DNA of 64,000 nt, taken from NCBI GenBank assembly GCA_001797465.1, contig MGPQ01000010.1, positions 4,028-68,027 on the forward strand, read 5' to 3'. The notes beneath the pieces are model-generated. The model had not been told where the DNA came from and did no database searches. It worked only from the letters and a program-made list of their open reading frames with translations. Within the stretch, counting starts at the first letter, position 1, and the number at the start of each line of letters is the position of its first letter. The DNA is from Deltaproteobacteria bacterium GWB2_55_19. GTDB lineage: Bacteria > Desulfobacterota > GWC2-55-46. The position numbers and the translations under genes are program-made. Below, piece by piece: positions 1-64,000 of this stretch.

Positions 1-23
1 TCGGGCCGCCACTTCATAAAATT

Positions 24-1274
24 TTACTGGAGCTTCTTTATCTTAAGGGCCTCGAAGACGACCCTTTCAAAGAACGGCTCGGATACTCCCTTTTTCATCT
101 TCCGTATGAAGTACTTCTCAAAGGCGGCCTTGGCCAGATGCACCCACCTGCCTTTTTTCGCCCACGTGACATCCCTCGGCGGCATCTGAGGCAGGGCGAC
201 GAAGGCGATGCCGGTGTCGCCCATGTCGGCGAGGCATACCGCGTTCCAGGTGGCCCTTGCCGAAGGTGCTTCCCCTTTGATGGATGACTCGATGTTACGG
301 ACAACCGCAGTGACCATGCTCTCTATCATATAGCCGGTCTTGGGGACCCCGACTGGGACAGGGGTCGCTTCAGGCGGGGCGATGGCTATGCAGACCCCTA
401 CCCCGTAGATGTTTTTATACCTCGGGGACCTCTGAAACTCGTCCACGATGACGAACCCGCGCGGGTTGCAAAGGCCCTCGACCTTTGCAACACTTTCTAC
501 GCCCCTGAAGGCCGGGATGATCATCGAGTATTTGAAGGGGATCTCCCTTTCGCCTTCTCCAACGGCCTCGATAAACATCCTCCCCTTTTCTACTTTTTTT
601 ATCTTCGCGTTCGTATGCCAGCTCACATGTCTTTCGCGCAGCTCATGCTCAAGGAGCCCCTTTGAGTCGCCCACGCCCGAGAGCCCCAGGTGTCCTATGT
701 AAGGCTCAGGGGTTACGAAGGTGATAGGCACTTTTCTCCGGAGCTTTCTTTTCCTTAAGTCCGCGTCGATAATGAAAGCGAACTCATAGGCCGGGCCGAG
801 GCACGACGCCCCTTGAGCCGCGCCTATGACTATTGGGCCGGGGTCATCGAGGAACCTCTGGTATTCGGAGAATGCGGCCTCGGCGTGGTCAGCGGTGCAG
901 ACCGAGACGGTATTGCCTTGGGGCCCGAGCCCTTCTATCTCGTCGAAGGCGAGCTTAGGACCGGTTGCGATGATGAGATAATCGTACGGGACCGTTCCGC
1001 CGCTGGATGTACGGACCTCGTTCTTGACGGGGTCTATCGACGACGCGGCCTCGGCCACGAGCCGTATGCCTTTTTTCTCAAGGCAGGGTTTCAAAGGGAA
1101 GCTGATGTCTTTTCTGGTCCTCCACCCCACCGCTACCCAGGGGTTGGAAGGCACGAAGTGGAAGGTATCGGTATCTGAAATGACCGTCACTTCATTGTCA
1201 GGCCCGGCGGCCTTCGTCTCGTAAGCGGCGGGGAGCCCGCCGGTAGAAGCGCCTATGATCGCAATCCTGGCCAT
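24..1274 (-). CDS. sqr: Sulfide:quinone oxidoreductase
   Basis: N-terminal FAD-binding IIGASTGG, FVPSNPW, catalytic Cys motifs GASCLGPAYEF and NAVCLADMGD, VPKTGYMIESM, C-terminal amphipathic FEKYFIRKM. Confidence 0.92.
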   Translation of the reverse strand: MARIAIIGASTGGLPAAYETKAAGPDNEVTVISDTDTFHFVPSNPWVAVGWRTRKDISFPLKPCLEKKGIRLVAEAASSIDPVKNEVRTSSGGTVPYDYLIIATGPKLAFDEIEGLGPQGNTVSVCTADHAEAAFSEYQRFLDDPGPIVIGAAQGASCLGPAYEFAFIIDADLRKRKLRRKVPITFVTPEPYIGHLGLSGVGDSKGLLEHELRERHVSWHTNAKIKKVEKGRMFIEAVGEGEREIPFKYSMIIPAFRGVESVAKVEGLCNPRGFVIVDEFQRSPRYKNIYGVGVCIAIAPPEATPVPVGVPKTGYMIESMVTAVVRNIESSIKGEAPSARATWNAVCLADMGDTGIAFVALPQMPPRDVTWAKKGRWVHLAKAAFEKYFIRKMKKGVSEPFFERVVFEALKIKKLQ

Positions 1275-1311
1275 TTAGAGCCCTCCTGCGCTTGAAATGA
1301 CAACCCTCGGT

Positions 1312-1755
1312 CTACTCTTTTATCCTGTATTTGAGGTAGCATTCGCCTATCGGGCCCGGCTTTTCGCTACCGGTAAGCTCTACGTTCCTCTTGAGAGTCT
1401 TTCCCATGGCCGACTTTATCATCTGGCTTACGGGGCATGAACCCTTCTTCCCGCCATTCCTCAATATCTCGTTGCCGTGGCAGATGTCGCAACCCTTTAT
1501 GTGGACGGACGCCTCGCCGCCTGTGGAGAACGTCATCTCCGCCAGGTCCGCGAAGCTGAAGGACTCGCGGAAGTACGTCTCCAGGGCCTCTTTGAACCCT
1601 TCATCCCCTGACGGGAGCTCCTTAAGCCCTTTCAGCCACGAGTTGGCGAGTATCATTCCTATCCTTGCGTTGTATTTTGGCGCGTCTTCCCCGAGCGATT
1701 CGAATACCGCGGCGTGGTAAAGCGCGAAAAACTCCTTTGAAAGATCGTGCGGCAT
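1312..1755 (-). CDS. Small Cys-containing protein, possibly V4R-like ligand/metal-binding fold
   Basis: ATG at 1755 preceded by AAGGAG; between arsR and sqr on the same strand; Cys pattern GCDICH...SCP...GEC; no signal peptide. The ORF-track start at 1809 overlaps arsR and is unlikely. Confidence 0.6.
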   Translation of the reverse strand: MPHDLSKEFFALYHAAVFESLGEDAPKYNARIGMILANSWLKGLKELPSGDEGFKEALETYFRESFSFADLAEMTFSTGGEASVHIKGCDICHGNEILRNGGKKGSCPVSQMIKSAMGKTLKRNVELTGSEKPGPIGECYLKYRIKE

Positions 1756-1771
1756 GGAACATTCTCCTTTC

Positions 1772-2104
1772 TTAGAACCCGGCCTTTCTGGCCAATTGCT
1801 GTTTTTCATTGAGGAACTCGAAGAGCACCTCCCTCATTATGTCGCAGGCCTGGACTACCTTGGGATTAGCAAGCGAGTAATATATGGACACCCCTTCGCG
1901 CCTGGACCGGAGTATCCCCTTGTCCCGCATTATGGCGAGGTGCTGTGAGGCGTTCGCCCCGGACGTGCCTATCCTTTCGGCTATCTCAGAGGCCGGCAAC
2001 TCCTTTTCGCGGAGCACGTTTATGATCTCCAGCCTCCTGGGGTTTGCCAGGCACTGGCAGATGCTTGCGTGTATCTCGTAGATTTCCTTTGGTATCCGGG
2101 TCAT
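1772..2104 (-). CDS. ArsR/SmtB family transcriptional regulator (probably sulfide/persulfide responsive)
   Basis: LANPRRLEII...NASQHLAIMR...RREG..IYYSL wHTH; Cys in alpha1 and alpha5; first gene of the sqr operon. Confidence 0.88.
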   Translation of the reverse strand: MTRIPKEIYEIHASICQCLANPRRLEIINVLREKELPASEIAERIGTSGANASQHLAIMRDKGILRSRREGVSIYYSLANPKVVQACDIMREVLFEFLNEKQQLARKAGF

Positions 2105-2120
2105 AGGGCTCGATTCCTGA

Positions 2121-2169
2121 TTATTTAATTAATTTATTAAATAATAAAATAATCTGATGCGCCTGTCAA
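2121..2169 (-). promoter_or_regulatory. Sigma70 promoter of arsR-orf-sqr with overlapping inverted-repeat operator
   Basis: Minus strand TTGACA (2169-2164), 17 nt, TATTAT (2146-2141); inverted repeat TTATTTAAT-N6-ATTAAATAA at 2121-2144 overlaps the -10/TSS. Confidence 0.75.
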
Positions 2170-2286
2170 GGAGATGTCTTTCTCTTGTAACTTTAAGGGT
2201 TTTGAGATAAGTTGTGATTTGATTCCATTATCGGGCGGACGGAAGGTATGTATCTATGCCCTTCCATAAAATAGGAAGGCTTGCGC

Positions 2287-2745
2287 ATGAGTGGACGCAG
2301 AGAACTCCTTGTCTTCAGTCTTGACGCGCTAAGGTGCGCCCTTTCCCTCTCCGTCGTCGAGAGGGTGATACCCGCGCTGAAGGTCTCGCCGTTGCCGAAC
2401 GCGCCTGCCGCGGTCCGCGGGGTAGTTAACGTCCGCGGAAGGCTTATCCCCGTATTTGACATAAGGCTCCGCTTCAACCTCCCCGGCAGGGATGTCTCCC
2501 CCTATGACCGGCTGATCTTCGTAAGGGCCGGGGCAAGGACGGTCGCGCTCATCGCGGACAGCGTAGAGGGGGTAGCGGTCTGCGATGAGAAGGACGTCGT
2601 CGACCCCGGCGAGATAGTACAGGGACTCACGCACATCGAGGGCGTCGCCAAGCTCAATGACGGCGTCGCGCTCATCCATGATGTAGCGCGGTTTCTCTCC
2701 ATTGAAGAAGAAAAAGCCCTTGATGAAGCCTTGGGCGGGATGTAA
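2287..2745 (+). CDS. cheW: Chemotaxis coupling protein CheW
   Basis: LPNAPAAVRGVVNVRGRLIPVFD, VALIADSV; ATG at 2287 (alternative TTG at 2281). Confidence 0.88.
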   Translation: MSGRRELLVFSLDALRCALSLSVVERVIPALKVSPLPNAPAAVRGVVNVRGRLIPVFDIRLRFNLPGRDVSPYDRLIFVRAGARTVALIADSVEGVAVCDEKDVVDPGEIVQGLTHIEGVAKLNDGVALIHDVARFLSIEEEKALDEALGGM

Positions 2746-2753
2746 AATGCCTT

Positions 2754-4271
2754 ATGTCCAGCAAGCTTTCTAACGAAGTCATATCTTCCTTAAGCGCCCT
2801 TATCTCTTCCCTCATGGGGCTCCACTTCCCGGAGGACCGTTACGCGGACCTCGAAAGGGGCATCGTGGCCGCGGCCGGGGACTTCGGTTTTTCCGACACG
2901 CTCGAATTCATACATTGGCTGAATACGGCAACGCTATCGAGACATCATGTAGAGGCCCTTGCCGCTAACCTCACTATCGGCGAGACCTACTTCTTCAGGG
3001 ACGCGGGGAGCTTCAAGGCGCTCGAGGAGTCCATACTCCCGGCCATAGTCTCCGCGAGAAAAGATACCTCCAGGCTCCGCATCTGGTCCGCGGGGTGCTC
3101 GACCGGCGAGGAGCCCTACTCCATCGCGATACTCATTAAGAGGATGTCCCACCTCTTCAAGGACTGGAACGTCACCATCATAGGGACCGATATAAACGCC
3201 AAGGCCCTCAAGAAGGCCTTTGACGGCGTATACACGGAATGGTCCTTCAGGGGTGCGCCTCCGTGGCTCAAGGACGGTTATTTCACGAAAAAGGACGCTT
3301 TCTACGAGATAGCGCCCGAGATAAGGCAGATGGTCACCTTCTCCTTCCTGAACCTCGCTGAGGACGTCTACCCGTCGCTCCTCAACAATACCAGCGCTAT
3401 CGACATGATACTCTGCAGGAACGTCCTCATGTATTTCTCCCCGGATGTCGCCGGCCGGGTAATACACGGCTTTCACAACTCGCTCCTCGAAGGAGGGTAC
3501 CTGTTCCTGAGCCCGACCGAGGGGCTCCGGATGACATCGTACCCGTTCAAGGCATTGAGCCTGGAGAATACGACCGTCTACAAGAAGGGCTCCCTCGACG
3601 GGCCGAAAGAAGCGCTCGCTCCCGCGTACGCGCCGCTCTGGCAGGTCCTCGCGCAAGACGGCGAAACGCGGGACTTGCCCCTCGGGTTCGTCGGGTCCGA
3701 GGTCAGGGAAGAGGCGCGGAGAGAGCCTTCAAACGCGCCTGGCGTGGAGGCGGCGTCCGCGCCTGTCCCGGCCTTGCCATCCACTGACGCCGCAGAGCGG
3801 CTCCTCAGGGATGGACTCTACGTTGAGGCGGCCCGCGTCCTTGAGTCTATCGTCTCCGTCAAGGGCGCTGAGGGGCCGGCGACCGGCCTGCTCGCCAGGG
3901 CCTACGCCAACCAGGGCAGGCTCGACCTCGCCATTGCATGGTGCGAGAAGGCGTTAGCCGCCGACAACTTGAACCCGATCAAGCACTACCTGCTGGCCAC
4001 CATATTGCAGGAGCAGGGCAGGCCCGAGGACGCGGTCAAGTCCCTCAGGAAGGCGCTCTACCTCGACCATGACTTCGTGCTCGCGCACTTCGTCCTCGGC
4101 AACCTCCTTGTGAGGCTCGGGGACCCGGACGGCGCGATTAGGCAGTACAGGAACGCCCTCCGGCTTACCTCGAAGATGGCCCCTGACGACCTGATACCCG
4201 AGTCAGACGGCGTCACCGCCGGCAGGCTCAACGAAATAATCAACTCGACAACGAGAACGAGGGCGTTTTGA
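2754..4271 (+). CDS. cheR: CheR methyltransferase with C-terminal TPR domain (WspC/FrzF-like)
   Basis: TIGETYFFRD, IWSAGCSTGEEPYS, ILCRNVLMYF, followed by TPR repeats. Confidence 0.92.
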   Translation: MSSKLSNEVISSLSALISSLMGLHFPEDRYADLERGIVAAAGDFGFSDTLEFIHWLNTATLSRHHVEALAANLTIGETYFFRDAGSFKALEESILPAIVSARKDTSRLRIWSAGCSTGEEPYSIAILIKRMSHLFKDWNVTIIGTDINAKALKKAFDGVYTEWSFRGAPPWLKDGYFTKKDAFYEIAPEIRQMVTFSFLNLAEDVYPSLLNNTSAIDMILCRNVLMYFSPDVAGRVIHGFHNSLLEGGYLFLSPTEGLRMTSYPFKALSLENTTVYKKGSLDGPKEALAPAYAPLWQVLAQDGETRDLPLGFVGSEVREEARREPSNAPGVEAASAPVPALPSTDAAERLLRDGLYVEAARVLESIVSVKGAEGPATGLLARAYANQGRLDLAIAWCEKALAADNLNPIKHYLLATILQEQGRPEDAVKSLRKALYLDHDFVLAHFVLGNLLVRLGDPDGAIRQYRNALRLTSKMAPDDLIPESDGVTAGRLNEIINSTTRTRAF

Positions 4272-4900
4272 GCGGCCGGGAAAAAGACAGGAGAAACAAG
4301 CCACGGTCCGCGCCCATTGACTGGGATGCGGTGAAGCAAAAGGTCGCGGAGGCCGGAGAGCGGCTCTCAAGGGGAAGGGCGCTTGCCCTCGACGCGGCGG
4401 AGGCGCTCCTTATAGAGAGGGCCGAGGCCGTCGCTAAGGTCGCGGAAGAGCCCGTTCACGAGGGCGAAATCGAGGTCGTCGAGTTCAGGCTCTCGTCTGA
4501 ACGGTACGCCTTCGAGTCCTCGATGGTCAGGGAGGTCGTCCCTATAAGCGAGCTTACGCCCGTGCCGTGCACCCCGGCCTTCATCCTCGGGATAATAAGC
4601 CTCCGCGGCCAGATACTCTCAGTCATCGACATCAAAAAACTATTCGTCCTCCCGGAAAAAGGCATTACCCAACTGAATAAGGTTATTGTATTGAGCTCCG
4701 GGGACATGGAGTTCGGGGTATTGGCCGACGAGGTCGCGGGCTCGGGCCGGGTGAGGGCCGATTCCCTCAAGACCCTCCCGACGCTTACGGGCGTCAGGGA
4801 GGAGTACCTTAAGGGCATCACCGGGGACGGCCTCATCGTCCTCGACGCCGGAAGGCTCTTGAACGACAAGTCCATAGTGGTCAGCGAGACCGTAGAATAA
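4268..4900 (+). CDS. cheW: Second CheW with N-terminal extension
   Basis: [25 protein letters not shown]; TTG start overlaps cheR TGA. Confidence 0.87.
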
Positions 4901-4923
4901 AACGAATTTTTCAGGAGGCATGC

Positions 4924-6564
4924 ATGAACTGGTTACAAAATCTCTCTACACGCGCCAAACTCATACTGGGCTTCGGCGTGGCGATACTCTTCCTCATAAT
5001 CGTCATCGCGGCCGCCATAAGGAACATCTCGTTCATGCAGGGGACGCAAAGGGAGATAGTCAGGTCGGATTATTCGAACAGCGTGGATATCCTCATGCTG
5101 GAGAACAGGGAGGACGAGGTCCGGGTTTCGCTCCTCACCATGATGGGGGCGGGGTCCCGCGCCGACAAGGAGCTCTGGCACCAGGCCATAAAGGAGAGCA
5201 CCAACGAGTTCGACGTGATATTCAGCCGGCTCCTTGAGAGGAACAGGGACAACCCCGCAGTGCTCTCAAGGCTTGAGGAGCTCGGCAAGATACACTCCGC
5301 CTTCAGGGAGACCCGCGACTCGCAGTTAATCCCGCTCATCTACGGCAACAGGCTCGCAGAGGCCAAGAGGCTCGCGCTCGGCGTCCAGGCCGCGAGACAC
5401 GAGAACATGAACAGGATAGCCATGGACCTCGGCAGGAACGCCCTTGAAAAGGCCAACTCGAACCTCGAGGCCTCTGAGAAGAGCGCGCGGGACTCAATCA
5501 TCATCTTCGTGGTCCTCGGAGTCATAGCGATAGTCGCGTCCGCCCTCATAGCCGCGTTACTGAACTCCATCATGGCAAGGCCCCTGAAGGTGGTCTCGGA
5601 GATAGCGGGCATGGTCGCCTCCGGCGACCTCACGGTCTCCATGACCGGCGCCGAGAGACAGGACGAGGTAGGCGTGCTTGTGAGGACCTTCCGCTCCATG
5701 ATAGAGCGGCTTAAAAAACAGACAAGGGAGATCTCGGACGCGGTAAACATGCTCGCCACCTCCTCCAGCCAGATAGCGGCGACTACCGCGGAGCTCGCCT
5801 CCGGCACGGAGCAGACAGCCATATCGGTTTCCGAAACGACCGCGACCGTCGAGGAGGTAAAGCAGACGGCGACGGTATCCACCCAGAAGGCGCGCCATGT
5901 CTCCGAGATCGCCCAGAACGCGGTCCAGGTCTCGCAGACCGGTTCCAGGCTCGTCAACGAGACGATAGACGGCATAGGAAAGATAAAGGAGCAGATGGAG
6001 TACATAGCCGAGACGATAGTGCGGCTCTCGGAGCAAAACCAAATGATAAGCGAGATAATCGCTACCGTAGACGACATCGCCGAGCAGGCGAACCTCCTCG
6101 CCGTAAACGCTTCCATAGAGGCCTCCAGGGCCGGGGAGCACGGCAAGGGCTTCATAGTCGTGGCGCAGGAGATAAAGAGCCTCTCAGAGCAGTCGAAACA
6201 GGCGACGAAGCAGGTCCGTACCATACTCAGCGAGATACAGAAGTCGAGTAGCGCGGCCGTGATGGCCACAGAGCGCGGCAGTAAATCCGTCGACTCGACG
6301 GTCCGCCAGTCGTCCGGCACCGGGGACGCGATAAGCGCGCTTTCGGCGTCCATAGGCGAGGCCTCGCAGGCGGTCTTGCAGATAGCGGCTTCCAGCCAGC
6401 AACAGCTCATCGGCATGGACCAGGTTGCGCTCGCCATGAACAATATAAAGCAGGCTACGACCCAGAACGCGGCCTCTACCAGACAGGTCGAGATGACGGT
6501 CAGGAGCCTCCAGGAGGTCGGCCAGCGGCTGAAAACCCTCCTTGATCACTACAAGCTCCAATAA
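4924..6564 (+). CDS. Methyl-accepting chemotaxis protein (TM, four-helix sensor, TM, HAMP, signalling domain)
   Basis: Two TM segments, HAMP (GDLTV...DEVG), [26 protein letters not shown] hairpin tip; AGGAGG RBS. Confidence 0.93.
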
Positions 6565-6678
6565 ATACCCTGTAAGAGAGCTGAAACAGGGCTTATATCA
6601 TAAGGCCCTCCCCCTTCACGGGGAGGGCCGCCAAGGGATGCCGTGCGGTCGCAAACGGCGCCCAGCCAAGCGAGACCA

Positions 6679-9054
6679 ATGAACGGCAGGGAAATAGAAT
6701 TCAGGAAGAGGCTCCTCCAGACCTTCAAGACAGAGGCCGCCGAACACCTCACCACGGTATCGGCCGGGCTCGTGGAGCTTGAGCGCATGCCGCCCATCGA
6801 GGTTCAGATGGAGGTGGTGGAGACCGTCTTCAGGGAGTCTCACAGCCTCAAGGGCGCGGCACGCGCCGTGAACGTCCCCGGCATAGAGGCGGTGTGCCAG
6901 GCCCTCGAGGGCGTCTTCGCGGCATGGAAGCAGAGGCGCGTCGGGTATTCGAGGGAGCTCTTCGACACGCTCCATCTCTCAATCGACATGATCCGCTCCC
7001 TCCTGCTGGAGATGGAGGGAGGGGCCTTCACCGAGGACCTCGCCGGGGTCGCGAGGCTCGTGCGCGAGCTCGGGAGGTTTGAATCCGGGGGTCCCTTCGT
7101 AAAGATACTCTCAGGCAGGACAGACGCGCGTGAAGGGCCTGGGGAAGAATGGCCCTCCGCGCCTCCAGCGGAGGGGCCTGAGCATAAACGGGCTGAGGAC
7201 AGCGCTCCTTCTCCCCTCCAGCAGGCGCAAGGCGCGCCAATCCCATCGCAGGCTGACGCCGGACCCCGGAGAACGGCCTTAAGGGATAGGAGGCTCGGCG
7301 CGGAGACCGTCCGGATATCAGCAGACAAACTCGGCGTGCTCCTCCTCGAGGCCGAGGAGATGATCCCGGTAAAACTCGCCGTCAAGAAGGGCGCCGGGGG
7401 CTTGAGCGAACTCGCCTCCATGGTGGAGGAGCTCAAGTCCCGGTGCTCCATTGCCGTGCGCGAGGTCCTGCCCGCGCACCTGGCCGGCTCCGGCAATGGC
7501 GAGAAGACCTTTTCCGCGCCCCGGCTCCAGGAGTTCTTCAACTGGGCCGAGACCCACATAAGGCTGATGGAAAAGAAGACCAGGGAATCCCAGAAGCGCG
7601 CCTCGGCCAACTACAAGGCGCTCGGCAGGGGCGTTGACACCATACTCGGGGACATGAAGGGCGCGATGATGCTCCCGTTCTCAACGCTCCTCGAGAGCTT
7701 CCCGCTCCTCGTGCGCGAGATGGCGTCATCCGAACGCAAGGAGGCGGACTTCATAGCGGAGGGGGATTCCGTCGATATAGACAGGCGGATCCTCGATGAG
7801 ATGAAGGACCCGCTCATCCACCTCGTCAGGAACTCCATAGGCCACGGGATAGAACACCCGGCGGAACGCGAGGTCTTCGGGAAACCGAGGAGGGCCGCAA
7901 TAAAGGTAAGTATCGCGCACATCGACGGGAACAGGGCCGAGATAACGGTAGCAGACGACGGCGCGGGCATAGACGCGCGAAAGGTAGCGGAGGCCGCCTT
8001 GAAGGCCGGCCTCGTCGCCGCGGATGAGGCAAAGACATTGTCTAACGAGGAGACGCTCCAGCTCATATACGCGTCCGGCGTATCGACGTCGCCGATAATA
8101 ACCGACATATCAGGCAGGGGGATCGGGCTCGCTATTGTCAGGGAGAAGGTCGAAAGGCTCGGCGGGTCGATTGCGATCGAGACCGCGAAGGGCTCCGGCA
8201 CTACATTCAGGATCGTCCTCCCCCTGACGGTTGCGACCTTCAGGGGGGTGCTCGTGGCGGCCGAGGGGCACACCCTTGTGGTCCCGACCGCCTCGATAGA
8301 GCGCACCCTGAGGGTCCGGCCCTCCGAGATAACGACCATGGAGGGCAGGGAGAGCGTTATTGTCGCCGGCGAGCCGCACGCTTTCGCCTGGCTCGGGGCG
8401 GTCCTGGGCCTCCCGCGCAAAAAAAAGAAGGCTGTGCCGGGCTCGTTTGTGACGGCGCTCGTCGTCTCGTCAGGCGGAAAAAGCATAGCCTTCGGGGTGG
8501 ATTCCCTCATTGACGAGCAGGAGGTCCTCGTAAAGGGGCTCGGGGGACTGCTCAAAAGGGTGAGGAACATATCCGGCGCCGCGATACTCGGCTCCGGAAG
8601 GCCGGTCCCGATAATAAACGTCCCCGACCTCATGAGGTCGACGGTGAGGTCGAAGGCTGAGGCCCCGGCCCCCGCCTTCGAGGCCGAAAGGACGAGGTCG
8701 GTCCTCGTCGTCGAGGACTCGATCACTTCGAGGATGCTCCTTAAGAACATCCTCGAAGGCGCGGGCTATCATGTCAGGACCGCGGTAGACGGACTCGACG
8801 CCATCGCCCTGCTCAAGACCGAGGCCTTCGACATCGTCATATCCGACATAGAGATGCCGAGGATGAACGGGTTTGAGCTGACCGCGAAAATAAGGGCGAC
8901 CAAAGAGCTCTCGGCGCTGCCGGTCGTGCTCGTGACGGCGCTTGAGGCGCGGGAGGACAGAGAGAGGGGGATAGAGGCAGGGGCGAACGCCTATATCGTG
9001 AAGAGCAGTTTCAACCAGTCCAACCTCCTTGATGTCGTCGGAAAGCTCGTGTGA
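6679..9054 (+). CDS. cheA: Hybrid CheA histidine kinase with C-terminal receiver (ACF class)
   Basis: Hpt HSLKGAA, HLVRNSIGHGIE, DDGAGID, SGRGIGL, CheW domain, REC (VVEDS...SDIEMP); ATG 6679 preferred over GTG 6643. Confidence 0.92.
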   Translation: MNGREIEFRKRLLQTFKTEAAEHLTTVSAGLVELERMPPIEVQMEVVETVFRESHSLKGAARAVNVPGIEAVCQALEGVFAAWKQRRVGYSRELFDTLHLSIDMIRSLLLEMEGGAFTEDLAGVARLVRELGRFESGGPFVKILSGRTDAREGPGEEWPSAPPAEGPEHKRAEDSAPSPLQQAQGAPIPSQADAGPRRTALRDRRLGAETVRISADKLGVLLLEAEEMIPVKLAVKKGAGGLSELASMVEELKSRCSIAVREVLPAHLAGSGNGEKTFSAPRLQEFFNWAETHIRLMEKKTRESQKRASANYKALGRGVDTILGDMKGAMMLPFSTLLESFPLLVREMASSERKEADFIAEGDSVDIDRRILDEMKDPLIHLVRNSIGHGIEHPAEREVFGKPRRAAIKVSIAHIDGNRAEITVADDGAGIDARKVAEAALKAGLVAADEAKTLSNEETLQLIYASGVSTSPIITDISGRGIGLAIVREKVERLGGSIAIETAKGSGTTFRIVLPLTVATFRGVLVAAEGHTLVVPTASIERTLRVRPSEITTMEGRESVIVAGEPHAFAWLGAVLGLPRKKKKAVPGSFVTALVVSSGGKSIAFGVDSLIDEQEVLVKGLGGLLKRVRNISGAAILGSGRPVPIINVPDLMRSTVRSKAEAPAPAFEAERTRSVLVVEDSITSRMLLKNILEGAGYHVRTAVDGLDAIALLKTEAFDIVISDIEMPRMNGFELTAKIRATKELSALPVVLVTALEAREDRERGIEAGANAYIVKSSFNQSNLLDVVGKLV

Positions 9055-9127
9055 AGTCCCTGACGCGGCTGAAGCCCCTGTATTTACGGCTATGTTTAAT
9101 TAATTTTCCAGCGCCTTGCAATTTACA

Positions 9128-9156
9128 TTGACAACCAACGGCCTGAGGTGCAAAAT
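9128..9156 (+). promoter_or_regulatory. Possible internal sigma70 promoter for cheB and the hybrid kinase
   Basis: TTGACA-17 nt-CAAAAT in the AT-rich 134-bp cheA-cheB gap. Confidence 0.45.
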
Positions 9157-9188
9157 TCAGGTTTTATTTAAAGGACCAAGGGGCGCCT

Positions 9189-10232
9189 GTGATAACCGTT
9201 TTGATAGTAGACGACTCCGCAGTAGCGCGGCAACACTTGAGGCACATCCTCGAGTCAGACCCTGATATACACGTTATCGGCACGGCAGTCGACGGCGAAG
9301 AGGCGGTCGAGTTGCTTAAGGAGCGCACCCCGGACGTCATCACGATGGACATAAACATGCCCGGTATGAACGGGCACGAGGCGACGCGCGCGATAATGGA
9401 GACGAACCCGGTCCCCATAGTGATAGTCAGCGCGAGCTACGAGCGCTCGGACGTGGAGAAGTCTTTCCGCGCGATGGAGGCCGGGGCGGTCGCGATACTC
9501 GAAAAACCCGCCGGCTCCGGGCACCCCGACTTCGAGTCCACGTCAAGGGAGCTCCTTAAGACGGTGAAGCTCATGAGCGAGGTCCGTGTCGTACGGAGAT
9601 GGCCGCACGGTAGGCGTAAGGAGGCGCGCTCCGAGGCCGAGACCTCGGTTAAGAAGCCGAAGCTCGTGGCCATAGGCGCCTCCACCGGGGGGCCGCCCGT
9701 CATACAGACGATACTCTCTGGACTCAAGCCCGGTTTTCTGGCGCCGGTGATGATAGTCCAGCACATATCCAAGGGCTTCATCGACGGCATGACCGAATGG
9801 CTCTCAAGCGAGACGGGGCTCCCCATAGTCATAGCCTCAGACGGAGAGACGCTCAAGCCCGGCAGGATATACTTCGCGCCCGACGGCTACCACATGGGCG
9901 TTGCGAGCAACGGGAGGGTCTCTCTCAGCAAGGCCCCGCCGGAGAACGGCATAAGGCCCTCTGTTGCCCATCTCTTCCGCTCGGCGATAGCCGCTTACGG
10001 CCCTGACGCGGTCGGCATACTCCTGACCGGCATGGGCAAGGACGGCGCCATGGAGCTCAAGCAGATGCGCGACTCAGGCTCGCTCACCATAGCCCAGGAC
10101 AAGGAAAGCTCAGTCATCTACGGTATGCCGGGCGAGGCTGTAAGGCTCGACGGGGCGACCCTCGTGCTCCCGCCCGAGAGGATCGCCGCCAGGCTCGCCT
10201 CCCTGATAGGGGCGAACGGTCAGTCAAACTGA
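9189..10232 (+). CDS. cheB: Chemotaxis methylesterase CheB (REC plus esterase)
   Basis: REC domain; catalytic GASTGG, VQH, LTGMGKDG motifs intact. Confidence 0.93.
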   Translation: MITVLIVDDSAVARQHLRHILESDPDIHVIGTAVDGEEAVELLKERTPDVITMDINMPGMNGHEATRAIMETNPVPIVIVSASYERSDVEKSFRAMEAGAVAILEKPAGSGHPDFESTSRELLKTVKLMSEVRVVRRWPHGRRKEARSEAETSVKKPKLVAIGASTGGPPVIQTILSGLKPGFLAPVMIVQHISKGFIDGMTEWLSSETGLPIVIASDGETLKPGRIYFAPDGYHMGVASNGRVSLSKAPPENGIRPSVAHLFRSAIAAYGPDAVGILLTGMGKDGAMELKQMRDSGSLTIAQDKESSVIYGMPGEAVRLDGATLVLPPERIAARLASLIGANGQSN

Positions 10233-10245
10233 AAGGCAGCATGAT

Positions 10246-13053
10246 ATGAACGGGACAGGCTACATACTCGTCGTAGAGGACTCGAGGACGCAGGCCAGAC
10301 AGCTCGAGGAAACATTGAAACCGCTCGGGTGCAGTGTCTCTCTCGCCTACAACGGCAAGGAGGCGCTCGAGGTCATGCGGAGAGAGAGGCCGACCCTCGT
10401 CATAGCGGACATACTCATGCCGGAGCTCAACGGGTACCAGCTCTGCAAGATAATAAAGGCCGACGACAAGCTCAAGGACGTCCCGGTCGTCCTCATAACC
10501 CAGCTCTCGGACCCCCACGAAATAGTGCGCGGCATGGAGTGCGGGGCGGACGACTTCATCGTAAAGCCCTACAACGAGGACTTCCTCCTCACAAGGATCC
10601 AGGCGATACTCAGGATAAAGGTCGAGGAGCACGAGGCCGCCAAAGAGGTCGTCATCCTCGTCGTCGAGGACAGCCCCACTCAGGCCGAGCAGATGAAGTT
10701 CATGCTCGAGGAGAACGGCTACACCGTCAATCTCGCTTCGAACGGGCGGGAAGGGCTCGATGCCGCGAGAAAGATCAGGCCCACCATAATCATAAGCGAC
10801 ATACTCATGCCCGAGATGGACGGGTACGAGTTCGCCTACGAGGTCAAGCGCGACCCTGAGCTCAAAAAGACCCCGGTAATACTCGTCACCTCGCTCCTCG
10901 ACAAGAAGGACATCGTCCGCAGGGCCTCGGTCGTCGCGGACGGCTACTTCACGAAGCCCTTTGACGACAGGTACCTCGTCTCAAAGGTCGAGTCCCTCCT
11001 CGCCTCTTCCAGGAGGGAGGCGGAGGGCGACGGCGATAAGATAAACGTCTCCTTCGCCGGAGAGCATTACGCCATTGCCTCGGGCAGGAGGCAGATACTC
11101 ACCTTCCTCCTCTCCATATACGAGAACGCGGTCCTTCAGAACAGGGACTTGGTCCTCATGCAGAGGGAGCTCCAGCTCCTTAACGAACAACTCGAGGAAC
11201 GCGTCATAGAGAGGACCCGCCAGCTAAAGGCCTCCGAGGCCAAGTACCGGACCCTCCTTGAGACGAGCGCCGACGCGATAGTCGTCGCGGGCATAAACGG
11301 CACGGTCTATTTCACCAACAAGGCTGTGGAAACCCTCTTCGGGCTCAAGTCCGAAGAGCTCATCGACAAGCCCTTCATCGTACCCGTAGCCGAGAGCGGC
11401 ATGCGGGACATCGAGATAATCCGGAAGAACGGCGAAAAGGCGATCGCCGAGATGAGGGCCGTGAAGACCACCTGGGGAAACGAGGAGACTTATCTCGCCA
11501 CCTTCAGGGAGATAACCTTAAGGAAGCGCATGGAGGAGGAGCTCCGGGAAAGCGAGGAGAACTTCAGGGCTCTCGCCGACAACGCCAACGACGGCATCGT
11601 CATCACTTCCGGGCCCTTCGGGGCGATAACCTACGCTAACAAGCGTTTCTCCGAGATGTCCGGGCACACGGTCGACGAACTCCATGCGTTCAACATAAGC
11701 GGGCTCTTGAGCCCTGACGACACCGGGGACAACAGCGGCTTTTTCAAGGAACTGCTCGACGGGGCGCACTGCCTCGACCAGCAAGAGGTATATATAAAGA
11801 GAAAAGACGGCCGGCTCCCCGTGGAACTCGTCGCATCGCGGACGCTCTGGCACGGACAGAGCGCCCTGATCATAATCCTCCGCGATATAGCCGAGAGGAA
11901 GAAGAGGGAGGAGGAGATCCTCAAGGCGTCGAAGCTCGAGTCCCTGGGGACGCTCGCGGGAGGGATCGCGCACGACTTCAATAACCTGCTCACCGGCATC
12001 ATCGGCAACATTTCCATCGCGCGCCTCCTTGCCGGGCCCGACGAGAGGATGGGAAAGGCCTTAACCGACGCCGAGAACGCCTCCCTGAGGGCAAAGGACC
12101 TGACCTTCCAGCTCCTTACTTTCGCGCGCGGCGGGGCGCCAGTAAAAAAACTCTCCTCCGTCGCGCAGGTCATCAAGGAATCCGCGACGTTTTCGGTGCG
12201 CGGCACGCAAATACGCTGTGACCTTAACGTGCCTGACGACCTCTCACCCTTAGAGATAGACGAGGGGCAGATAAGCCAGGTCATCCACAACATCATCATC
12301 AACTCCGAGCAGGCGATGCCGAACGGCGGCGTAATAGCCGTAAAGGCCGAAAACGTCGTGCTTGGCCCCTCCGACAACCTCCCCGTAGGGCCCGGACGGT
12401 TCGTGAAAATTACCGTCAGCGACACCGGCGTCGGGATCCCGGCGGAGGTCATCTCCAAGATTTTCGACCCTTACTTCACCACAAAGGAGGAGGGCTCGGG
12501 TCTTGGGCTCGCTACAGTTTACTCCATCATAAAAAACCACAGCGGCTTTATCACCCTTGAGTCCACGGTAGGGATCGGCACTTCTTTTTACATCTACCTC
12601 CCGGCGGCCGAGGGCAAGCAGGTTTCCCCGAAAAAAGGGACTGAAGCGGGAGCGGTCATTGGCTCCGGCAGGATACTCATAATGGACGACGAGGAGATAG
12701 TCCGCGACGCGGCCGGCGCGATACTTACCGAGCTCGGCTACGTGGTCGCCTTCGCCGGCGACGGCGCAGAGGCGTTAGAGGCGTACAAGAGAGGGATGGA
12801 ATCGGGCGAGCCCTATGACATCGTCATAATGGACCTCACCATCCCCGCGGGCATGGGCGGGAAAGAGGCTATAAAGAAGCTCCTCGAGATAGACCCCTCT
12901 GCCAGCGCCATCGTCTCAAGCGGATATTCCAATGACTCCATCATGTCCGAGTTCGAGAAATACGGTTTTTCAGCGGTGATAGCGAAGCCGTACAGGATAA
13001 GCGACCTGAGCCAGACCGTGCACAGGGTAATCTCCTCAAGGAGGAGGGGTTAG
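10246..13053 (+). CDS. Hybrid sensor kinase REC-REC-PAS-PAS-HisKA-HATPase-REC, probable output of the chemosensory cluster
   Basis: Two N-terminal receivers, two PAS-like segments, GGIAHDFNNLL H-box, DTGVGI, FDPYFTTK, GSGLGL, C-terminal REC. Confidence 0.9.
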   Translation: MNGTGYILVVEDSRTQARQLEETLKPLGCSVSLAYNGKEALEVMRRERPTLVIADILMPELNGYQLCKIIKADDKLKDVPVVLITQLSDPHEIVRGMECGADDFIVKPYNEDFLLTRIQAILRIKVEEHEAAKEVVILVVEDSPTQAEQMKFMLEENGYTVNLASNGREGLDAARKIRPTIIISDILMPEMDGYEFAYEVKRDPELKKTPVILVTSLLDKKDIVRRASVVADGYFTKPFDDRYLVSKVESLLASSRREAEGDGDKINVSFAGEHYAIASGRRQILTFLLSIYENAVLQNRDLVLMQRELQLLNEQLEERVIERTRQLKASEAKYRTLLETSADAIVVAGINGTVYFTNKAVETLFGLKSEELIDKPFIVPVAESGMRDIEIIRKNGEKAIAEMRAVKTTWGNEETYLATFREITLRKRMEEELRESEENFRALADNANDGIVITSGPFGAITYANKRFSEMSGHTVDELHAFNISGLLSPDDTGDNSGFFKELLDGAHCLDQQEVYIKRKDGRLPVELVASRTLWHGQSALIIILRDIAERKKREEEILKASKLESLGTLAGGIAHDFNNLLTGIIGNISIARLLAGPDERMGKALTDAENASLRAKDLTFQLLTFARGGAPVKKLSSVAQVIKESATFSVRGTQIRCDLNVPDDLSPLEIDEGQISQVIHNIIINSEQAMPNGGVIAVKAENVVLGPSDNLPVGPGRFVKITVSDTGVGIPAEVISKIFDPYFTTKEEGSGLGLATVYSIIKNHSGFITLESTVGIGTSFYIYLPAAEGKQVSPKKGTEAGAVIGSGRILIMDDEEIVRDAAGAILTELGYVVAFAGDGAEALEAYKRGMESGEPYDIVIMDLTIPAGMGGKEAIKKLLEIDPSASAIVSSGYSNDSIMSEFEKYGFSAVIAKPYRISDLSQTVHRVISSRRRG

Positions 13054-13251
13054 GGGCCTGCCCTGGACCGACAGCGCCTTTTTGGAGCGCCTTCCCCGCA
13101 CCGGACTTAAAGGCCCCTGCCCATGAACTGGAAAAGCCCGCATGTACAGGCATTGCCATGCATAATTTTCCCCTTGATACCCTTCCCCGGAATGGTTATC
13201 ATACAGGATTAACGGAATAAAAAAGCATCATATGATATAAGGAGCGCAGGA

Positions 13252-13893
13252 ATGGAGAGTCTCGATCACCAGGTAATGGACCAGGATTACAAGCAACACC
13301 TTCTTGAGATCATGTACGTGAGGTCGTTCAAGCATGACCCCGAGAGCGGGTTTCTGCTTACGAGCGGCACAAAGAGCGACGTCTATATAGACGCGAAAAA
13401 GACGGTCTTGAGCGCAGAGGGCATGGAGCTCGTGGGCTACACATTCTTCCACGAATTGAAGCTCGTGCCGATTGACGGCGTAGGCGGACTTACGCTCGGC
13501 GCCGACCCCATAGCGTATGCCGCGGCCCTCATCTCCACCATGAACGGGAAATCCCTCGACGTCTTTATCGTGAGGAAAGAGCCGAAGAAGCATGGCACCA
13601 TGCAGTTTATTGAGACTAACCTCCAGAGCGGCGCGGACGTCTGCGTCATAGACGACGTCGTCACCACAGGCGGCTCGACGATCCAGGCTATCAAGCGTGT
13701 GCGCGAGGCCGGGTTCAACGTTGTAAAGGTCCTCGCCCTCGTCGACAGGGAGGAAGGGGCGGCCGAGAACATCGAGAAGGAGACCGGGTGCAAGCTCCGC
13801 TCGATATTCACCAAGACCGACTTCCTCGAACTCCACAAGAAGATGACCGAGAAGGACAAGAAGCCGAAGGAGACGGAAAAGCCGATATTCTAA
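13252..13893 (+). CDS. pyrE: Orotate phosphoribosyltransferase
   Basis: FLLTSGTKSDVYID, VRKEPKKHG, VIDDVVTTGGS PRPP motif; adjacent to pyrF. Confidence 0.92.
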   Translation: MESLDHQVMDQDYKQHLLEIMYVRSFKHDPESGFLLTSGTKSDVYIDAKKTVLSAEGMELVGYTFFHELKLVPIDGVGGLTLGADPIAYAAALISTMNGKSLDVFIVRKEPKKHGTMQFIETNLQSGADVCVIDDVVTTGGSTIQAIKRVREAGFNVVKVLALVDREEGAAENIEKETGCKLRSIFTKTDFLELHKKMTEKDKKPKETEKPIF

Positions 13894-13908
13894 GACAACA
13901 GCAATTTC

Positions 13909-13938
13909 AGGGGAAGCCTATCGGGCTTCCCCTTTTTT
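13909..13938 (+). terminator. Intrinsic terminator after pyrE
   Basis: AGGGGAAGCC-loop-GGCTTCCCCT followed by a T run. Confidence 0.75.
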
Positions 13939-13962
13939 GTATCTTCTTGCAAGGATGGACAG

Positions 13963-14685
13963 ATGGAAGCCAAACAGAGGATAATTTTCGCGCTCGACGT
14001 GCAGACAATCGCGGAGGCCGAGTCGTTAGCGGCGCTTTTAAAAGACCACGTCGGCGTCTTCAAGATAGGACTTGAACTATTCGTCGCGAGCGGGCCGTCT
14101 GTTGTGGAAGCGGTGAGGAAAAAGGCACCCGGGTGCGGCATATTCCTTGATCTCAAGCTCCACGACATACCGGAGACGATCAAGGGCGCGATGAAGTCGG
14201 CCTCAACGCTCGGAGCGGCCTTCGTGACAGTGCACACGAACGACGGCTCTTCTCTCTTAAAGGCCGCGGTAGAGGCCGGCGGCGCTTCCAGGATACTCGG
14301 CGTGACTGTGTTGACGAGCCTTTCGGCTGAGGCCCTCAAAGAAGCCGGGATAGATATCGCCAGGTTCAAAGACCCTTCAGACCTTGTTTTGCAGAGGGCG
14401 AGTGTCGCGCGGATGGCCGGGTGCGCGGGTATTGTCTGCTCTGCGCAGGAGGCGGCGCTTGTCAGGAAGGAGTTCGGCCCGGACTTCCTTATCGTTACGC
14501 CGGGGATAAGGTCAGAGGGCGACGCAATCGGTGACCAGAAGCGGGTCGCGACCCCATATGAGGCGATACGAAACGGGGCGGACTATATCGTCGTCGGCAG
14601 ACCCATCAGAAAGGCCTTGGACCCAATAAAGGCGGCGGAGAGGATAGCGGCAGAGATCGAGAGGGCGTTAAAAGATAGAAAATAG
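13963..14685 (+). CDS. pyrF: Orotidine-5'-phosphate decarboxylase
   Basis: FKIGLEL, FLDLKLHDIPET, VTVLTS, VTPGIR, DQKRV, VVGRPI. Confidence 0.95.
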   Translation: MEAKQRIIFALDVQTIAEAESLAALLKDHVGVFKIGLELFVASGPSVVEAVRKKAPGCGIFLDLKLHDIPETIKGAMKSASTLGAAFVTVHTNDGSSLLKAAVEAGGASRILGVTVLTSLSAEALKEAGIDIARFKDPSDLVLQRASVARMAGCAGIVCSAQEAALVRKEFGPDFLIVTPGIRSEGDAIGDQKRVATPYEAIRNGADYIVVGRPIRKALDPIKAAERIAAEIERALKDRK

Positions 14686-14709
14686 GTTTGTTCGGATATT
14701 GAAATTGCG

Positions 14710-14739
14710 AAAGGCGGGGTGAAAGCCCCGCCTTTTTTT
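14710..14739 (+). terminator. Intrinsic terminator after pyrF
   Basis: AAAGGCGGGG-TGAAAG-CCCCGCCTTT plus T run. Confidence 0.75.
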
Positions 14740-14745
14740 ATTTTG

Positions 14746-14914
14746 CCCCCTCTCCCCTTGTGGGAGAGGGCTGGGGTGAGGGGTTCTTATTTACCCCTCC
14801 TTGACAAGGAGGGGCCAGGGGAGGTCGCCTTTAGAAACGACCCCTCCCCACCTCCCCTTGTTAAGGGGAGGAGTATACAATCCTTTGCGGGTTCAGGTTG
14901 CAAACCTGAACCCC
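14746..14914. repeat. Mosaic of four short palindromic REP-like elements
   Basis: CCCTCTCCC..GGGAGAGGG..GGGGTGAGGG (14746-14783); CCCCTCCTTGACAAGGAGGGG (from 14794); CCTCCCCTTGTTAAGGGGAGG (to 14872); GGGTTCAGGTT-GCA-AACCTGAACCC (14887-14914). Confidence 0.7.
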
Positions 14915-14955
14915 TTGATTCGTGACCCCGCTTGCGCAGGTTCACACCACCAACA

Positions 14956-15648
14956 TCAACCCCTCTTCCTCGCGTACCCGAGATAATTTACCGTCGTGTC
15001 GTTCGAGATCTTGAACTCGAGTTTCAACGGGTCGTAGGTCATGCCCTTCAACTCCTCTATCTCGACCTTGTTCTCTTCGAGTATCTGCTTCAATATCGAC
15101 GGCCTGACAAACCTGTTGTAGTCGTGCGTGCCTTTCGGGACCATGTTGAGGAGGTCTTCGGCGACGAAAATGGCGAAGAGGCGCGCCTTCATAGTTTTAT
15201 TGATGGTGCCGAAGAAGAAGAGGCCGCCTGGCTTTAACATGGAGAGAGAGTCGCGGAGAAACCCCTTTAAATCGTCTACATGCTCAAGAACCTCGGCGCA
15301 GACGATGATGTCAAATGGGGCTGGCGCGTCCTTTACCAATCTCTCTGGGGAAGATACCTTATAATCGATAGAGAGGTTGGATTCTGCCGCGTGCCTCTTT
15401 GCCGCGTCTATCGCAACCGGGGACAAATCTATGCCCGTGACCCGCGCGCCTGCGCCTGCGAACTTCTCCGAGAGAAGGCCGCCGCCGCAACCGATGTCGA
15501 GGACGGTCTTATCCGAGAGGTCGCCGGAGCGCGACGAGAAGTAATCGAAGCGGAGCGGGTTTATCCTATGGAGGGAAAAGAGCTTCCCCGTAGGGTTCCA
15601 CCATTCCTGTCCGAATTTTTCAAACTTTTCAGATTCAGTTGTCATCAT
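14956..15648 (-). CDS. ubiG: Ubiquinone biosynthesis O-methyltransferase UbiG
   Basis: EWWNPTG..LHRINPLRFDY, LDIGCGGGLLSE, EVLEHV, TINKT, VPKGTHDYNRF, VNYL; ATG overlaps ubiD TGA. Confidence 0.88.
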   Translation of the reverse strand: MMTTESEKFEKFGQEWWNPTGKLFSLHRINPLRFDYFSSRSGDLSDKTVLDIGCGGGLLSEKFAGAGARVTGIDLSPVAIDAAKRHAAESNLSIDYKVSSPERLVKDAPAPFDIIVCAEVLEHVDDLKGFLRDSLSMLKPGGLFFFGTINKTMKARLFAIFVAEDLLNMVPKGTHDYNRFVRPSILKQILEENKVEIEELKGMTYDPLKLEFKISNDTTVNYLGYARKRG

Positions 15649-17102
15649 TCTATCCCGTAGTCCTTCCACTTCCTGTCCACAAGCTCAACGATAAGCCTGT
15701 CCATCTCCATCTTCTCTCCCCACTTCCTCACAACCTCGGGCGGGTACTTGTTTGTGGCGTCTATGCCCATCTTCGACCCGAGGTTCTCAAGGGGCGATGA
15801 GAAGTCGAGATAATCTATCGGCGTGTTCTCGATTATTAGCGAGTCCCTCTTAGGGTCAACGCGGGTCGAGATCGCCCATATAACATCCGCCCAGTTATGG
15901 ACGTCGATGTCGTCGTCCACGACGATGATGTACTTCACGTACATGAACTGCTTCAATACGCCCCAGATGCCCATCATGAGGCGTCTCGCATGGCCGGGGT
16001 ATTCCTTTTTTATCGAGACGACCGCTATCCTGTACGAGACCGCCTCCATCGGGAGGCAGAAGTCAACGACCTCCGGGAACTGGAGCTTAAGAGACGGGAG
16101 GTAGATGTTATTGAGGACTGTCCCTATGACCGCGTCCTCCTTCGGGGGCCTTCCGGTTATGGTCGTAAGGTAGTGCGCGTCTTTTCTCCGCGTTATGGCC
16201 TTTAGGTGAAAGACCGGGAAAGGCTCTGCCGCGTTGTAGTAGCCGGTGTGGTCTCCGAACGGCCCCTCGGGCGCGGTATCTCCGTGGCGTATCTCGCCTT
16301 CAAGTATTATCTCGGCGGATGCCGGGACCTTCAGGGGAATCGTCTTGCACTCGACGAGCTCTATCGCCTTCTTCCTTAAAATCCCCGCGAAGTGGAACTC
16401 TCCGACGTCCTCTGGCACGGGTGTGACGCCTGCGATGATGGTAGCTGGCTCGGCGCCGATGGCCACAGCGACGGGCATGGGCCGCCCGGTCTTTTCCCAC
16501 TCCCGCTGGTGCTTGGCCCCGCCCCTGTGCGCGAGCCAGCGCATGATGGCGCGGTGCCTGTCCAGATACTGCATCCTGTATACGCCGACATTGAACGGGC
16601 CGCCGTCCGGCGACTGCGTTACGACGAGCGGCCATGTGATAAGCGGCCCCGCGTCCTTTGGCCAGCACTTTATGATAGGGATGGAAGACAGGTCCGCGTC
16701 GTCCCCTGTCTCGACGACCTCCTGGCACTCGCCCGACCTTACGGTCTTGGGGCCGAGCGTCAGCACCTTGCCGAAAAAGGGTATCTTTTTTACCGCGTCC
16801 CAGAGGCCTTCGGGCGGCTCGGGCCTCTGAAGGAGCGCGATGAACTCGCCTATCTCTCGTAGCTCCGCCTCTTCTACACCCAACCCCAGCGCCACGCGCT
16901 CTCTGGTCCCGAAGAGGTTCCCTACTACCGGCAGTTTGTAGCCCTTGACCTTCTCGAAGATAACCGCAGGGCCGCCAATGCGGACAAGCCTGTCCTGGAC
17001 CTCGGCGATTTCAAGGTTAGGGTCGACCTCTGTCTTTATCCTTTTAAGGAGCCCTTTTTTTTCAAGGGTGGAAAGAAAATCCCTTAAGTCGTTGTACGCC
17101 AT
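15645..17102 (-). CDS. ubiD: UbiD family prFMN-dependent 4-hydroxy-3-polyprenylbenzoate decarboxylase
   Basis: YNDLRDF, NVGVYRMQ, MRWLAHRGG, EGPFGDHTGYY, GRPPKED, DYLDFSSP, LGSKMGIDAT. Confidence 0.9.
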   Translation of the reverse strand: MAYNDLRDFLSTLEKKGLLKRIKTEVDPNLEIAEVQDRLVRIGGPAVIFEKVKGYKLPVVGNLFGTRERVALGLGVEEAELREIGEFIALLQRPEPPEGLWDAVKKIPFFGKVLTLGPKTVRSGECQEVVETGDDADLSSIPIIKCWPKDAGPLITWPLVVTQSPDGGPFNVGVYRMQYLDRHRAIMRWLAHRGGAKHQREWEKTGRPMPVAVAIGAEPATIIAGVTPVPEDVGEFHFAGILRKKAIELVECKTIPLKVPASAEIILEGEIRHGDTAPEGPFGDHTGYYNAAEPFPVFHLKAITRRKDAHYLTTITGRPPKEDAVIGTVLNNIYLPSLKLQFPEVVDFCLPMEAVSYRIAVVSIKKEYPGHARRLMMGIWGVLKQFMYVKYIIVVDDDIDVHNWADVIWAISTRVDPKRDSLIIENTPIDYLDFSSPLENLGSKMGIDATNKYPPEVVRKWGEKMEMDRLIVELVDRKWKDYGIE

Positions 17103-17109
17103 CAGGACC

Positions 17110-17988
17110 TCAGATGTAAAAGTCTATCAATATGAATACGAGGACAAGCCCCCCAAAAAACGCGTTCGCTGTAAACGACCTCCACGCCGTCGCTCTCGTA
17201 GGCGTCCTCTTTACCGTATTGACTGAACGGATAAACGCTATGAGAGAAACGAAGACGCCTCCGAAGAAAAAGGCGCCCATCCCCTTCAAATAGCCCGCGA
17301 GCGAGAGCGCAATCGCCATGCAGACGTACAGAAGATAAAGCGCCTTATATACAGAATCCCCGAAGAGGAGCGCCGTTGATTTCACGCCAATCTTTATATC
17401 GTCGTCCTTGTCCATCAAGGCGTATATGGTGTCATACGCTATCGACCAGAATATGTTGGCGGCAAATATAAGGAGCGGGACAATCCCGAGCGCGTTGTTT
17501 ACAGCCGCCCATGCCATGACCGCGCCCCAACCGAAGGCCATGCCGAGGACGGCCTGGGGCCAGTGGCTGACGCGCTTCACAAACGGGTAGACAGAGGCGA
17601 GCGCGATCCCGATAAAGGAAAGGACGATGGTAAAGGGGTTAAGGAAGAGCACGAGTACGAAGGCGAGGAGCGAGAGCGCGGCGAATACAAAAAGGGCCTC
17701 CCTGACGCAAAGCCTCCCGCTCGCTATGGGGCGCGACCTGGTGCGCTCGACGAATGGGTCGAACCCCCTGTCCGCGACGTCGTTTATGGCGCACCCGGCG
17801 CTACGCATGAGGAAGGTGCCGATGACGAATATCACGAGGACCTTCAAGGGCGGCCTCCCGTCTGAAGCGAGGAAGAGCGACCAGAGTGTGGGCCAGAGGA
17901 CGAGGAGAGTGCCCTGCTGTCTCGGGAGCCTTATGAGGTCCGAGACCGCCGAGAGCTTCTCCGATGAGATGGTCCCGGTCCGCATCAT
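17110..17988 (-). CDS. ubiA: 4-hydroxybenzoate polyprenyltransferase UbiA
   Basis: GTLLVLWPTLWSL, MRSAGCAINDVADR..D..VERT..RP, YPFVKR, YDTIYA..DKDDD..IGVKSTA; multiple TM helices. Confidence 0.88.
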   Translation of the reverse strand: MMRTGTISSEKLSAVSDLIRLPRQQGTLLVLWPTLWSLFLASDGRPPLKVLVIFVIGTFLMRSAGCAINDVADRGFDPFVERTRSRPIASGRLCVREALFVFAALSLLAFVLVLFLNPFTIVLSFIGIALASVYPFVKRVSHWPQAVLGMAFGWGAVMAWAAVNNALGIVPLLIFAANIFWSIAYDTIYALMDKDDDIKIGVKSTALLFGDSVYKALYLLYVCMAIALSLAGYLKGMGAFFFGGVFVSLIAFIRSVNTVKRTPTRATAWRSFTANAFFGGLVLVFILIDFYI

Positions 17989-18581
17989 CTCTCCTTAAAA
18001 AACCTGTTCGAGATTATCTCCGGGCTGAATATTTCGGTGACGCCCGCCTTTATGACCCACTTCGTGGGGGACGAGTTGTTATAAAGGATGTACCGCCGTG
18101 CTATTAGAGGGGTTTTCGCGTCTATCCCCAAGTCCGTTGCCGCGCTCTCGCACGAGACGACCCCGACCTCGAGTTTTTTCTTGGCGAAAAAGACCTTCCT
18201 CGTCGTAAGGACCCGGCCTAAGGGCTCAGAGCTGTTCGCGAGTATGTCGTTTAATATCGAGTCCTCTATCCTGTCGAGCGGTATGACGGAGTGGGCGTAG
18301 ACGAGCCTTTTATCCTCTACCTTAAGCCAGACCTCCCTTTCGAGCGCGTCCTTGCCGGTCCTCTCTTCGAGGTAGGCGGCCTCGTCCTTGAGCTTCGTTA
18401 TGCCCTGGAACTTCACCTCCACCTCTACCATCGACCTCCAGAGGAGCTCGAGGTCGAGCGTCATCGAACCGTCGGAGAGGAGGAGGAGCTTCTGATGGGG
18501 CAGTAGCCCCGTGAGCTCAGGCCTGTCTTTCTCTTCCTCGGCGCTGAACCAGTCCTTGAGGATGGCATAGTTGAACGGCAT
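17985..18581 (-). CDS. ubiC: Chorismate pyruvate-lyase (UbiC/DUF98-like)
   Basis: LLLSDGSMT..LE, REVWL, LVYAHS, PLGRVL, RRY, VTEIF; first gene of the ubi operon; stop overlaps ubiA start. Confidence 0.75.
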   Translation of the reverse strand: MPFNYAILKDWFSAEEEKDRPELTGLLPHQKLLLLSDGSMTLDLELLWRSMVEVEVKFQGITKLKDEAAYLEERTGKDALEREVWLKVEDKRLVYAHSVIPLDRIEDSILNDILANSSEPLGRVLTTRKVFFAKKKLEVGVVSCESAATDLGIDAKTPLIARRYILYNNSSPTKWVIKAGVTEIFSPEIISNRFFKER

Positions 18582-18589
18582 AAGGAGTG

Positions 18590-18618
18590 AAATTACCACA
18601 TAGAGGGTCTTTGGTCAA
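18590..18618 (-). promoter_or_regulatory. Promoter of the ubiCADG operon (near-leaderless)
   Basis: TTGACC-17 nt-TAATTT with extended TG; 8 nt from -10 to ATG 18581; no SD. Confidence 0.6.
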
Positions 18619-18735
18619 CAACACCGAAAAGCGGAGGAGTATTGGCGACAGGGGAGAAAATCTTTTCACCCTTGCCCGTCTTACCCGTTAAGAGGACGGC
18701 ACCCTCTCCCACAAGGCGAGATGGTGCTTGTCCCT

Positions 18736-18769
18736 AAAAAAAGGCCGCCGGACTTTCGTCCGGCGGCCT
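18736..18769 (-). terminator. Intrinsic terminator after the CI-like HTH gene
   Basis: AGGCCGCCGGAC-loop-GTCCGGCGGCCT with A7 on the left (T run on minus). Confidence 0.72.
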
Positions 18770-18819
18770 CTATTGAGTTCTCTAAAGTAAAGCGCCTGAT
18801 GCTATCCCCCGGGGGGGCC

Positions 18820-19317
18820 TTAGTTCTTTGTGGCGAGCGTCTCTTTCGCGGGCTCGGCGTACTGGGGCTCGGGCTGTTCGGCGGCCTTCAAAAAAGCGTC
18901 GACGCTGTACTTTATCGCCGCGGCTGTGGACTTGTTCTGTCCGCGGAGGATCTTAAGGAGCTTTCCGACATAGATTATTTCGTCAGCGGAAAGGGCCGCG
19001 ACGTCAGGCATCCTGTAACCCTCTTTTCCTTCCTTGCCGTATGCCGAAGTCTCCTCAGCCGCTATCATGTAGGTCTTGAAGTCCCCGCCCTTTGCCGAGG
19101 CCTTGTACATCTCGCCGTCGCCGGATATAAGCCAGTCGACTGAGAGGCCGTAGATGTTAGCGAACCGAAGGACGAGATCTGTCGGCATCTCTCCGCGTTT
19201 CTTGTAATTGGAGAGCGCCTGGGGCGTTACGCCGAGAACCCTGGCGACCGCGGAGTCGTTCTTGAGCTTTCCTGCCCAGCGCATCCTCTCTATGATATCT
19301 GAATAGCTTACGCCCAT
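18820..19317 (-). CDS. Phage CI-repressor-like HTH domain protein without a peptidase domain
   Basis: IIERM...ARVLGVTPQALSNYKKRG..P...VDWLISGDGEM; AAGGAG RBS before ATG 19317. Confidence 0.75.
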   Translation of the reverse strand: MGVSYSDIIERMRWAGKLKNDSAVARVLGVTPQALSNYKKRGEMPTDLVLRFANIYGLSVDWLISGDGEMYKASAKGGDFKTYMIAAEETSAYGKEGKEGYRMPDVAALSADEIIYVGKLLKILRGQNKSTAAAIKYSVDAFLKAAEQPEPQYAEPAKETLATKN

Positions 19318-19564
19318 ATTATTCTCCTTTGGCTGTGAATTAATCATCCAGATGAAATTTTTGCGGCGTTTCCCGTTAAAAGGGACCACATAATGCCCTT
19401 TAAAAAACGGTTAAGGAGTGAGTAGGAGGCTTAAACCGAGAGGCCAATTCAAAAAGCGTGAGAAATCGGCAGAAAAACCGGAGGTCGCGTTTCAGGAATT
19501 GCCGAGCGTCACTGCTCACCCATAGTGACCAAGCTATCATAGCTTAATCATTGGTATTTCTTAA

Positions 19565-19593
19565 ATTATAAACCTTTTGGAAAACCCTGTCAA
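19565..19593 (-). promoter_or_regulatory. Perfect-consensus sigma70 promoter upstream of the HTH gene
   Basis: TTGACA (19593-19588), 17 nt, TATAAT (19570-19565). Confidence 0.75.
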
Positions 19594-19914
19594 TAGCCTG
19601 CTATAAATATTATTTAGTAGCCTTTCTAAGCATGAATAACTGCCGGTACGGCCTTATGAAAATCAATGAGAGCTGGAGGGGGCCCTGCCGCGCCGGCAAC
19701 AGGGGCTTCAGCCGTTTTGAATCCCTGCCCCCTGGAATCCCTCTTTTTGTGAAGTACAGTTTCAACATACGGTTTCCCGACATCCCCCACCTGCTTCACC
19801 GGCGATCGACAAAAAGGTTGTATCGCAGGATATCCGGGTCCGGACGGCGCAAGAAAAACCTTGCGCGGACGGGAACGAATGGTCTATGTAGCGTAAGGGT
19901 TTTAACGAGATGGA

Positions 19915-19989
19915 TGGTGGGCGGTACTGGGATTGAACCAGTGACTTCCACCGTGTGAAGGTGGCACTCTGCCGCTGAGTTAACCGCCC
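19915..19989 (-). tRNA. tRNA-Val (anticodon CAC)
   Basis: GGGCGGT acceptor stem, anticodon arm CCACC-TTCACAC-GGTGG, GGTTCAATCC T-loop, encoded CCA; TTGACA/TATAAT-like elements upstream. Confidence 0.96.
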
Positions 19990-20088
19990 GTGTCTGAATG
20001 GAAAAATCCTTTTGATATTATAGTATAGGTTTTTTGTTGTCAAGAAATACCTTGAACAGAAGGCCCTTAAAAGGTTATATTTTTTCCG

Positions 20089-20511
20089 ATGAGGATCATG
20101 GGCCTGGACTTTGGGAAGAAGACGATAGGGGTAGCGATAAGCGACGAAAATTCGATAACGGCCCAGCCCTTGAAGACCATTTTGAGGGCCTCCAGGGACA
20201 AAGACATGACGGAGCTCAAGGAGATCATCCGCGCATTCGAAGTATCCTCTGTCGTCGTTGGGTTGCCGGTTAACATGAACGGCACATACGGGCCCCAGTC
20301 AGAGACCGTATTGAAGTTCATAGAGACCGTCAAGGCAGAGACCGGCCTCCCCGTGGTACCGTGGGACGAGCGCCTCTCGACGATGGCGGTCAACAAGGTC
20401 CTCATAGAGGGAGATATCAGCAGAAAGAAGAGAAAAGAGGTGGTGGACAAGTTAGCCGCCTCGTACATCCTACAGGGATACCTCGACAGCAGGGGAAGGC
20501 TGTCTCCTTAG
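20089..20511 (+). CDS. ruvX: YqgF/RuvX pre-16S rRNA nuclease
   Basis: GLDFGKKTIGVAISD, VVGLP, WDERLST, VDKLAASYILQGYLD. Confidence 0.93.
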   Translation: MRIMGLDFGKKTIGVAISDENSITAQPLKTILRASRDKDMTELKEIIRAFEVSSVVVGLPVNMNGTYGPQSETVLKFIETVKAETGLPVVPWDERLSTMAVNKVLIEGDISRKKRKEVVDKLAASYILQGYLDSRGRLSP

Positions 20512-20531
20512 GCCATCTCGCAAGCATTCCA

Positions 20532-21545
20532 ATGCGCAAACGCCTCGAAACCATAGTCCTCCTCCTGATAATGGCCGCAAGCCTCCTCGCGGTCCACGTC
20601 TACATTACGTTCTTCACCCCGGCTTCCCGCGACTCATCCGTCAAGGTAGTATACGTCCAGAAGGGCGCGAGCTTCAGGGTCGTCGCCTCGAACCTCGAAA
20701 AGGCCGGGGTCGTAAAGGACTCGGACAGCCTGGTTTGGGCCGCCTCCCTCCTCGGGGCGTATAAGAAGATAAAGGCCGGCGAGTACGAGTTCGCGGCGAC
20801 GATGACCCCGATGGAGGTATTGGAGATACTCATAAAGGGCAAGGTGAAGCGGCACCTCGTTACCATACCGGAAGGGTACAATATCCGGGAGGTCGCGCTT
20901 GTCTTGGGCGAGGCCGGGCTCGTCGACCCGGATGATTTCGTGAAGCGCGCGACTGACGGGAAACTCGTTGCATCCCTTGGGCTCGAAGGCGACACCCTTG
21001 AAGGCTATCTCTTCCCTGACACTTACGAGTTCACGAGAGGCATGGGCGCCGACGATCTCATAAGGAGGATGGCTGAAAAGTTCAAGGCGGTATATTTCCC
21101 GGAGTTCAGCGAGCAGGCGAAGAGATACGGTCTCTCCATGAGAAAGGTCATGACGCTCGCCTCCATTATCGAAAAAGAGACCGGAGCGCCTGAAGAGCGG
21201 ACACTCATCTCCGCTGTATTCAGGAACAGGCTTAAAAAGGGTATAAAGCTCCAGAGCGACCCGACGGTCATATACGGGATAAAGGGCTTTGACGGGAATC
21301 TCACGAGGGCGCACCTCGCGGCACGGACGCCTTATAACACCTACGCAATTTACGGCCTCCCGCCCGGGCCGATAGCCAACCCCGGGAAAGAGTCTATCTC
21401 AGCCGCGCTAAACCCGGCGAGCGAGGACTACCTCTACTTCGTCTCAAGGAACGACGGCACGCACTTTTTCTCGAAAAACCTCAAGGAACACAACAAGGCG
21501 GTGAACCGGTTTCAGAGGTCGGCAAAGAACGTGGAAAAAGGATAG
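20532..21545 (+). CDS. mltG: Endolytic transglycosylase MltG
   Basis: N-terminal TM, IPEG, LEGYLFPDTY, ASIIEKET, LQSDPT, PYNTY, GLPPGPIANPG; ATG 20532 preferred. Confidence 0.93.
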   Translation: MRKRLETIVLLLIMAASLLAVHVYITFFTPASRDSSVKVVYVQKGASFRVVASNLEKAGVVKDSDSLVWAASLLGAYKKIKAGEYEFAATMTPMEVLEILIKGKVKRHLVTIPEGYNIREVALVLGEAGLVDPDDFVKRATDGKLVASLGLEGDTLEGYLFPDTYEFTRGMGADDLIRRMAEKFKAVYFPEFSEQAKRYGLSMRKVMTLASIIEKETGAPEERTLISAVFRNRLKKGIKLQSDPTVIYGIKGFDGNLTRAHLAARTPYNTYAIYGLPPGPIANPGKESISAALNPASEDYLYFVSRNDGTHFFSKNLKEHNKAVNRFQRSAKNVEKG

Positions 21546-21557
21546 AGTCTAAACGCC

Positions 21558-21646
21558 CTGTCATTGCGAGGGGCTTTAGCCCCGAAGCAATCTCCGGGAT
21601 ATGACCGCTAAAAAATGAGATTGCTTCACTCCGCTCGCAATGACAG
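21558..21646. repeat. GTCATTGCGAG-type palindromic miniature repeat (RPE/REP-like)
   Basis: 13-bp terminal inverted repeats CTGTCATTGCGAG/CTCGCAATGACAG with internal GAAGCAATCTC/GAGATTGCTTC. Confidence 0.8.
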
Positions 21647-21666
21647 ACATGTTTTTAGAGTAGCCT

Positions 21667-22671
21667 TTAGTATATCTCCCCCCTAAACCCGCTCGACTTC
21701 GTCACGCTTCCAGAGGAATCGACTATCACCCCTTCGACATCCGGCAATCTTTCTATCAGCTCCATCCCTTTCTCCGGCCCCATGACAAATACGGCGGTCG
21801 AGAGCGCGTCAGCGAGCGTCGGGTCCTTGGCGATGATTGTCGCGGACCGCGTCCCCTCTGCCGGTAACCCGGTCTTCGGGTTTAATATGTGGTGGTATCT
21901 TTTCCCGTTGATCTCAAAAAACCTCTCGTAGTCCCCGGAGGTCGCGACAGCCCCGTTGTAGACTCTCACTTTTCCGAGGAGCCTCTTTTCCCTCGGGTGC
22001 TGGATGCCTATTGAGAAGGGCTCCTTTTCTCCTTTCTGGAAGACGACCATGTCGCCGCCCGCGTGTATTATGCCGCGCTCCACACCCTCTCTTTTAAGCG
22101 CCTCGACGGCCTTGTTTACAATGTACCCCTTTGCAACGCCGCCGAGGTTCAGGTACATGCCTTTTCTCTTGAGCCTGGCCTTTGAAGCGGCTTCCTCTAC
22201 CTCTATCTCCCTGTAGTCCACGAGCGGCAGGAGCTTCCCTATCTCCTCCCTCAAAGGTACAACCCCTTTTTCGCCGGAATACCCCCATGCCTTCCCGAGG
22301 ACTCCGACCGTCGGATCGAACGCGCCGCCGGATAATTCGGCTACAAGGACGGCTGTCTTGAGCACCTCTATCGTATCCGGCGAGACCCGGACCGACTCGC
22401 CCGCGTTCTTTGAAATCCTCGCAACGTCGCTATCAGTCTTATACGCGCTCAATAACCCTTCGAGCCTCTGTATCTCGGTAAAGGCCGTCTCTGCGGCCCT
22501 ATCGGAGTTGTCTTCCGGACCCTCCATGATGGTGACCTGCACTATGGTCCCCATCATGGCGCGGCTTATGGTGACGGAGTCTTTCTGGCGGTCTTTGAAG
22601 AGAGATACGGCAAGGATGGAGAGTACTGAGAGGACGATGAGCGCGTAGGTTATCTTTTTTTTGAGGTCCAT
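21667..22671 (-). CDS. apbE: FAD:protein FMN transferase ApbE
   Basis: MGT, FDPTVG, LGGVAKGY, GGD, ATSGDYERFF, HHILNPKTG, ADALSTA. Confidence 0.92.
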   Translation of the reverse strand: MDLKKKITYALIVLSVLSILAVSLFKDRQKDSVTISRAMMGTIVQVTIMEGPEDNSDRAAETAFTEIQRLEGLLSAYKTDSDVARISKNAGESVRVSPDTIEVLKTAVLVAELSGGAFDPTVGVLGKAWGYSGEKGVVPLREEIGKLLPLVDYREIEVEEAASKARLKRKGMYLNLGGVAKGYIVNKAVEALKREGVERGIIHAGGDMVVFQKGEKEPFSIGIQHPREKRLLGKVRVYNGAVATSGDYERFFEINGKRYHHILNPKTGLPAEGTRSATIIAKDPTLADALSTAVFVMGPEKGMELIERLPDVEGVIVDSSGSVTKSSGFRGEIY

Positions 22672-22685
22672 GGGGGACGCAAATT

Positions 22686-22728
22686 AAAAAAGGCCGGGCT
22701 TTCTCCTGAAACTGAAAACCCGGCCTTT
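22686..22728 (-). terminator. Intrinsic terminator after dksA
   Basis: AAAGGCCGGG...CCCGGCCTTT hairpin flanked by A and T runs. Confidence 0.65.
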
Positions 22729-22761
22729 GTTTTTTATTTATACTGGACTAAAAATGCCCGG

Positions 22762-23346
22762 TCAGAACTCCTCTTCGTCGGATTCGGACCTCTCCATAAT
22801 GCCGAGACCCGTATCTTCCTCGTACCTGCCCCCTTTGATCTTGAGCTCCCGTTCGTTCTTTGACTGGCACTCGACGCATACGCGCGTGAACGGCAGGGCC
22901 CGGAGCCTGTCTTCGGCTATCGGCTCCCCGCACTCCTCACACCCGCCGTAGCTTGTGTCCTTTATGCGCTCAAGGGCGTCTTCTATCTCCGAGAGCTTGT
23001 CGCGGTCGCGGTCGCCAAGCATGAGCGTCAGCTCCCTTTCCCTTTCGATCGAGGCGATGTCGTATATGTCGCCGATCTCGTGCTTGAGGACGTTCGATTC
23101 GCTCTTTACCTTCTGGGAGACCTCCTGGAGTATCTTTTCCTTGGCGTCCAGTAGCTTCTGGGTCATCTCTTTCTTGAACGGGATCTTTGACTTCGGCTTC
23201 TCTGCTGTCTTCGCCTTGGGCACTGTTTTGCTCATGACCTTTTCTGACGAGGGCTTCTTTGCAGAGACCTTCTCGGACTTTGGGGTTGTCTCCCTTTTTG
23301 CTGGGGAAGTTGCGGTTTTCTTTGTCTTATTATTTGTCTTCGGCAT
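22762..23346 (-). CDS. dksA: DksA/TraR family C4 zinc-finger protein with Lys-rich N-terminus
   Basis: DIYDIA (DxxDxA) coiled-coil tip, YGGCEECGEPI..RL.ALP....CVECQ. Confidence 0.85.
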   Translation of the reverse strand: MPKTNNKTKKTATSPAKRETTPKSEKVSAKKPSSEKVMSKTVPKAKTAEKPKSKIPFKKEMTQKLLDAKEKILQEVSQKVKSESNVLKHEIGDIYDIASIERERELTLMLGDRDRDKLSEIEDALERIKDTSYGGCEECGEPIAEDRLRALPFTRVCVECQSKNERELKIKGGRYEEDTGLGIMERSESDEEEF

Positions 23347-23354
23347 AGGGCGAA

Positions 23355-23382
23355 ATTATACAGTTTTTTGAGACTATGTCAA
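23355..23382 (-). promoter_or_regulatory. dksA promoter (near-leaderless)
   Basis: TTGACA-16 nt-TATAAT, 8 nt to ATG, no SD. Confidence 0.65.
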
Positions 23383-23484
23383 TATTTTTGTCATTGTGCC
23401 ATAAAGGCAGGCATTAAATCGGCTAATGTACTCGCCCATTTAAAATCCGGAATAAAATCAACCTCTTTGCCTCCAAGAGGCATA

Positions 23485-23514
23485 TTGACAGCCTCTCCCC
23501 CGTTAATATAGAAT
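23485..23514 (+). promoter_or_regulatory. mnmG operon promoter
   Basis: TTGACA-18 nt-TAGAAT. Confidence 0.6.
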
Positions 23515-23558
23515 ATCGTTTTAGTTTTTAACGGTAAATTACCGCTCCGGGGGGAGTT

Positions 23559-25427
23559 ATCAGATACGACTGCATCGTTATAGGCGGCGGACACGCCGGG
23601 TGCGAGGCCTCTCTCGCCTCTGCGCGTATGGGTCTTTCCACCCTCCTCGTCACCATGAACCTCGACACCATCGGCCAGATGTCCTGCAACCCGGCGATAG
23701 GCGGCATCGCCAAGGGCCACCTGGTAAAGGAGATTGACGCGCTCGGCGGCGAGATGGCGAAAGCGATAGATGACGCCTCTATACAGTTCCGGACGTTGAA
23801 CGACTCCAAGGGCCCTGCTGTGCGCGCCACGCGCGCGCAGGCAGACAGGTCCGCTTACAGGCAGAGGATGAAGTCCGTTGTCGAGAAGAGCTCGAATCTT
23901 CATCTGAGGCAGGGTGTCGTGGATTCCATCATAGTGGAAGCAAGGCGCGTCATTGGCCTGAAACTCAATGACGGAGAGGTCCTGGATACAGGGGCCGTCA
24001 TCGTCACCACCGGCACGTTCTTAAAAGGCCTCATCCACATCGGCCTCCATAATTACCCCGGCGGCAGGGCAGGAGACTCCGCGAGCTTCGGCCTATCGGA
24101 CTCCTTAAGGTCGCTCGGCTTTTCCATGGGGCGCATGAAGACCGGCACCTGCCCGAGGCTCGACAGCAGGACTATCGATTATTCAAGGGTCGAAGAACAG
24201 GCACTCCAGCCCCTTGAGGAGCTCAAGCCCTTCTCCTTCACCTCGCCGCCGATATCGAGGAAAATGCTCCCCTGCCATATAACCTATACAAACGACGCCA
24301 CTCACAGGGTAATCCGTGAAAACCTTGAAAGATCGCCGCTTTATAGCGGCATTATAGAGGGCATAGGCCCCCGGTACTGCCCCTCCATAGAAGACAAGGT
24401 CATAAAATTCCCATTAAGGACCCGCCATCAGGTCTTCCTCGAACCAGAGGGGTACGATACCTTTGAAGTCTACCCAAATGGCCTCTCCACCTCTCTCCCA
24501 ATCGATATCCAGTATGAATTTCTTAAGACTATCAATGGGTTAGAAGATGTGGAGGTCTTGCGCCCCGGCTACGCCATAGAGTACGACTATGTAGACCCGA
24601 CTGAGCTTAAGCTCACGCTTGAGACGAAACGCGTTGAAGGGCTCTACCTTGCCGGCCAGATAAACGGCACCTCAGGCTACGAAGAGGCCGCGGCTCAGGG
24701 GCTCATGGCCGGGATGAACGCGGCGCTCAAACTAAAATTCAGGCCTCCGCTCGTACTCGACAGGTCCGAGGCCTACATCGGCGTCATGATAGACGACCTC
24801 GTCACAAAGGGCACCAGGGAACCTTACCGGATGTTCACCTCCCGCGCTGAGTACCGCCTCATCCTCAGGGAAGATAACGCCGAGACAAGGCTACGCGAAA
24901 AGGGGTTTGAAGCCGGGCTCGTAAAAGAAGACGTTTACGCCTCCTTCCTCCTGAAAAAAGAGGCGCTCGATGGACTGGCCCGCCTTATTGAGCGCGAGCG
25001 CATAAACCCGACCCAGGAGGTGAACTCGGCCCTCATCAATCTCGGCTCTACGGAATTAAAGAAGTCCAGCACCTTAAAAGAGCTCCTCCGTAGACCCGGG
25101 ATGGACCTTAAAACCGTCCTCTCCCTCAAGGGCCTGCCAAATACCGCCCCCCCTTCCATCGCCGAGGCGATTGAGGTCGAGGTCAAATACGAAGGCTATA
25201 TCAAGAGACAGAACGAGGAGACCGGAAGGTTCAAAAAAATAGAAGGCATTAGGATACCCCAAGGCATCATTTTCGAAGAGGTCTCTGGGCTCTCGTCTGA
25301 AATAAGGGAGAAGCTCAGGAAGACCAGACCCGAGTCCATTGGACAGGCATCGAGGATATCAGGCGTGACACCCGCCGCCATCTCCATGCTAATGGTCCAC
25401 CTTAAAAAGATAGGCACCTACGGTTAA
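23559..25427 (+). CDS. mnmG: tRNA uridine-5-carboxymethylaminomethyl modification enzyme MnmG (start codon non-canonical, probably ATC)
   Basis: In-frame [15 protein letters not shown] lies upstream of the first ATG (23628); [42 protein letters not shown]. Identity is secure, exact start uncertain. Confidence 0.9.
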
Positions 25428-25428
25428 A

Positions 25429-25444
25429 TGTTCCACGTGGAACA
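25429..25444. promoter_or_regulatory. parS site 1 (inside a 36-bp perfect palindrome)
   Basis: TGTTCCACGTGGAACA matches the parS consensus TGTTNCACGTGNAACA; near parAB. Confidence 0.92.
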
Positions 25445-25481
25445 TTTAACCGTATATCCCTCATAAAACTCTTTCCAGAGG

Positions 25482-25497
25482 TGTTCCACGTGGAACA
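25482..25497. promoter_or_regulatory. parS site 2, overlapping the rsmG initiation region
   Basis: TGTTCCACGTGGAACA. Confidence 0.92.
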
Positions 25498-26164
25498 TTT
25501 AGTCAAGGCAAACGAAATAGAATTAAAGACCCTTCTCAGGCGTGGGGCAGAAGGGCTCGGCGTTATTTTGTCTGAAGAAGCTGTCTCAAGGTTTATGGAG
25601 TATCTCAAGGAGCTCAAGGCCTGGAACAGAAAGGTCAACCTTACGGCGATCGAGGAGGAGAGGGAGATAATTATAAGACATTTTCTTGATTCTCTCACGC
25701 CCTACGCCTTTCTTGAGGGAGCGGGGAGGCTCCTGGACATTGGCGCGGGCGGGGGTTTTCCGGGGATACCCTTAAAAATAGCTACCCCTTCGATGTATGT
25801 CTGCCTGATTGATTCAGTATCAAAAAAGGTCCACTTCATGCGTCACGTTATAAGGAAACTCGGGCTTGTGGGCATAGACGCGGAGTCAGTAAGGGCAGAG
25901 GACTTGGGTTTTATAGAAAAAAACCGGGGCAAATTCGACGTTGTCACGTCCAGGGCCTTTACAGAACTAACGGGCTTTGTTGAGGTGGCCCTGCCATACC
26001 TCAGGCCCAGCGGGCGTATTATAGCAGTCAAGGGGCCGAGTGTGGCCGAAGAGATCGCCCATCTTAAAGACTTCCCTGGTATAACGGGGATCGAGACCCA
26101 TAGAATCAAGACACCCTTCTCAAAGAGGGAGACTACGATAGTAGTGATAAAGAAGGCAGAGTAA
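25490..26164 (+). CDS. rsmG: 16S rRNA m7G527 methyltransferase RsmG
   Basis: WNRKVNLTA, HFLDSL, LDIGAGGGFPGIPL, DSVSKK, RAE, SRAF; GTG 25490 follows GAGGTG (GTG 25481 is the alternative). Confidence 0.92.
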   Translation: MEHLVKANEIELKTLLRRGAEGLGVILSEEAVSRFMEYLKELKAWNRKVNLTAIEEEREIIIRHFLDSLTPYAFLEGAGRLLDIGAGGGFPGIPLKIATPSMYVCLIDSVSKKVHFMRHVIRKLGLVGIDAESVRAEDLGFIEKNRGKFDVVTSRAFTELTGFVEVALPYLRPSGRIIAVKGPSVAEEIAHLKDFPGITGIETHRIKTPFSKRETTIVVIKKAE

Positions 26165-26196
26165 TCCCCCCTCAGTCCCCCTTTAGAAAGGGGGAA
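26162..26196. repeat. CCCCCTTT-N-AAAGGGGG short palindromic repeat
   Basis: TAATCCCCCCTCAGTCCCCCTTTAGAAAGGGGGAA; related reverse copy at 28447-28485. Confidence 0.6.
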
Positions 26197-26213
26197 GTGT
26201 CATTAAGATGGGA

Positions 26214-26229
26214 TGTTCCACGTGGAACA
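26214..26229. promoter_or_regulatory. parS site 3, upstream of parA
   Basis: GA-TGTTCCACGTGGAACA-TC. Confidence 0.92.
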
Positions 26230-26297
26230 TCTCCTGAAGGTACATTTCTCTTGCAATCTCCCTGAAAACTGTTTTAAACTTTCCCGAACCTCAAAGG

Positions 26298-27068
26298 ATG
26301 GACATGGGCCGTATAATCTCGATAGCGAACCAGAAGGGTGGGGTCGGCAAGACCACGACCGCCGTGAACCTTGCCGCCTCGCTTGCCGTCGCTGAAAAAA
26401 AGGTCCTTTTGATAGACTTCGACCCCCAGGGAAACGCCACAAGCGGACTTGGGGAGTCTAAGAACGGCTCGAGCGGCATCTATCACGCCATGATAGAGCA
26501 GGCCGACCTCCGTGCGATCCTCAAGAACACGGAGCTACGCTTCCTTAAGCTCATCCCGTCGTCCATAGACCTCATAGGCGCCGAGGTCGAGCTTGTAGAC
26601 GACCCGCAAAGGGAGTACAGGCTAAAAAGCTGTCTAACGACTATCAAGGACCACTTCGACTACGTCATCATTGACTGCCCGCCTTCTTTAAGCCTCCTTA
26701 CTGTAAACGCCCTTGTGGCATCGAACTCGGTCCTCATACCCCTCCAGTGCGAGTATTACGCCCTCGAAGGCATAAGCCAGATAATGAGGACCATAGAGCT
26801 GATAAAGGCAAAGCTCAATCCGGCCCTTGAGATAGAAGGCATACTCCTTACCATGTTCGATTCCAGAAATAACCTCGCGCACCAGGTCGAGGACGACATA
26901 AGGGAGCACTTCAAGGAAAAGACCTTCAAGACCGTGATACCGAGGAATGTGCGCCTGTCAGAGTCCCCATCATTCGGGAAACCCGTAATACTCTATGACG
27001 TCCACTCGAGGGGGGCGCTAAGCTACATGGAGCTCGCCAAAGAGATAATCATTGGCGACCGTTCTTAA
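26298..27068 (+). CDS. parA: Chromosome partitioning ATPase ParA/Soj
   Basis: NQKGGVGKTTT, DPQGNAT, DCPPSL, PLQCEYYALEG, PRNVRLSESPS. Confidence 0.95.
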   Translation: MDMGRIISIANQKGGVGKTTTAVNLAASLAVAEKKVLLIDFDPQGNATSGLGESKNGSSGIYHAMIEQADLRAILKNTELRFLKLIPSSIDLIGAEVELVDDPQREYRLKSCLTTIKDHFDYVIIDCPPSLSLLTVNALVASNSVLIPLQCEYYALEGISQIMRTIELIKAKLNPALEIEGILLTMFDSRNNLAHQVEDDIREHFKEKTFKTVIPRNVRLSESPSFGKPVILYDVHSRGALSYMELAKEIIIGDRS

Positions 27069-27110
27069 ATAACTAAATAAATCTAAACACTTACAATAAA
27101 GAGGCAGGCC

Positions 27111-27977
27111 ATGCTCAACAAAAAAAAGGTGCTTGGAAGGGGTTTAAGCGCGCTCATCGGAGAGGCACAGCCACAGAGGGAGCCCAGAGAGGAGAGGGAA
27201 AAATTCTTTCTCTGCCCGATAACCGATATAAGCCCCAATAAGTCACAGCCGAGAAAGACGTTCGACGAGGCAAGGTTAAGGGAACTATGCGATTCTATTA
27301 AGGAAAAAGGTATTATAGAGCCCCTTGTCATAAGGAGGACGGGGAACGGATACGAGCTCATCGCCGGGGAGAGGCGCTGGAGGGCGTCCCGCATGGCCGG
27401 TCTGACGGAAGTCCCGGTAGTCGTTTTAAACGCTAACGACACAGAGGCGTTGGAGCTCGCCATCATCGAGAACATACAGCGGGAGGACTTGAACGCCGTA
27501 GAGGAGGCCGAGTCGTACAAGTCCCTCATGGCCTTCGGGCTCACACAGGACGAGGTCGCACTCAAGGTCGGAAAAGAGCGAGCGACGGTCGCAAACTACT
27601 TAAGGCTCCTGAAGCTCCCGACAGAAGTAAGAGACGAGATAGTCAAAGGCAACATCTCGATGGGGCACGCAAGGGCGCTTTTATCGATTGAGGGCCACTC
27701 CGCGCAGGTCGAGGCCTGCAGGGCCATAATCACAAAAGGGCTCTCTGTCCGGGAAGCAGAGGCGCTCGCGAACCGGAGCGGTACAAAGACGATAAAGAAA
27801 AAAAGTGACGCCGAAAAAGGAGAGGGGACAGAGGTCGAGGACGAGCTCCGGGGGATATTCGGCACAAAGGTCGCGCTGAAGGAGAGGAGCGGCAAGGGAA
27901 AGATAGAGATAAACTATTATTCCGCCGATGAGCGCGAGAGGGTAATAGAGCTCCTCCGTTCAGTCAGCGGCAGCTAA
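27111..27977 (+). CDS. parB: Chromosome partitioning CTPase ParB/Spo0J
   Basis: LGRGLSALI, QPRK, AGERRWRAS, IENIQREDL, GHARALL. Confidence 0.95.
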   Translation: MLNKKKVLGRGLSALIGEAQPQREPREEREKFFLCPITDISPNKSQPRKTFDEARLRELCDSIKEKGIIEPLVIRRTGNGYELIAGERRWRASRMAGLTEVPVVVLNANDTEALELAIIENIQREDLNAVEEAESYKSLMAFGLTQDEVALKVGKERATVANYLRLLKLPTEVRDEIVKGNISMGHARALLSIEGHSAQVEACRAIITKGLSVREAEALANRSGTKTIKKKSDAEKGEGTEVEDELRGIFGTKVALKERSGKGKIEINYYSADERERVIELLRSVSGS

Positions 27978-27998
27978 TGCTTTTCTGATAGAGGGTAT

Positions 27999-28412
27999 AT
28001 GTTCAATAGAGACGGTAAGAAGAAAGAAGGAGAGGTCGTAGGCTACATCGGAAAGGGCGTGGAGATCAACGGCAGGCTCTCTTTTGAATCGACCGTCCGT
28101 ATCGACGGGACCGTCAAGGGAGAGATAGAGACCTCGGGCACGCTCATCATAGGCGATAGCGGTTGCGTCGAAGGGACAATAAGGGTCGGCACGACGATAA
28201 TCACCGGGGAGGTGCGCGGTATTGTCGAGGCCTCTAAAAGGGTGGAGCTCAAGTCCCCCTGCAAGCTATACGGAGATATAAAGACGCCGTCCCTCATGAT
28301 AGGCGAGGGCGCGATATTCGAGGGCAACTGCACCATGACGGGGTCGAGCGGGAGAGAGACCTTCCAGTACGGGCTTAAAGGCGACGAGCCGGGCGATGGT
28401 CTGTTGCAGTAA
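27999..28412 (+). CDS. Bactofilin (polymer-forming cytoskeletal protein)
   Basis: IGKGVEINGRL...VRIDG..KGEI...LIIG..G.VEG...GDI....L.I.EGA.FEGNC beta-helix; 21 nt after parB. Confidence 0.88.
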   Translation: MFNRDGKKKEGEVVGYIGKGVEINGRLSFESTVRIDGTVKGEIETSGTLIIGDSGCVEGTIRVGTTIITGEVRGIVEASKRVELKSPCKLYGDIKTPSLMIGEGAIFEGNCTMTGSSGRETFQYGLKGDEPGDGLLQ

Positions 28413-28446
28413 AAAATATTTTCTATTTTACTAAACCATAGTCGCG

Positions 28447-28485
28447 CCCCTACCCCTCTTTTCTAAAGAGGGGTAGGGGGAGATT
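28447..28485. repeat. Short palindromic repeat
   Basis: CCCCTACCCCTCTTT-TCT-AAAGAGGGGTAGGGG-GAGATT. Confidence 0.6.
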
Positions 28486-28542
28486 AATTAAAAATGGATT
28501 TTATAAACCTTTACAATTGTCTGCATGACTTAAGGTTTATGA

Positions 28543-28630
28543 GACTGGATTCCCGATAAAGGCCTCGGGAATGACACGCAAAAACATTTATAACACTGCC
28601 ATTCCGCATGTTTCAAGCGGGAATCCAGTC
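28543..28630. repeat. ATTCCC..GGGAAT-type inverted repeat pair (dRS3/RPE-like)
   Basis: GACTGGATTCCCG...CGGGAATGAC and GCCATTCC...CGGGAATCCAGTC in inverted arrangement. Confidence 0.7.
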
Positions 28631-28695
28631 CCGGCTAAGCAAGGGCGTAATCAGCCCTGAATCGAAATGCGGTCTTTGCGCATTGAAAGCCCAAA

Positions 28696-30048
28696 GTGAA
28701 AAAGAGGATCAAAGAAGAGACGGTTATATTCGTAAGCGTCTTCAAGTGGATCGTCCTCGCGACAGCCGTAGGCATCATTACAGGTGTCTCTACAACGGTA
28801 TTCGTAAGCGCCATTAACTTTGGCTCCCTCCTCGGACAAAAATACCATTACTACTACTTCCTCATGCCGCTCGGGCTACTCTTGAGCGCTGTCATTATCA
28901 AATATATCTTCCCTTCCGCCGCAGGCCACGGCGCTGACAAGGCGATAGAGGCGATACACAAGCGCTCTGGAAAGATAAAGCCGCTTGAAGTCCCTGTCGA
29001 GTTCATAAGGACCTTTCTTACACTCACCTTCGGGGGTTCAGCAGGTAAGGAAGGGCCGAGCGCGCAGATAGGCGCGGGGCTCGCCTCCATCCTTGCCGAC
29101 GCGCTCCGGTTCGAGGGCACGGACAGGAGAAAGCTCGTCATCTGCGGCATAAGCGGGGCGTTCGCATCGGTCTTCGGCACGCCGCTCGCCGGCGCGATAT
29201 TCGGCATGGAGGTCCTCTTTGTAGGCTCGATCCTCTACGATGTCCTCCTCCCGTCATTTGTCGCCGGGGTCATCAGCTACCAGGTCTCTTCCTGGCTCGG
29301 GCTTACGTATTTTTACAACCCGCTCACGTTCGTGCCCGTATTCAGCCAGGCCTTCTTTATAAAAGTCATCATCGCGGGCGTCTTCTTCGGGATAGTATCC
29401 TTGATATTCGTCGAGACGCTCAAACTCGGTAAAAGACTCTCCTCAGCCATAAAGGCCCCGCTTGAGCTGAAGGCCGTATTTGCAGGGGCGGTCATGGCCG
29501 CAATCACCTATGTCCTCGGGCGCGAGTACCTCGGTCTCGGCCTCGACGTGATCCAATCCGCGCTCGAAGGGGGCGAGGTCCCCTGGTACGCGTTCCTCAT
29601 GAAGTCGGCCTTTACAGGCGCAACCCTCGGCTTCGGCGGCCACGGCGGCATAGGCACTCCGATATTCTACGTCGGCGCGACAGCCGGCTCAACGCTCTCT
29701 AAAATCTTATCCGTTGACCCCTCAGTCCTCGCCGCCATAGGGTTCGTAAGCCTCCTTGCGGGCGCGGCGAATACGCCTATAGCCGCGAGCATCATGGCAG
29801 TAGAGCTCTTCGGGCCCGAGGTCGCTCCCTACGCGGCAATCGCCTCGGTCATAAGCTTCATAATCACTGGCCACAGGTCCGCATACCCTTCCCAGGTGCT
29901 CGCCATAAAAAAATCAGGCTCCATAAACATCGAGCTCGGGGCCGAGATCAAGGAGGCCGTCCCACAATACCAGCAAAGAGACGGAAGCCTCATCTCCTAC
30001 GCTCGCCTTATCTGGGAGCTTGCCAAAAGGATAAAGAGCAAAAGATAA
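28696..30048 (+). CDS. ClC family chloride channel/antiporter
   Basis: GHGAD, GSAGKEGP, FGTPLAGAIF, GGIGTP, AANTPIAA; many TM helices. Confidence 0.85.
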   Translation: MKKRIKEETVIFVSVFKWIVLATAVGIITGVSTTVFVSAINFGSLLGQKYHYYYFLMPLGLLLSAVIIKYIFPSAAGHGADKAIEAIHKRSGKIKPLEVPVEFIRTFLTLTFGGSAGKEGPSAQIGAGLASILADALRFEGTDRRKLVICGISGAFASVFGTPLAGAIFGMEVLFVGSILYDVLLPSFVAGVISYQVSSWLGLTYFYNPLTFVPVFSQAFFIKVIIAGVFFGIVSLIFVETLKLGKRLSSAIKAPLELKAVFAGAVMAAITYVLGREYLGLGLDVIQSALEGGEVPWYAFLMKSAFTGATLGFGGHGGIGTPIFYVGATAGSTLSKILSVDPSVLAAIGFVSLLAGAANTPIAASIMAVELFGPEVAPYAAIASVISFIITGHRSAYPSQVLAIKKSGSINIELGAEIKEAVPQYQQRDGSLISYARLIWELAKRIKSKR

Positions 30049-30199
30049 AATCAAATACAAGCGGGTTTTAAGCGATGCGCCTCCCCGTAGCAGGCTGTTG
30101 ATATCCAAAACCTCTGGGCTAAAAAGCCTTGAGAGCCTGCTCCGGGGAGTTAATGGGTGGCTGGGGGGTTCTAAAACCTCGGGGACAGCCTTGTTAAAA

Positions 30200-32011
30200 T
30201 CAGTCCCTGTTCTTCTGCTTCGGTCTCCTGCCTGCTTCCAGCACCTTTTTCCTGAGCCTTATGGACTGGGGCGTTACCTCGACGAGCTCGTCCTCTATTA
30301 TGAACTCGAGCGCCTGTTCGAGGTTCATGATGTTAGGCGGGAATAGGAACATCGTGTCATCAGACCCGGAGGCGCGCATGTTCGTGAGCTTCTTTTCCTT
30401 TACGGCGTTCACATCCATGTCGTTTTCCCTGGAGTTCTCCCCGATTATCATCCCTTCATAAACAGGGGTGTTCTCCTTCACATGGAGAGTGCCCCTGGGC
30501 TGGAGGTGGAATAGGGCGTATACGTTGGTGGTGCCGGTCCTGTCGGCGACGAGCGCGCCTGCCTGGCGCCTCGATATCGGCCCGCACCAGGGCTCGTACC
30601 CTTCGAAGAGGTGGTTAAGAAGGCCGGTGCCGCGGGTGTCGGTCAGGAACTGGGACCTGAAGCCTATGAGCCCCCTCGACGGTATGCGGAACTCGAGCCT
30701 GACCCTCCCGTGGCCGTTGTTCTGCATTTTCAGCATCTTGCCCTTCCTCATCCCGACCTGCTGGGTGACGACGCCTATGAAGTCCTCGGGGACGTCTATG
30801 ACGAGGAGCTCGACCGGCTCATGGAGCTTGCCGTCTATGGTCTTCGTGATCGTCTCTGGCATGGATACCGAGAGCTCGTAGCCCTCTCTCCTCATCATCT
30901 CTATCAAAATGGCGAGCTGGAGCTCGCCCCTGCCCATGACCTTGAACTGGTCCGCCTTCTCAAAATCCACCTTTATGGAGACGTTGTAGAGGAGCTCCTT
31001 CTCAAGGCGCTCCCTTAAGTTCCTGGAGGTGACGAACTTGCCCTCTTTTCCGGCAAAGGGCGAGGTGTTTGGAGAAAACACCATCGATATCGTCGGCTCG
31101 TCTACCTTTATCCTCGGGAGCTCCTTCGGGTTCTCGGCGTCGGTTATGGTGTCCCCGATGCCTATGCCTTCGAGGCCGGCGAGCGCGACTATGTCGCCGG
31201 CAAAGGCCTCCTTGGAGTCTGCCCTCTCAAGGCCCTGGAATACGTACTGGGCCGTAACCTTGGTCTTGATGACCTTGCCCTCGGCGTTGATGAAGGCGAC
31301 AGTGTCGCCGTAGTGTATGGTGCCTGAGAATATCCTCCCGATAGCGAGCCTGCCGACGTAGTCGCTATAATCTATGTTGGTGACGAGGATCTGCAATACC
31401 GCAGAGGGGTCTCCGACCGGAGTAGGTATGGTCTTTACGATGAGCTCGAAAAGGGGTTTTAGGTCCGGAGACTCGTTGCTGAGGTCAAGCGTGGCAGTCC
31501 CCTTCCTCGCGTTCGTGTAGACTATCGGGAAGTCGAGCTGGTCTTCGTGAGCGTCGAGGTCGATGAACAAGTCGTATATCTCGTTCAAGACCTCGCTTAT
31601 CCTCGCGTCCGGCCTGTCTATCTTGTTGATGACGATAAGCGGCGTGAGCTTTAGCTCAAGGGCCTTACGGAGCACGAACCTTGTCTGGGGCAGAGGGCCC
31701 TCGGAGGCGTCTACAAGGAGAAGCACCCCGTCGACCATCTTCAAGGTGCGCTCGACCTCTCCGCCGAAGTCCGCGTGGCCCGGGGTATCGACTATGTTAA
31801 TTTTCACCCCCGCGAACTCGACCGCGGTATTCTTGGCCATAATGGTGATGCCGCGCTCCCTTTCGAGGTCTATGTTGTCCATGACGCGGTCCACTACGCG
31901 CTCGTTGGTGCGGAAGATGCCCGCCTGCTTGAGCATCGCGTCGACGAGCGTCGTTTTTCCGTGGTCGACGTGGGCTATTATCGCGATATTCCTTATTTCC
32001 TTCGGGTTCAT
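30200..32011 (-). CDS. typA: Translational GTPase TypA/BipA
   Basis: [51 protein letters not shown]. Confidence 0.96.
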
Positions 32012-32113
32012 ACTGAGCTCCTTGAGTTCTGTCCGTTTGAATGTAATCTACCATTTTACAATACTATTCAGGATATAGTAAAGGTTTTTATGCGTTAGCC
32101 CGGCCTGATAAAC

Positions 32114-32153
32114 AAAAAGGCCTGCGGAGCGAACCCCGCGGGCCTTTTTTTTT
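32114..32153. terminator. Hairpin terminator after the cytochrome c gene (A/T runs on both sides)
   Basis: AAAAAGGCCTGCGG...CCGCGGGCCTTTTT. Confidence 0.65.
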
Positions 32154-32175
32154 GAAAGAGATCCTTGTAACGGAC

Positions 32176-32637
32176 CTACTTCCTGAACTCCCCATGGCAC
32201 CTGACGCACCCGTCGAGGAGCTTTTTCGTTAGTGAAGCCATCATTTTCACATCGTCCCTTTCGGCGGCCCTGGCGAGCGCCTCAAGCTCACCGTGGAACT
32301 CTTTGTCAAACTTCTCGAACTCCCTCATCTTATGGGGGTTCCTGGGGAGTTTTACTTCCCCTGCGTGGAGCGCGTGCCGGGTCTTCTCCATCGAGCCGTG
32401 CAACGTCTCGATCGCCGAGAGCACCTTCTGGCCGTCGTTGACCGCGACACCCGAGACGATATCCCTGAAGGCCGCGTCCAGCGCCCTCATCTCGCCTATA
32501 AGCGCATTCGCCGAGATAGCCGCCACCTTTTCATTGCGCTTATGGCCGCCGTGATCAGGCTCAGCAGAGTAAGCCCTTGATGTCGAGAGGCATAATGCGA
32601 CTATAATGAGTACGGCGAATTTTAAAAGGTTTTTCAT
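32176..32637 (-). CDS. Periplasmic class II (c'-like) cytochrome c
   Basis: Signal peptide ending AYSA, helical body, C-terminal CVRCH. Confidence 0.8.
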   Translation of the reverse strand: MKNLLKFAVLIIVALCLSTSRAYSAEPDHGGHKRNEKVAAISANALIGEMRALDAAFRDIVSGVAVNDGQKVLSAIETLHGSMEKTRHALHAGEVKLPRNPHKMREFEKFDKEFHGELEALARAAERDDVKMMASLTKKLLDGCVRCHGEFRK

Positions 32638-32827
32638 CTCCCCCCCTCCTCCAGCACTTGCAATTTCTCAAGCCCATCATATACCGGTCATTATACGCAC
32701 AATCGGAATCGTTAAGCGCGTTATGGCTATGCCAAAGGCAACGAAGCGCTCCCCGCAGGTGAGGCGCAAAGGAAGATACGAGCGGGGCCTTTCGGCGCGT
32801 TGAGATTGAAAAGATATTACGGACGGT

Positions 32828-33037
32828 TCAACGGGCGGGCCCTGTCTCACAACAGCCCCGGACGCCGAACGCCTTGAGTATTTCCATCATCAGGCACCAG
32901 TTCGTGAAAAAGGACTGGATGAGGTTCAATCCGACGAACCCTGTAAAGAGGAGCCAGTACTCCGAGTGGTACCTTGATAAGATGAGAGAGGCGATTATGA
33001 ATACGCCCGCGATGAGCCTTAATGTTTTTTCAAGCAT
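32828..33037 (-). CDS. DUF2892 (YgaP-like) small membrane protein
   Basis: R.IAG, FVGLNLIQS.FTNWC signature; GGAGG RBS; follows arsR. Confidence 0.85.
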   Translation of the reverse strand: MLEKTLRLIAGVFIIASLILSRYHSEYWLLFTGFVGLNLIQSFFTNWCLMMEILKAFGVRGCCETGPAR

Positions 33038-33050
33038 TACGTCCTCCTGC

Positions 33051-33374
33051 CTACTTTTTGATGCGCCTGGCGAGTTTCTCGCCCTCCGCGAGCTGTTCCA
33101 TGAGAACGGCCTTCATGAGCGCGCACGCCTCGGTGATCTTCGGGTTGTTGATGCGGTAGTAGATGTTGACGCCGTCCCTGCGGGTGGCTACGACCTTCCG
33201 TTGCCTTAAGACCGCGAGGTGCTGGGAGACGTTCGCCTTGGTGATGCCGAGCCTGTCAACGAGGTCGCCGACCGAGAGCTCGCCTTCTTTAAGCGCGGCG
33301 ATGATCTCGAGCCTCTTGGGGTTCGCAAGCGTCTTGCATACCTCGGCTTGGAGTTCGAATATCTCCCTTTTCAT
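33051..33374 (-). CDS. Second ArsR/SmtB regulator (paralog of 1772-2104)
   Basis: AEVCKTLANPKRLEII, NVSQHLAVLR, RRDG.NIYY, EAC. Confidence 0.88.
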   Translation of the reverse strand: MKREIFELQAEVCKTLANPKRLEIIAALKEGELSVGDLVDRLGITKANVSQHLAVLRQRKVVATRRDGVNIYYRINNPKITEACALMKAVLMEQLAEGEKLARRIKK

Positions 33375-33409
33375 ATTTGCATTATTGCGAAATATTGAAA
33401 CAATGTCAA
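33372..33409 (-). promoter_or_regulatory. Leaderless promoter with imperfect inverted-repeat operator for arsR-DUF2892
   Basis: TTGACA-17 nt-AATAAT-6 nt-ATG; ATATTT(C)GCA-ATAA-TGCAAATAT spans the -10. Confidence 0.65.
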
Positions 33410-33513
33410 TGGGAAAGTTGGTGGTTAACGGCGGTTTGATAAGGTTTGGGGCGGGGCGAACCCTCTCCCCATGACAGGAGAGGGCATGGGAGAGGAGGGG
33501 CTTTTTTGATTTA

Positions 33514-33551
33514 AAACGACAGGCGGGACTCGTTAGTCCCGCCTGTCGTTT
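33514..33551. terminator. Hairpin terminator after the YprB-like gene
   Basis: AAACGACAGGCGGGACT-loop-AGTCCCGCCTGTCGTTT. Confidence 0.6.
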
Positions 33552-33582
33552 AATAGTGCCTGAAGAGGTTCGCTAAAAATTC

Positions 33583-34434
33583 CTACACGGCCCCGTGCGC
33601 CGAGAACCGCGCCTGGACAGAGAGTATCCGCTCGACCGTCTCAGCGTCGGCCTTGTACGGCTCGACCGGCCGCTCGGGGGCGGTAATCAGATGGGTTCCG
33701 GCGAAAGGGGTCGACTCTATCTTCATGTTGTAGGCCTTGACGAAGAGCGGCTCGAGGTTCACGACGTCCTTCGCATTGTAGGCAAGGAGCGTCTCCAGGG
33801 CCTTGCGGTCCTTGTTCCTTCTGAAGTCCCTCCAGAGGAGGACCGCCGAGTACCCGTCCACGCCCTTAAGGCCGCCCCTGTCGATGCCGAGGGCCAGCTC
33901 GGACCCCTTAAGGCCGCCCCTGAACCCAAGATCCCGCAGGATAAACCGGAGATCAATATGGGGGATGTGCGCGAGGCTTATCCCCATGTGCGTCTCTATG
34001 AAGGGGATGTCGAAGCACCTGCCGTTATACGTTACGATGAGCCCGAACGCCTCGATATCCCGCTTGAAGTCGGCAAGGTTCTCTCCGCGAACGTATGAGC
34101 GCACGCCGGACCCGTCATAGAGTGAAATGGCTGTTATGTAGCCGCGCTCTCCGACAAACCCGTTAGTCTCGATGTCTATGTAGGCGGCGTTGCCCCTGAA
34201 GTCCGGGAAGAGCCGCCAGTGCTCCCTCGGCGCGAGGCGGTCGATGAACCATGAAAGGTCCCTCGCCTCAAAACGCTCTAAGGAGGCTGTGACGTTCTCT
34301 CTTATGTGGCTCCTGGATAAGCAAGGCTCTTTTGCGTCGAGGCACGCCTCCCAGGAGAGTATCCCCTTTTCCCAGAACCTGCGCTCGGATTTAGGCCCCA
34401 CGCCGGGGATGTGGCAAAATGTGTTCTTAAGCAC
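33583..34434 (-). CDS. YprB-like RNase H-fold (DEDD) exonuclease
   Basis: YIDIET, TYNGRCFDIPF, HIDL, GGLK..E, YNAKDV; N-terminal HhH-like IPGVG. Confidence 0.8.
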   Translation of the reverse strand: MLKNTFCHIPGVGPKSERRFWEKGILSWEACLDAKEPCLSRSHIRENVTASLERFEARDLSWFIDRLAPREHWRLFPDFRGNAAYIDIETNGFVGERGYITAISLYDGSGVRSYVRGENLADFKRDIEAFGLIVTYNGRCFDIPFIETHMGISLAHIPHIDLRFILRDLGFRGGLKGSELALGIDRGGLKGVDGYSAVLLWRDFRRNKDRKALETLLAYNAKDVVNLEPLFVKAYNMKIESTPFAGTHLITAPERPVEPYKADAETVERILSVQARFSAHGAV

Positions 34435-34545
34435 TCTAAGACCCGCCCTTCCATATTCCGTGTTCTGGACATTCTATCATAAAAAACCGGATAAACATAC
34501 GATATAGTATATTGGCGGGGGAATCCAAAAAACGGGGGTCAGTCC

Positions 34546-35424
34546 ATGTTGCTTATAGCGCACGGGGGCGCCGGATCAAAGAGGCCCTCAATAACGGCCC
34601 TTAAGAAAATAAGGGAAGCGATAAAGTACGGGTACTCGATACTGGCAGGCAGGGGGAGCGCCCTTACAGCCGTCATCGAGACGATCGCCGTACTCGAAGA
34701 CTCGGGCCTTTTCAACGCCGGCATAGGGGCCAACCTGCAGTTAGACGGCGTCCGGAGGGTCGACGCCGCGGTAATGGAAGGGGGCCGGTGCGAAGCGGGC
34801 TCGGTAATAGGGCTCGAGGGCTACAAAAACCCCATAAGGGCCGCCGGCGTCGTGATGGAATCCCACCACAAGATACTGACGAACATCGGGGCAAGGGTGC
34901 TCTCTTCGGCGTACGGTCTCGATCTAATGCCCGAGCTCGACGACAAGTCGATCAAGAGGCTTAAAAGGCTCAAGGCCGGCGAGCACGAGCTTGTCGAAAT
35001 ATTCAAGAAACACTTCTCTACCGTCGGGGCTCTCGCCTTGGACAGGGATGGGGACCTCGCCGCGGGCTCGTCTACCGGGGGAGTGGCGCTCATGCTCCCC
35101 GGGAGGGTCGGGGACACGCCAATCATCGGCGCGGGCATCTACGCGGACAACGCCTCCGGAGCCGTCGCCTGCACCGGGAGGGGGGAGGACATCATAAGGG
35201 TGTGCCTCGCCAAGGAAGTCGCGATGAGGATGCGCGAGTCCGCCCCGGCCGCATCCGCGCGCGCGTCTTTAAGGAAGATACTCTCCATAGGCGGAGAGGC
35301 GGGGCTCATAGCAATAAAGAGGACCGGCGCATTTGCCATCATGCACACGACTGCGTACATGGCCTGCGGCTACGCTAACAAAAAAGAGGTCGTCGTGAAA
35401 GACGGGTTCACAAAAGTGAACTGA
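34546..35424 (+). CDS. Isoaspartyl peptidase/L-asparaginase (Ntn hydrolase)
   Basis: HGGAG, FNAG, DAAVM, TVGALALD, STGG, GRVGDTP, TGRGE. Confidence 0.88.
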   Translation: MLLIAHGGAGSKRPSITALKKIREAIKYGYSILAGRGSALTAVIETIAVLEDSGLFNAGIGANLQLDGVRRVDAAVMEGGRCEAGSVIGLEGYKNPIRAAGVVMESHHKILTNIGARVLSSAYGLDLMPELDDKSIKRLKRLKAGEHELVEIFKKHFSTVGALALDRDGDLAAGSSTGGVALMLPGRVGDTPIIGAGIYADNASGAVACTGRGEDIIRVCLAKEVAMRMRESAPAASARASLRKILSIGGEAGLIAIKRTGAFAIMHTTAYMACGYANKKEVVVKDGFTKVN

Positions 35425-35478
35425 GGGAAAACTCTCTGTTGGAGGGCTTATCTCAAGACAATGGCCTGGACACCCGCC

Positions 35479-35808
35479 TCACCTCTCCACGAGCATGAAC
35501 AGTAGCTCGGTTATTTTTGACACCTTTTCTATCGAATGCGCTTCGCCTGGCTCGACTACGAGGCACGAGCCCTTCCTCAGCAGGACCTCTTCCCCTTTGA
35601 CCCTGAATACGCACTCGCCCTTTACGCAGTAGAAGACCTCGAAGGCGTCGTCGTGCGAGTGCGTAAAAGCCGTGTCCCCCGGCCTGAATACCGCCTGGCT
35701 CAAATGCCTGACGCACGATACCGGCTCGTCCAGAAGCACCCGCTTAACAAGCGCCGGGTTGTGCCTTATGGGCAGAACTTTTGAGGTCTTAAGGTCTGAG
35801 CGCCTCAT
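35479..35808 (-). CDS. Cupin domain protein
   Basis: HSH....EVFY...G and EPGEAH cupin motifs; just downstream of the RCC1 gene. Confidence 0.75.
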   Translation of the reverse strand: MRRSDLKTSKVLPIRHNPALVKRVLLDEPVSCVRHLSQAVFRPGDTAFTHSHDDAFEVFYCVKGECVFRVKGEEVLLRKGSCLVVEPGEAHSIEKVSKITELLFMLVER

Positions 35809-35812
35809 TGAT

Positions 35813-37033
35813 TTACTCAACGCTCACGGGAGTAAGCGAGTCTATCCCGGACCCGTCGCCGAGCTGGCCGTATGAGTTCTCCCCCCAACACTTCACGCTC
35901 GCATCATTTATGCGCGCGCACGAGTGAAAGAGCCCTGCGTCCACGGACGTCGCGTTTGTAACGCCTGAGGCCGATACAGGCACTATCGTCGAGGTCGAGG
36001 AGGCGCCGATGCCCGGCGGGTCAAAGCCTATGGTCGTACCGTTGCCGAGCTGGCCGAAGGCGTTCTCGCCCCAGCAACGGACCCTCCCATCCGCGACTAT
36101 CGCGCAGGTATGGTCGCCGCCCGCGGCGACCGAAGCCGCGGTCGTTATCGAGGACGAGGCGGCTGTTACCGGGACCGTTGAGACCGTGATCTCAACGAGC
36201 GGGCTGAGCGATATGAGCGTCCAGGAGACTCCGAGCTGTCCTCCAGAGTTGTCCCCCCAGCACTCGACCGCGCCGTTTGAGACGACGGCGCAGGTGTGGT
36301 TCGCCCCGGCTGAGACCTGAGTGGCGCCCGTGAGGCCCTGGACCGCGACAGGCACGCTGGAGTTGATTATCGCCCCGTTCCCGAGCTGGCCAAAGGCGTT
36401 CCCGCCCCAGCAACGGGCCGTGCCGTCGCTTAAAAGCGCGCAGGTGTGGTTGCCCCCGGCCGAGACCGACGCCGCGTTCGTAATCGACGAGACCTGGACA
36501 GGGGTCGAGGAGTTCGCCGTCGTACCGTTCCCGAGCTGGCTGGATGAGTTTGACCCCCAGCACATGACCGCCCCGCTCTGCAACGCCACGCAGGTATGGT
36601 CGCCACCGGCCGATACGGATACCGCGCTCGTTATGCCTATGGGCGCAACCGGTCCCGTAGAACTTGAGTTCGACGCGTTCCCGAGCTGTCCGCTTGAGTT
36701 ATCCCCCCAGCAACGGAGCGTCCCGTCTGAAAGGCGCGCGCAGGTGTGCGCGCCGCCGCCCGTCATCTCGACGACGCTTGAGAGCCCCGCCACCTCCACC
36801 GGCACGAGAGATTGCAACGGGGTGGTGTTCCCGAGCTGTCCGATGTTGTTCCTGCCCCAGCATTCGGCAAGGCCGTCAGAAAGGGGCGCGCAGGAATGCG
36901 CGTCGCCGAGGGCTACGGAAACAGCTCTCGTCGATGTGCCGGTCACGATGTCCGTTTTTTCTATGTCGGCGCAGGCGGTAAACAGGGCCACTGCCGCCAA
37001 CGCTATGATTATCCACGCGAAAACAGTCCTCAT
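35813..37033 (-). CDS. RCC1/BLIP-II repeat beta-propeller lipoprotein
   Basis: Lipobox LFTAC; seven AG..HTCA...G...CWG.N..GQLG repeats. Confidence 0.85.
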   Translation of the reverse strand: MRTVFAWIIIALAAVALFTACADIEKTDIVTGTSTRAVSVALGDAHSCAPLSDGLAECWGRNNIGQLGNTTPLQSLVPVEVAGLSSVVEMTGGGAHTCARLSDGTLRCWGDNSSGQLGNASNSSSTGPVAPIGITSAVSVSAGGDHTCVALQSGAVMCWGSNSSSQLGNGTTANSSTPVQVSSITNAASVSAGGNHTCALLSDGTARCWGGNAFGQLGNGAIINSSVPVAVQGLTGATQVSAGANHTCAVVSNGAVECWGDNSGGQLGVSWTLISLSPLVEITVSTVPVTAASSSITTAASVAAGGDHTCAIVADGRVRCWGENAFGQLGNGTTIGFDPPGIGASSTSTIVPVSASGVTNATSVDAGLFHSCARINDASVKCWGENSYGQLGDGSGIDSLTPVSVE

Positions 37034-37220
37034 GCGCGCCTCCGGAAGCGTAAATATTGTAAAGTATCACTCTAAAAAAAGAGATTGTCAATAGACCCCG
37101 CTCCGATGCGGCCGCCTGATAAATGGCAGATAAGGCCGAGAGAGGGCCGGTTCCATTTGACATTTGGAGAGTGCTTCTGTTATCTTTGTAAGATTGAACC
37201 CTTAGGAGCGCCATCAAGGG

Positions 37221-38621
37221 ATGAGCAAGGGCAGGATTCTCGTAGTAGACGACGACGCATTCTTCAGGGTCCTCTGTGCCGACATACTCACGAGCGGGGG
37301 ATTTTTCGTCAAGACCGCGACCACCGGGGTCGAGGCGGTGAATATCGTCGAGACCGAGCCTGTGGATATCGTCATAACAGACCTCGTCATGCCGGACATC
37401 GACGGCATGGAGGTCCTGGAGCGCACCAAACAGCACAACACCCTCATAGACGTGATAGTCGTCACCGGCCACGGCTCCATAGAGACGGCCATCGCCGCCC
37501 TGAAGACCGGGGCCTTCGACTACATCAGAAAACCCCTCAACGAAGACGAACTCCTCCACACCGTAAACAGCTGCATGGAGAAGAAAAAACTCCTTGAAGA
37601 GAACCAGGAGATGAGACAATCGCTCAAACTCTTCGAGGTATCGAGGGCCGTCACCGCCACGCTCGACATAAGCAAGCTCTACAACGTAACGCTCGACGCG
37701 CTCCTTCAAATCGTCCCCGGCGAAGCGGGGATCATCTTCTTCTACGAGGAAGAGATGAAAAAACTCGAGATAAAGGCGATTCGCCACCTCGGGCTCAACT
37801 CGGGCGAGCGCGTCGTCGAGGCCTTCAAACACAGGTACGAAAAGGAGCTCAAAGACCTCTCCAACATAAGCGTCATCTCGAAGGCGGAGCTTAATAACGA
37901 CGAAGAGGCGCTCTCCGACTTCGACTCCTTCCTTATCGCTCCGCTTGTGAAGGGCCAGTCCAACATGGGCTTCATCCTCATACTCGGCAAGGGGGGGAAA
38001 GAGGTATACTCGCTCCGCGAGATAAAGAACGCGACATTCATAGTGGAGCACTCCGCCGGCGCCTTCGAGAACGCGCAAAAGTACGCCGAGGCCAAGGAGA
38101 TGGCCTTCATCGATTCCCTCACCAACCTGTACAACGCGAAGTACCTCGACAACGCGCTGGACAAGGAGCTCAAACGCGCGGACAGGCTCATGATGCCTGT
38201 AACCGTCCTCTTCCTCGACCTCGACAACTTCAAGCGCATAAACGACCAGAACGACCACCTCGTCGGAAGCAGGGTCCTCGTCGAGGTGGGGAAAATCCTC
38301 TTGAAATGCGTCCGCGAGGTCGATACCGTCATCCGGTACGGAGGAGACGAATACGTGGTAATACTCGTCGACGCCGACTACAACGTCGCCATGCGCGTCG
38401 CCGAAAGGATAAGGCTCACAATAGAGAAACACGGATTCATCGAGGAAGAAGGCCTTAACCTACATATAACCGCGTCCATCGGCATAGCCACCTACCCCAT
38501 CCATACAAAAGACAAAAAAGAACTCTTGAAGATCGCGGACAAGGCCATGTACCGCGCAAAAGACCTCTCAAGGAATGTCGTCTACCTCGCCCCGGTCCCG
38601 GGCGCGCCTGCCAAAAAGTAG
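37221..38621 (+). CDS. REC-GAF-like-GGDEF protein of the Hypr (GacA-like) 3',3'-cGAMP synthase class
   Basis: REC domain; NDQNDHLVGS with Ser replacing the canonical Asp of NDxxGHxxGD; REVD I-site; RYGGDEY. Confidence 0.8.
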   Translation: MSKGRILVVDDDAFFRVLCADILTSGGFFVKTATTGVEAVNIVETEPVDIVITDLVMPDIDGMEVLERTKQHNTLIDVIVVTGHGSIETAIAALKTGAFDYIRKPLNEDELLHTVNSCMEKKKLLEENQEMRQSLKLFEVSRAVTATLDISKLYNVTLDALLQIVPGEAGIIFFYEEEMKKLEIKAIRHLGLNSGERVVEAFKHRYEKELKDLSNISVISKAELNNDEEALSDFDSFLIAPLVKGQSNMGFILILGKGGKEVYSLREIKNATFIVEHSAGAFENAQKYAEAKEMAFIDSLTNLYNAKYLDNALDKELKRADRLMMPVTVLFLDLDNFKRINDQNDHLVGSRVLVEVGKILLKCVREVDTVIRYGGDEYVVILVDADYNVAMRVAERIRLTIEKHGFIEEEGLNLHITASIGIATYPIHTKDKKELLKIADKAMYRAKDLSRNVVYLAPVPGAPAKK

Positions 38622-38680
38622 CAGGATTGAAAGTACCCTGAGAGAAACTTTTTATAAATGGGGGGGACTTTCAGTACTGC
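38621..38680. repeat. Imperfect hairpin containing TGAGAGAAACTTTTTATAAA
   Basis: 20-mer at 38639-38658 is identical to the start of the 55369-55400 palindrome; flanked by TGAAAGT/ACTTTCA arms. Confidence 0.55.
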
Positions 38681-38688
38681 CGCTCCGG

Positions 38689-41600
38689 TCACGCCCTGGG
38701 CATTTCGAGAGCGAGGGTGCGGATCCGTCTGATGTCGATCTTGCCTGTTGCCGTGGAGGGTATCTCGTCTATCTGGTAGAGGTCTTCACGTTTGGGAAGC
38801 CAGAGTTTGGGGAGTCCTGTTGCGAGGAGTTTTTCCCGGACCTCGGCGGGCGAGGCCGTGTGGGTGTAGAATGCTATTATGCGTTCCCCGCGTTCCTCGT
38901 CGGGGAGCGCCGTTACCGCGCAGTTGCAGTCGCCGAGGACTTTAGAGATAGTCTCCTCTATCATGATGTGCGGGACCATCTCCCCGCCGATCTTTGAGAA
39001 GCGCGAGAGCCTGTCGGTTATCTTTATGAACCCGTCGTCGCCTATTGAGGCGATGTCGCCAGTCACGTACCAGCCTCCCCGCATGACCTCCCTTGTGGCG
39101 TTCTCGTCGTTTAAGTAGCCCTGCATGAGGCTCGGCCCCTTTATGAGGAGGAGCCCTTCCCTGCCCGCGGGGACCTCGTTGCCTGTTTCGGGGTTGACGA
39201 CTTTTACGGCGACGCCGGGGATGGCATGGCCTACGGTGCCGGCGATGTAGCCGGTCTGCTTGACGCTCTCGTGCTCGACGTCGGGTATGTTGACCGAGAC
39301 GACCGGGGCGAGCTCGGTGCAGCCGTAGCCTTCGAGGAGCTCGACGCCGAACTTTTCCTTGAAGGCCCAGGCTATGTGCGCGCGGAGTTTTTCGGCGCCT
39401 GCTATGGCGTAGCGGAGCGTGGAGAACTCATGCGCGTGGCACTTCCTGACATAGGCTGAGTACAAGGTCGGGGTGCCTATCATGACGGTCGCCTTGTATT
39501 TGGCTGAGAGCTCTCCGACGGTCCTCGCGTCAAGCGGGTTAGCGTGGTAGACGGCGGCGAAGCCTGAGATGAGCGGGTACCAGAGCGTGCCGGTGAAGCC
39601 GAAGGAATGGAAGTACGGGAGCGCCCCCATTAAAACATCCTTATCCGAGGTGACGAAGAGCTGAGAGAAACCCTCGATGTTCGAAACTATGTTGTGGTGC
39701 GTGAGCATGACGCCCTTGGGCTGGCCCGTTGAGCCGGACGTGTAGATGATGGTGGCGAGCCTGCCGGGGTCGGCCTCGCCTTTACAGTAGATCGCCTCAA
39801 GGGCCCTTAGCGGGAGGACGAAGGCGAGGGCGGCGGTCAATAGCTTGTCCACCGGGGAGAACGAGCGCGCGATGTCTTCGATAAAGGCCATGTTCCCAGC
39901 CTCCTCGATCCCCACCTTTGAGAGAAACGCCCTCGAGGTGATGACCGTCTTTATGCCGCTCGCTTCGATGGATGAATCAAGGGCGTCCTTGCCGGAAAGG
40001 AAGTTCAGGTTCACAGGGACCTTGCCGGAGACGAGCACCGCGATATTGGCGAGCGCCCCGGCGACGGACGACGGCAACATGAGCCCAACCTTGTCGTCCG
40101 CTTTAAGGTTCCTGCCGATCCATTTGGAGAGGAGGAGCGAGGAGGCGAGCGTTTTCCCCCAGGTGAGCTTCCTGCCGGTTGAATCCGCCATGCAGAAGGA
40201 GAACCAGCGCGCCTTCGCGGTCTTTATGAAACGCAGGTGCAGGAGGTCGCGTTTGGCCCTCCTGTGAACGACGGCCTCGCTCCCGAGCTCCATAACCGCC
40301 TGCCTTACCTCCTGCGAGGTCGCGCCCGGCGTCATGGGCTTGCCGAAAGAGACCGTCACGTGGTGCGGGAACTCGCCCGGCCACTTCCAGAAGAACCTGC
40401 CGTCCTTGAAGCTGAATACCGAGCCCCATACCCTGTCGAGGTGTACGGGGATTATCGGCACGTCAAGCCCCTCGACTATGCGCTCGAAGCCCTTTTTGAA
40501 GGGCTGGAGGTTCCCGGTCCTGCTTATCGCGCCCTCGGCGAATATGCAGACGATGTGGCCGTCTTTAAGCTCCTCCCTCGCCTTCCCTATGGATTTGAGG
40601 ACGTCTCTGCGGTTGCCGTCGGTTATGGGGATGCACTTCATTATGCGTAGCAGCCAGTTTATGGCCTTTATGTCGTAGAAGTACCTGTGGATCATAAAGC
40701 GGACAAAACGCTGGACGCAGGCGCCGACGAGGAAGCCGTCGGCAAACGACAGGTGGTTGGAGACGAGTAGCGCGGGGCCCTTGAAGGGGACGTTCTCCTC
40801 GCCCACTACCCGTATCTTGTAGAGCGTATGCGTGAGGAGCCATAGGGTGAAACGGATGAGGAAGTCCGGGAGGTACTTCATCATGAAAATGGTGCTCAGA
40901 AGCGTCACAACGCCGAATATTAAAATAATGTCGTCGGCGCTGATTAAAAGCTTGTCCTTCATTATCCAGAAGATGCCCGAGGCCCCGAGTATGCCCGCGA
41001 CCGAGACGAAGTTGGTGGTGGCCACAAGTCGGCCTTTCTCCGTTGCCCCCGCCTTTTGCTGAAGGAGCGCGTTCATCGGGACGATGGCGAGGCCGCCAGT
41101 GAAGCCGAGCATTATGAGGGCCGCGGCGGTCTTCGGATACGAATCGCCGGAGTAGGAGAGGAGGACCGCGAAGAGGCCCATGCCTAACGAGCCGACAGGG
41201 ACGAGCCCGAGCTCGACCTTGTCGCCGGAGAGCGTCCCTGCCGCTATGGAGCCGATGCCGATGCCGATGGCGAGGAAGGTGATGAGGATGCCGATCCACA
41301 GGTCGTTCAGATGCATGATCTCCTTGCCGAGGAGGAGAATGTCCATCTGGAGGAGCGCGCCGAGGAACCAGAAATAGGCTATGCCCCCGACGGTGAGCAT
41401 GAGGATCTTGTCCTCAAAGAGCCGCCTTATCCCCGAGCCTATCTCGCCCCAGGGGTTTAGCTCGAACTTTTTCTTCGCCCCTGAGCTGGGGACCCGGGTT
41501 ATGCCGAAGCTCGCAAGGGTCCCCGCTATCGCGATGGCGACGAGGAAGACGCCGACATATACGAGCTTGTCTTTCCAGGCTGAAAAGATTATCGCGCCCG

Positions 41601-42081
41601 TGGAGGTCCCGATGATTATGGCGAAAAAAGTGGTAAGCTCGAGTATGCCGTTGGCGCGGGACAAGTCCCTGTCAGGGAGCATCTCCGGGACTATACCGTA
41701 CTTGGCCGGGCCGAAGAAGGTGGAGTGTAGGGCCATCAGGAAAAGGGTAACGAGCATGAACTCGATCCTCCCCATCCAGAAGGCGAAGAGGCCGAAGGTT
41801 ACCGCCACTATCTCGAAGAACTTGGCGCCTATAAGTACGGTCCTCTTATTGTAGACGTCTGCGACGTAACCGGCGTAACCCGAGAAGAAAAAGAACGGGA
41901 GGATGAAGACCGCGCCGACGAGCGAGACATAGGCCCCGGACCCCTCTGCCGCCATGTTGACCGCTATCATTGAGAGGACAATTTTAAAGACGTTGTCGTT
42001 ATACGCGCCCAGGAACTGGGTCCATATATACGACTGGAAGCCGAAAGACTTGAAAAGGTCTTTATACCTGCCGACGGTCAT
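38689..42081 (-). CDS. aas: LplT-Aas fusion: MFS lysophospholipid transporter, acyltransferase and acyl-ACP synthetase
   Basis: TQFLGAYNDN MFS start, NHLSFAD and FAEG PlsC motifs, YTSGSTGQPKG, EGYGCTE, TGD, RFSKIGGEMV. Confidence 0.9.
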   Translation of the reverse strand: MTVGRYKDLFKSFGFQSYIWTQFLGAYNDNVFKIVLSMIAVNMAAEGSGAYVSLVGAVFILPFFFFSGYAGYVADVYNKRTVLIGAKFFEIVAVTFGLFAFWMGRIEFMLVTLFLMALHSTFFGPAKYGIVPEMLPDRDLSRANGILELTTFFAIIIGTSTGAIIFSAWKDKLVYVGVFLVAIAIAGTLASFGITRVPSSGAKKKFELNPWGEIGSGIRRLFEDKILMLTVGGIAYFWFLGALLQMDILLLGKEIMHLNDLWIGILITFLAIGIGIGSIAAGTLSGDKVELGLVPVGSLGMGLFAVLLSYSGDSYPKTAAALIMLGFTGGLAIVPMNALLQQKAGATEKGRLVATTNFVSVAGILGASGIFWIMKDKLLISADDIILIFGVVTLLSTIFMMKYLPDFLIRFTLWLLTHTLYKIRVVGEENVPFKGPALLVSNHLSFADGFLVGACVQRFVRFMIHRYFYDIKAINWLLRIMKCIPITDGNRRDVLKSIGKAREELKDGHIVCIFAEGAISRTGNLQPFKKGFERIVEGLDVPIIPVHLDRVWGSVFSFKDGRFFWKWPGEFPHHVTVSFGKPMTPGATSQEVRQAVMELGSEAVVHRRAKRDLLHLRFIKTAKARWFSFCMADSTGRKLTWGKTLASSLLLSKWIGRNLKADDKVGLMLPSSVAGALANIAVLVSGKVPVNLNFLSGKDALDSSIEASGIKTVITSRAFLSKVGIEEAGNMAFIEDIARSFSPVDKLLTAALAFVLPLRALEAIYCKGEADPGRLATIIYTSGSTGQPKGVMLTHHNIVSNIEGFSQLFVTSDKDVLMGALPYFHSFGFTGTLWYPLISGFAAVYHANPLDARTVGELSAKYKATVMIGTPTLYSAYVRKCHAHEFSTLRYAIAGAEKLRAHIAWAFKEKFGVELLEGYGCTELAPVVSVNIPDVEHESVKQTGYIAGTVGHAIPGVAVKVVNPETGNEVPAGREGLLLIKGPSLMQGYLNDENATREVMRGGWYVTGDIASIGDDGFIKITDRLSRFSKIGGEMVPHIMIEETISKVLGDCNCAVTALPDEERGERIIAFYTHTASPAEVREKLLATGLPKLWLPKREDLYQIDEIPSTATGKIDIRRIRTLALEMPRA

Positions 42082-42267
42082 CGGGGTTTAAGCTCCGAGC
42101 GGACAAACGATGGAATTTTAAAGGGAAACAAGCGGAGATTATACTACGATTCCCCTCTCGTGTATATAAGTATAGAGGCATAATGCCGCGCTCTGAGGGC
42201 CGGGACTTGAAACAGCCGGGGGGAGAGGCCTGAGGGCGGGGGTTAACTGTTTATAAAAAAGCGCTTT

Positions 42268-43917
42268 TCATATCCCTGTGATCCTGCCTTCGGCGTCCAC
42301 GTCCATAAGCTCCGCCCTCGGGCTCGAAGGCAGACCCGGCATGAGGAGTATGTCCCCGCACTCGACTACGAGGTATCCGGCGCCGAGAGCGGGCCTTATC
42401 CTTTTCACCTTGAGCGTGAACGGGCCTGGCCTGCCGAGGAGTTTCGGGTTATCAGAGAGCGACCTCGGCGTCTTGGCAATGCAGACCGGCAGGGCGTCGT
42501 ATCCGAGGCGTTCTATCAAAGAGAGGTCGCGTTTCGCGTCGTCACACAGTTCGACCTTTTCCGCCCCGTACATATTCAAGGCGACCGCGCCAATCTTCTC
42601 GATTACCGGCTCGTCGGTATTGTAGAGGAACCTGAGTGCGCCCCCCTCCCCAGCTTTTTTAACAAGCCTCTCGACGCAGTCCACCCCTCCCGCTCCGCCC
42701 TTTTCAAAGCAGTCGACTATCGAGGCCTCAACGCCCATTGCCTTTATCATCGAGGCGAGCGCGTCTATCTCCGCGTCATCGTCTTCAGGGCGCCTGTTTA
42801 CGGCTACGATGAAAGGGACGCCGAATGAGCGGATGTTCTCGATATGCTTGCCGAGGTTATCAAGCCCCTTTTTCAGGGCGTCCGTGTCCTTTTTGAGGTA
42901 ATCCGTTGCGTGGCCGTGGAAACGGAGCGCCCTTGTCGTGGCTATTATTACAACGGCGTCTGGTTTAAGCCCCCCTGCCCTGCATTTTATATCAAAGAAC
43001 TTTTCCGCCCCGAGCTCGGTTGAGAACCCGGCCTCGGTAATAACATAATCCGATACCTTCAAGGCGAGCGAGGTGGCGATCAGGCTGTTGCACCCGAGCG
43101 AAATATTCCCGAAGGGCCCGCCGTGGATAAAGACCGGGGAGCCTTCGTTGGTCTGCACGAGATTCGGGTGTATAGCTGACCTCATGAGCGCGGTAACTGC
43201 CCCTGTTATCTTAAGATCATCGACCGTTACCGGGCCCCCGTTCTTGTCGAGCGCAAGGAGGATCTTACCCACGCGGGCCCTGAACTCGTCGAGGTCCCTT
43301 ACAAGACATAAGGTCGACATCAATTCAGAGGCCGCTGAAATATGGAACTCGTCCATCCGCTCCTCGACTGTACCGGGGGAGACGACTACCCTTCGGAGGG
43401 CCCTGTCGCTTATGGGAGAAACGCGCCTCCAGAAGATATTGGCCGTATCTATGCCGAGCTTATTCCCGAAATGGATGTGGTTGTCGAGGACGGATGAAAT
43501 GAGGTTATGTCCGGCGATGACTGCGTAATCGTCGCCTGTAAACTGGAGCGCTATATCGTCGGAGGGGATCACCTGCGAGTGCCCGCCGCCGGTCGCCCCG
43601 CCCTTTGAGCCGAAGAACGGCCCTAAGGACGGTTGCCTTATGCAGGCCGAGGCGTTCAGCCCCAGCGCCCTGAATGCCTGCGCAAGGCCGATTACAACGG
43701 TCGTCTTCCCCTCTCCAGCCGGGGTGGGTGACATGGCGGTCACGAGGATTAGCCTTCCGTCTGGCCTCTTCTCCAGGTGCCGACAGAGCGTGGAGCGTAC
43801 CTTGGCGATGTTGGGGCCGTAGTGTATCAGCGACTCCGCCGGTATCGTCAGAGACGCGGCTATCTCCTCGATGGGTCTGAGTGTTACGCCTTCGGCAATA
43901 TCGCGGTCGCTCAGCAT
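42268..43917 (-). CDS. fhs: Formate-tetrahydrofolate ligase
   Basis: MLSD.DIA start, SPTPAGEGKTT, KGGATGGG, PNLVQT, HGGPFGNI, TEAGF, KFFDIKCR, MPGL. Confidence 0.92.
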   Translation of the reverse strand: MLSDRDIAEGVTLRPIEEIAASLTIPAESLIHYGPNIAKVRSTLCRHLEKRPDGRLILVTAMSPTPAGEGKTTVVIGLAQAFRALGLNASACIRQPSLGPFFGSKGGATGGGHSQVIPSDDIALQFTGDDYAVIAGHNLISSVLDNHIHFGNKLGIDTANIFWRRVSPISDRALRRVVVSPGTVEERMDEFHISAASELMSTLCLVRDLDEFRARVGKILLALDKNGGPVTVDDLKITGAVTALMRSAIHPNLVQTNEGSPVFIHGGPFGNISLGCNSLIATSLALKVSDYVITEAGFSTELGAEKFFDIKCRAGGLKPDAVVIIATTRALRFHGHATDYLKKDTDALKKGLDNLGKHIENIRSFGVPFIVAVNRRPEDDDAEIDALASMIKAMGVEASIVDCFEKGGAGGVDCVERLVKKAGEGGALRFLYNTDEPVIEKIGAVALNMYGAEKVELCDDAKRDLSLIERLGYDALPVCIAKTPRSLSDNPKLLGRPGPFTLKVKRIRPALGAGYLVVECGDILLMPGLPSSPRAELMDVDAEGRITGI

Positions 43918-43958
43918 GGATAATTCGTAGCACACTCCCTCACTTGAGTCAACTGCTT

Positions 43959-44134
43959 GGGTACTCGGCGTACGGCCAATTGCAAATCGGGTCGCTTCAG
44001 ACTGCCTTAGGCGCTGCCACTCGATACGGATTTGCCAGTCCGGCGAGGGTACTCGGCGTACGGCCAGATTCAAATCGGGTCGCTTCAGACTGCCTGATCC
44101 ACAGCCGCCCGGTACGGATTTGCCCGTGCGGCAA
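43959..44134. repeat. Two tandem 88-bp repeat units (74/88 identical by hand alignment)
   Basis: Units 43959-44046 and 44047-44134 share GGGTACTCGGCGTACGGCCA, CAAATCGGGTCGCTTCAGACTGCCT and TACGGATTTGCC. Confidence 0.85.
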
Positions 44135-44184
44135 GCACCATTTGGTATGGACTCAAAGGGGCTGAAAAGTTATAATGCCGGCAT

Positions 44185-44901
44185 ATGATAATGGATAATG
44201 AAAGGTATGCCGCCTCTTTTGCCGAGGTATGCACAAAGAGGTGCGGCGGGCTCTGTTGCAACCCGTGGTGGGGTATCATCTCCTACGGCGTCGTCAAAAA
44301 AGGGGGGCTCTCCGGCTTAAAGGCGTTTAAAACCGAATTGACGTCTGGCATAAGGGAGAGGGAGAAGCGGATAACCTCCGCCTATGTCACGGCAGAGGCC
44401 CCCCCCAGGCCGCTCTTCGGAGAGAGCGAGAGGTACAGCTTAAAACTCATGGGCGTCAAGAGGAACGGGGACGCACTTGAGCTCTCGCTCCTCGCGATGT
44501 TCGCCTTCCGTTGCAGGTTTTTGTCAGAAAATAATTTCTGCTCAATACACCCGTCGCTTATGGACTCGAAGGAGATAAGGCCGCCGCATTGCGGGAACCT
44601 CGGCTCTCCTCTGGCTAAGTCCGGTGAAAAGTGGTACTGCCGCGTCATAGAGGCGGCGGGGTCCGGCGACGAGACGCTTACAAAGGCCATAGAGGTCGAG
44701 AAGGCCTCGAGCGAGCGACATCTGATGGAGGGCGCGGCAACGGCGGAAGAGGCCGCTGAAAAGATAGTCGAGGGGTTAAAGGCCTTCTGCATAAAGAGCT
44801 TCCCGGACCTCCTGCCTCGGGAAAAGGCCGGGACGCCCGGCAGGAACGACCCGTGCTGGTGCGGCTCAGGCGAGAAGTTCAAGAAGTGCCACGGGAGATA
44901 A
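44185..44901 (+). CDS. Cys-cluster (YkgJ-like) protein with C-terminal SEC-C motif
   Basis: CxxxCGGLCC, CRFL....CSIH....RP.HC, GRNDPCWCGSGEKFKKCHG; TGGACT-17-TATAAT 8 nt before ATG. Confidence 0.75.
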   Translation: MIMDNERYAASFAEVCTKRCGGLCCNPWWGIISYGVVKKGGLSGLKAFKTELTSGIREREKRITSAYVTAEAPPRPLFGESERYSLKLMGVKRNGDALELSLLAMFAFRCRFLSENNFCSIHPSLMDSKEIRPPHCGNLGSPLAKSGEKWYCRVIEAAGSGDETLTKAIEVEKASSERHLMEGAATAEEAAEKIVEGLKAFCIKSFPDLLPREKAGTPGRNDPCWCGSGEKFKKCHGR

Positions 44902-44906
44902 GGGAT

Positions 44907-44939
44907 AAAAAAGGCCCCACCATGTTCGGCGGGGCCTTT
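44907..44939. terminator. Bidirectional terminator between convergent genes
   Basis: AAAAAAGGCCCC...GGGGCCTTT. Confidence 0.6.
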
Positions 44940-44970
44940 GAGTGTCGCTTGCTTGTATAATCAGAGCCTG

Positions 44971-45732
44971 TTAGAACATCGAGCTCATCATCCTTGAGAA
45001 GTCCTCTGGGTTCTTATCCGTGCGCAACCCATCTTCCTTTACGAAGTCTATCCCCTCAAGCCCGCGATTCCGGTAATAAAAGGGCCTCTGCTCGTCCTTC
45101 GACGAGTATGTGTAGTCCTTCTCAATAACGAACCTCTGATCGCCGTGGCAGGCGAAGTACCAAGGGTCCTTACCCTCTCCTGAAGAGAGGAAGTAATTGA
45201 ACGCCTCGATGCCGCCGACCTTCGTAAGCCTTACGGTCCTGCCGTAGCGCTTCGAGACTACCATCTCCGGCGTGCCGTTCTCTATCTTGCATAGCGCGGA
45301 CATGTACTGGAGGAGGTCGACGGACCTGTACCCCTCCTTTATCTTTATCCCGTTGACCGGGGCAGTGAGCTCGTTTAATGATGGGAGCGAGTTCCTGTAC
45401 ACAAACGGCTGGGGTGAGGCGTTCAAGACTATGAAAAAGGCCTTACCGCTGTCCTTTGGGCCTTCGAGCCTCCGCGTCTCAAAAAGCTCCCCGCAAACCG
45501 CGCCGTCCCCGTCTATCTTAAGCCCTTCTGTGCATATCGCCTTGAGCTCAGCCTCTATGTCCCCGGCTTCATTTCCTGAGACGACGGTCAGGTAGTCGTC
45601 TATCGAGTAGAGCGCATCCACACTCCTCGACCCGAGGAGCCTCGCCCTCACACTCTCTTCGGAGCCGTAGGAGAGCGCAGGAAATAGCGCCGGGAGCAGG
45701 GTGAGCAGTATGAGATATGCGAGTTTAGCCAT
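44971..45732 (-). CDS. Secreted hypothetical protein
   Basis: AAGGAGGT RBS, signal-peptide-like N-terminus, four Cys; no family recognised. Confidence 0.65.
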   Translation of the reverse strand: MAKLAYLILLTLLPALFPALSYGSEESVRARLLGSRSVDALYSIDDYLTVVSGNEAGDIEAELKAICTEGLKIDGDGAVCGELFETRRLEGPKDSGKAFFIVLNASPQPFVYRNSLPSLNELTAPVNGIKIKEGYRSVDLLQYMSALCKIENGTPEMVVSKRYGRTVRLTKVGGIEAFNYFLSSGEGKDPWYFACHGDQRFVIEKDYTYSSKDEQRPFYYRNRGLEGIDFVKEDGLRTDKNPEDFSRMMSSMF

Positions 45733-46043
45733 ATTACCTCCTTATCGGCGACCGTTGCGAAAGGCTTTAGCGATAGACGCAAAAATATGAGCCGGTTTCA
45801 AGACCCGCTGATTGGTCTTAAATCTATCAGACAGAACCTTAAAAACTGATTAAGGGTTATGTGACAAGGGCCTGCAATCGTGGACGCCTCTCGGCGGATC
45901 GTGGGAATGATATTAAGGCAACCGGCTTTTAAATGATGTGATTTTTGTAGGGTTTACTGACGACGCAATGCGGGGCTATAATCGGGGCTGTTATAACTCG
46001 AAAAGAACCGTCCCCTCCCCCTTAAACGAAGGGAGGGGACGTA

Positions 46044-46163
46044 TATGAACTTTGCCCGTGGGCTAGGACTGCTCGGCGCAGGGCCAATGTTCCTCGGAGG
46101 GCCTTTTGGCTGACAAACCTTCTGACGATAGATACGAGATTTGCCCGTCCGGCTAGGACTCGG
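46044..46163. repeat. Degenerate copy of the 88-bp repeat family overlapping the kamA stop
   Basis: TTTGCCCGT..GGCTAGGACT at 46051 and 46140 (89-bp period); CTCGGCGCAGGGCCAAT and GATACGAGATTTGCCCGTCCGGC resemble the units at 43959-44134. Confidence 0.6.
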
Positions 46164-47325
46164 GCTCTATGTAGTTGAATATCCTGTTCTCGTAGTTTCT
46201 GAGGGTCACCCTCCCCTTTGCCTGTGAGAGCATATATGTCGGGGCTATCGGGATCTTGCCGCCGCCGCCCGGGGCGTCTACCACGAAGGTCGGAACCGCG
46301 TAGCCTGTCGTGTGGCCTCTGAGCTCTTCGATGATGTTTATGCCAACCGAAACCGGGGTCCTGAAGTGACTTGTCCCCATCGCCATGTCGCACTGGTAGA
46401 CGTAGTAGGGGCGCACGCGGACTTTCATAAGCTCGTGCATGAGCTTCTTCATGACCGCGGGCTTGTCGTTTACGCCTTTAAGGAGAACGGTCTGGCTCCC
46501 GAGAGGGATGCCCGCGTCGGCGAGCATGGTGCAGGACTTTACTACCTCCGGGGTTATTTCCCTCGGGTGCGAGAAGTGGATGGAGAGGTAGAGCGGGTGG
46601 TACTTCTTGAGCATGGAGACGAGTTCCTCGTTCACCCTCATGGGGAGCGTGACCGGGACCCTTGTGCCAATCCTTATTATTTCGAGGTGCGGGATAGAGC
46701 GGAGCTTGGAGATGTAGCTCTCGAGAACCTCTGTCTTCATCATGAGCGGGTCTCCGCCGGAGATGAGGACGTCGCGTATGGATTTTTTCGATTTGATATA
46801 TTTGTAAGCGTCCTCGAAACGGTCCGAGGGCATGGGCGGGTGTTCCTCGCCGACCATGCGTTTCCGGGTGCAGTACCTGCAATACATGGCGCAGGAGTCG
46901 GTGACGATAAGGAGCGCCCTGTCCGGGTACCTGTGGACGAGGCCCGGGACCGGCGAGTGCGAGTCCTCTCCGCACGGGTCTATCATCTCGCATGAGGAGA
47001 CGCTGAACTCCTCGAGGCGCGGGATCGCCTGTTTCCTTATCGGGCACCTTGGGTCGTTCCTGTCGATAAGGGAGAAGAAGTACGGGGTTATGGCCATCGC
47101 GAGCCTGCCTGTGGCCCTCTTTATCCCTTCCTCTTCCCTCCGGGTAAGCGGGATGAGCTCCCGTATCACATCGAGAGAGGTGATGCGGTTCTTAAGCTGC
47201 CATTTCCAGTCGTACCAGCACTCTGGCCGCGAGCCAGGCTCCTCAATATATTCGGCTAACTCTGTCTTATACTTCCTCGCGGGATTACAACTGGGCGGCT
47301 CAGAGCTTATCGACAGCCCTTCCAT
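46153..47325 (-). CDS. kamA: KamA family radical SAM enzyme (lysine 2,3-aminomutase-like)
   Basis: HRYPDR, CAMYCRYCTR, SGGDPL, RIGTR, QTVLLKGVND, RPYY, DAPGGGGKIP (PLP Lys). Confidence 0.85.
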   Translation of the reverse strand: MEGLSISSEPPSCNPARKYKTELAEYIEEPGSRPECWYDWKWQLKNRITSLDVIRELIPLTRREEEGIKRATGRLAMAITPYFFSLIDRNDPRCPIRKQAIPRLEEFSVSSCEMIDPCGEDSHSPVPGLVHRYPDRALLIVTDSCAMYCRYCTRKRMVGEEHPPMPSDRFEDAYKYIKSKKSIRDVLISGGDPLMMKTEVLESYISKLRSIPHLEIIRIGTRVPVTLPMRVNEELVSMLKKYHPLYLSIHFSHPREITPEVVKSCTMLADAGIPLGSQTVLLKGVNDKPAVMKKLMHELMKVRVRPYYVYQCDMAMGTSHFRTPVSVGINIIEELRGHTTGYAVPTFVVDAPGGGGKIPIAPTYMLSQAKGRVTLRNYENRIFNYIEPES

Positions 47326-47337
47326 TCGGATCTCCTC

Positions 47338-47613
47338 CTACCCCTGAGTGGGTTTTTCTGTTTTTGTGAAGCTCAGTTGCGGACTTGCGAGCTCTTCCAT
47401 CGCTTTTTCGAAGGCTATCTTGTATTTGAACCCTTTTTTCAGGTACTTCCATATGTACTCGACCTTCTTCGCGTCCTCTTCGGAGTATTCCCTGAACTCC
47501 TTTTCACCGATGACAGTCTTCTGGGGCTTGATAAAGCCCTTCTGCTCAAGGTAGTAGAGCTTTTGCCTTGGTATGTCTATCTTTGCCAATAGCTCTGGCG
47601 TCCTTATGCCCAC
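47338..47613 (-). CDS. Stand-alone MerR-like HTH protein
   Basis: IPRQKLYYLEQKGFIKP......FREYSEED wing; GTG start after GAGGAG; 12 nt before kamA. Confidence 0.75.
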   Translation of the reverse strand: MGIRTPELLAKIDIPRQKLYYLEQKGFIKPQKTVIGEKEFREYSEEDAKKVEYIWKYLKKGFKYKIAFEKAMEELASPQLSFTKTEKPTQG

Positions 47614-47670
47614 CCTTATCTAAACTCCTCTTTATTAAAAGCCTGAGCTTGTATGAAAGCATTTTTAAGG

Positions 47671-47730
47671 TTATTCTTATTCTTATAATAAGTTTAAATT
47701 TATTTTAGAGTTTAAATAAAAATTTGTCAA
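47671..47730 (-). promoter_or_regulatory. Promoter of merR-like/kamA with repeated element downstream
   Basis: TTGACA-17 nt-TAAAAT (47730-47702); TTATTC direct repeats and CTTATT-N5-AATAAG at 47671-47692. Confidence 0.6.
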
Positions 47731-48131
47731 GAGAAAAAATGTAGCAAAACCAAGGGGTGGTGCTCTGGGTTATTGAGTAGGGGAAAAACCCGCCCATTTT
47801 TCCCCTCTCTCCTAAAAAAGCACGAAAAGAGATATTTATCAGTGACTTTGATTCGGATTTCCCCTATAAACATATCGGTATATTGTCAAAGACCTTAAAG
47901 ATCCACAAGTAACGCTCAGGAAGGGAGGAGGGCTGATAAGAGTTATCCAGCGGTAAAGGTAAGGGCAGGGCGATTGCTCAAAAACCTGTTTGAGCCTGTA
48001 CTGAAAGACAAAGGGGTTGAAAAAACCTTTTAAAACAACATATTGACTTTCAGGCTGGATTTGCTAATCTTTTTGGACAGGCTTTTTTCAATAGACTTCT
48101 CAAACATAACTTATCAAGGAGTGTAAATATA

Positions 48132-48809
48132 ATGCTCAGACTCTCAACCCAATGGCGTCAGGGATTCTTTGCGGATGTCGAGCCCATAAGGCTCATTGAG
48201 CCACTCGCGTATGTGCTCGGAGCCCAGGACGAAGGCGAGCCCTTTGTCTTCAACTACACGGACGCGGTCCTTGTGGCAGGCCACTCCTGCCCGGCGGTTT
48301 CAGGGGCTTACAAATTAACAGCCAAGGCGCTAAAGGCCCTATATGGCAACGACCTGCCAGTCCGGGGCGAGATAAAGGTCCTTATAAAGGGCGGCCCCTC
48401 TGACCTCGCTTACGGGCCCCAGTCTCATGTCATCTCGCTAATAACGGGGGCCTCCGGCGCGACAGGTTTTAAGGGCCTCGGCGGCAACTACGGCAGGAAC
48501 AACAAGCTCTTCTTCGACGCAAAGGACGTCCAGTTCAACACCTTCATCTTCCAGAGAGAGGATAACGGAAAGGCCGTCCAGGTCGTCTATAACCCGCAGG
48601 CGCTCCCCGGCGACATGAGGATGAACGACCTCGTGCCGCTTGTGCTCAAGGGCCGTGCGACAAAGGAGCAAAAGGAGCTCTTTTATACACTCTGGCAGGG
48701 GAATGTGAAGAGGATACTCCTTGAGGACGAAAAATACCCGGGGCTCTTTGAGGTAAAAGAGCTTAAAAATTTCTCGTTCCCAAAGGGGCTTGACGACTCG
48801 GCGTATTAA
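48132..48809 (+). CDS. FmdE-like domain protein
   Basis: GHSCPAVSGAY motif, GFKGLGG...R; AAGGAG RBS. Confidence 0.6.
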   Translation: MLRLSTQWRQGFFADVEPIRLIEPLAYVLGAQDEGEPFVFNYTDAVLVAGHSCPAVSGAYKLTAKALKALYGNDLPVRGEIKVLIKGGPSDLAYGPQSHVISLITGASGATGFKGLGGNYGRNNKLFFDAKDVQFNTFIFQREDNGKAVQVVYNPQALPGDMRMNDLVPLVLKGRATKEQKELFYTLWQGNVKRILLEDEKYPGLFEVKELKNFSFPKGLDDSAY

Positions 48810-48851
48810 GCGCATTGGAAGGCAAGGCTAATAGACCCGCATATCGAAACT

Positions 48852-48891
48852 AAAGGACAGGGCAGGGGCCGCGGCCCCTGCCCTGTCCTTT
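48852..48891. terminator. 40-bp perfect palindrome, probable terminator
   Basis: AAAGGACAGGGCAGGGGCCG/CGGCCCCTGCCCTGTCCTTT followed by T/A-rich sequence. Confidence 0.6.
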
Positions 48892-48998
48892 TATATATTC
48901 AGGTGCATTTTTATTAAAATTGTGTAAAATATCCCTGTTCTCTCATCACGCTGTCCTTTCATTTTTCTCATCCGCCAAAAAAACTTTAAGGAGGCTGA

Positions 48999-49988
48999 AT
49001 GGCTATCGGGACACCCCTTACGAAGTTTCTTCTCGATGAGCAGAGGCGCTACCCCGAGTCGACCGGCAACTTCACTTCTCTCTTTTCCGACCTCGTCGTC
49101 GCCGCGAAGATAATCTCGCGCGAGGTGAACAGGGCCGGGCTCATAGACATACTCGGGTCCACAGGCGCTCAAAACGTCCAGGGCGAGGAGGTCCAGAAAC
49201 TCGACGAGCTCGCAAACGACATGCTCATAAGGACGATGGAGCACGGCGGCCACCTCTCCGGCATGGCCTCGGAAGAGATGGAAGAGATAGTAAAGGTCGA
49301 CGGAAAATTCCCGAAAGGGAGCTACCTCCTCCTCTTCGACCCGCTCGACGGCTCGACCAACATAGATGTCAACATAAGCGTCGGTACGATCTTCTCGATT
49401 CTCAAGCGCCCTGACGGAAGCGATACCACAACAAAGGACTTCCTCCAGCCCGGGATCCGGCAGGTCTGCGCCGGGTACATACTATACGGCTCTTCCACCA
49501 TGCTCGTCTACACGACCGGCCACGGGGTCCACGGCTTCACGCTCGACCCGTCAATAGGGGAGTTCCTCCTCTCGCATGAGGACATAAGGACCCCGGAGAA
49601 GGGCAAGATATACAGCATAAACGAGGGAAACTCCAAGCACTGGTTCCCGGCTACATCCATATATATTGAAAAGATCAAGGCTAACGAAAAGGGTTACAGC
49701 GCCAGATACGTCGGCTCGCTCGTCGCCGACTTTCACAGGAACCTTTTGAAGGGCGGCATATTCCTCTACCCCGCTGACAGGAAATCGAAAAACGGCAAAC
49801 TCCGGCTCCTGTATGAGGCGAACCCGCTATCCTTCATAATCGAGCAGGCAGGGGGAAAATCCTCGACAGGGGACAAAAGGGTGCTCGAAGTAGTCCCAGA
49901 GGAGCTCCACCAGAGGACGCCGCTCATCATCGGCTCAAAGGCGGACGTCGAGGAGGCGGAGAGCTTCTGGAAGTACCAGGAGGCTTAA
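48999..49988 (+). CDS. fbp: Class 1 fructose-1,6-bisphosphatase
   Basis: NVQGEEVQKLD, SEE, FDPLDGSTN, YSINEGN, RYVGSLVAD, GKLRLLYEANP. Confidence 0.95.
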   Translation: MAIGTPLTKFLLDEQRRYPESTGNFTSLFSDLVVAAKIISREVNRAGLIDILGSTGAQNVQGEEVQKLDELANDMLIRTMEHGGHLSGMASEEMEEIVKVDGKFPKGSYLLLFDPLDGSTNIDVNISVGTIFSILKRPDGSDTTTKDFLQPGIRQVCAGYILYGSSTMLVYTTGHGVHGFTLDPSIGEFLLSHEDIRTPEKGKIYSINEGNSKHWFPATSIYIEKIKANEKGYSARYVGSLVADFHRNLLKGGIFLYPADRKSKNGKLRLLYEANPLSFIIEQAGGKSSTGDKRVLEVVPEELHQRTPLIIGSKADVEEAESFWKYQEA

Positions 49989-50032
49989 GAGACCCGGCCT
50001 CCGCATGAACCTGCACATTGATATACCGCTCC

Positions 50033-50064
50033 AGGCCGCCGGAACATCCGGCGGCCTTTTTTTT
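50033..50064 (+). terminator. Intrinsic terminator after fbp
   Basis: AGGCCGCCGGA-ACA-TCCGGCGGCCT plus T run. Confidence 0.75.
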
Positions 50065-50103
50065 GGTACCCTCCCGAGAATAAAAACACACCCCCGGGCA
50101 CTC

Positions 50104-50148
50104 TGAAAACGGTTTTCACTTGACAATGAAAATCATTTTCAGTACAAT
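50104..50148 (+). promoter_or_regulatory. Fur box within the FTR1 promoter
   Basis: GACAATGAAAATCATTTTC (50122-50140, 16/19 to GATAATGATAATCATTATC) between TTGACA and TACAAT (17-nt spacer); second palindrome TGAAAACGGTTTTCA at 50104-50118. Confidence 0.8.
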
Positions 50149-50183
50149 CCGTACAGCACCGCAAAACGGCCAGAGGGGGTCTT

Positions 50184-50993
50184 ATGTTAGCAAGTTTCGC
50201 GATAACCTTCAGAGAATTTTTAGAAGCCTCTTTTTTGATTGTTATAGTGCTCGCCTGTTTGAAAAGGGCCGGGCATGAAACTTACAAGAGAAATGTATGG
50301 TACGGCGCGGGGGCCGGGGTTGCCGGTTCGGTATTTCTCGCCATTGCGTTTAATGTTTTTCTCGGGGGGCTTGAGGGGGATAAAGAGAAGGTATTTGAGG
50401 GCATCACAATGTCCGTCGCCGCCATATTGCTGACATGGATGATAATATGGATGATGGGGCAGAGGCATGTAATAAAAGAATTAGAAACTAAGGTTTATAC
50501 TGAGATCAGCAAAAGGGGCGCCCTGGGCATATCAATCCTTGTTGCCGTAGGTGTTTTACGGGAAGGCGTTGAAACAGTCATATTCCTGAATTCCGCGAGC
50601 TTTGCCGGAGGTGCAAACCTTATTGGAGCGATTGCAGGCGCTTCCACCGCTATTATAATCGGATATATTATCTTTGACGGCGCAAAAAGAATGAATCTGA
50701 AACTGTTCTTTCAATTATCCAGCGCGGTCCTTATCCTCTTTGCGGCAGGGCTCACTTCCCATGCCCTTCTTGAATTCCAGGAGGCGGGGATAATATCCCC
50801 GGTAATAGCGCCGCTTTATGATATAACCTGGCTGATAAGCAAGAAAAGCCTTGCCGGCGGTATTTTAAAGTCGCTCTTCGGTTATACCGGGAGACCTTCA
50901 CTGACCGAAATGACGGGCTATATAGGATATTTTGCCCTGACATATCTTCTTTACAGGCGCATACAAAAGACCCGTGTATCATCGGCGAATTAG
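50184..50993 (+). CDS. FTR1/EfeU family iron permease
   Basis: Two RExxE motifs (FREFLE, LREGVE), about seven TM helices, LFGY. Confidence 0.88.
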   Translation: MLASFAITFREFLEASFLIVIVLACLKRAGHETYKRNVWYGAGAGVAGSVFLAIAFNVFLGGLEGDKEKVFEGITMSVAAILLTWMIIWMMGQRHVIKELETKVYTEISKRGALGISILVAVGVLREGVETVIFLNSASFAGGANLIGAIAGASTAIIIGYIIFDGAKRMNLKLFFQLSSAVLILFAAGLTSHALLEFQEAGIISPVIAPLYDITWLISKKSLAGGILKSLFGYTGRPSLTEMTGYIGYFALTYLLYRRIQKTRVSSAN

Positions 50994-51129
50994 GTCTCTT
51001 TTCGATTTTTCAATGCAAAGGCCCGTATAAAAGGCAATGGTACGAGGCGCTATTTGAGGAGAAGGCGTGCGGGTGCTGATGAGAATGGGATGACACTTGA
51101 GGCCGCTTACTTGGCGGTTAATAATTTTT

Positions 51130-51165
51130 CCCCTCACCCCGGCCCTCTCCCACAAGGGGGGAGGG
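51130..51165. repeat. CCCTCACCCC-GGCCCTCTCCC..GGGAGGG repeat
   Basis: Near reverse complement of 14746-14783; partial copies at 18702-18721 and about 33460-33500. Confidence 0.65.
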
Positions 51166-51178
51166 TGACTAAAACTTC

Positions 51179-51559
51179 CTACAGCGCCTTTTTCATCCCG
51201 GCGAAATACTCTTCCGCGCTCTCCCTCGACTCAAAGTATGCTATAGACCCGTCGTCAAGCGCAACGATAAAGGCCTCCGCCTTGTTTATCTTTTTTCGAG
51301 ATAGCGGGTCCTTCGTATAGCGCAGCGCCGGGTCCTTTTTTATGCGCGCCTCGCAGTTTTTACAGCATACGTAATATGTCCTGCGGTCTATCAATACCTC
51401 TATCGTCGGAGAACCCGGCACCCTGTTTGCGACCATGCAGACGTCTTTGCTATCAACGGTCTTCACCTCGGCATTCGCGTAAGAGCAAAAAGAGGCCCAG
51501 GCCGCGATGACCACGAGCATGGTCATCAAGACCCTGCGCCGAACCGGGTTCGAGTTCAC
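51179..51559 (-). CDS. Exported YHS/TRASH-like metal-binding protein
   Basis: Signal peptide ending YANA, VCMV, YYVCCKNC, DPLS, YFES; start uncertain (GTG 51559). Confidence 0.65.
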   Translation of the reverse strand: MNSNPVRRRVLMTMLVVIAAWASFCSYANAEVKTVDSKDVCMVANRVPGSPTIEVLIDRRTYYVCCKNCEARIKKDPALRYTKDPLSRKKINKAEAFIVALDDGSIAYFESRESAEEYFAGMKKAL

Positions 51560-51572
51560 CGCTATCCGCGCC

Positions 51573-52955
51573 TTATTTTCCAATGCAGAAGTTCTCGAAT
51601 ATCTTGTCAAGTATATCCTCTGTCGTAGTCTCCCCGGTTATCTCGCCGAGGCCCTCGATTGACGAGCGCAGGTCCGTGGCGACGAGCTCCCGCGGCAATC
51701 CAATATCAAGGGCCTTGCTAGCGCGCTCGATCCCGTCAAGCGCGCGCTCCAAGGCTTGCTTGTGCCTCAAAGAGACGATAAGCTCGCCTGACGGAGCAGT
51801 GAGGGGCGTGGACATATACGGGTGGCCGACGGCCCCGGCGTATATCTCGTCCTTCAGCGCCTCGATGCCCTCACCCGTGAGCGCGGAGATATGGACGGCA
51901 TTAAAGCGGCAAAGCGCCGGTATCTCCCTCGCACCCGCTATATCGGTCTTATTCACCGCCACTATGACCTTCTTGTCACGAAGGCCTTCAAGATTAGCGA
52001 GGTCCTCTCCCAGGTCATCGGCGGACGCATCTATCACATAGAGGACTATCCCGGCGTCCTTTATCCGGGAGCGCGCGGCCAGGACCCCCATCTTCTCGAC
52101 GAAGTCGCCGGTCTCTCTTAAACCGGCCGTGTCCATCAGCCGGACGGGCAGGCCCCTTATGTTTACGACCTCCTCTATTACATCCCTCGTCGTCCCCGGA
52201 ACATGCGTCACTATGGCGCGCTCCTCCATAAGCAGGATATTCAAGAGGCTCGATTTACCCGCGTTGGGCCGCCCCAGTATGAGCGCCCTTATGCCGTCCC
52301 GTATGACACGGCCCTCGTCGAAGGTAAGGAGGAGCCGCTTTACCACAACTCCCGCCCCTGAGAGGGCCTCCAGAACCCCCTCCCTCGGCAAACCGTCTAT
52401 CTCATCCTCCGGAAAATCGAGCTCAGCCTCGAGGTGCACAAGTAGGTCAAAGAGCCCGTCCTTTACTTGTTTGACCCTCCTCCCGAGCGTACCCTGGAGG
52501 CGGCCCGAGGCAGAGCTGAGGGCCGTCTCGGTCTGCGCCCTGATGATGTCTATGACGGCCTCGGCCTGGGAGAGGTCGAGCTTGCCGTTTAGAAACGCCC
52601 TCTTAGTGAACTCTCCGGGAAGGGCAAGGCGGGCGCCGCAGGCCAATACCTCGCCGAGGACCCTCTTCAAAAGAAGCGGCCCGCCGTGGCAGTGGAGCTC
52701 GACGACGTCCTCGCCGGTTGCGGACCTCGGCCCCTTCATGAATACCATAAGGGCAGAGTCGAGGGCCGCGCCCGAGGGGTCCTTTACGAGGCCGCTATGG
52801 AGATACCTCTCCTTCAAAGGCGCCTTTGAAGCCGGGTGGAATACGCCGAGCGCGGCCTCTATCGCCAGAGGCCCGCTCAACCTGATTATACCGACCCCGC
52901 CTTCTCCCCATGCCGTTGAAATAGCGGCTATCGTCTCTTGAACGTCACTCATCAT
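51573..52955 (-). CDS. mnmE: tRNA modification GTPase MnmE
   Basis: TIAAIST, GEFTKRAFLNGK, GRPNAGKSS, GTTRD, DTAG, NKTD, FCIGK. Confidence 0.95.
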   Translation of the reverse strand: MMSDVQETIAAISTAWGEGGVGIIRLSGPLAIEAALGVFHPASKAPLKERYLHSGLVKDPSGAALDSALMVFMKGPRSATGEDVVELHCHGGPLLLKRVLGEVLACGARLALPGEFTKRAFLNGKLDLSQAEAVIDIIRAQTETALSSASGRLQGTLGRRVKQVKDGLFDLLVHLEAELDFPEDEIDGLPREGVLEALSGAGVVVKRLLLTFDEGRVIRDGIRALILGRPNAGKSSLLNILLMEERAIVTHVPGTTRDVIEEVVNIRGLPVRLMDTAGLRETGDFVEKMGVLAARSRIKDAGIVLYVIDASADDLGEDLANLEGLRDKKVIVAVNKTDIAGAREIPALCRFNAVHISALTGEGIEALKDEIYAGAVGHPYMSTPLTAPSGELIVSLRHKQALERALDGIERASKALDIGLPRELVATDLRSSIEGLGEITGETTTEDILDKIFENFCIGK

Positions 52956-52963
52956 ATGTAAAC

Positions 52964-52993
52964 ATTATATAAAAATAAGGTGGCCCGGGTCAA
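52964..52993 (-). promoter_or_regulatory. mnmE promoter (near-leaderless)
   Basis: TTGACC-18 nt-TATAAT, 8 nt to ATG. Confidence 0.6.
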
Positions 52994-53020
52994 TAAATCA
53001 CCTGAGCGTTCCAGGGCCAC

Positions 53021-53052
53021 AAAAAAAGGCGGGGGCCGAAGTCCCCGCCTTT
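53021..53052 (-). terminator. Intrinsic terminator after yidC
   Basis: AAAGGCGGGG...CCCCGCCTTT with A7 on the left. Confidence 0.72.
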
Positions 53053-53082
53053 GACAATTTTGCCGTTCTTAAAAATCCGTTC

Positions 53083-54678
53083 TTACGCCCTCGCCTTTGC
53101 CGGGGTCTTCTGTATGTAATACTGCTGGGCGATGGAGAGGACGTTGTTCACGAGCCAGTATATGACGAGGCCTGAGGGGAAGCTCAAAAACATGAAGGTG
53201 AATATCACAGGCATGATGAGCATTATCTTCGCCTGAGCCGGGTCGACGGAGGTCGGCGTCATCTTCTGCTGGAGGAACATCGTGGCGCCCATGATGATAG
53301 GCGAGATGTAATAAGGGTCCTTGTCGGACAAATCCGTTATCCAGAGGAAGAAGGGCTCGTGCCGGAGCTCTATCGCCACGTAGAGGACCTCGTAGAGGCC
53401 GATGAAGACGGGTATCTGGAGTATCATCGGGAGGCACCCGCCGACCGGGTTCACCTTATACCTCTTGTAGAGCTCCATCAGCTCCTTGTTCATCTTCTCT
53501 TTGTTGTCCTTGTACTTCTCCTTAAGGGCCGCGAGCTGGGGCTGCATGTTCTGGAGCTCCTTCATCGACTTAAGGCTGTGCTTCGTCAGCGGATAGAAGA
53601 CGACCTTGGTGATGAAGGTTAGGATGATTATCGCTATGCCGTAATTGCCGACATACCTCTTGAGGAAGTTCAACACCACGAGGAAGGGTTTTGCCAGCGG
53701 GCTGAACCAGCCGAACTCAATCGCCTCATCGAGTCCCGCCTTGTACGAAAGGAGGAGGTCGTATTCCTTGGGCCCAATGAAGGTCCTGTACGCCACGGTC
53801 TTCGTCTCTCCGGGAGAGAGCACGAGCGGGACGGAGACCGTCGCCCTTGACGCAGACGATGAAGAGACCTCAGTTATCCAGTTGAGGGCGGCGTCAGGCG
53901 GAGGGATGACGGCCGAGAGGAAGTATTTGCTTTCGAGCCCTATCCAGCGCGGGGGCTCGTTCCCGGACTTCTCCTTCTCGTCGTCGGCCTGCCGTATGAG
54001 CTTTCCCTTCGAAGTACTCACAATCGGGCCGGTGTGGTAGCCGGATGCGTCCTTGCCCGCTACGTTGGCGGAAAGCACCGTCTCGACAGACCCCTGGAAC
54101 GGGGCGGGCCCCGTGTTAGCGACGGTTATCTCGGTATCGACCAGGTAGCTCGAACCCGTAAACCTGTACTTCTTGTCTATCTTCAAGCCCTTTGCAAAGC
54201 CCGAGTACGCGACCTCTCCTGCACCCTGAGGGGGAACCGCCACTTTGGACGACGCCGCTTCAAGGACGATGTTTTCCGCCTTTTCCCCGGCTGGCCTTAT
54301 GAACGTCGAGAGCGAGCCCATCCTGGCGACTGACTCCGAGAGGTTAACGCCCCTTGAAGGGTCTTTTATAGTCGCCTCGTATTCCCTGAGCTCCCACCTC
54401 TTAAGACCGCCGCCGACGCTCGTAAATGTCGCCTTTACAAGCGGGGTCTCGATGGTCGTAAGGGTCTCCTTTACCGGCTTTTCAGGGGTAGCCCTGGGCT
54501 CGGCCTTTACGGAAGGGACCGTGCCAGGGGTTGTCTCGTTTGAAGCGGCCTCGGTCTTCTTTTCAGTTGCCGCTGTCTGGGCCTTGGGCTTCGGCGGGTT
54601 TATCCAGTTGACCGCATAGGGGTAGCCTAACATTACCCCCATTGAAAGGACTATTGCGTATATGAGCCTCTTGTCCAT
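53083..54678 (-). CDS. yidC: Membrane protein insertase YidC
   Basis: GPK, FGWF, NYGIAII, VNPVGGCLP, WITDLS..DPYY, GLVIYW. Confidence 0.95.
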   Translation of the reverse strand: MDKRLIYAIVLSMGVMLGYPYAVNWINPPKPKAQTAATEKKTEAASNETTPGTVPSVKAEPRATPEKPVKETLTTIETPLVKATFTSVGGGLKRWELREYEATIKDPSRGVNLSESVARMGSLSTFIRPAGEKAENIVLEAASSKVAVPPQGAGEVAYSGFAKGLKIDKKYRFTGSSYLVDTEITVANTGPAPFQGSVETVLSANVAGKDASGYHTGPIVSTSKGKLIRQADDEKEKSGNEPPRWIGLESKYFLSAVIPPPDAALNWITEVSSSSASRATVSVPLVLSPGETKTVAYRTFIGPKEYDLLLSYKAGLDEAIEFGWFSPLAKPFLVVLNFLKRYVGNYGIAIIILTFITKVVFYPLTKHSLKSMKELQNMQPQLAALKEKYKDNKEKMNKELMELYKRYKVNPVGGCLPMILQIPVFIGLYEVLYVAIELRHEPFFLWITDLSDKDPYYISPIIMGATMFLQQKMTPTSVDPAQAKIMLIMPVIFTFMFLSFPSGLVIYWLVNNVLSIAQQYYIQKTPAKARA

Positions 54679-54690
54679 TTTTGAGCCTTC

Positions 54691-54954
54691 TTAAGCCTTT
54701 TCTTTTTTATCCACGCCGCGAAGAGCGGCGCTGATGTCGGTTTCCGGCACCGGATCAAAACCTCCGGGGTGGTAAGGGTGGCACCTGAATATTCTTTTAA
54801 GGGCAAGGACCGCGCCGGGGAACGCGCCGTGGCACTCAATCGCCCTGTACGCGTAATCGGAACATGTAGGATAAAACCTGCAGGAGGGCGGGAGCACGGG
54901 CGAGATCGCGCGTTTGTAAAAAAAGATGAGCCACATGAGCGGCCTTTTGAACAT
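54691..54954 (-). CDS. yidD: Membrane protein insertion efficiency factor YidD
   Basis: [14 protein letters not shown]...GGFDPVP; ATG overlaps rnpA TAA. Confidence 0.92.
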
Positions 54955-55331
54955 TATCGGCCACACTCCTTTGCTTCCATCACCTTTTGCGCGTCCTTGA
55001 AAGGGCCGAGAGACTTTAACTCCGCTTCCACGTCCGAGAGGCGCTTGAGCCCCTCGGCGCTCCTTACGGTGACGAGTATGTCGGAGGACTCCGGAAAGAA
55101 ACCCTTGTTCAGCCGGAAAAATTCCCGGATGAGCCTTTTAACCCTGTTCCTGACAACGGCGTTGCCGACCCTTGCGCTGACTGAGAGCCCGAGCCTTCTT
55201 GTCCCAAGCCCGTTATAAAAGACGTGCGCCTGGAGGGACTTTGTCGAATACCTCTTCCCGGATTTGCGGGCCCTCGTGAACTCGTCAGGCTTTAAAAGCC
55301 TCTCTGCCTTGGAAAAGGTATGTTCTTTCAA
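54954..55331 (-). CDS. rnpA: Ribonuclease P protein component
   Basis: [26 protein letters not shown]. Confidence 0.93.
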
Positions 55332-55368
55332 TCGCCGCCTTGCGGGCCAGAAGGGTATCTAAAAATAT

Positions 55369-55400
55369 TGAGAGAAACTTTTTATAAAAAGTTTCTCTCA
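55369..55400. repeat. 32-bp perfect palindrome between rpmH and rnpA
   Basis: TGAGAGAAACTTTTTA/TAAAAAGTTTCTCTCA. Confidence 0.7.
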
Positions 55401-55421
55401 TGCGCCTCCCTTCTTCAAGGG

Positions 55422-55574
55422 CTACTTGCTGGTGCTGATGGTGACGCTCAGGCGTTTTCTACCCTTGGCCCTTCTTCTGTTGATGACGGCCCTGCCGCCT
55501 TTGGTCGCCATCCTCTCAAGGAAGCCGTGGGTCCTGAGTCTTCTTTTTTTGCTCGGCTGAAAGGTCCTTTTCAT
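55422..55574 (-). CDS. rpmH: 50S ribosomal protein L34 (absent from the ORF track)
   Basis: Hand translation [50 protein letters not shown]; GAGGA RBS. Confidence 0.96.
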
Positions 55575-55740
55575 CGCAGTCCTCTTTTATGGTATTTGCT
55601 TTGGCTGTCAGGATAAAAGTGTCTACCCTGTTTTCGGGCGTGGTAATCCGAAAACGAAACCGATATTAAGACACAAGGGCCGTATTTATGTCAAGTTTTT
55701 TCTAAAAACCGGCGCCCGGCCCTTTTGGTCCCTTTGCGGA

Positions 55741-56841
55741 TCAGAGCCTCATCGGCATTATGATATAGGTGTAGTCGTCGGACCCTTCGGGCCTCAATAT
55801 CCCCGGTGAGAGCGGGTCTTTGAGGTTTATGCGGACCTTCTCCTCGTCAAGCGCCTCCAGCATGTCGATAAAGTACCTTGCGTTGAACGCTATCTCGATA
55901 TCTTCTTCGGAGTAGTCCAGGTCGAGCTCCTCGATCGCGTCTCCGATATCCGGGCTTGAGGAGGAGAGGACGAGGCGGGACTTAAGGAAGCTGAACTTCA
56001 CCCCCTTTATCTTGTCTGACGAGAGTATCGAGACCCTTTTAAGGGACGCCAGCAAGACCGCTTTTTCCGCGACTGCCATTTTGTCGTTATCCTTTGGTAT
56101 GACCTTTTTGTAGTCCGGGAATTCTCCTTCAAGGAGACGGACGCTTATGACGGTCGCGTCTTTTTTCATTACCGCGCTCTTTTCCGTAACGCCTAAGAGG
56201 AATTCCCCTTCTTTTTCATCGAGGAGCTTTCTCATTTCCATGACGCCTTTTCTCGGGAGGAGGACGCCTTCTTTCTGGACAGCGGATTTCAGGTCCTGTT
56301 TCTCGATAAAGGCGAGTCTGTGGCCGTCCGTGGCTACCATCCTTATCTTCGTTTCCTCCTTTTCAAGGAGAAAACCGTTTATGTTGTAGCGTGTCTCGTC
56401 CGTGGAGACCGCGAACGATGTCTTGTCTATCATCTCTTTCAGATTATCGCTGTCCACGGGTTCAAGCCTGGAATCGTCTATGGCCGGGAATACCGGAAAA
56501 TCCTTTGAGGGCAGTCCCATGATGCTGAACCTGGCCTTACCCGCCTTTACGGTCACCCTGTCTTCCTTCGACGTGGAGACGTCCACTTTGTCCGACGGCA
56601 GTTCCTTTACTATCTCGAAGAGCTTCCTCGCATTCACCGTAACGGACCCGTCTTCAGAGACATCGGCGGGGGAGGAGTCTTTTATAAAAACCTCAAGGTC
56701 CGTCGCCATGATATTGAGCCTTCCATTGGAGGACTCCATGAGGACGTTTGCGAGTATCGGCATGGTATTTCTTTTTTCAACGATACCCTGTATTCTCTGG
56801 AGGACCTTTATGAATTCAGGCTTGCCGATATTGAACTTCAT
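55741..56841 (-). CDS. dnaN: DNA polymerase III beta clamp
   Basis: MPILANV, ATDLE, ATDGHRL, GEFPDY, FNARY, IMPMRL. Confidence 0.96.
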   Translation of the reverse strand: MKFNIGKPEFIKVLQRIQGIVEKRNTMPILANVLMESSNGRLNIMATDLEVFIKDSSPADVSEDGSVTVNARKLFEIVKELPSDKVDVSTSKEDRVTVKAGKARFSIMGLPSKDFPVFPAIDDSRLEPVDSDNLKEMIDKTSFAVSTDETRYNINGFLLEKEETKIRMVATDGHRLAFIEKQDLKSAVQKEGVLLPRKGVMEMRKLLDEKEGEFLLGVTEKSAVMKKDATVISVRLLEGEFPDYKKVIPKDNDKMAVAEKAVLLASLKRVSILSSDKIKGVKFSFLKSRLVLSSSSPDIGDAIEELDLDYSEEDIEIAFNARYFIDMLEALDEEKVRINLKDPLSPGILRPEGSDDYTYIIMPMRL

Positions 56842-56854
56842 CTCGCTCTCCTCT

Positions 56855-57090
56855 GTATCTATTATTTAAATATATTTATTTAGTAGTAGGTAGTAGGTAC
56901 CGGTATTTTGTTTATAACGGTCTTAACGGCCCGTATCCGCTCATAAAGGAGGCTTGATAATCTGTTTATAAAAGAGGCCGGTTATCAACACTTTTTTCCT
57001 GCGCCGCCGTATTTTTAAAAAAGCCCCCTGGTTGCCAACAGTTCTTAACAGCCTTCCGAGAGTTTGCCAACAGGCATATCAACAGCCATC
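56855..57090. other. Probable oriC: AT-rich unwinding element, DnaA-trios and variant DnaA boxes
   Basis: AT-only tract 56860-56882, TAG repeats 56881-56896, short GC segment, box-like 9-mers at 56909, 56963, 56982, 57032, 57042, 57064, 57076; lies between dnaA and dnaN. Confidence 0.8.
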
Positions 57091-57092
57091 GG

Positions 57093-58442
57093 CTACCTTA
57101 TGCCGAGCGTGCCTTTCAGGGCCTTTATCGCCTGTTTGAGCTCAGAGGATTCCGGGACTTCCTTCTCTATTTTCTTTACCGCGTGTATCGCGGTAGAGTG
57201 GTCTTTGCCGCCGAAGGCCGAGCCTATCTCGGGGAACGAGAAAGAGCCGTAGGTACGAGCTATGAACATCGCTATCTGCCTGGGGAAGGCCACGGTCCTG
57301 TGCCTTCTCTTTGATTTAAGGTCAGACGGTTTTATATCGTAATACGCCGCGACCGCCTTTTGTATCTCGTCCATCGTAAGGACCTTCTCTTCTTTTTCCT
57401 TGAGGAGGTTCTTTAAGGCCTCCCTCGCCATAGGGAGCGTTATCTCGAGGTTTGTAAGGCTCGATACCGCGATGATCCGGTTCAGGAAGCCTTCGAGCTC
57501 CCTGACGTTGGAGCCGCTGACGCCCGAGAGCCACGAGGCGACGTCGTCGGGGAGTTTGACGCCTTCGGCCTTTGATTTCTTTCGGAGTATCGCTATCTTG
57601 GTCTCCGTGTCCGGGGGCTGGATGTCGGCGACAAGCCCCCACTCGAACCTCGAGCGGAGCCTCTCTTCGAGCCCGTCTATGTCTTTAGGGAACTTGTCGC
57701 TCGTAACGACTATCTGCTTGTGTCCCTCATATAAGGCGTTAAAGGTGTGAAAGAACTCCTCCTGGGTCCTCTCCTTTCCGGCCCAGAACTGTATGTCGTC
57801 TATCAGGAGGACGTCGACGTTGCGGAACCTGCCCCTGAAGTCGGCCATTTTCTGACGGCTGACATAGTTTATGAAGTCGTTCATGAACCGCTCAGAGGTG
57901 TAATAGCAGACCTTCGCGGAGGGGTTCGCGAGTGAGACCTTGTGACCGATCGCCTGGAGGAGGTGCGTCTTCCCGAGTCCCACGCACCCGTATATGAAGA
58001 GCGGGTTGTACTTGGACCCGAGCGACCCGGCGACCGCTGAGCACGCCGCGTGCGCGAACTCGTTGGCCTTGCCGATGACGAAGTTTTCGAACGTGTACTT
58101 GGGGCTTAAATTAAGCCCGGCCGGCTTTATCGACTTCGGTTCCTTAGAGGATTTTCTGGAAGATGGAGTGGCGGGGAGGGTCTTTAGCTCCGCCATCTCG
58201 TCGCTTACGCGCCAGGATAAGCTCAGGTCTTTTTTCGAGATGCGGCGCATCACTTCCTGGATGAGCGGCAGGTAGTGCTCTTTTATCCATTCGAGGAAGA
58301 AGCGGTTCGGGACCTCGAGCTCGAGGACTCCCTCAGAGGAGCCGACGACCTTTATGGGGCGGAACCAGGTCGCGAAATGCTGAGGGCTCACATGCTCAAC
58401 GACGCCGTCGAGGCAGTTTTTCCAGATAACTTCAGAGTTCAT
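57093..58442 (-). CDS. dnaA: Chromosomal replication initiator DnaA
   Basis: YTFENFV, YNPLFIYG..GLGKTHL, DDIQF, TQEEFFHTFN, RFEWGL, NVRELEG, RQIAM, GGKDHST. Confidence 0.97.
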   Translation of the reverse strand: MNSEVIWKNCLDGVVEHVSPQHFATWFRPIKVVGSSEGVLELEVPNRFFLEWIKEHYLPLIQEVMRRISKKDLSLSWRVSDEMAELKTLPATPSSRKSSKEPKSIKPAGLNLSPKYTFENFVIGKANEFAHAACSAVAGSLGSKYNPLFIYGCVGLGKTHLLQAIGHKVSLANPSAKVCYYTSERFMNDFINYVSRQKMADFRGRFRNVDVLLIDDIQFWAGKERTQEEFFHTFNALYEGHKQIVVTSDKFPKDIDGLEERLRSRFEWGLVADIQPPDTETKIAILRKKSKAEGVKLPDDVASWLSGVSGSNVRELEGFLNRIIAVSSLTNLEITLPMAREALKNLLKEKEEKVLTMDEIQKAVAAYYDIKPSDLKSKRRHRTVAFPRQIAMFIARTYGSFSFPEIGSAFGGKDHSTAIHAVKKIEKEVPESSELKQAIKALKGTLGIR

Positions 58443-58569
58443 TTTAAATTAAAACCGGAGGTTTTTATATGTGGAGCACCGGGGGGGCGTTTAACGGCAC
58501 GTTGTACGCCACCGGGGCCGGGGAAACACCTGCACGGAGCCATGAATAAAGCCTGGTAGTCAAAAGAGA

Positions 58570-58601
58570 TTATTCACAGGGTTATTCACAGATGTTGATA
58601 A
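58570..58601. promoter_or_regulatory. DnaA boxes upstream of dnaA
   Basis: TTATTCACA at 58570 and 58582; TGTTGATAA at 58593. Confidence 0.8.
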
Positions 58602-58811
58602 CTCTCAGGACTGCCGTAGGGCCACACTTTACCAGAGAGAAAAGGTGATTTCAAGGTTTTTAATTATTTTTATTCAGGAGGGATTTTTTGTAGACAAAAC
58701 ATCTGGTTACGCATGCGAGGCCGGGCCGGAGCTTTGCGCGCCAAAAAAAATTCCGCCTTTGCCGGGCGCGCGCCATGGGCGCGCGCATTAAGAAAAAAGG
58801 CCGCTGACCGG

Positions 58812-60062
58812 CTACGGGTACAATCCTCTGATAGAGACCGCCTCGGCCACTCTTTTTACGCCGAGTACCATCGCCGCGGTCCTCATGTCTATCTTCTTCT
58901 CGATAGATATGGCGAGGACCTCCTTGAAGGCCCTTCTCATTATCGTGTTTAATCTCTCGTCTATCTCGTCTTCGTTCCAGAAAAAGCGCTGGAGGTCCTG
59001 CACCCATTCGAAATAGGAGACGACGACGCCACCTGCGTTGGCGAGGATGCCGGGGAGGACGAAGACGCCCTTTTCATTCAAGACCGCGTCGGCATCGTTC
59101 GTTATGGGGTTGTTCGCGCCCTCTGCGATTATGCGGGTCTTGATTTTCCCGACGTTCGCCATGTTTATCTGATTTTCGAGCGCCGCCGGGATGAGGCAGT
59201 CGGACTCGACGGACAAGAGCTCGTCGATCGTCAGGTCCTCGCCCTCCTTATACCCCTTGACTGTGTCGCTCTCCTTCTTGTGCCTTGAGACCGCGTCGAT
59301 ATCGAGCCCCTGCGGGTTGTATGTGGCGCCCTTGGAGTCGGCTACCGCGATGACCTTCGCGCCGAGGCCGGAGAGGATCCTGGCCGCGTGAAAGCCGACC
59401 TTGCCGAAGCCGAGGACTACAACGGAGAGGCCGTCTAAAGACAACCCGAGGTGCATTAACGCCTCGATTACCGCTGTGACGAGTCCCGATGAAGTCGCTT
59501 TGTTCCTGCCGAGCGAACCGCCAAGGGACACGGGTTTGCCGGTCACGACGCCGGGGACCGAATACCCCTTCATCATCGAATACGTGTCCATCATCCAGGC
59601 CATCACCTGCTCATCCGTATAGACGTCGGGCGCAGGTATGTCGGTCTCGGGCCCTATGATTATGCTGATCTCGTAAGTGTAGCGCCGGGTGAGCCTCTCT
59701 ATTTCGCCCTTCGACATGGCGGTCGGGTCGCAGGCGACCCCGCCTTTTGCGCCGCCGAAGGGGATGTCTACGACGGCGCACTTCCACGTCATGAGAGCGG
59801 CGAGCGCCGTCACCTCTTCAAGCGTGACCCTCGGGTGGTAGCGTATGCCGCCTTTTGCGGGGCCGCGCGCGAAGTCGTACTGGACCCTGTAGCCCGGAAA
59901 GAACTCCACTCTTCCGCTGTCCATCTGGACCGGGACAGAGACTATGAGCGAGCGTCTCGGGACCCGGAGCCTCTGGTAGATGTTCGGGTGGAGGTGGAGG
60001 TGTCTGTTCGCGCTCTCGAGGTTCGCGAGGACCTCATCAAAAAGGTTTACGTTTGCGGACAT
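58812..60062 (-). CDS. gdhA: Glu/Leu/Phe/Val dehydrogenase, probably glutamate dehydrogenase
   Basis: GPAKGGIRYHP, MTWKCA, FGGAKGG, DIPAPD, VTGKP, GFGKVG, EGAN, NAGGV.VSYFEW. Confidence 0.9.
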   Translation of the reverse strand: MSANVNLFDEVLANLESANRHLHLHPNIYQRLRVPRRSLIVSVPVQMDSGRVEFFPGYRVQYDFARGPAKGGIRYHPRVTLEEVTALAALMTWKCAVVDIPFGGAKGGVACDPTAMSKGEIERLTRRYTYEISIIIGPETDIPAPDVYTDEQVMAWMMDTYSMMKGYSVPGVVTGKPVSLGGSLGRNKATSSGLVTAVIEALMHLGLSLDGLSVVVLGFGKVGFHAARILSGLGAKVIAVADSKGATYNPQGLDIDAVSRHKKESDTVKGYKEGEDLTIDELLSVESDCLIPAALENQINMANVGKIKTRIIAEGANNPITNDADAVLNEKGVFVLPGILANAGGVVVSYFEWVQDLQRFFWNEDEIDERLNTIMRRAFKEVLAISIEKKIDMRTAAMVLGVKRVAEAVSIRGLYP

Positions 60063-60130
60063 GGACCCTCCGGAAGCTTATGTGTGTGCGGGCCCTGTTA
60101 AGCTCCGCCCTTCCTTGATTTCAGACAAAA

Positions 60131-62734
60131 TTACCTCAGAGGAACGGATGCGTCCAGAGGCGCGGACGGGTCAATGGGCGCGGACGCTTCTATTGGAGAT
60201 GGCCCTTGAGGGATTAATGAGCGCTCATCGACAACCTGAGGCACGCTCTCTCCGGCCTTGTCTTTCCTCAGCCAGACTATGCCTATGGCCGAGCCGATGG
60301 CGAGCCCGGCTATTATCATGAGGATTATCCAGACGGTAAGGCGCCTGCCTACGGACTTGCCGGGCTTCTCGGGAGGCGCTTCCTCCGTCTTCTGCAAAGG
60401 AGAGGCTCTCTTAAGGGCCTCCGCAGGCGCTGTATGGCCGGCGCGCGCGGATGTTGCCGCAGGGGCCGGCGCGGGATGAGTAAGCTGTGGAGCGGAAGCC
60501 TGGGGCCCCTCTATTGCGATTTCGTTGCCCGTAAGTCCCGGCTCCGTCTCAAGCGGCCCTGTTAGTGGGCCGTCTTCTTTTGCCTCGCCTTCGAGAGGCG
60601 AGGCAACAGGGGCCGTCTCTTTTTCCTCAAGGACCGCATCGCGGGTCATGGGCCCTTCTTTCAACGACGGCGCATCGAATGAAAAAGGGGCAGACTCGAA
60701 ACTGAACGCCTCGACCTGAGGTTCTTCAGGGGCCTTGCCCTCCCCGGTTTCCAGACCAGACGCGGTCTCTGGAACGGCCCCCTCAGGTCCTTCATCCTTT
60801 TGAAGGCCCTTTGCAAGCGAGGCGAAGAGGCGCTCGGCGGCCTTTTTGTTTATAAGAGACGGCGCGCCGTTGGACGCGGAGTGGATATCCTTCACCTCGT
60901 CTTGTGAAAATTCGTACACATCTTCCGTCTTTAAGGCATCGAGCCTGGATTTGATGTACTCGCCGGTCTCCTCCTCCGTAAAAGGCTTGAGCTCATGAAC
61001 GGTCTTCAGCCTGTCCTTAAGCTCCCCGAACTCCGGGGATGAGAGCCTCTCAAGAAATGACGGTTCTCCGACAAGCATTATCTGGAGTGTCTTTAAGCGG
61101 GAGAGATACTGTAAGAGCTTGATGCAGCCGGCCGAGAGCCGGTCGGATTCGTCGATTATGATGAGCGTGTGTCCGCCCTGTATCTTGTTCTGGGAGACGC
61201 GCATCCCGAAGCCCAAGAGCTGTTCCTTGACTGAGGCCGCGTCAGAGGCGGCGCCTACCTCGGCGTTTATGGCTTTTATAAGGTCGAGCTCCCTTGAGGG
61301 AGGCTTGAGCACCGTGGCGATGAGGACCTTTTCATCCGAGAGCCTCCTCAAAAGGTCTATGACGAAAGAGGTCTTGCCCGAGCCTTTTCCGCCGGAGATG
61401 AACAAGGGGCCGGACTTTCTTAATACGGACCTCTTTATCGCGTCGAGGAGCTCGTCTCTGGACGAGGGCGCGAAGGAAGGCCTTTGCGGGACGTCCCTGA
61501 ACGGGTCGTCCTTGAGGCCGTAGTAGACGGTGTATCTGTCGCGTGCGTCCGAGTCCGCGTAAGCGGGCTCAATTGATGCAAGCTCGAGCCTTTTAAGTTC
61601 TGCGGAGGCCGAAGAGAGCCACGGGTTTTTCTGGAGCGCAGTCTTGAAGGCGGAGGCCGCCTGCGCCTTCTTCCCCGAGGCGAGCATGACCTCTCCGAGG
61701 AAGTGCCACGCGGAGTCGAGGTCGTTATTCAGGTCTATCGCGTCTTTTATGATCTTTTCGGCCTCTTCCGGGGCCTCGGGGTTTACGTTGTAGAGCGCCC
61801 ATCCGAGATAGGCCCAGTACTCGCCCTCGACGGGGTTAAGGTCGGTTATCTCCCTGAACATCCTCTCGGCCGTGGCGTAGTCGCCTCCAACGAGCGCGGA
61901 TTTAGCGCGCATGAAGAGGAGCTCGGCGTTCAGCTTCGTCTCTCCGCCGGGGCCTCCGGCAAGGGGGGCCTTGTCTCTCGCCTCTTCCTCGAAGAACTCG
62001 GGCTCCGGGAGCGCGGAAGGCCCTTTTACGAGCCCGGTTATGATGAAGGAGAGCGCGAGCGACAGGGCCCTGTGCCGGAGGAGGTCCGAGGACTCGACCG
62101 CCTCCTTAAGGGTCTTTGCGCCGTCAAAGGACGAGAGGAACCTCTTTTCCTGAAGGTTCAAGTTGAACGCGTCGAGCGGGTAAGCGCCCGTATCCGGAGC
62201 GGCCTTGAACGGCTTGTCTATAAGGCCCTTTATATCGGCCTTAAGGCGCGGCGCGGGGTAGAAGCCGAGGCTTACGCCTTCGAGTATGAGAGAGGCCGGG
62301 TGGAGCGACGGGTGCGTTATCTCCTGCGGGACCGAGTCTATCCTGGTGTACCTGTAAGCGCCCTCGTTCCAGCCGAATATCCTCAAGAGCCTCCTTTTCA
62401 ACTGGAGGACGAGGAACGCGTCGAGCTGTTCCGTCGTCAAGAGGCCCATTGATATAAGGACCTCCCCGTGTTTCTTTTTCTCCTTGAGGACCACTTCCAG
62501 CGAGGTCTCGTAGTCCTTCTGGGAGATGATGCCCTCCTGCATGAGGAGCCTGCCGAGGACCTCGTTCAGTATATTGGAGCTCGCCCCCGCAGGGACGCCG
62601 TCCTTGAAGAAGAACCTCTTCTTTACGGGCTCCCTGACGATGTCGAGGGCCGCGGCCTGGTCCCCCTTCCTGTATATGAGGTGGAGGAGTTGCGGCAGAC
62701 CGACTTTGGCGAGGTTTCCCTGTTTTTCCTTCAA
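60131..62734 (-). CDS. DUF4388-like, TPR and ExeA-type AAA ATPase fusion with acidic/Pro-rich linker and C-terminal TM
   Basis: GNL...LPQLL and LGRLL...G.I N-terminus; TPR helices; YYGLKDDPF, GGKGSGKT Walker A, IIIDES Walker B; TM WIILMIIAGLAIGSAIGIVWL; TTG overlaps glnE TGA. Confidence 0.7.
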   Translation of the reverse strand: MKEKQGNLAKVGLPQLLHLIYRKGDQAAALDIVREPVKKRFFFKDGVPAGASSNILNEVLGRLLMQEGIISQKDYETSLEVVLKEKKKHGEVLISMGLLTTEQLDAFLVLQLKRRLLRIFGWNEGAYRYTRIDSVPQEITHPSLHPASLILEGVSLGFYPAPRLKADIKGLIDKPFKAAPDTGAYPLDAFNLNLQEKRFLSSFDGAKTLKEAVESSDLLRHRALSLALSFIITGLVKGPSALPEPEFFEEEARDKAPLAGGPGGETKLNAELLFMRAKSALVGGDYATAERMFREITDLNPVEGEYWAYLGWALYNVNPEAPEEAEKIIKDAIDLNNDLDSAWHFLGEVMLASGKKAQAASAFKTALQKNPWLSSASAELKRLELASIEPAYADSDARDRYTVYYGLKDDPFRDVPQRPSFAPSSRDELLDAIKRSVLRKSGPLFISGGKGSGKTSFVIDLLRRLSDEKVLIATVLKPPSRELDLIKAINAEVGAASDAASVKEQLLGFGMRVSQNKIQGGHTLIIIDESDRLSAGCIKLLQYLSRLKTLQIMLVGEPSFLERLSSPEFGELKDRLKTVHELKPFTEEETGEYIKSRLDALKTEDVYEFSQDEVKDIHSASNGAPSLINKKAAERLFASLAKGLQKDEGPEGAVPETASGLETGEGKAPEEPQVEAFSFESAPFSFDAPSLKEGPMTRDAVLEEKETAPVASPLEGEAKEDGPLTGPLETEPGLTGNEIAIEGPQASAPQLTHPAPAPAATSARAGHTAPAEALKRASPLQKTEEAPPEKPGKSVGRRLTVWIILMIIAGLAIGSAIGIVWLRKDKAGESVPQVVDERSLIPQGPSPIEASAPIDPSAPLDASVPLR

Positions 62735-63999
62735 ACTTTTCCCCCGGTTGTCTTTAGGGCGTTAAGGGTCGTGTTGTAGAGTTCCCTTACCTTATCGGAA
62801 AATAACCTGTAGTCCTTTAAGAGCCTCGCGCCCGGGTCCGGCCCCGTGTACCCGGCGCGCCTTGATAAGGTGTTCAGTTCCTCGGACCCCTCGTTAAGGT
62901 AACCTTCGGGCCTGTCGTGCACTATGCGGATGCGCGTGTCGAGGAGACGGTAGAATGAGTAAGCCTCTTTTAAAAAGGAGCAATCCTTTTCACTAAGCAG
63001 GCGCTCTTTCTTAAGACGCAACAGCGCCTTTACGGTATACGGGGTCCTCAAGGATTTTTTCTCAAGGCCCCATCTGAGCTGAAGGGATTGGGCGAGGAAC
63101 TCGATATCCACAAGCGCCCCGCGTCCGGTCTTGATATTATAGCGGGACGGGGTCTCCTTGGCAATTTCTACTTCCATGCGCTTCCTTATGCGGTACATCT
63201 CGTCGACGTCTTCCGGGGTGAGGGGCTTTGCGTAGGCGATCTCAAAAAGGCCGTTCAAGACATCCGCCCCGAACTCCAGGTCCCCGGCGACCGCCCTGGC
63301 CCTGACGATCGCCTGCCTCTCCCAGACCTGCGTCCTGCCCGCGTGATACCCGAGAAAGGCTTCCTTCGAGACGACGAGCGGGCCGGAACTGCCTGACGGG
63401 CGGAGGCGCGTGTCCACGTTGAAGACGAACCCCTCGCGCGTCCGGAGCGTCAGGACGCTTATTATCCTCTGTCCGAGCTTTACGAAGAACTCGTGCGTCG
63501 AGATGGACTTTGGCCCGCCAGTGCGCGTGTCGAGTGAGTCCGAATAGACGAATACCACGTCGAGGTCGGAGCCGTATATGAGCTCTCCCCCTCCGAGCTT
63601 GCCGAGGCCGAGGACAACGAACCGGGCTTCACCCGGGCCGCCGTATCTCCGGACGAGCTCCGCAATCGATATGTCTATGGCGGAGGCGAGCGCCGCCTCT
63701 GCCATGAAAGTCATCTGTCTTGAGACCGCGCGCGGAGAGAGCTCCCCCCGGACGTCGTTTACGCCTATGCGGAGTATCTCCTGGCTCTTGACCCTCCGGA
63801 GCGCATCGAGTTTTTCTTCGTAATCATCGTGGAGGTAGACCTCTTTCGATACCGTATCAAAGACCTCTCCCCTTGTCTTGTATGGGATGGCGAGCTCCTT
63901 TGAAAGGAGGAGGTCGAGGCCTTCGGGGCGCTCGATGAGCGCGTGGGAGAGGAATTCGCTCGTGCCGAAGAGCTTAAGGAGCTCGTCGGTCACAAGCGG
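62731..63999 (-). CDS. glnE: Glutamine synthetase adenylyltransferase, C-terminal part (5' end outside the window)
   Basis: GLGKLGG.EL.YGSDLD, VDTRLRPSG..G.LV, WERQA..RAR.VAGD, IKTGRG.LVDIEF. Confidence 0.92.
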   Translation of the reverse strand, partial: PLVTDELLKLFGTSEFLSHALIERPEGLDLLLSKELAIPYKTRGEVFDTVSKEVYLHDDYEEKLDALRRVKSQEILRIGVNDVRGELSPRAVSRQMTFMAEAALASAIDISIAELVRRYGGPGEARFVVLGLGKLGGGELIYGSDLDVVFVYSDSLDTRTGGPKSISTHEFFVKLGQRIISVLTLRTREGFVFNVDTRLRPSGSSGPLVVSKEAFLGYHAGRTQVWERQAIVRARAVAGDLEFGADVLNGLFEIAYAKPLTPEDVDEMYRIRKRMEVEIAKETPSRYNIKTGRGALVDIEFLAQSLQLRWGLEKKSLRTPYTVKALLRLKKERLLSEKDCSFLKEAYSFYRLLDTRIRIVHDRPEGYLNEGSEELNTLSRRAGYTGPDPGARLLKDYRLFSDKVRELYNTTLNALKTTGGKV

Positions 64000-64000
64000 G

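Follow-up and report, generated by a model that had tools for sequence, protein, structure and literature searches.

Ubiquinone (UQ) has long been taken as a marker of the Pseudomonadota and of aerobic life, and the futalosine menaquinone pathway is usual in Desulfobacterota. The futalosine route (MqnA-D, MqnP and an SCO4490-type decarboxylase) also draws its prenyltransferase from the UbiA family and its decarboxylase from the UbiD family. E. coli possesses both O2-dependent and O2-independent systems for ring hydroxylation. The UbiT/UbiU/UbiV pathway of Pseudomonadota, reported from E. coli and P. aeruginosa (PMC6747719, PMC10990095), achieves hydroxylation without O2, and the methyl-plastoquinone (Mpq) pathway of Nitrospirota (PMC11874023) has chorismate lyase-like, UbiA-, UbiD- and UbiE-like head-group enzymes homologous to those considered here.

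The closest described system is an O2-independent UQ pathway reported for the Desulfobacterota class GWC2-55-46 (PMC13386864; mSystems 2026;11(7):e01681-25, July 2026; preprint September 2025). Its genes are described as lying in two loci, ubiCADG and ubiVKBET, with menaquinone genes missing. Every gene but ubiK complemented E. coli ubi mutants and UQ8 was restored, the genes being drawn from a single genome of the class, GCA_001595385.3. The sequence-only reading from which this work started had cautioned that ubi genes in related metagenome-assembled genomes (MAGs) might already be noted; that paper indeed describes and experimentally validates the pathway, and a ubiquinone operon in Desulfobacterota is an already known finding.

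The window analyzed here, a stretch of 64,000 nucleotides, comes from an uncultured groundwater Desulfobacterota bacterium. Its genome has the same ubi genes (A, B, C, D, E and G with X, T, U and V, and a ubiK-like ORF) in the same two loci and belongs to the same host clade as the published pathway, and it likewise appears to be without a menaquinone pathway and an O2-dependent flavin hydroxylase. The differences noted are not essential ones: here a CGGC-domain ORF and a gap occupy the ubiB-ubiE interval, ubiU lies on a separate contig, and rquA, present in the published test genome, was not found. We are highly confident that the four genes of the window form the ubiCADG part of a full O2-independent UQ pathway inherited within class GWC2-55-46.

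The ubiCADG operon

The tight coupling initially noticed among the four genes (Table 1), with two ATGA overlaps and one 7-nt gap, was recovered on base-by-base reading. The ubiC stop falls on the ubiA start in an ATGA overlap, 7 nt separate ubiA from ubiD, and ubiD and ubiG share a further ATGA overlap if ubiG begins at ATG 15648; with its alternative start, GTG 15669 (14956-15669, 237 aa), the overlap comprises 25 nt. Between ubiG and the convergent pyrF (13963-14685, +) lies a hairpin, a predicted terminator that marks the end of both transcription units, on the pyrF and ubiG sides. The GC content of the operon region (0.556-0.584) matches that of the genome (0.52-0.58 per contig), and the contig carrying the operon is 465.9 kb long. 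On it, dnaN and dnaA lie 37-40 kb from the operon, which is surrounded by the core genes pyrE, pyrF, mltG and mnmG.

Table 1. Positions in the window of the operon genes, the adjoining hairpin and a candidate user of the quinone pool
Feature	Position	Strand	Description
ubiC-like	17985-18599	-	204 aa; chorismate pyruvate-lyase family; opens the operon
ubiA	17110-17988	-	292 aa; 4-hydroxybenzoate polyprenyltransferase
ubiD	15645-17102	-	485 aa; prenyl-FMN-dependent decarboxylase
ubiG	14956-15648	-	230 aa from ATG 15648; O-methyltransferase
Terminator-like hairpin and T-run	14709-14736	+	GC-rich; 12 pairs, 7 of them GC; consensus scan only
Sulfide:quinone oxidoreductase (SQR)	24-1274	-	outside the operon; candidate quinone-pool user

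The product of the first gene is identifiable as a chorismate lyase at the level of Pfam profiles only (PF01947, 65.5 bits, cut-off 22; PF04345, 36.1 bits, cut-off 23.6); it passes no NCBIfam equivalog cut-off, the cyanobacterial chorismate lyase model (cyano_chori_ly) giving 52.3 bits against 175. UbiA had been read as a ubiquinone-type enzyme rather than MqnP, and profile scores bear this out: it exceeds the cut-off of TIGR01474, ubiA_proteo (303.2 versus 275.45 bits), and remains far below those of all three MqnP models (91.6, 76.5 and 72.9 versus 420, 375 and 430). The protein scores 213 bits on PF01040, contains the sequence LLVLWPTLW as well as two Asp-rich motifs, NDVAD and DKDDD, and shares 97% identity with UbiA at locus L028. 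UbiD passes the subfamily model TIGR00148 (534.8 versus 244.85) and has the three UbiD Pfam domains; its best model, PRK10922 (662.8), falls under the E. coli-type equivalog cut-off of 788, and the menaquinone decarboxylase model TIGR03701 is passed marginally, by 5.5 bits (501.4 versus 495.9). The identity proposed for UbiG is upheld by TIGR01983 (249.8 versus 102.95), a cut-off passed among the control genomes in E. coli and Caulobacter only, and by the SAM motif VLDIGCGGG.

The remainder of the pathway in the genome

The source genome is a MAG in 21 contigs that is 100% complete by marker count. A genome-wide search for ubiB, ubiE, ubiX, ubiT, ubiU and ubiV, which the sequence-only reading had proposed, found all six, each above an NCBIfam cut-off. 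For UbiT (74.7 versus 46.9), UbiU (443.7 versus 440) and UbiV (282.7 versus 275) the cut-off is that of an equivalog, the margins of the latter two being small; UbiB (522.6 versus 487.55) and UbiX (211.3 versus 108.9; contig C10, 75456-76043) are also above theirs. UbiE passes the subfamily model TIGR01934 (264.2 versus 158.35) and stays under both UbiE equivalog cut-offs (311.1 versus 378 and 308.2 versus 351), its score on the methyl-plastoquinone MpqE model (291.4 versus 335) being nearly equal to those on the UbiE models. The second locus (L018:6295-11619) has the order ubiV, ubiK-like, ubiB, CGGC-domain ORF, gap of about 0.7 kb, ubiE and ubiT, with the ubiK-like gene coding for a BMFP/UbiK-like protein of 138 aa (PF04380, 40.0 versus 37.2).

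The search for flavin-dependent Ubi hydroxylases found none in this genome (best TIGR01988 match 25.7 bits versus 224.65), and 17 relatives gave no match at E<=1e-15. The genome has the same UbiT, UbiU and UbiV families as the Pseudomonadota, but here they are the only hydroxylation system detected, no enzyme of the UbiH/F/I type having been found, and the ubi genes are far more compact. RquA was likewise not found in the genome (54.8 versus 175).

The check for menaquinone genes that had been suggested also proved negative for the markers sought. In this genome PF02621 (MqnA/D) has no match and MenD was not found (67.7 versus 244.2), and an orphan MenA-like prenyltransferase narrowly misses the MenA cut-off (100.7 versus 102.15). 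Judged on MqnA/D and MenD, the genome appears to lack a menaquinone pathway. MqnA/D were found in 98 of the 201 genomes sampled from the phylum and in none of the seven belonging to the class, this genome included.

Phylogenetic placement and conservation in the class

In a quick tree of RpoB the genome falls within a six-row clade (99% SH-aLRT) that includes MAGs titled UBA5799, H5_GWC and GWA2_55_10 and two others. The clade lies within the phylum sample, its neighbors being MAGs titled Thermodesulfobacteriota or Deltaproteobacteria, and is split from two Pseudomonadota outgroups at 100% SH-aLRT, as expected from the original view that the host stands outside the Pseudomonadota. Genus UBA5799 is assigned to Desulfobacterota class GWC2-55-46 in the supplement of PMC13386864; together with the single-gene quick trees, this label points indirectly to a host in that class.

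The UbiA tree, another of the proposed checks, places the UbiA of the class outside the sampled Pseudomonadota clade, across a 98% SH-aLRT branch from nine Pseudomonadota rows that comprise Zetaproteobacteria and Methylococcales-type Gammaproteobacteria only. The class groups instead with homologs from Nitrospirota and Nitrospinota, a topology also reported in PMC13386864. This nine-row tree is compatible with an ancient transfer whose donor was a Pseudomonadota lineage now extinct or not sampled, a reservation that PMC13386864 also makes.

Among 57 loci of relatives found via UbiA, in MAGs whose titles read Deltaproteobacteria, Thermodesulfobacteriota or 'bacterium', 38 have all four genes of ubiCADG in unchanged order over no more than 6.5 kb; 15 of the other 19 are interrupted by the end of a contig or locus. 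At E<=1e-40, UbiG is present in 82 of the 96 class genomes examined, and in 55 of the 63 of high quality.

Alternative interpretations

Since both routes employ UbiA- and UbiD-family enzymes, the two genes could be those of the futalosine pathway, MqnP and an SCO4490-type decarboxylase, in an organism making menaquinone like most Desulfobacterota. The slight excess of UbiD over the TIGR03701 cut-off, the MenA-like ORF and the frequency of MqnA/D in the phylum sample would accord with this, but MqnA/D are missing from a genome complete by marker count and from the sampled members of its class, UbiA scores 73-92 bits on MqnP models that demand 375-430 while passing ubiA_proteo, MenD is missing, and translational coupling ties ubiA and ubiD to ubiC and ubiG, two genes for which the futalosine route has no use; we regard this interpretation as extremely improbable. 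The operon might alternatively be foreign, whether through contamination during assembly or binning or through recent transfer out of the Pseudomonadota. Although the traditional restriction of UQ to Pseudomonadota and the nature of the source, a MAG in 21 contigs, would favor this, the length of the contig and its core-gene neighbors, including dnaN and dnaA, the equality of GC with that of the genome, the conservation of the operon through the class and a UbiA that is not nested in the nine Pseudomonadota rows, with their limited taxonomic range, make a foreign origin very unlikely.

The product itself might be a prenylated benzoquinone other than UQ, namely a (methyl-)plastoquinone-like compound as in Nitrospirota, demethoxy-UQ or rhodoquinone. 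The grouping of UbiA with Nitrospirota and Nitrospinota homologs, here and in PMC13386864, and the score of UbiE on the MpqE model are in line with this, as are four Nitrospirota loci (L078, L086, L087 and L090) that have the ubiC-like/ubiA/ubiD order in common with the operon. Against this, the genome differs from the Mpq pathway in having both UbiG, encoded in the operon itself, and UbiU, UbiV and UbiT; these supply hydroxyl and methoxy groups that are absent from plastoquinones. Three of the Nitrospirota loci (L078, L086 and L087) have no ubiG match within the 6.5 kb downstream of ubiD, the MpqE cut-off is not reached, RquA was not detected, and UQ8 is reported to have been restored in E. 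coli by genes taken from a class GWC2-55-46 genome (PMC13386864). A benzoquinone other than UQ accordingly has a small probability.

Proposed pathway and significance

The gene content, the missing genes and the trees support the original reading that the organism makes ubiquinone or another O-methylated benzoquinone, and of these they favor ubiquinone; we infer the identity of the quinone and its electron-transfer partners. Going by established knowledge of the Ubi enzymes, UbiC would convert chorismate to 4-hydroxybenzoate, which UbiA would prenylate and UbiD decarboxylate with prenyl-FMN from UbiX. The U32-family proteins UbiU and UbiV, with the lipid-binding UbiT, would carry out three ring hydroxylations without O2, UbiG would perform both O-methylations and UbiE the C-methylation, and UbiB and UbiK would serve as accessory factors. 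UQ is probably the sole respiratory quinone of the organism, and under micro-oxic conditions it would connect donors such as a type I SQR with oxidases of the caa3 and cbb3 types. The SQR gene said to lie 14 kb from the operon is present, its product scoring 540 bits (E 4.7e-161) against PDB chains that bear the name sulfide-quinone reductase (3sz0 and others) and 384 bits against 3hyv. A putative SQR-UQ electron link is plausible. The genome also encodes a caa3-type oxidase (CtaD, 652.3 versus 670.75; CoxB, 182.5 versus 147.7) and a cbb3-type oxidase (CcoN, 727.9 versus 583.15), and these enzymes and SQR are possible users of the quinone pool.

A Desulfobacterota lineage with UQ as its probable sole quinone, made without O2, has implications for the time and manner of origin of high-potential quinones and, given the SQR and oxidases also encoded, for the way in which bacteria of the subsurface span anoxic and micro-oxic respiration. 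This significance belongs to the published work (PMC13386864), which demonstrates gene function in E. coli for GCA_001595385.3, of the same class. The present data document gene content, gene order, missing genes, phylogenetic placement and class-wide conservation; they add one more complete, well-assembled example, the wider census of UbiG given above, and a lead to two more families bearing UQ genes elsewhere in the phylum.

Possible occurrence beyond the class

Within the class, family f6 has UbiG in only four of 10 genomes; it could represent a lineage with a different quinone, or its MAGs could be incomplete. Across the phylum sample, UbiG exceeds its cut-off in 21 of the 201 genomes. Two further families, f11 and f28, which are coded as belonging to the phylum but not to the class, possess UbiA, UbiB, UbiD, UbiG, UbiU and UbiV, with the genes scattered rather than in the ubiCADG arrangement, and neither MqnA/D nor flavin hydroxylases were found in them. 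Their UbiA groups with the homologs from GWC2-55-46 and Nitrospirota, and not with those of Pseudomonadota. Whether O2-independent UQ synthesis in Desulfobacterota extends beyond class GWC2-55-46 to these families is, on such gene complements, an evenly balanced question; if it does, the pathway would be older and wider in the phylum than the nine published MAGs suggest, or would have moved between classes.

Organization and setting of the ubiCADG operon

The four genes of the operon run head-to-tail on the minus strand in the order ubiC-like, ubiA, ubiD and ubiG, and the tight coupling claimed in the sequence-only reading, with two ATGA overlaps and one 7-nt gap, was borne out at every junction read on that strand. 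An ATGA is common to the ubiC-like stop and the ubiA start, 7 bases separate ubiA from ubiD, and the ubiD TGA overlaps the ubiG ATG, again as ATGA; an alternative ubiG start, a GTG, lies 21 nt upstream of that ATG. The ubiCADG arrangement itself is confirmed, and its tight translational coupling suggests that the enzymes of the early pathway steps and the O-methyltransferase are co-expressed in stoichiometric amounts.

The flanks at the 3' end are those of ordinary core genes, with pyrE and pyrF convergent toward the operon, while a gene for a CI-repressor-like HTH protein and a tRNA lie upstream. A consensus-type promoter match precedes the HTH gene, and no promoter-like site was found in the interval separating this gene from the operon, whose transcription might therefore occur by read-through from the HTH gene. 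The window also contains mnmG, rsmG, parAB, yidC, mnmE, dnaN and dnaA, and therefore represents a replication-origin region. In GC content the operon region, at 0.556-0.584, matches the genome. The sequencing runs listed as containing the operon sequence are all DNA runs labelled groundwater metagenome, with no RNA run among them.

Coordinates of features in the window (bare numbers), elsewhere in its genome (G000) and in compared genomes (G, genome; C, contig; L, locus)
Feature	Location	Strand	Remarks
ubiC-like (gene 1)	17985-18599	-	ORF, 204 aa
ubiA (gene 2)	17110-17988	-	ORF, 292 aa
ubiD (gene 3)	15645-17102	-	ORF, 485 aa
ubiG (gene 4)	14956-15669	-	ORF, 237 aa; 230 aa if ATG 15648 used
GC-rich hairpin	14709-14736		between pyrE/pyrF and operon
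CI-repressor-like HTH gene	18820-19389	-	220 nt upstream of ubiC, same strand
Perfect TTGACA-17-TATAAT match	19593-19565	-	precedes HTH gene
Second ubi locus	C10, ~292.3-297.6 kb
CGGC-domain protein	L018:9316-9750 = G000:C10:295315-295749	+	PF08821, 84.5 bits; starts 2 nt after ubiB ORF
Orphan MenA-like ORF	L027:6620-7522 = G000:C1:6620-7522	-
Heme-copper oxidase subunit I homologues	L207:3808-7258; L208:3710-7854; L209:3277-4794; L026:7356-8789		G000
Nitrospirota ubiC-like/ubiA/ubiD loci	L078:7385-10314; L086:3569-6468; L087:19-2708; L090:4996-7939		MAGs
G005 (family f11) ubiG	L121:7944-8681
G005 ubiV, ubiU	L122:6516-8457
G005 ubiD	L123:3804-5285
G005 decaheme cytochrome and outer-membrane protein genes	L121:4660-7868	+	adjoin ubiG
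G023 ubiquinone-set loci	L124:7288-7968; L125:4961-5872 and 10669-11676; L126:6365-7843
G145 UbiG match	G145:C35:170455-171108

Affinities of the operon products and the remainder of the pathway

The first product falls in the chorismate pyruvate-lyase families (PF01947, 65.5 bits; PF04345, 36.1 bits; both above cut-off) and reaches the cut-off of no NCBIfam equivalog. UbiG passes TIGR01983 (249.8 versus 102.95 bits), a model passed among 14 control genomes by those of E. coli and Caulobacter only. The sequence-only reading required that neither UbiA nor UbiD be of the futalosine type, and the UbiA part of this claim stands: the protein exceeds the proteobacterial-type equivalog TIGR01474 (303.2 versus 275.45) and lies far below three MqnP models, at just 73-92 bits against cut-offs of 375-430. 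The UbiD part does not stand equally, since the top model, the E. coli-type PRK10922, is missed (662.8 bits, below its cut-off of 788) and the menaquinone decarboxylase model TIGR03701 is narrowly passed (501.4 versus 495.9), which leaves this UbiD protein, taken alone, ambiguous.

The other ubi genes sought are present in the genome (2.63 Mb in 21 contigs, rated 100% complete), in which the window corresponds to G000:C10:4028-68027. NCBIfam models are passed by UbiB (522.6 versus 487.55), UbiV (282.7 versus 275), UbiT (74.7 versus 46.9), UbiU on contig C2 (443.7 versus 440) and UbiX (211.3 versus 108.9), the gene for the last lying 7.4 kb past the window's end. UbiE passes at the subfamily level (264.2 versus 158.35), and is below the cut-offs of the UbiE equivalogs (311.1 versus 378; 308.2 versus 351) and of the MpqE model (291.4 versus 335). 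The second ubi locus comprises ubiV, a UbiK-like ORF, ubiB, a CGGC-domain ORF, a gap, ubiE and ubiT; the BMFP/UbiK-like ORF between ubiV and ubiB encodes 138 aa (PF04380, 40 versus 37.2).

Of the menaquinone-route proteins, MqnA/D gave no match in this genome and MenD a score below cut-off (67.7 versus 244.2). Neither flavin Ubi hydroxylases (best match 25.7 bits) nor RquA (54.8 versus 175) were found in it. The UbiA family has three members in the genome. Besides the operon ubiA and a heme O synthase gene there is an orphan MenA-like ORF, which is narrowly below the cut-off of TIGR00751 (100.7 versus 102.15) and has unrelated neighbours, encoding Hsp20 and a Ca/Na antiporter.

Host lineage and published precedent

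In the species-representative genome collection, the closest relatives of UbiA come from MAGs titled 'Deltaproteobacteria bacterium' or 'Thermodesulfobacteriota bacterium', at 97% down to ~55% identity and many of them from groundwater, followed by Nitrospirota, Nitrospinota, Zetaproteobacteria and Methylococcales at 44-58%. Rows of the trees were grouped by title words, since the assigned NCBI ranks mislabel 'Deltaproteobacteria bacterium' titles as Myxococcota. A quick RpoB tree (58 rows; LG+G4, SH-aLRT support only) places two Pseudomonadota outgroups outside a 100% branch, which upholds the proposed deltaproteobacterial, non-Pseudomonadota host. The class GWC2-55-46 lies within a 100% clade, and the genome groups at 99%, in a clade of six rows, with the MAGs titled UBA5799, H5_GWC, GWA2_55_10, NC_groundwater_74 and H41-bin279_1. 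Because two species of the genus UBA5799 are labelled GWC2-55-46 in the supplement of PMC13386864, we infer from this single-gene tree and one supplement label that the genome belongs to that class. MqnA/D was detected in 98 of 201 genomes sampled from the phylum, as is expected for a largely menaquinone-using group.

A literature search pairing the class name with ubiquinone found PMC13386864 ('Global distribution of isoprenoid quinones across Bacteria', mSystems, July 2026; preprint 10.1101/2025.09.17.676790) as the only paper with both terms. That article describes a conserved ubiCADG organization for the class and reports nine high-quality GWC2-55-46 MAGs whose gene sets include ubiA, B, C, D, E, G, K, X, T, U and V and show no sign of a menaquinone pathway. 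It also states that UQ8 rose in the corresponding E. coli mutants with every gene of GCA_001595385.3 but ubiK. The pathway so described is the same, gene for gene, as that found here. For the window's class, accordingly, both a description and an experimental validation of the feature are already in print, and the earlier caution that ubi genes in relatives might have been reported proved apt. The ubiquinone reading is itself supported by the gene set, its function having been validated for a genome of the same class in PMC13386864. The main text of Elling et al. (PMC11874023) mentions Desulfobacterota a single time, in a figure legend.

Conservation within the class and the relationship to Nitrospirota

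We compared 57 loci of relatives, from MAGs titled Deltaproteobacteria, Thermodesulfobacteriota, Proteobacteria or 'bacterium'. All four genes are collinear within 6.5 kb in 38 of these loci, a contig or locus end interrupts 15, and a gene is missing despite room in four (ubiG in L048 and L059, ubiC in L082, ubiD and ubiG in L085). UbiG (E<=1e-40) was detected in 82/96 class genomes searched, including 55/63 of the high-quality ones, and UbiU exceeded its cut-off in all six class genomes sampled and in four of five named relatives, the fifth scoring 427.8 against 440. MqnA/D was absent from the seven class genomes of the phylum sample, G000 included, and flavin hydroxylases from the eight class genomes searched. 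Within the class, family f6 shows a UbiG match in only 4/10 genomes; the misses (G217, G223, G225, G227, G231 and G297, 62-93% complete) could be gene losses or incomplete MAGs.

In a quick UbiA tree of 95 rows, biased to the query's best matches and thin in Pseudomonadota (Zetaproteobacteria and Methylococcales-type only), a 98% branch separates the nine Pseudomonadota rows from all Desulfobacterota rows, which share their side with Nitrospirota and Nitrospinota. PMC13386864 describes the class proteins as sister to the Pseudomonadota ones and grouped with Nitrospirota methyl-plastoquinone proteins. The Nitrospirota loci share the ubiC-like/ubiA/ubiD order with the window but have no match to ubiG, with 6.5 kb downstream available in three of them; this difference would fit a plastoquinone-type product there, in keeping with the methyl-plastoquinone pathway described for Nitrospirota, and ubiquinone in the window's organism.

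Predicted biosynthetic route and respiratory partners

Known Ubi enzymology is the basis for assigning the UbiC, UbiA, UbiD/UbiX and UbiU/UbiV/UbiT steps. UbiC would convert chorismate to 4-hydroxybenzoate, the ring of which would be prenylated by UbiA and decarboxylated by UbiD using prenyl-FMN made by UbiX; three hydroxylations without O2 by UbiU/UbiV with UbiT would come next, and after them two O-methylations by UbiG and one C-methylation by UbiE. Prephenate is given as the oxygen donor in the abstract of PMC10990095.

The genome encodes a type I sulfide:quinone oxidoreductase, which matches solved chains named sulfide-quinone reductase (3sz0 and others) at 540 bits. It also encodes four homologues of heme-copper oxidase subunit I, of which one is in a caa3-type set and one in a cbb3-type set (CcoN, 727.9 versus 583.15, with CcoO, CcoP and CcoG). 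Likely partners of the ubiquinone pool are this oxidoreductase, a cytochrome b-containing protein, the caa3-type and cbb3-type oxidases and the two further homologues. No cytochrome bd (PF01654) was detected in the genome at E<=1e-20, and matches in the class are weak and partial (74-88 bits, 18/31 genomes). Because the oxidoreductase and heme-copper oxidases occur together with an O2-independent ubiquinone gene set, a micro-aerobic or facultatively anaerobic organism seems likely, one able to build a high-potential quinone without O2; PMC13386864 holds the same view of the class. An aerobic or micro-aerobic respiratory kit would be combined with quinone synthesis predicted to need no O2.

Possible spread beyond the class

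What is new here is a possible wider spread of the ubiquinone pathway within the phylum. In the phylum sample, families f11 and f28, which are labelled as belonging to the same phylum and so to another class than the window's, also carry the gene set, with UbiA/B/D/G/U/V over or near cut-offs. UbiG was found in 5/5 genomes of f11 and 2/4 of f28, UbiU and UbiA each above cut-off in 4/5 and 4/4, UbiB above cut-off in 4/5 and 3/4, and a UbiD-like protein (E<=1e-100) in 5/5, at 59-60% identity to the window's, and 2/4, at 66-67%; MqnA/D and flavin hydroxylases were each found in 0/5 and 0/4. The misses may reflect incompleteness, as several of the MAGs are only 79-86% complete. The genes are scattered rather than forming ubiCADG, with ubiD and ubiG each standing alone and ubiU and ubiV adjacent in G005 of f11. 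In the UbiA tree the f11 and f28 rows cluster mutually (90%) and with Nitrospirota rows (92%), apart from Pseudomonadota.

The RpoB trees give no stable placement of the two families relative to the class; a sister relationship of f28 to the class, supported at 97% in an earlier tree, was not recovered in that of 58 rows. Both families may lie inside the class under an older GTDB release, yet they do not show the ubiCADG organization described for it in PMC13386864. Searching the literature for ubiquinone in further classes of Desulfobacterota yielded one preprint, in which the word ubiquinone does not occur. Given their gene content, the pathway may reach other classes of the phylum, extending the published finding past GWC2-55-46.

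In a further family of the phylum, G145 has the top UbiG score among the sampled genomes, 269.8 bits. It also carries MqnA/D and has a UbiB match slightly below cut-off; no UbiU was found in it. The ubiG of G005 adjoins genes for a DmsE-family decaheme cytochrome and an MtrB/PioB-type outer-membrane protein, and their presence beside ubiG may point to redox chemistry with extracellular iron in the ubiquinone-gene-bearing f11 lineage.
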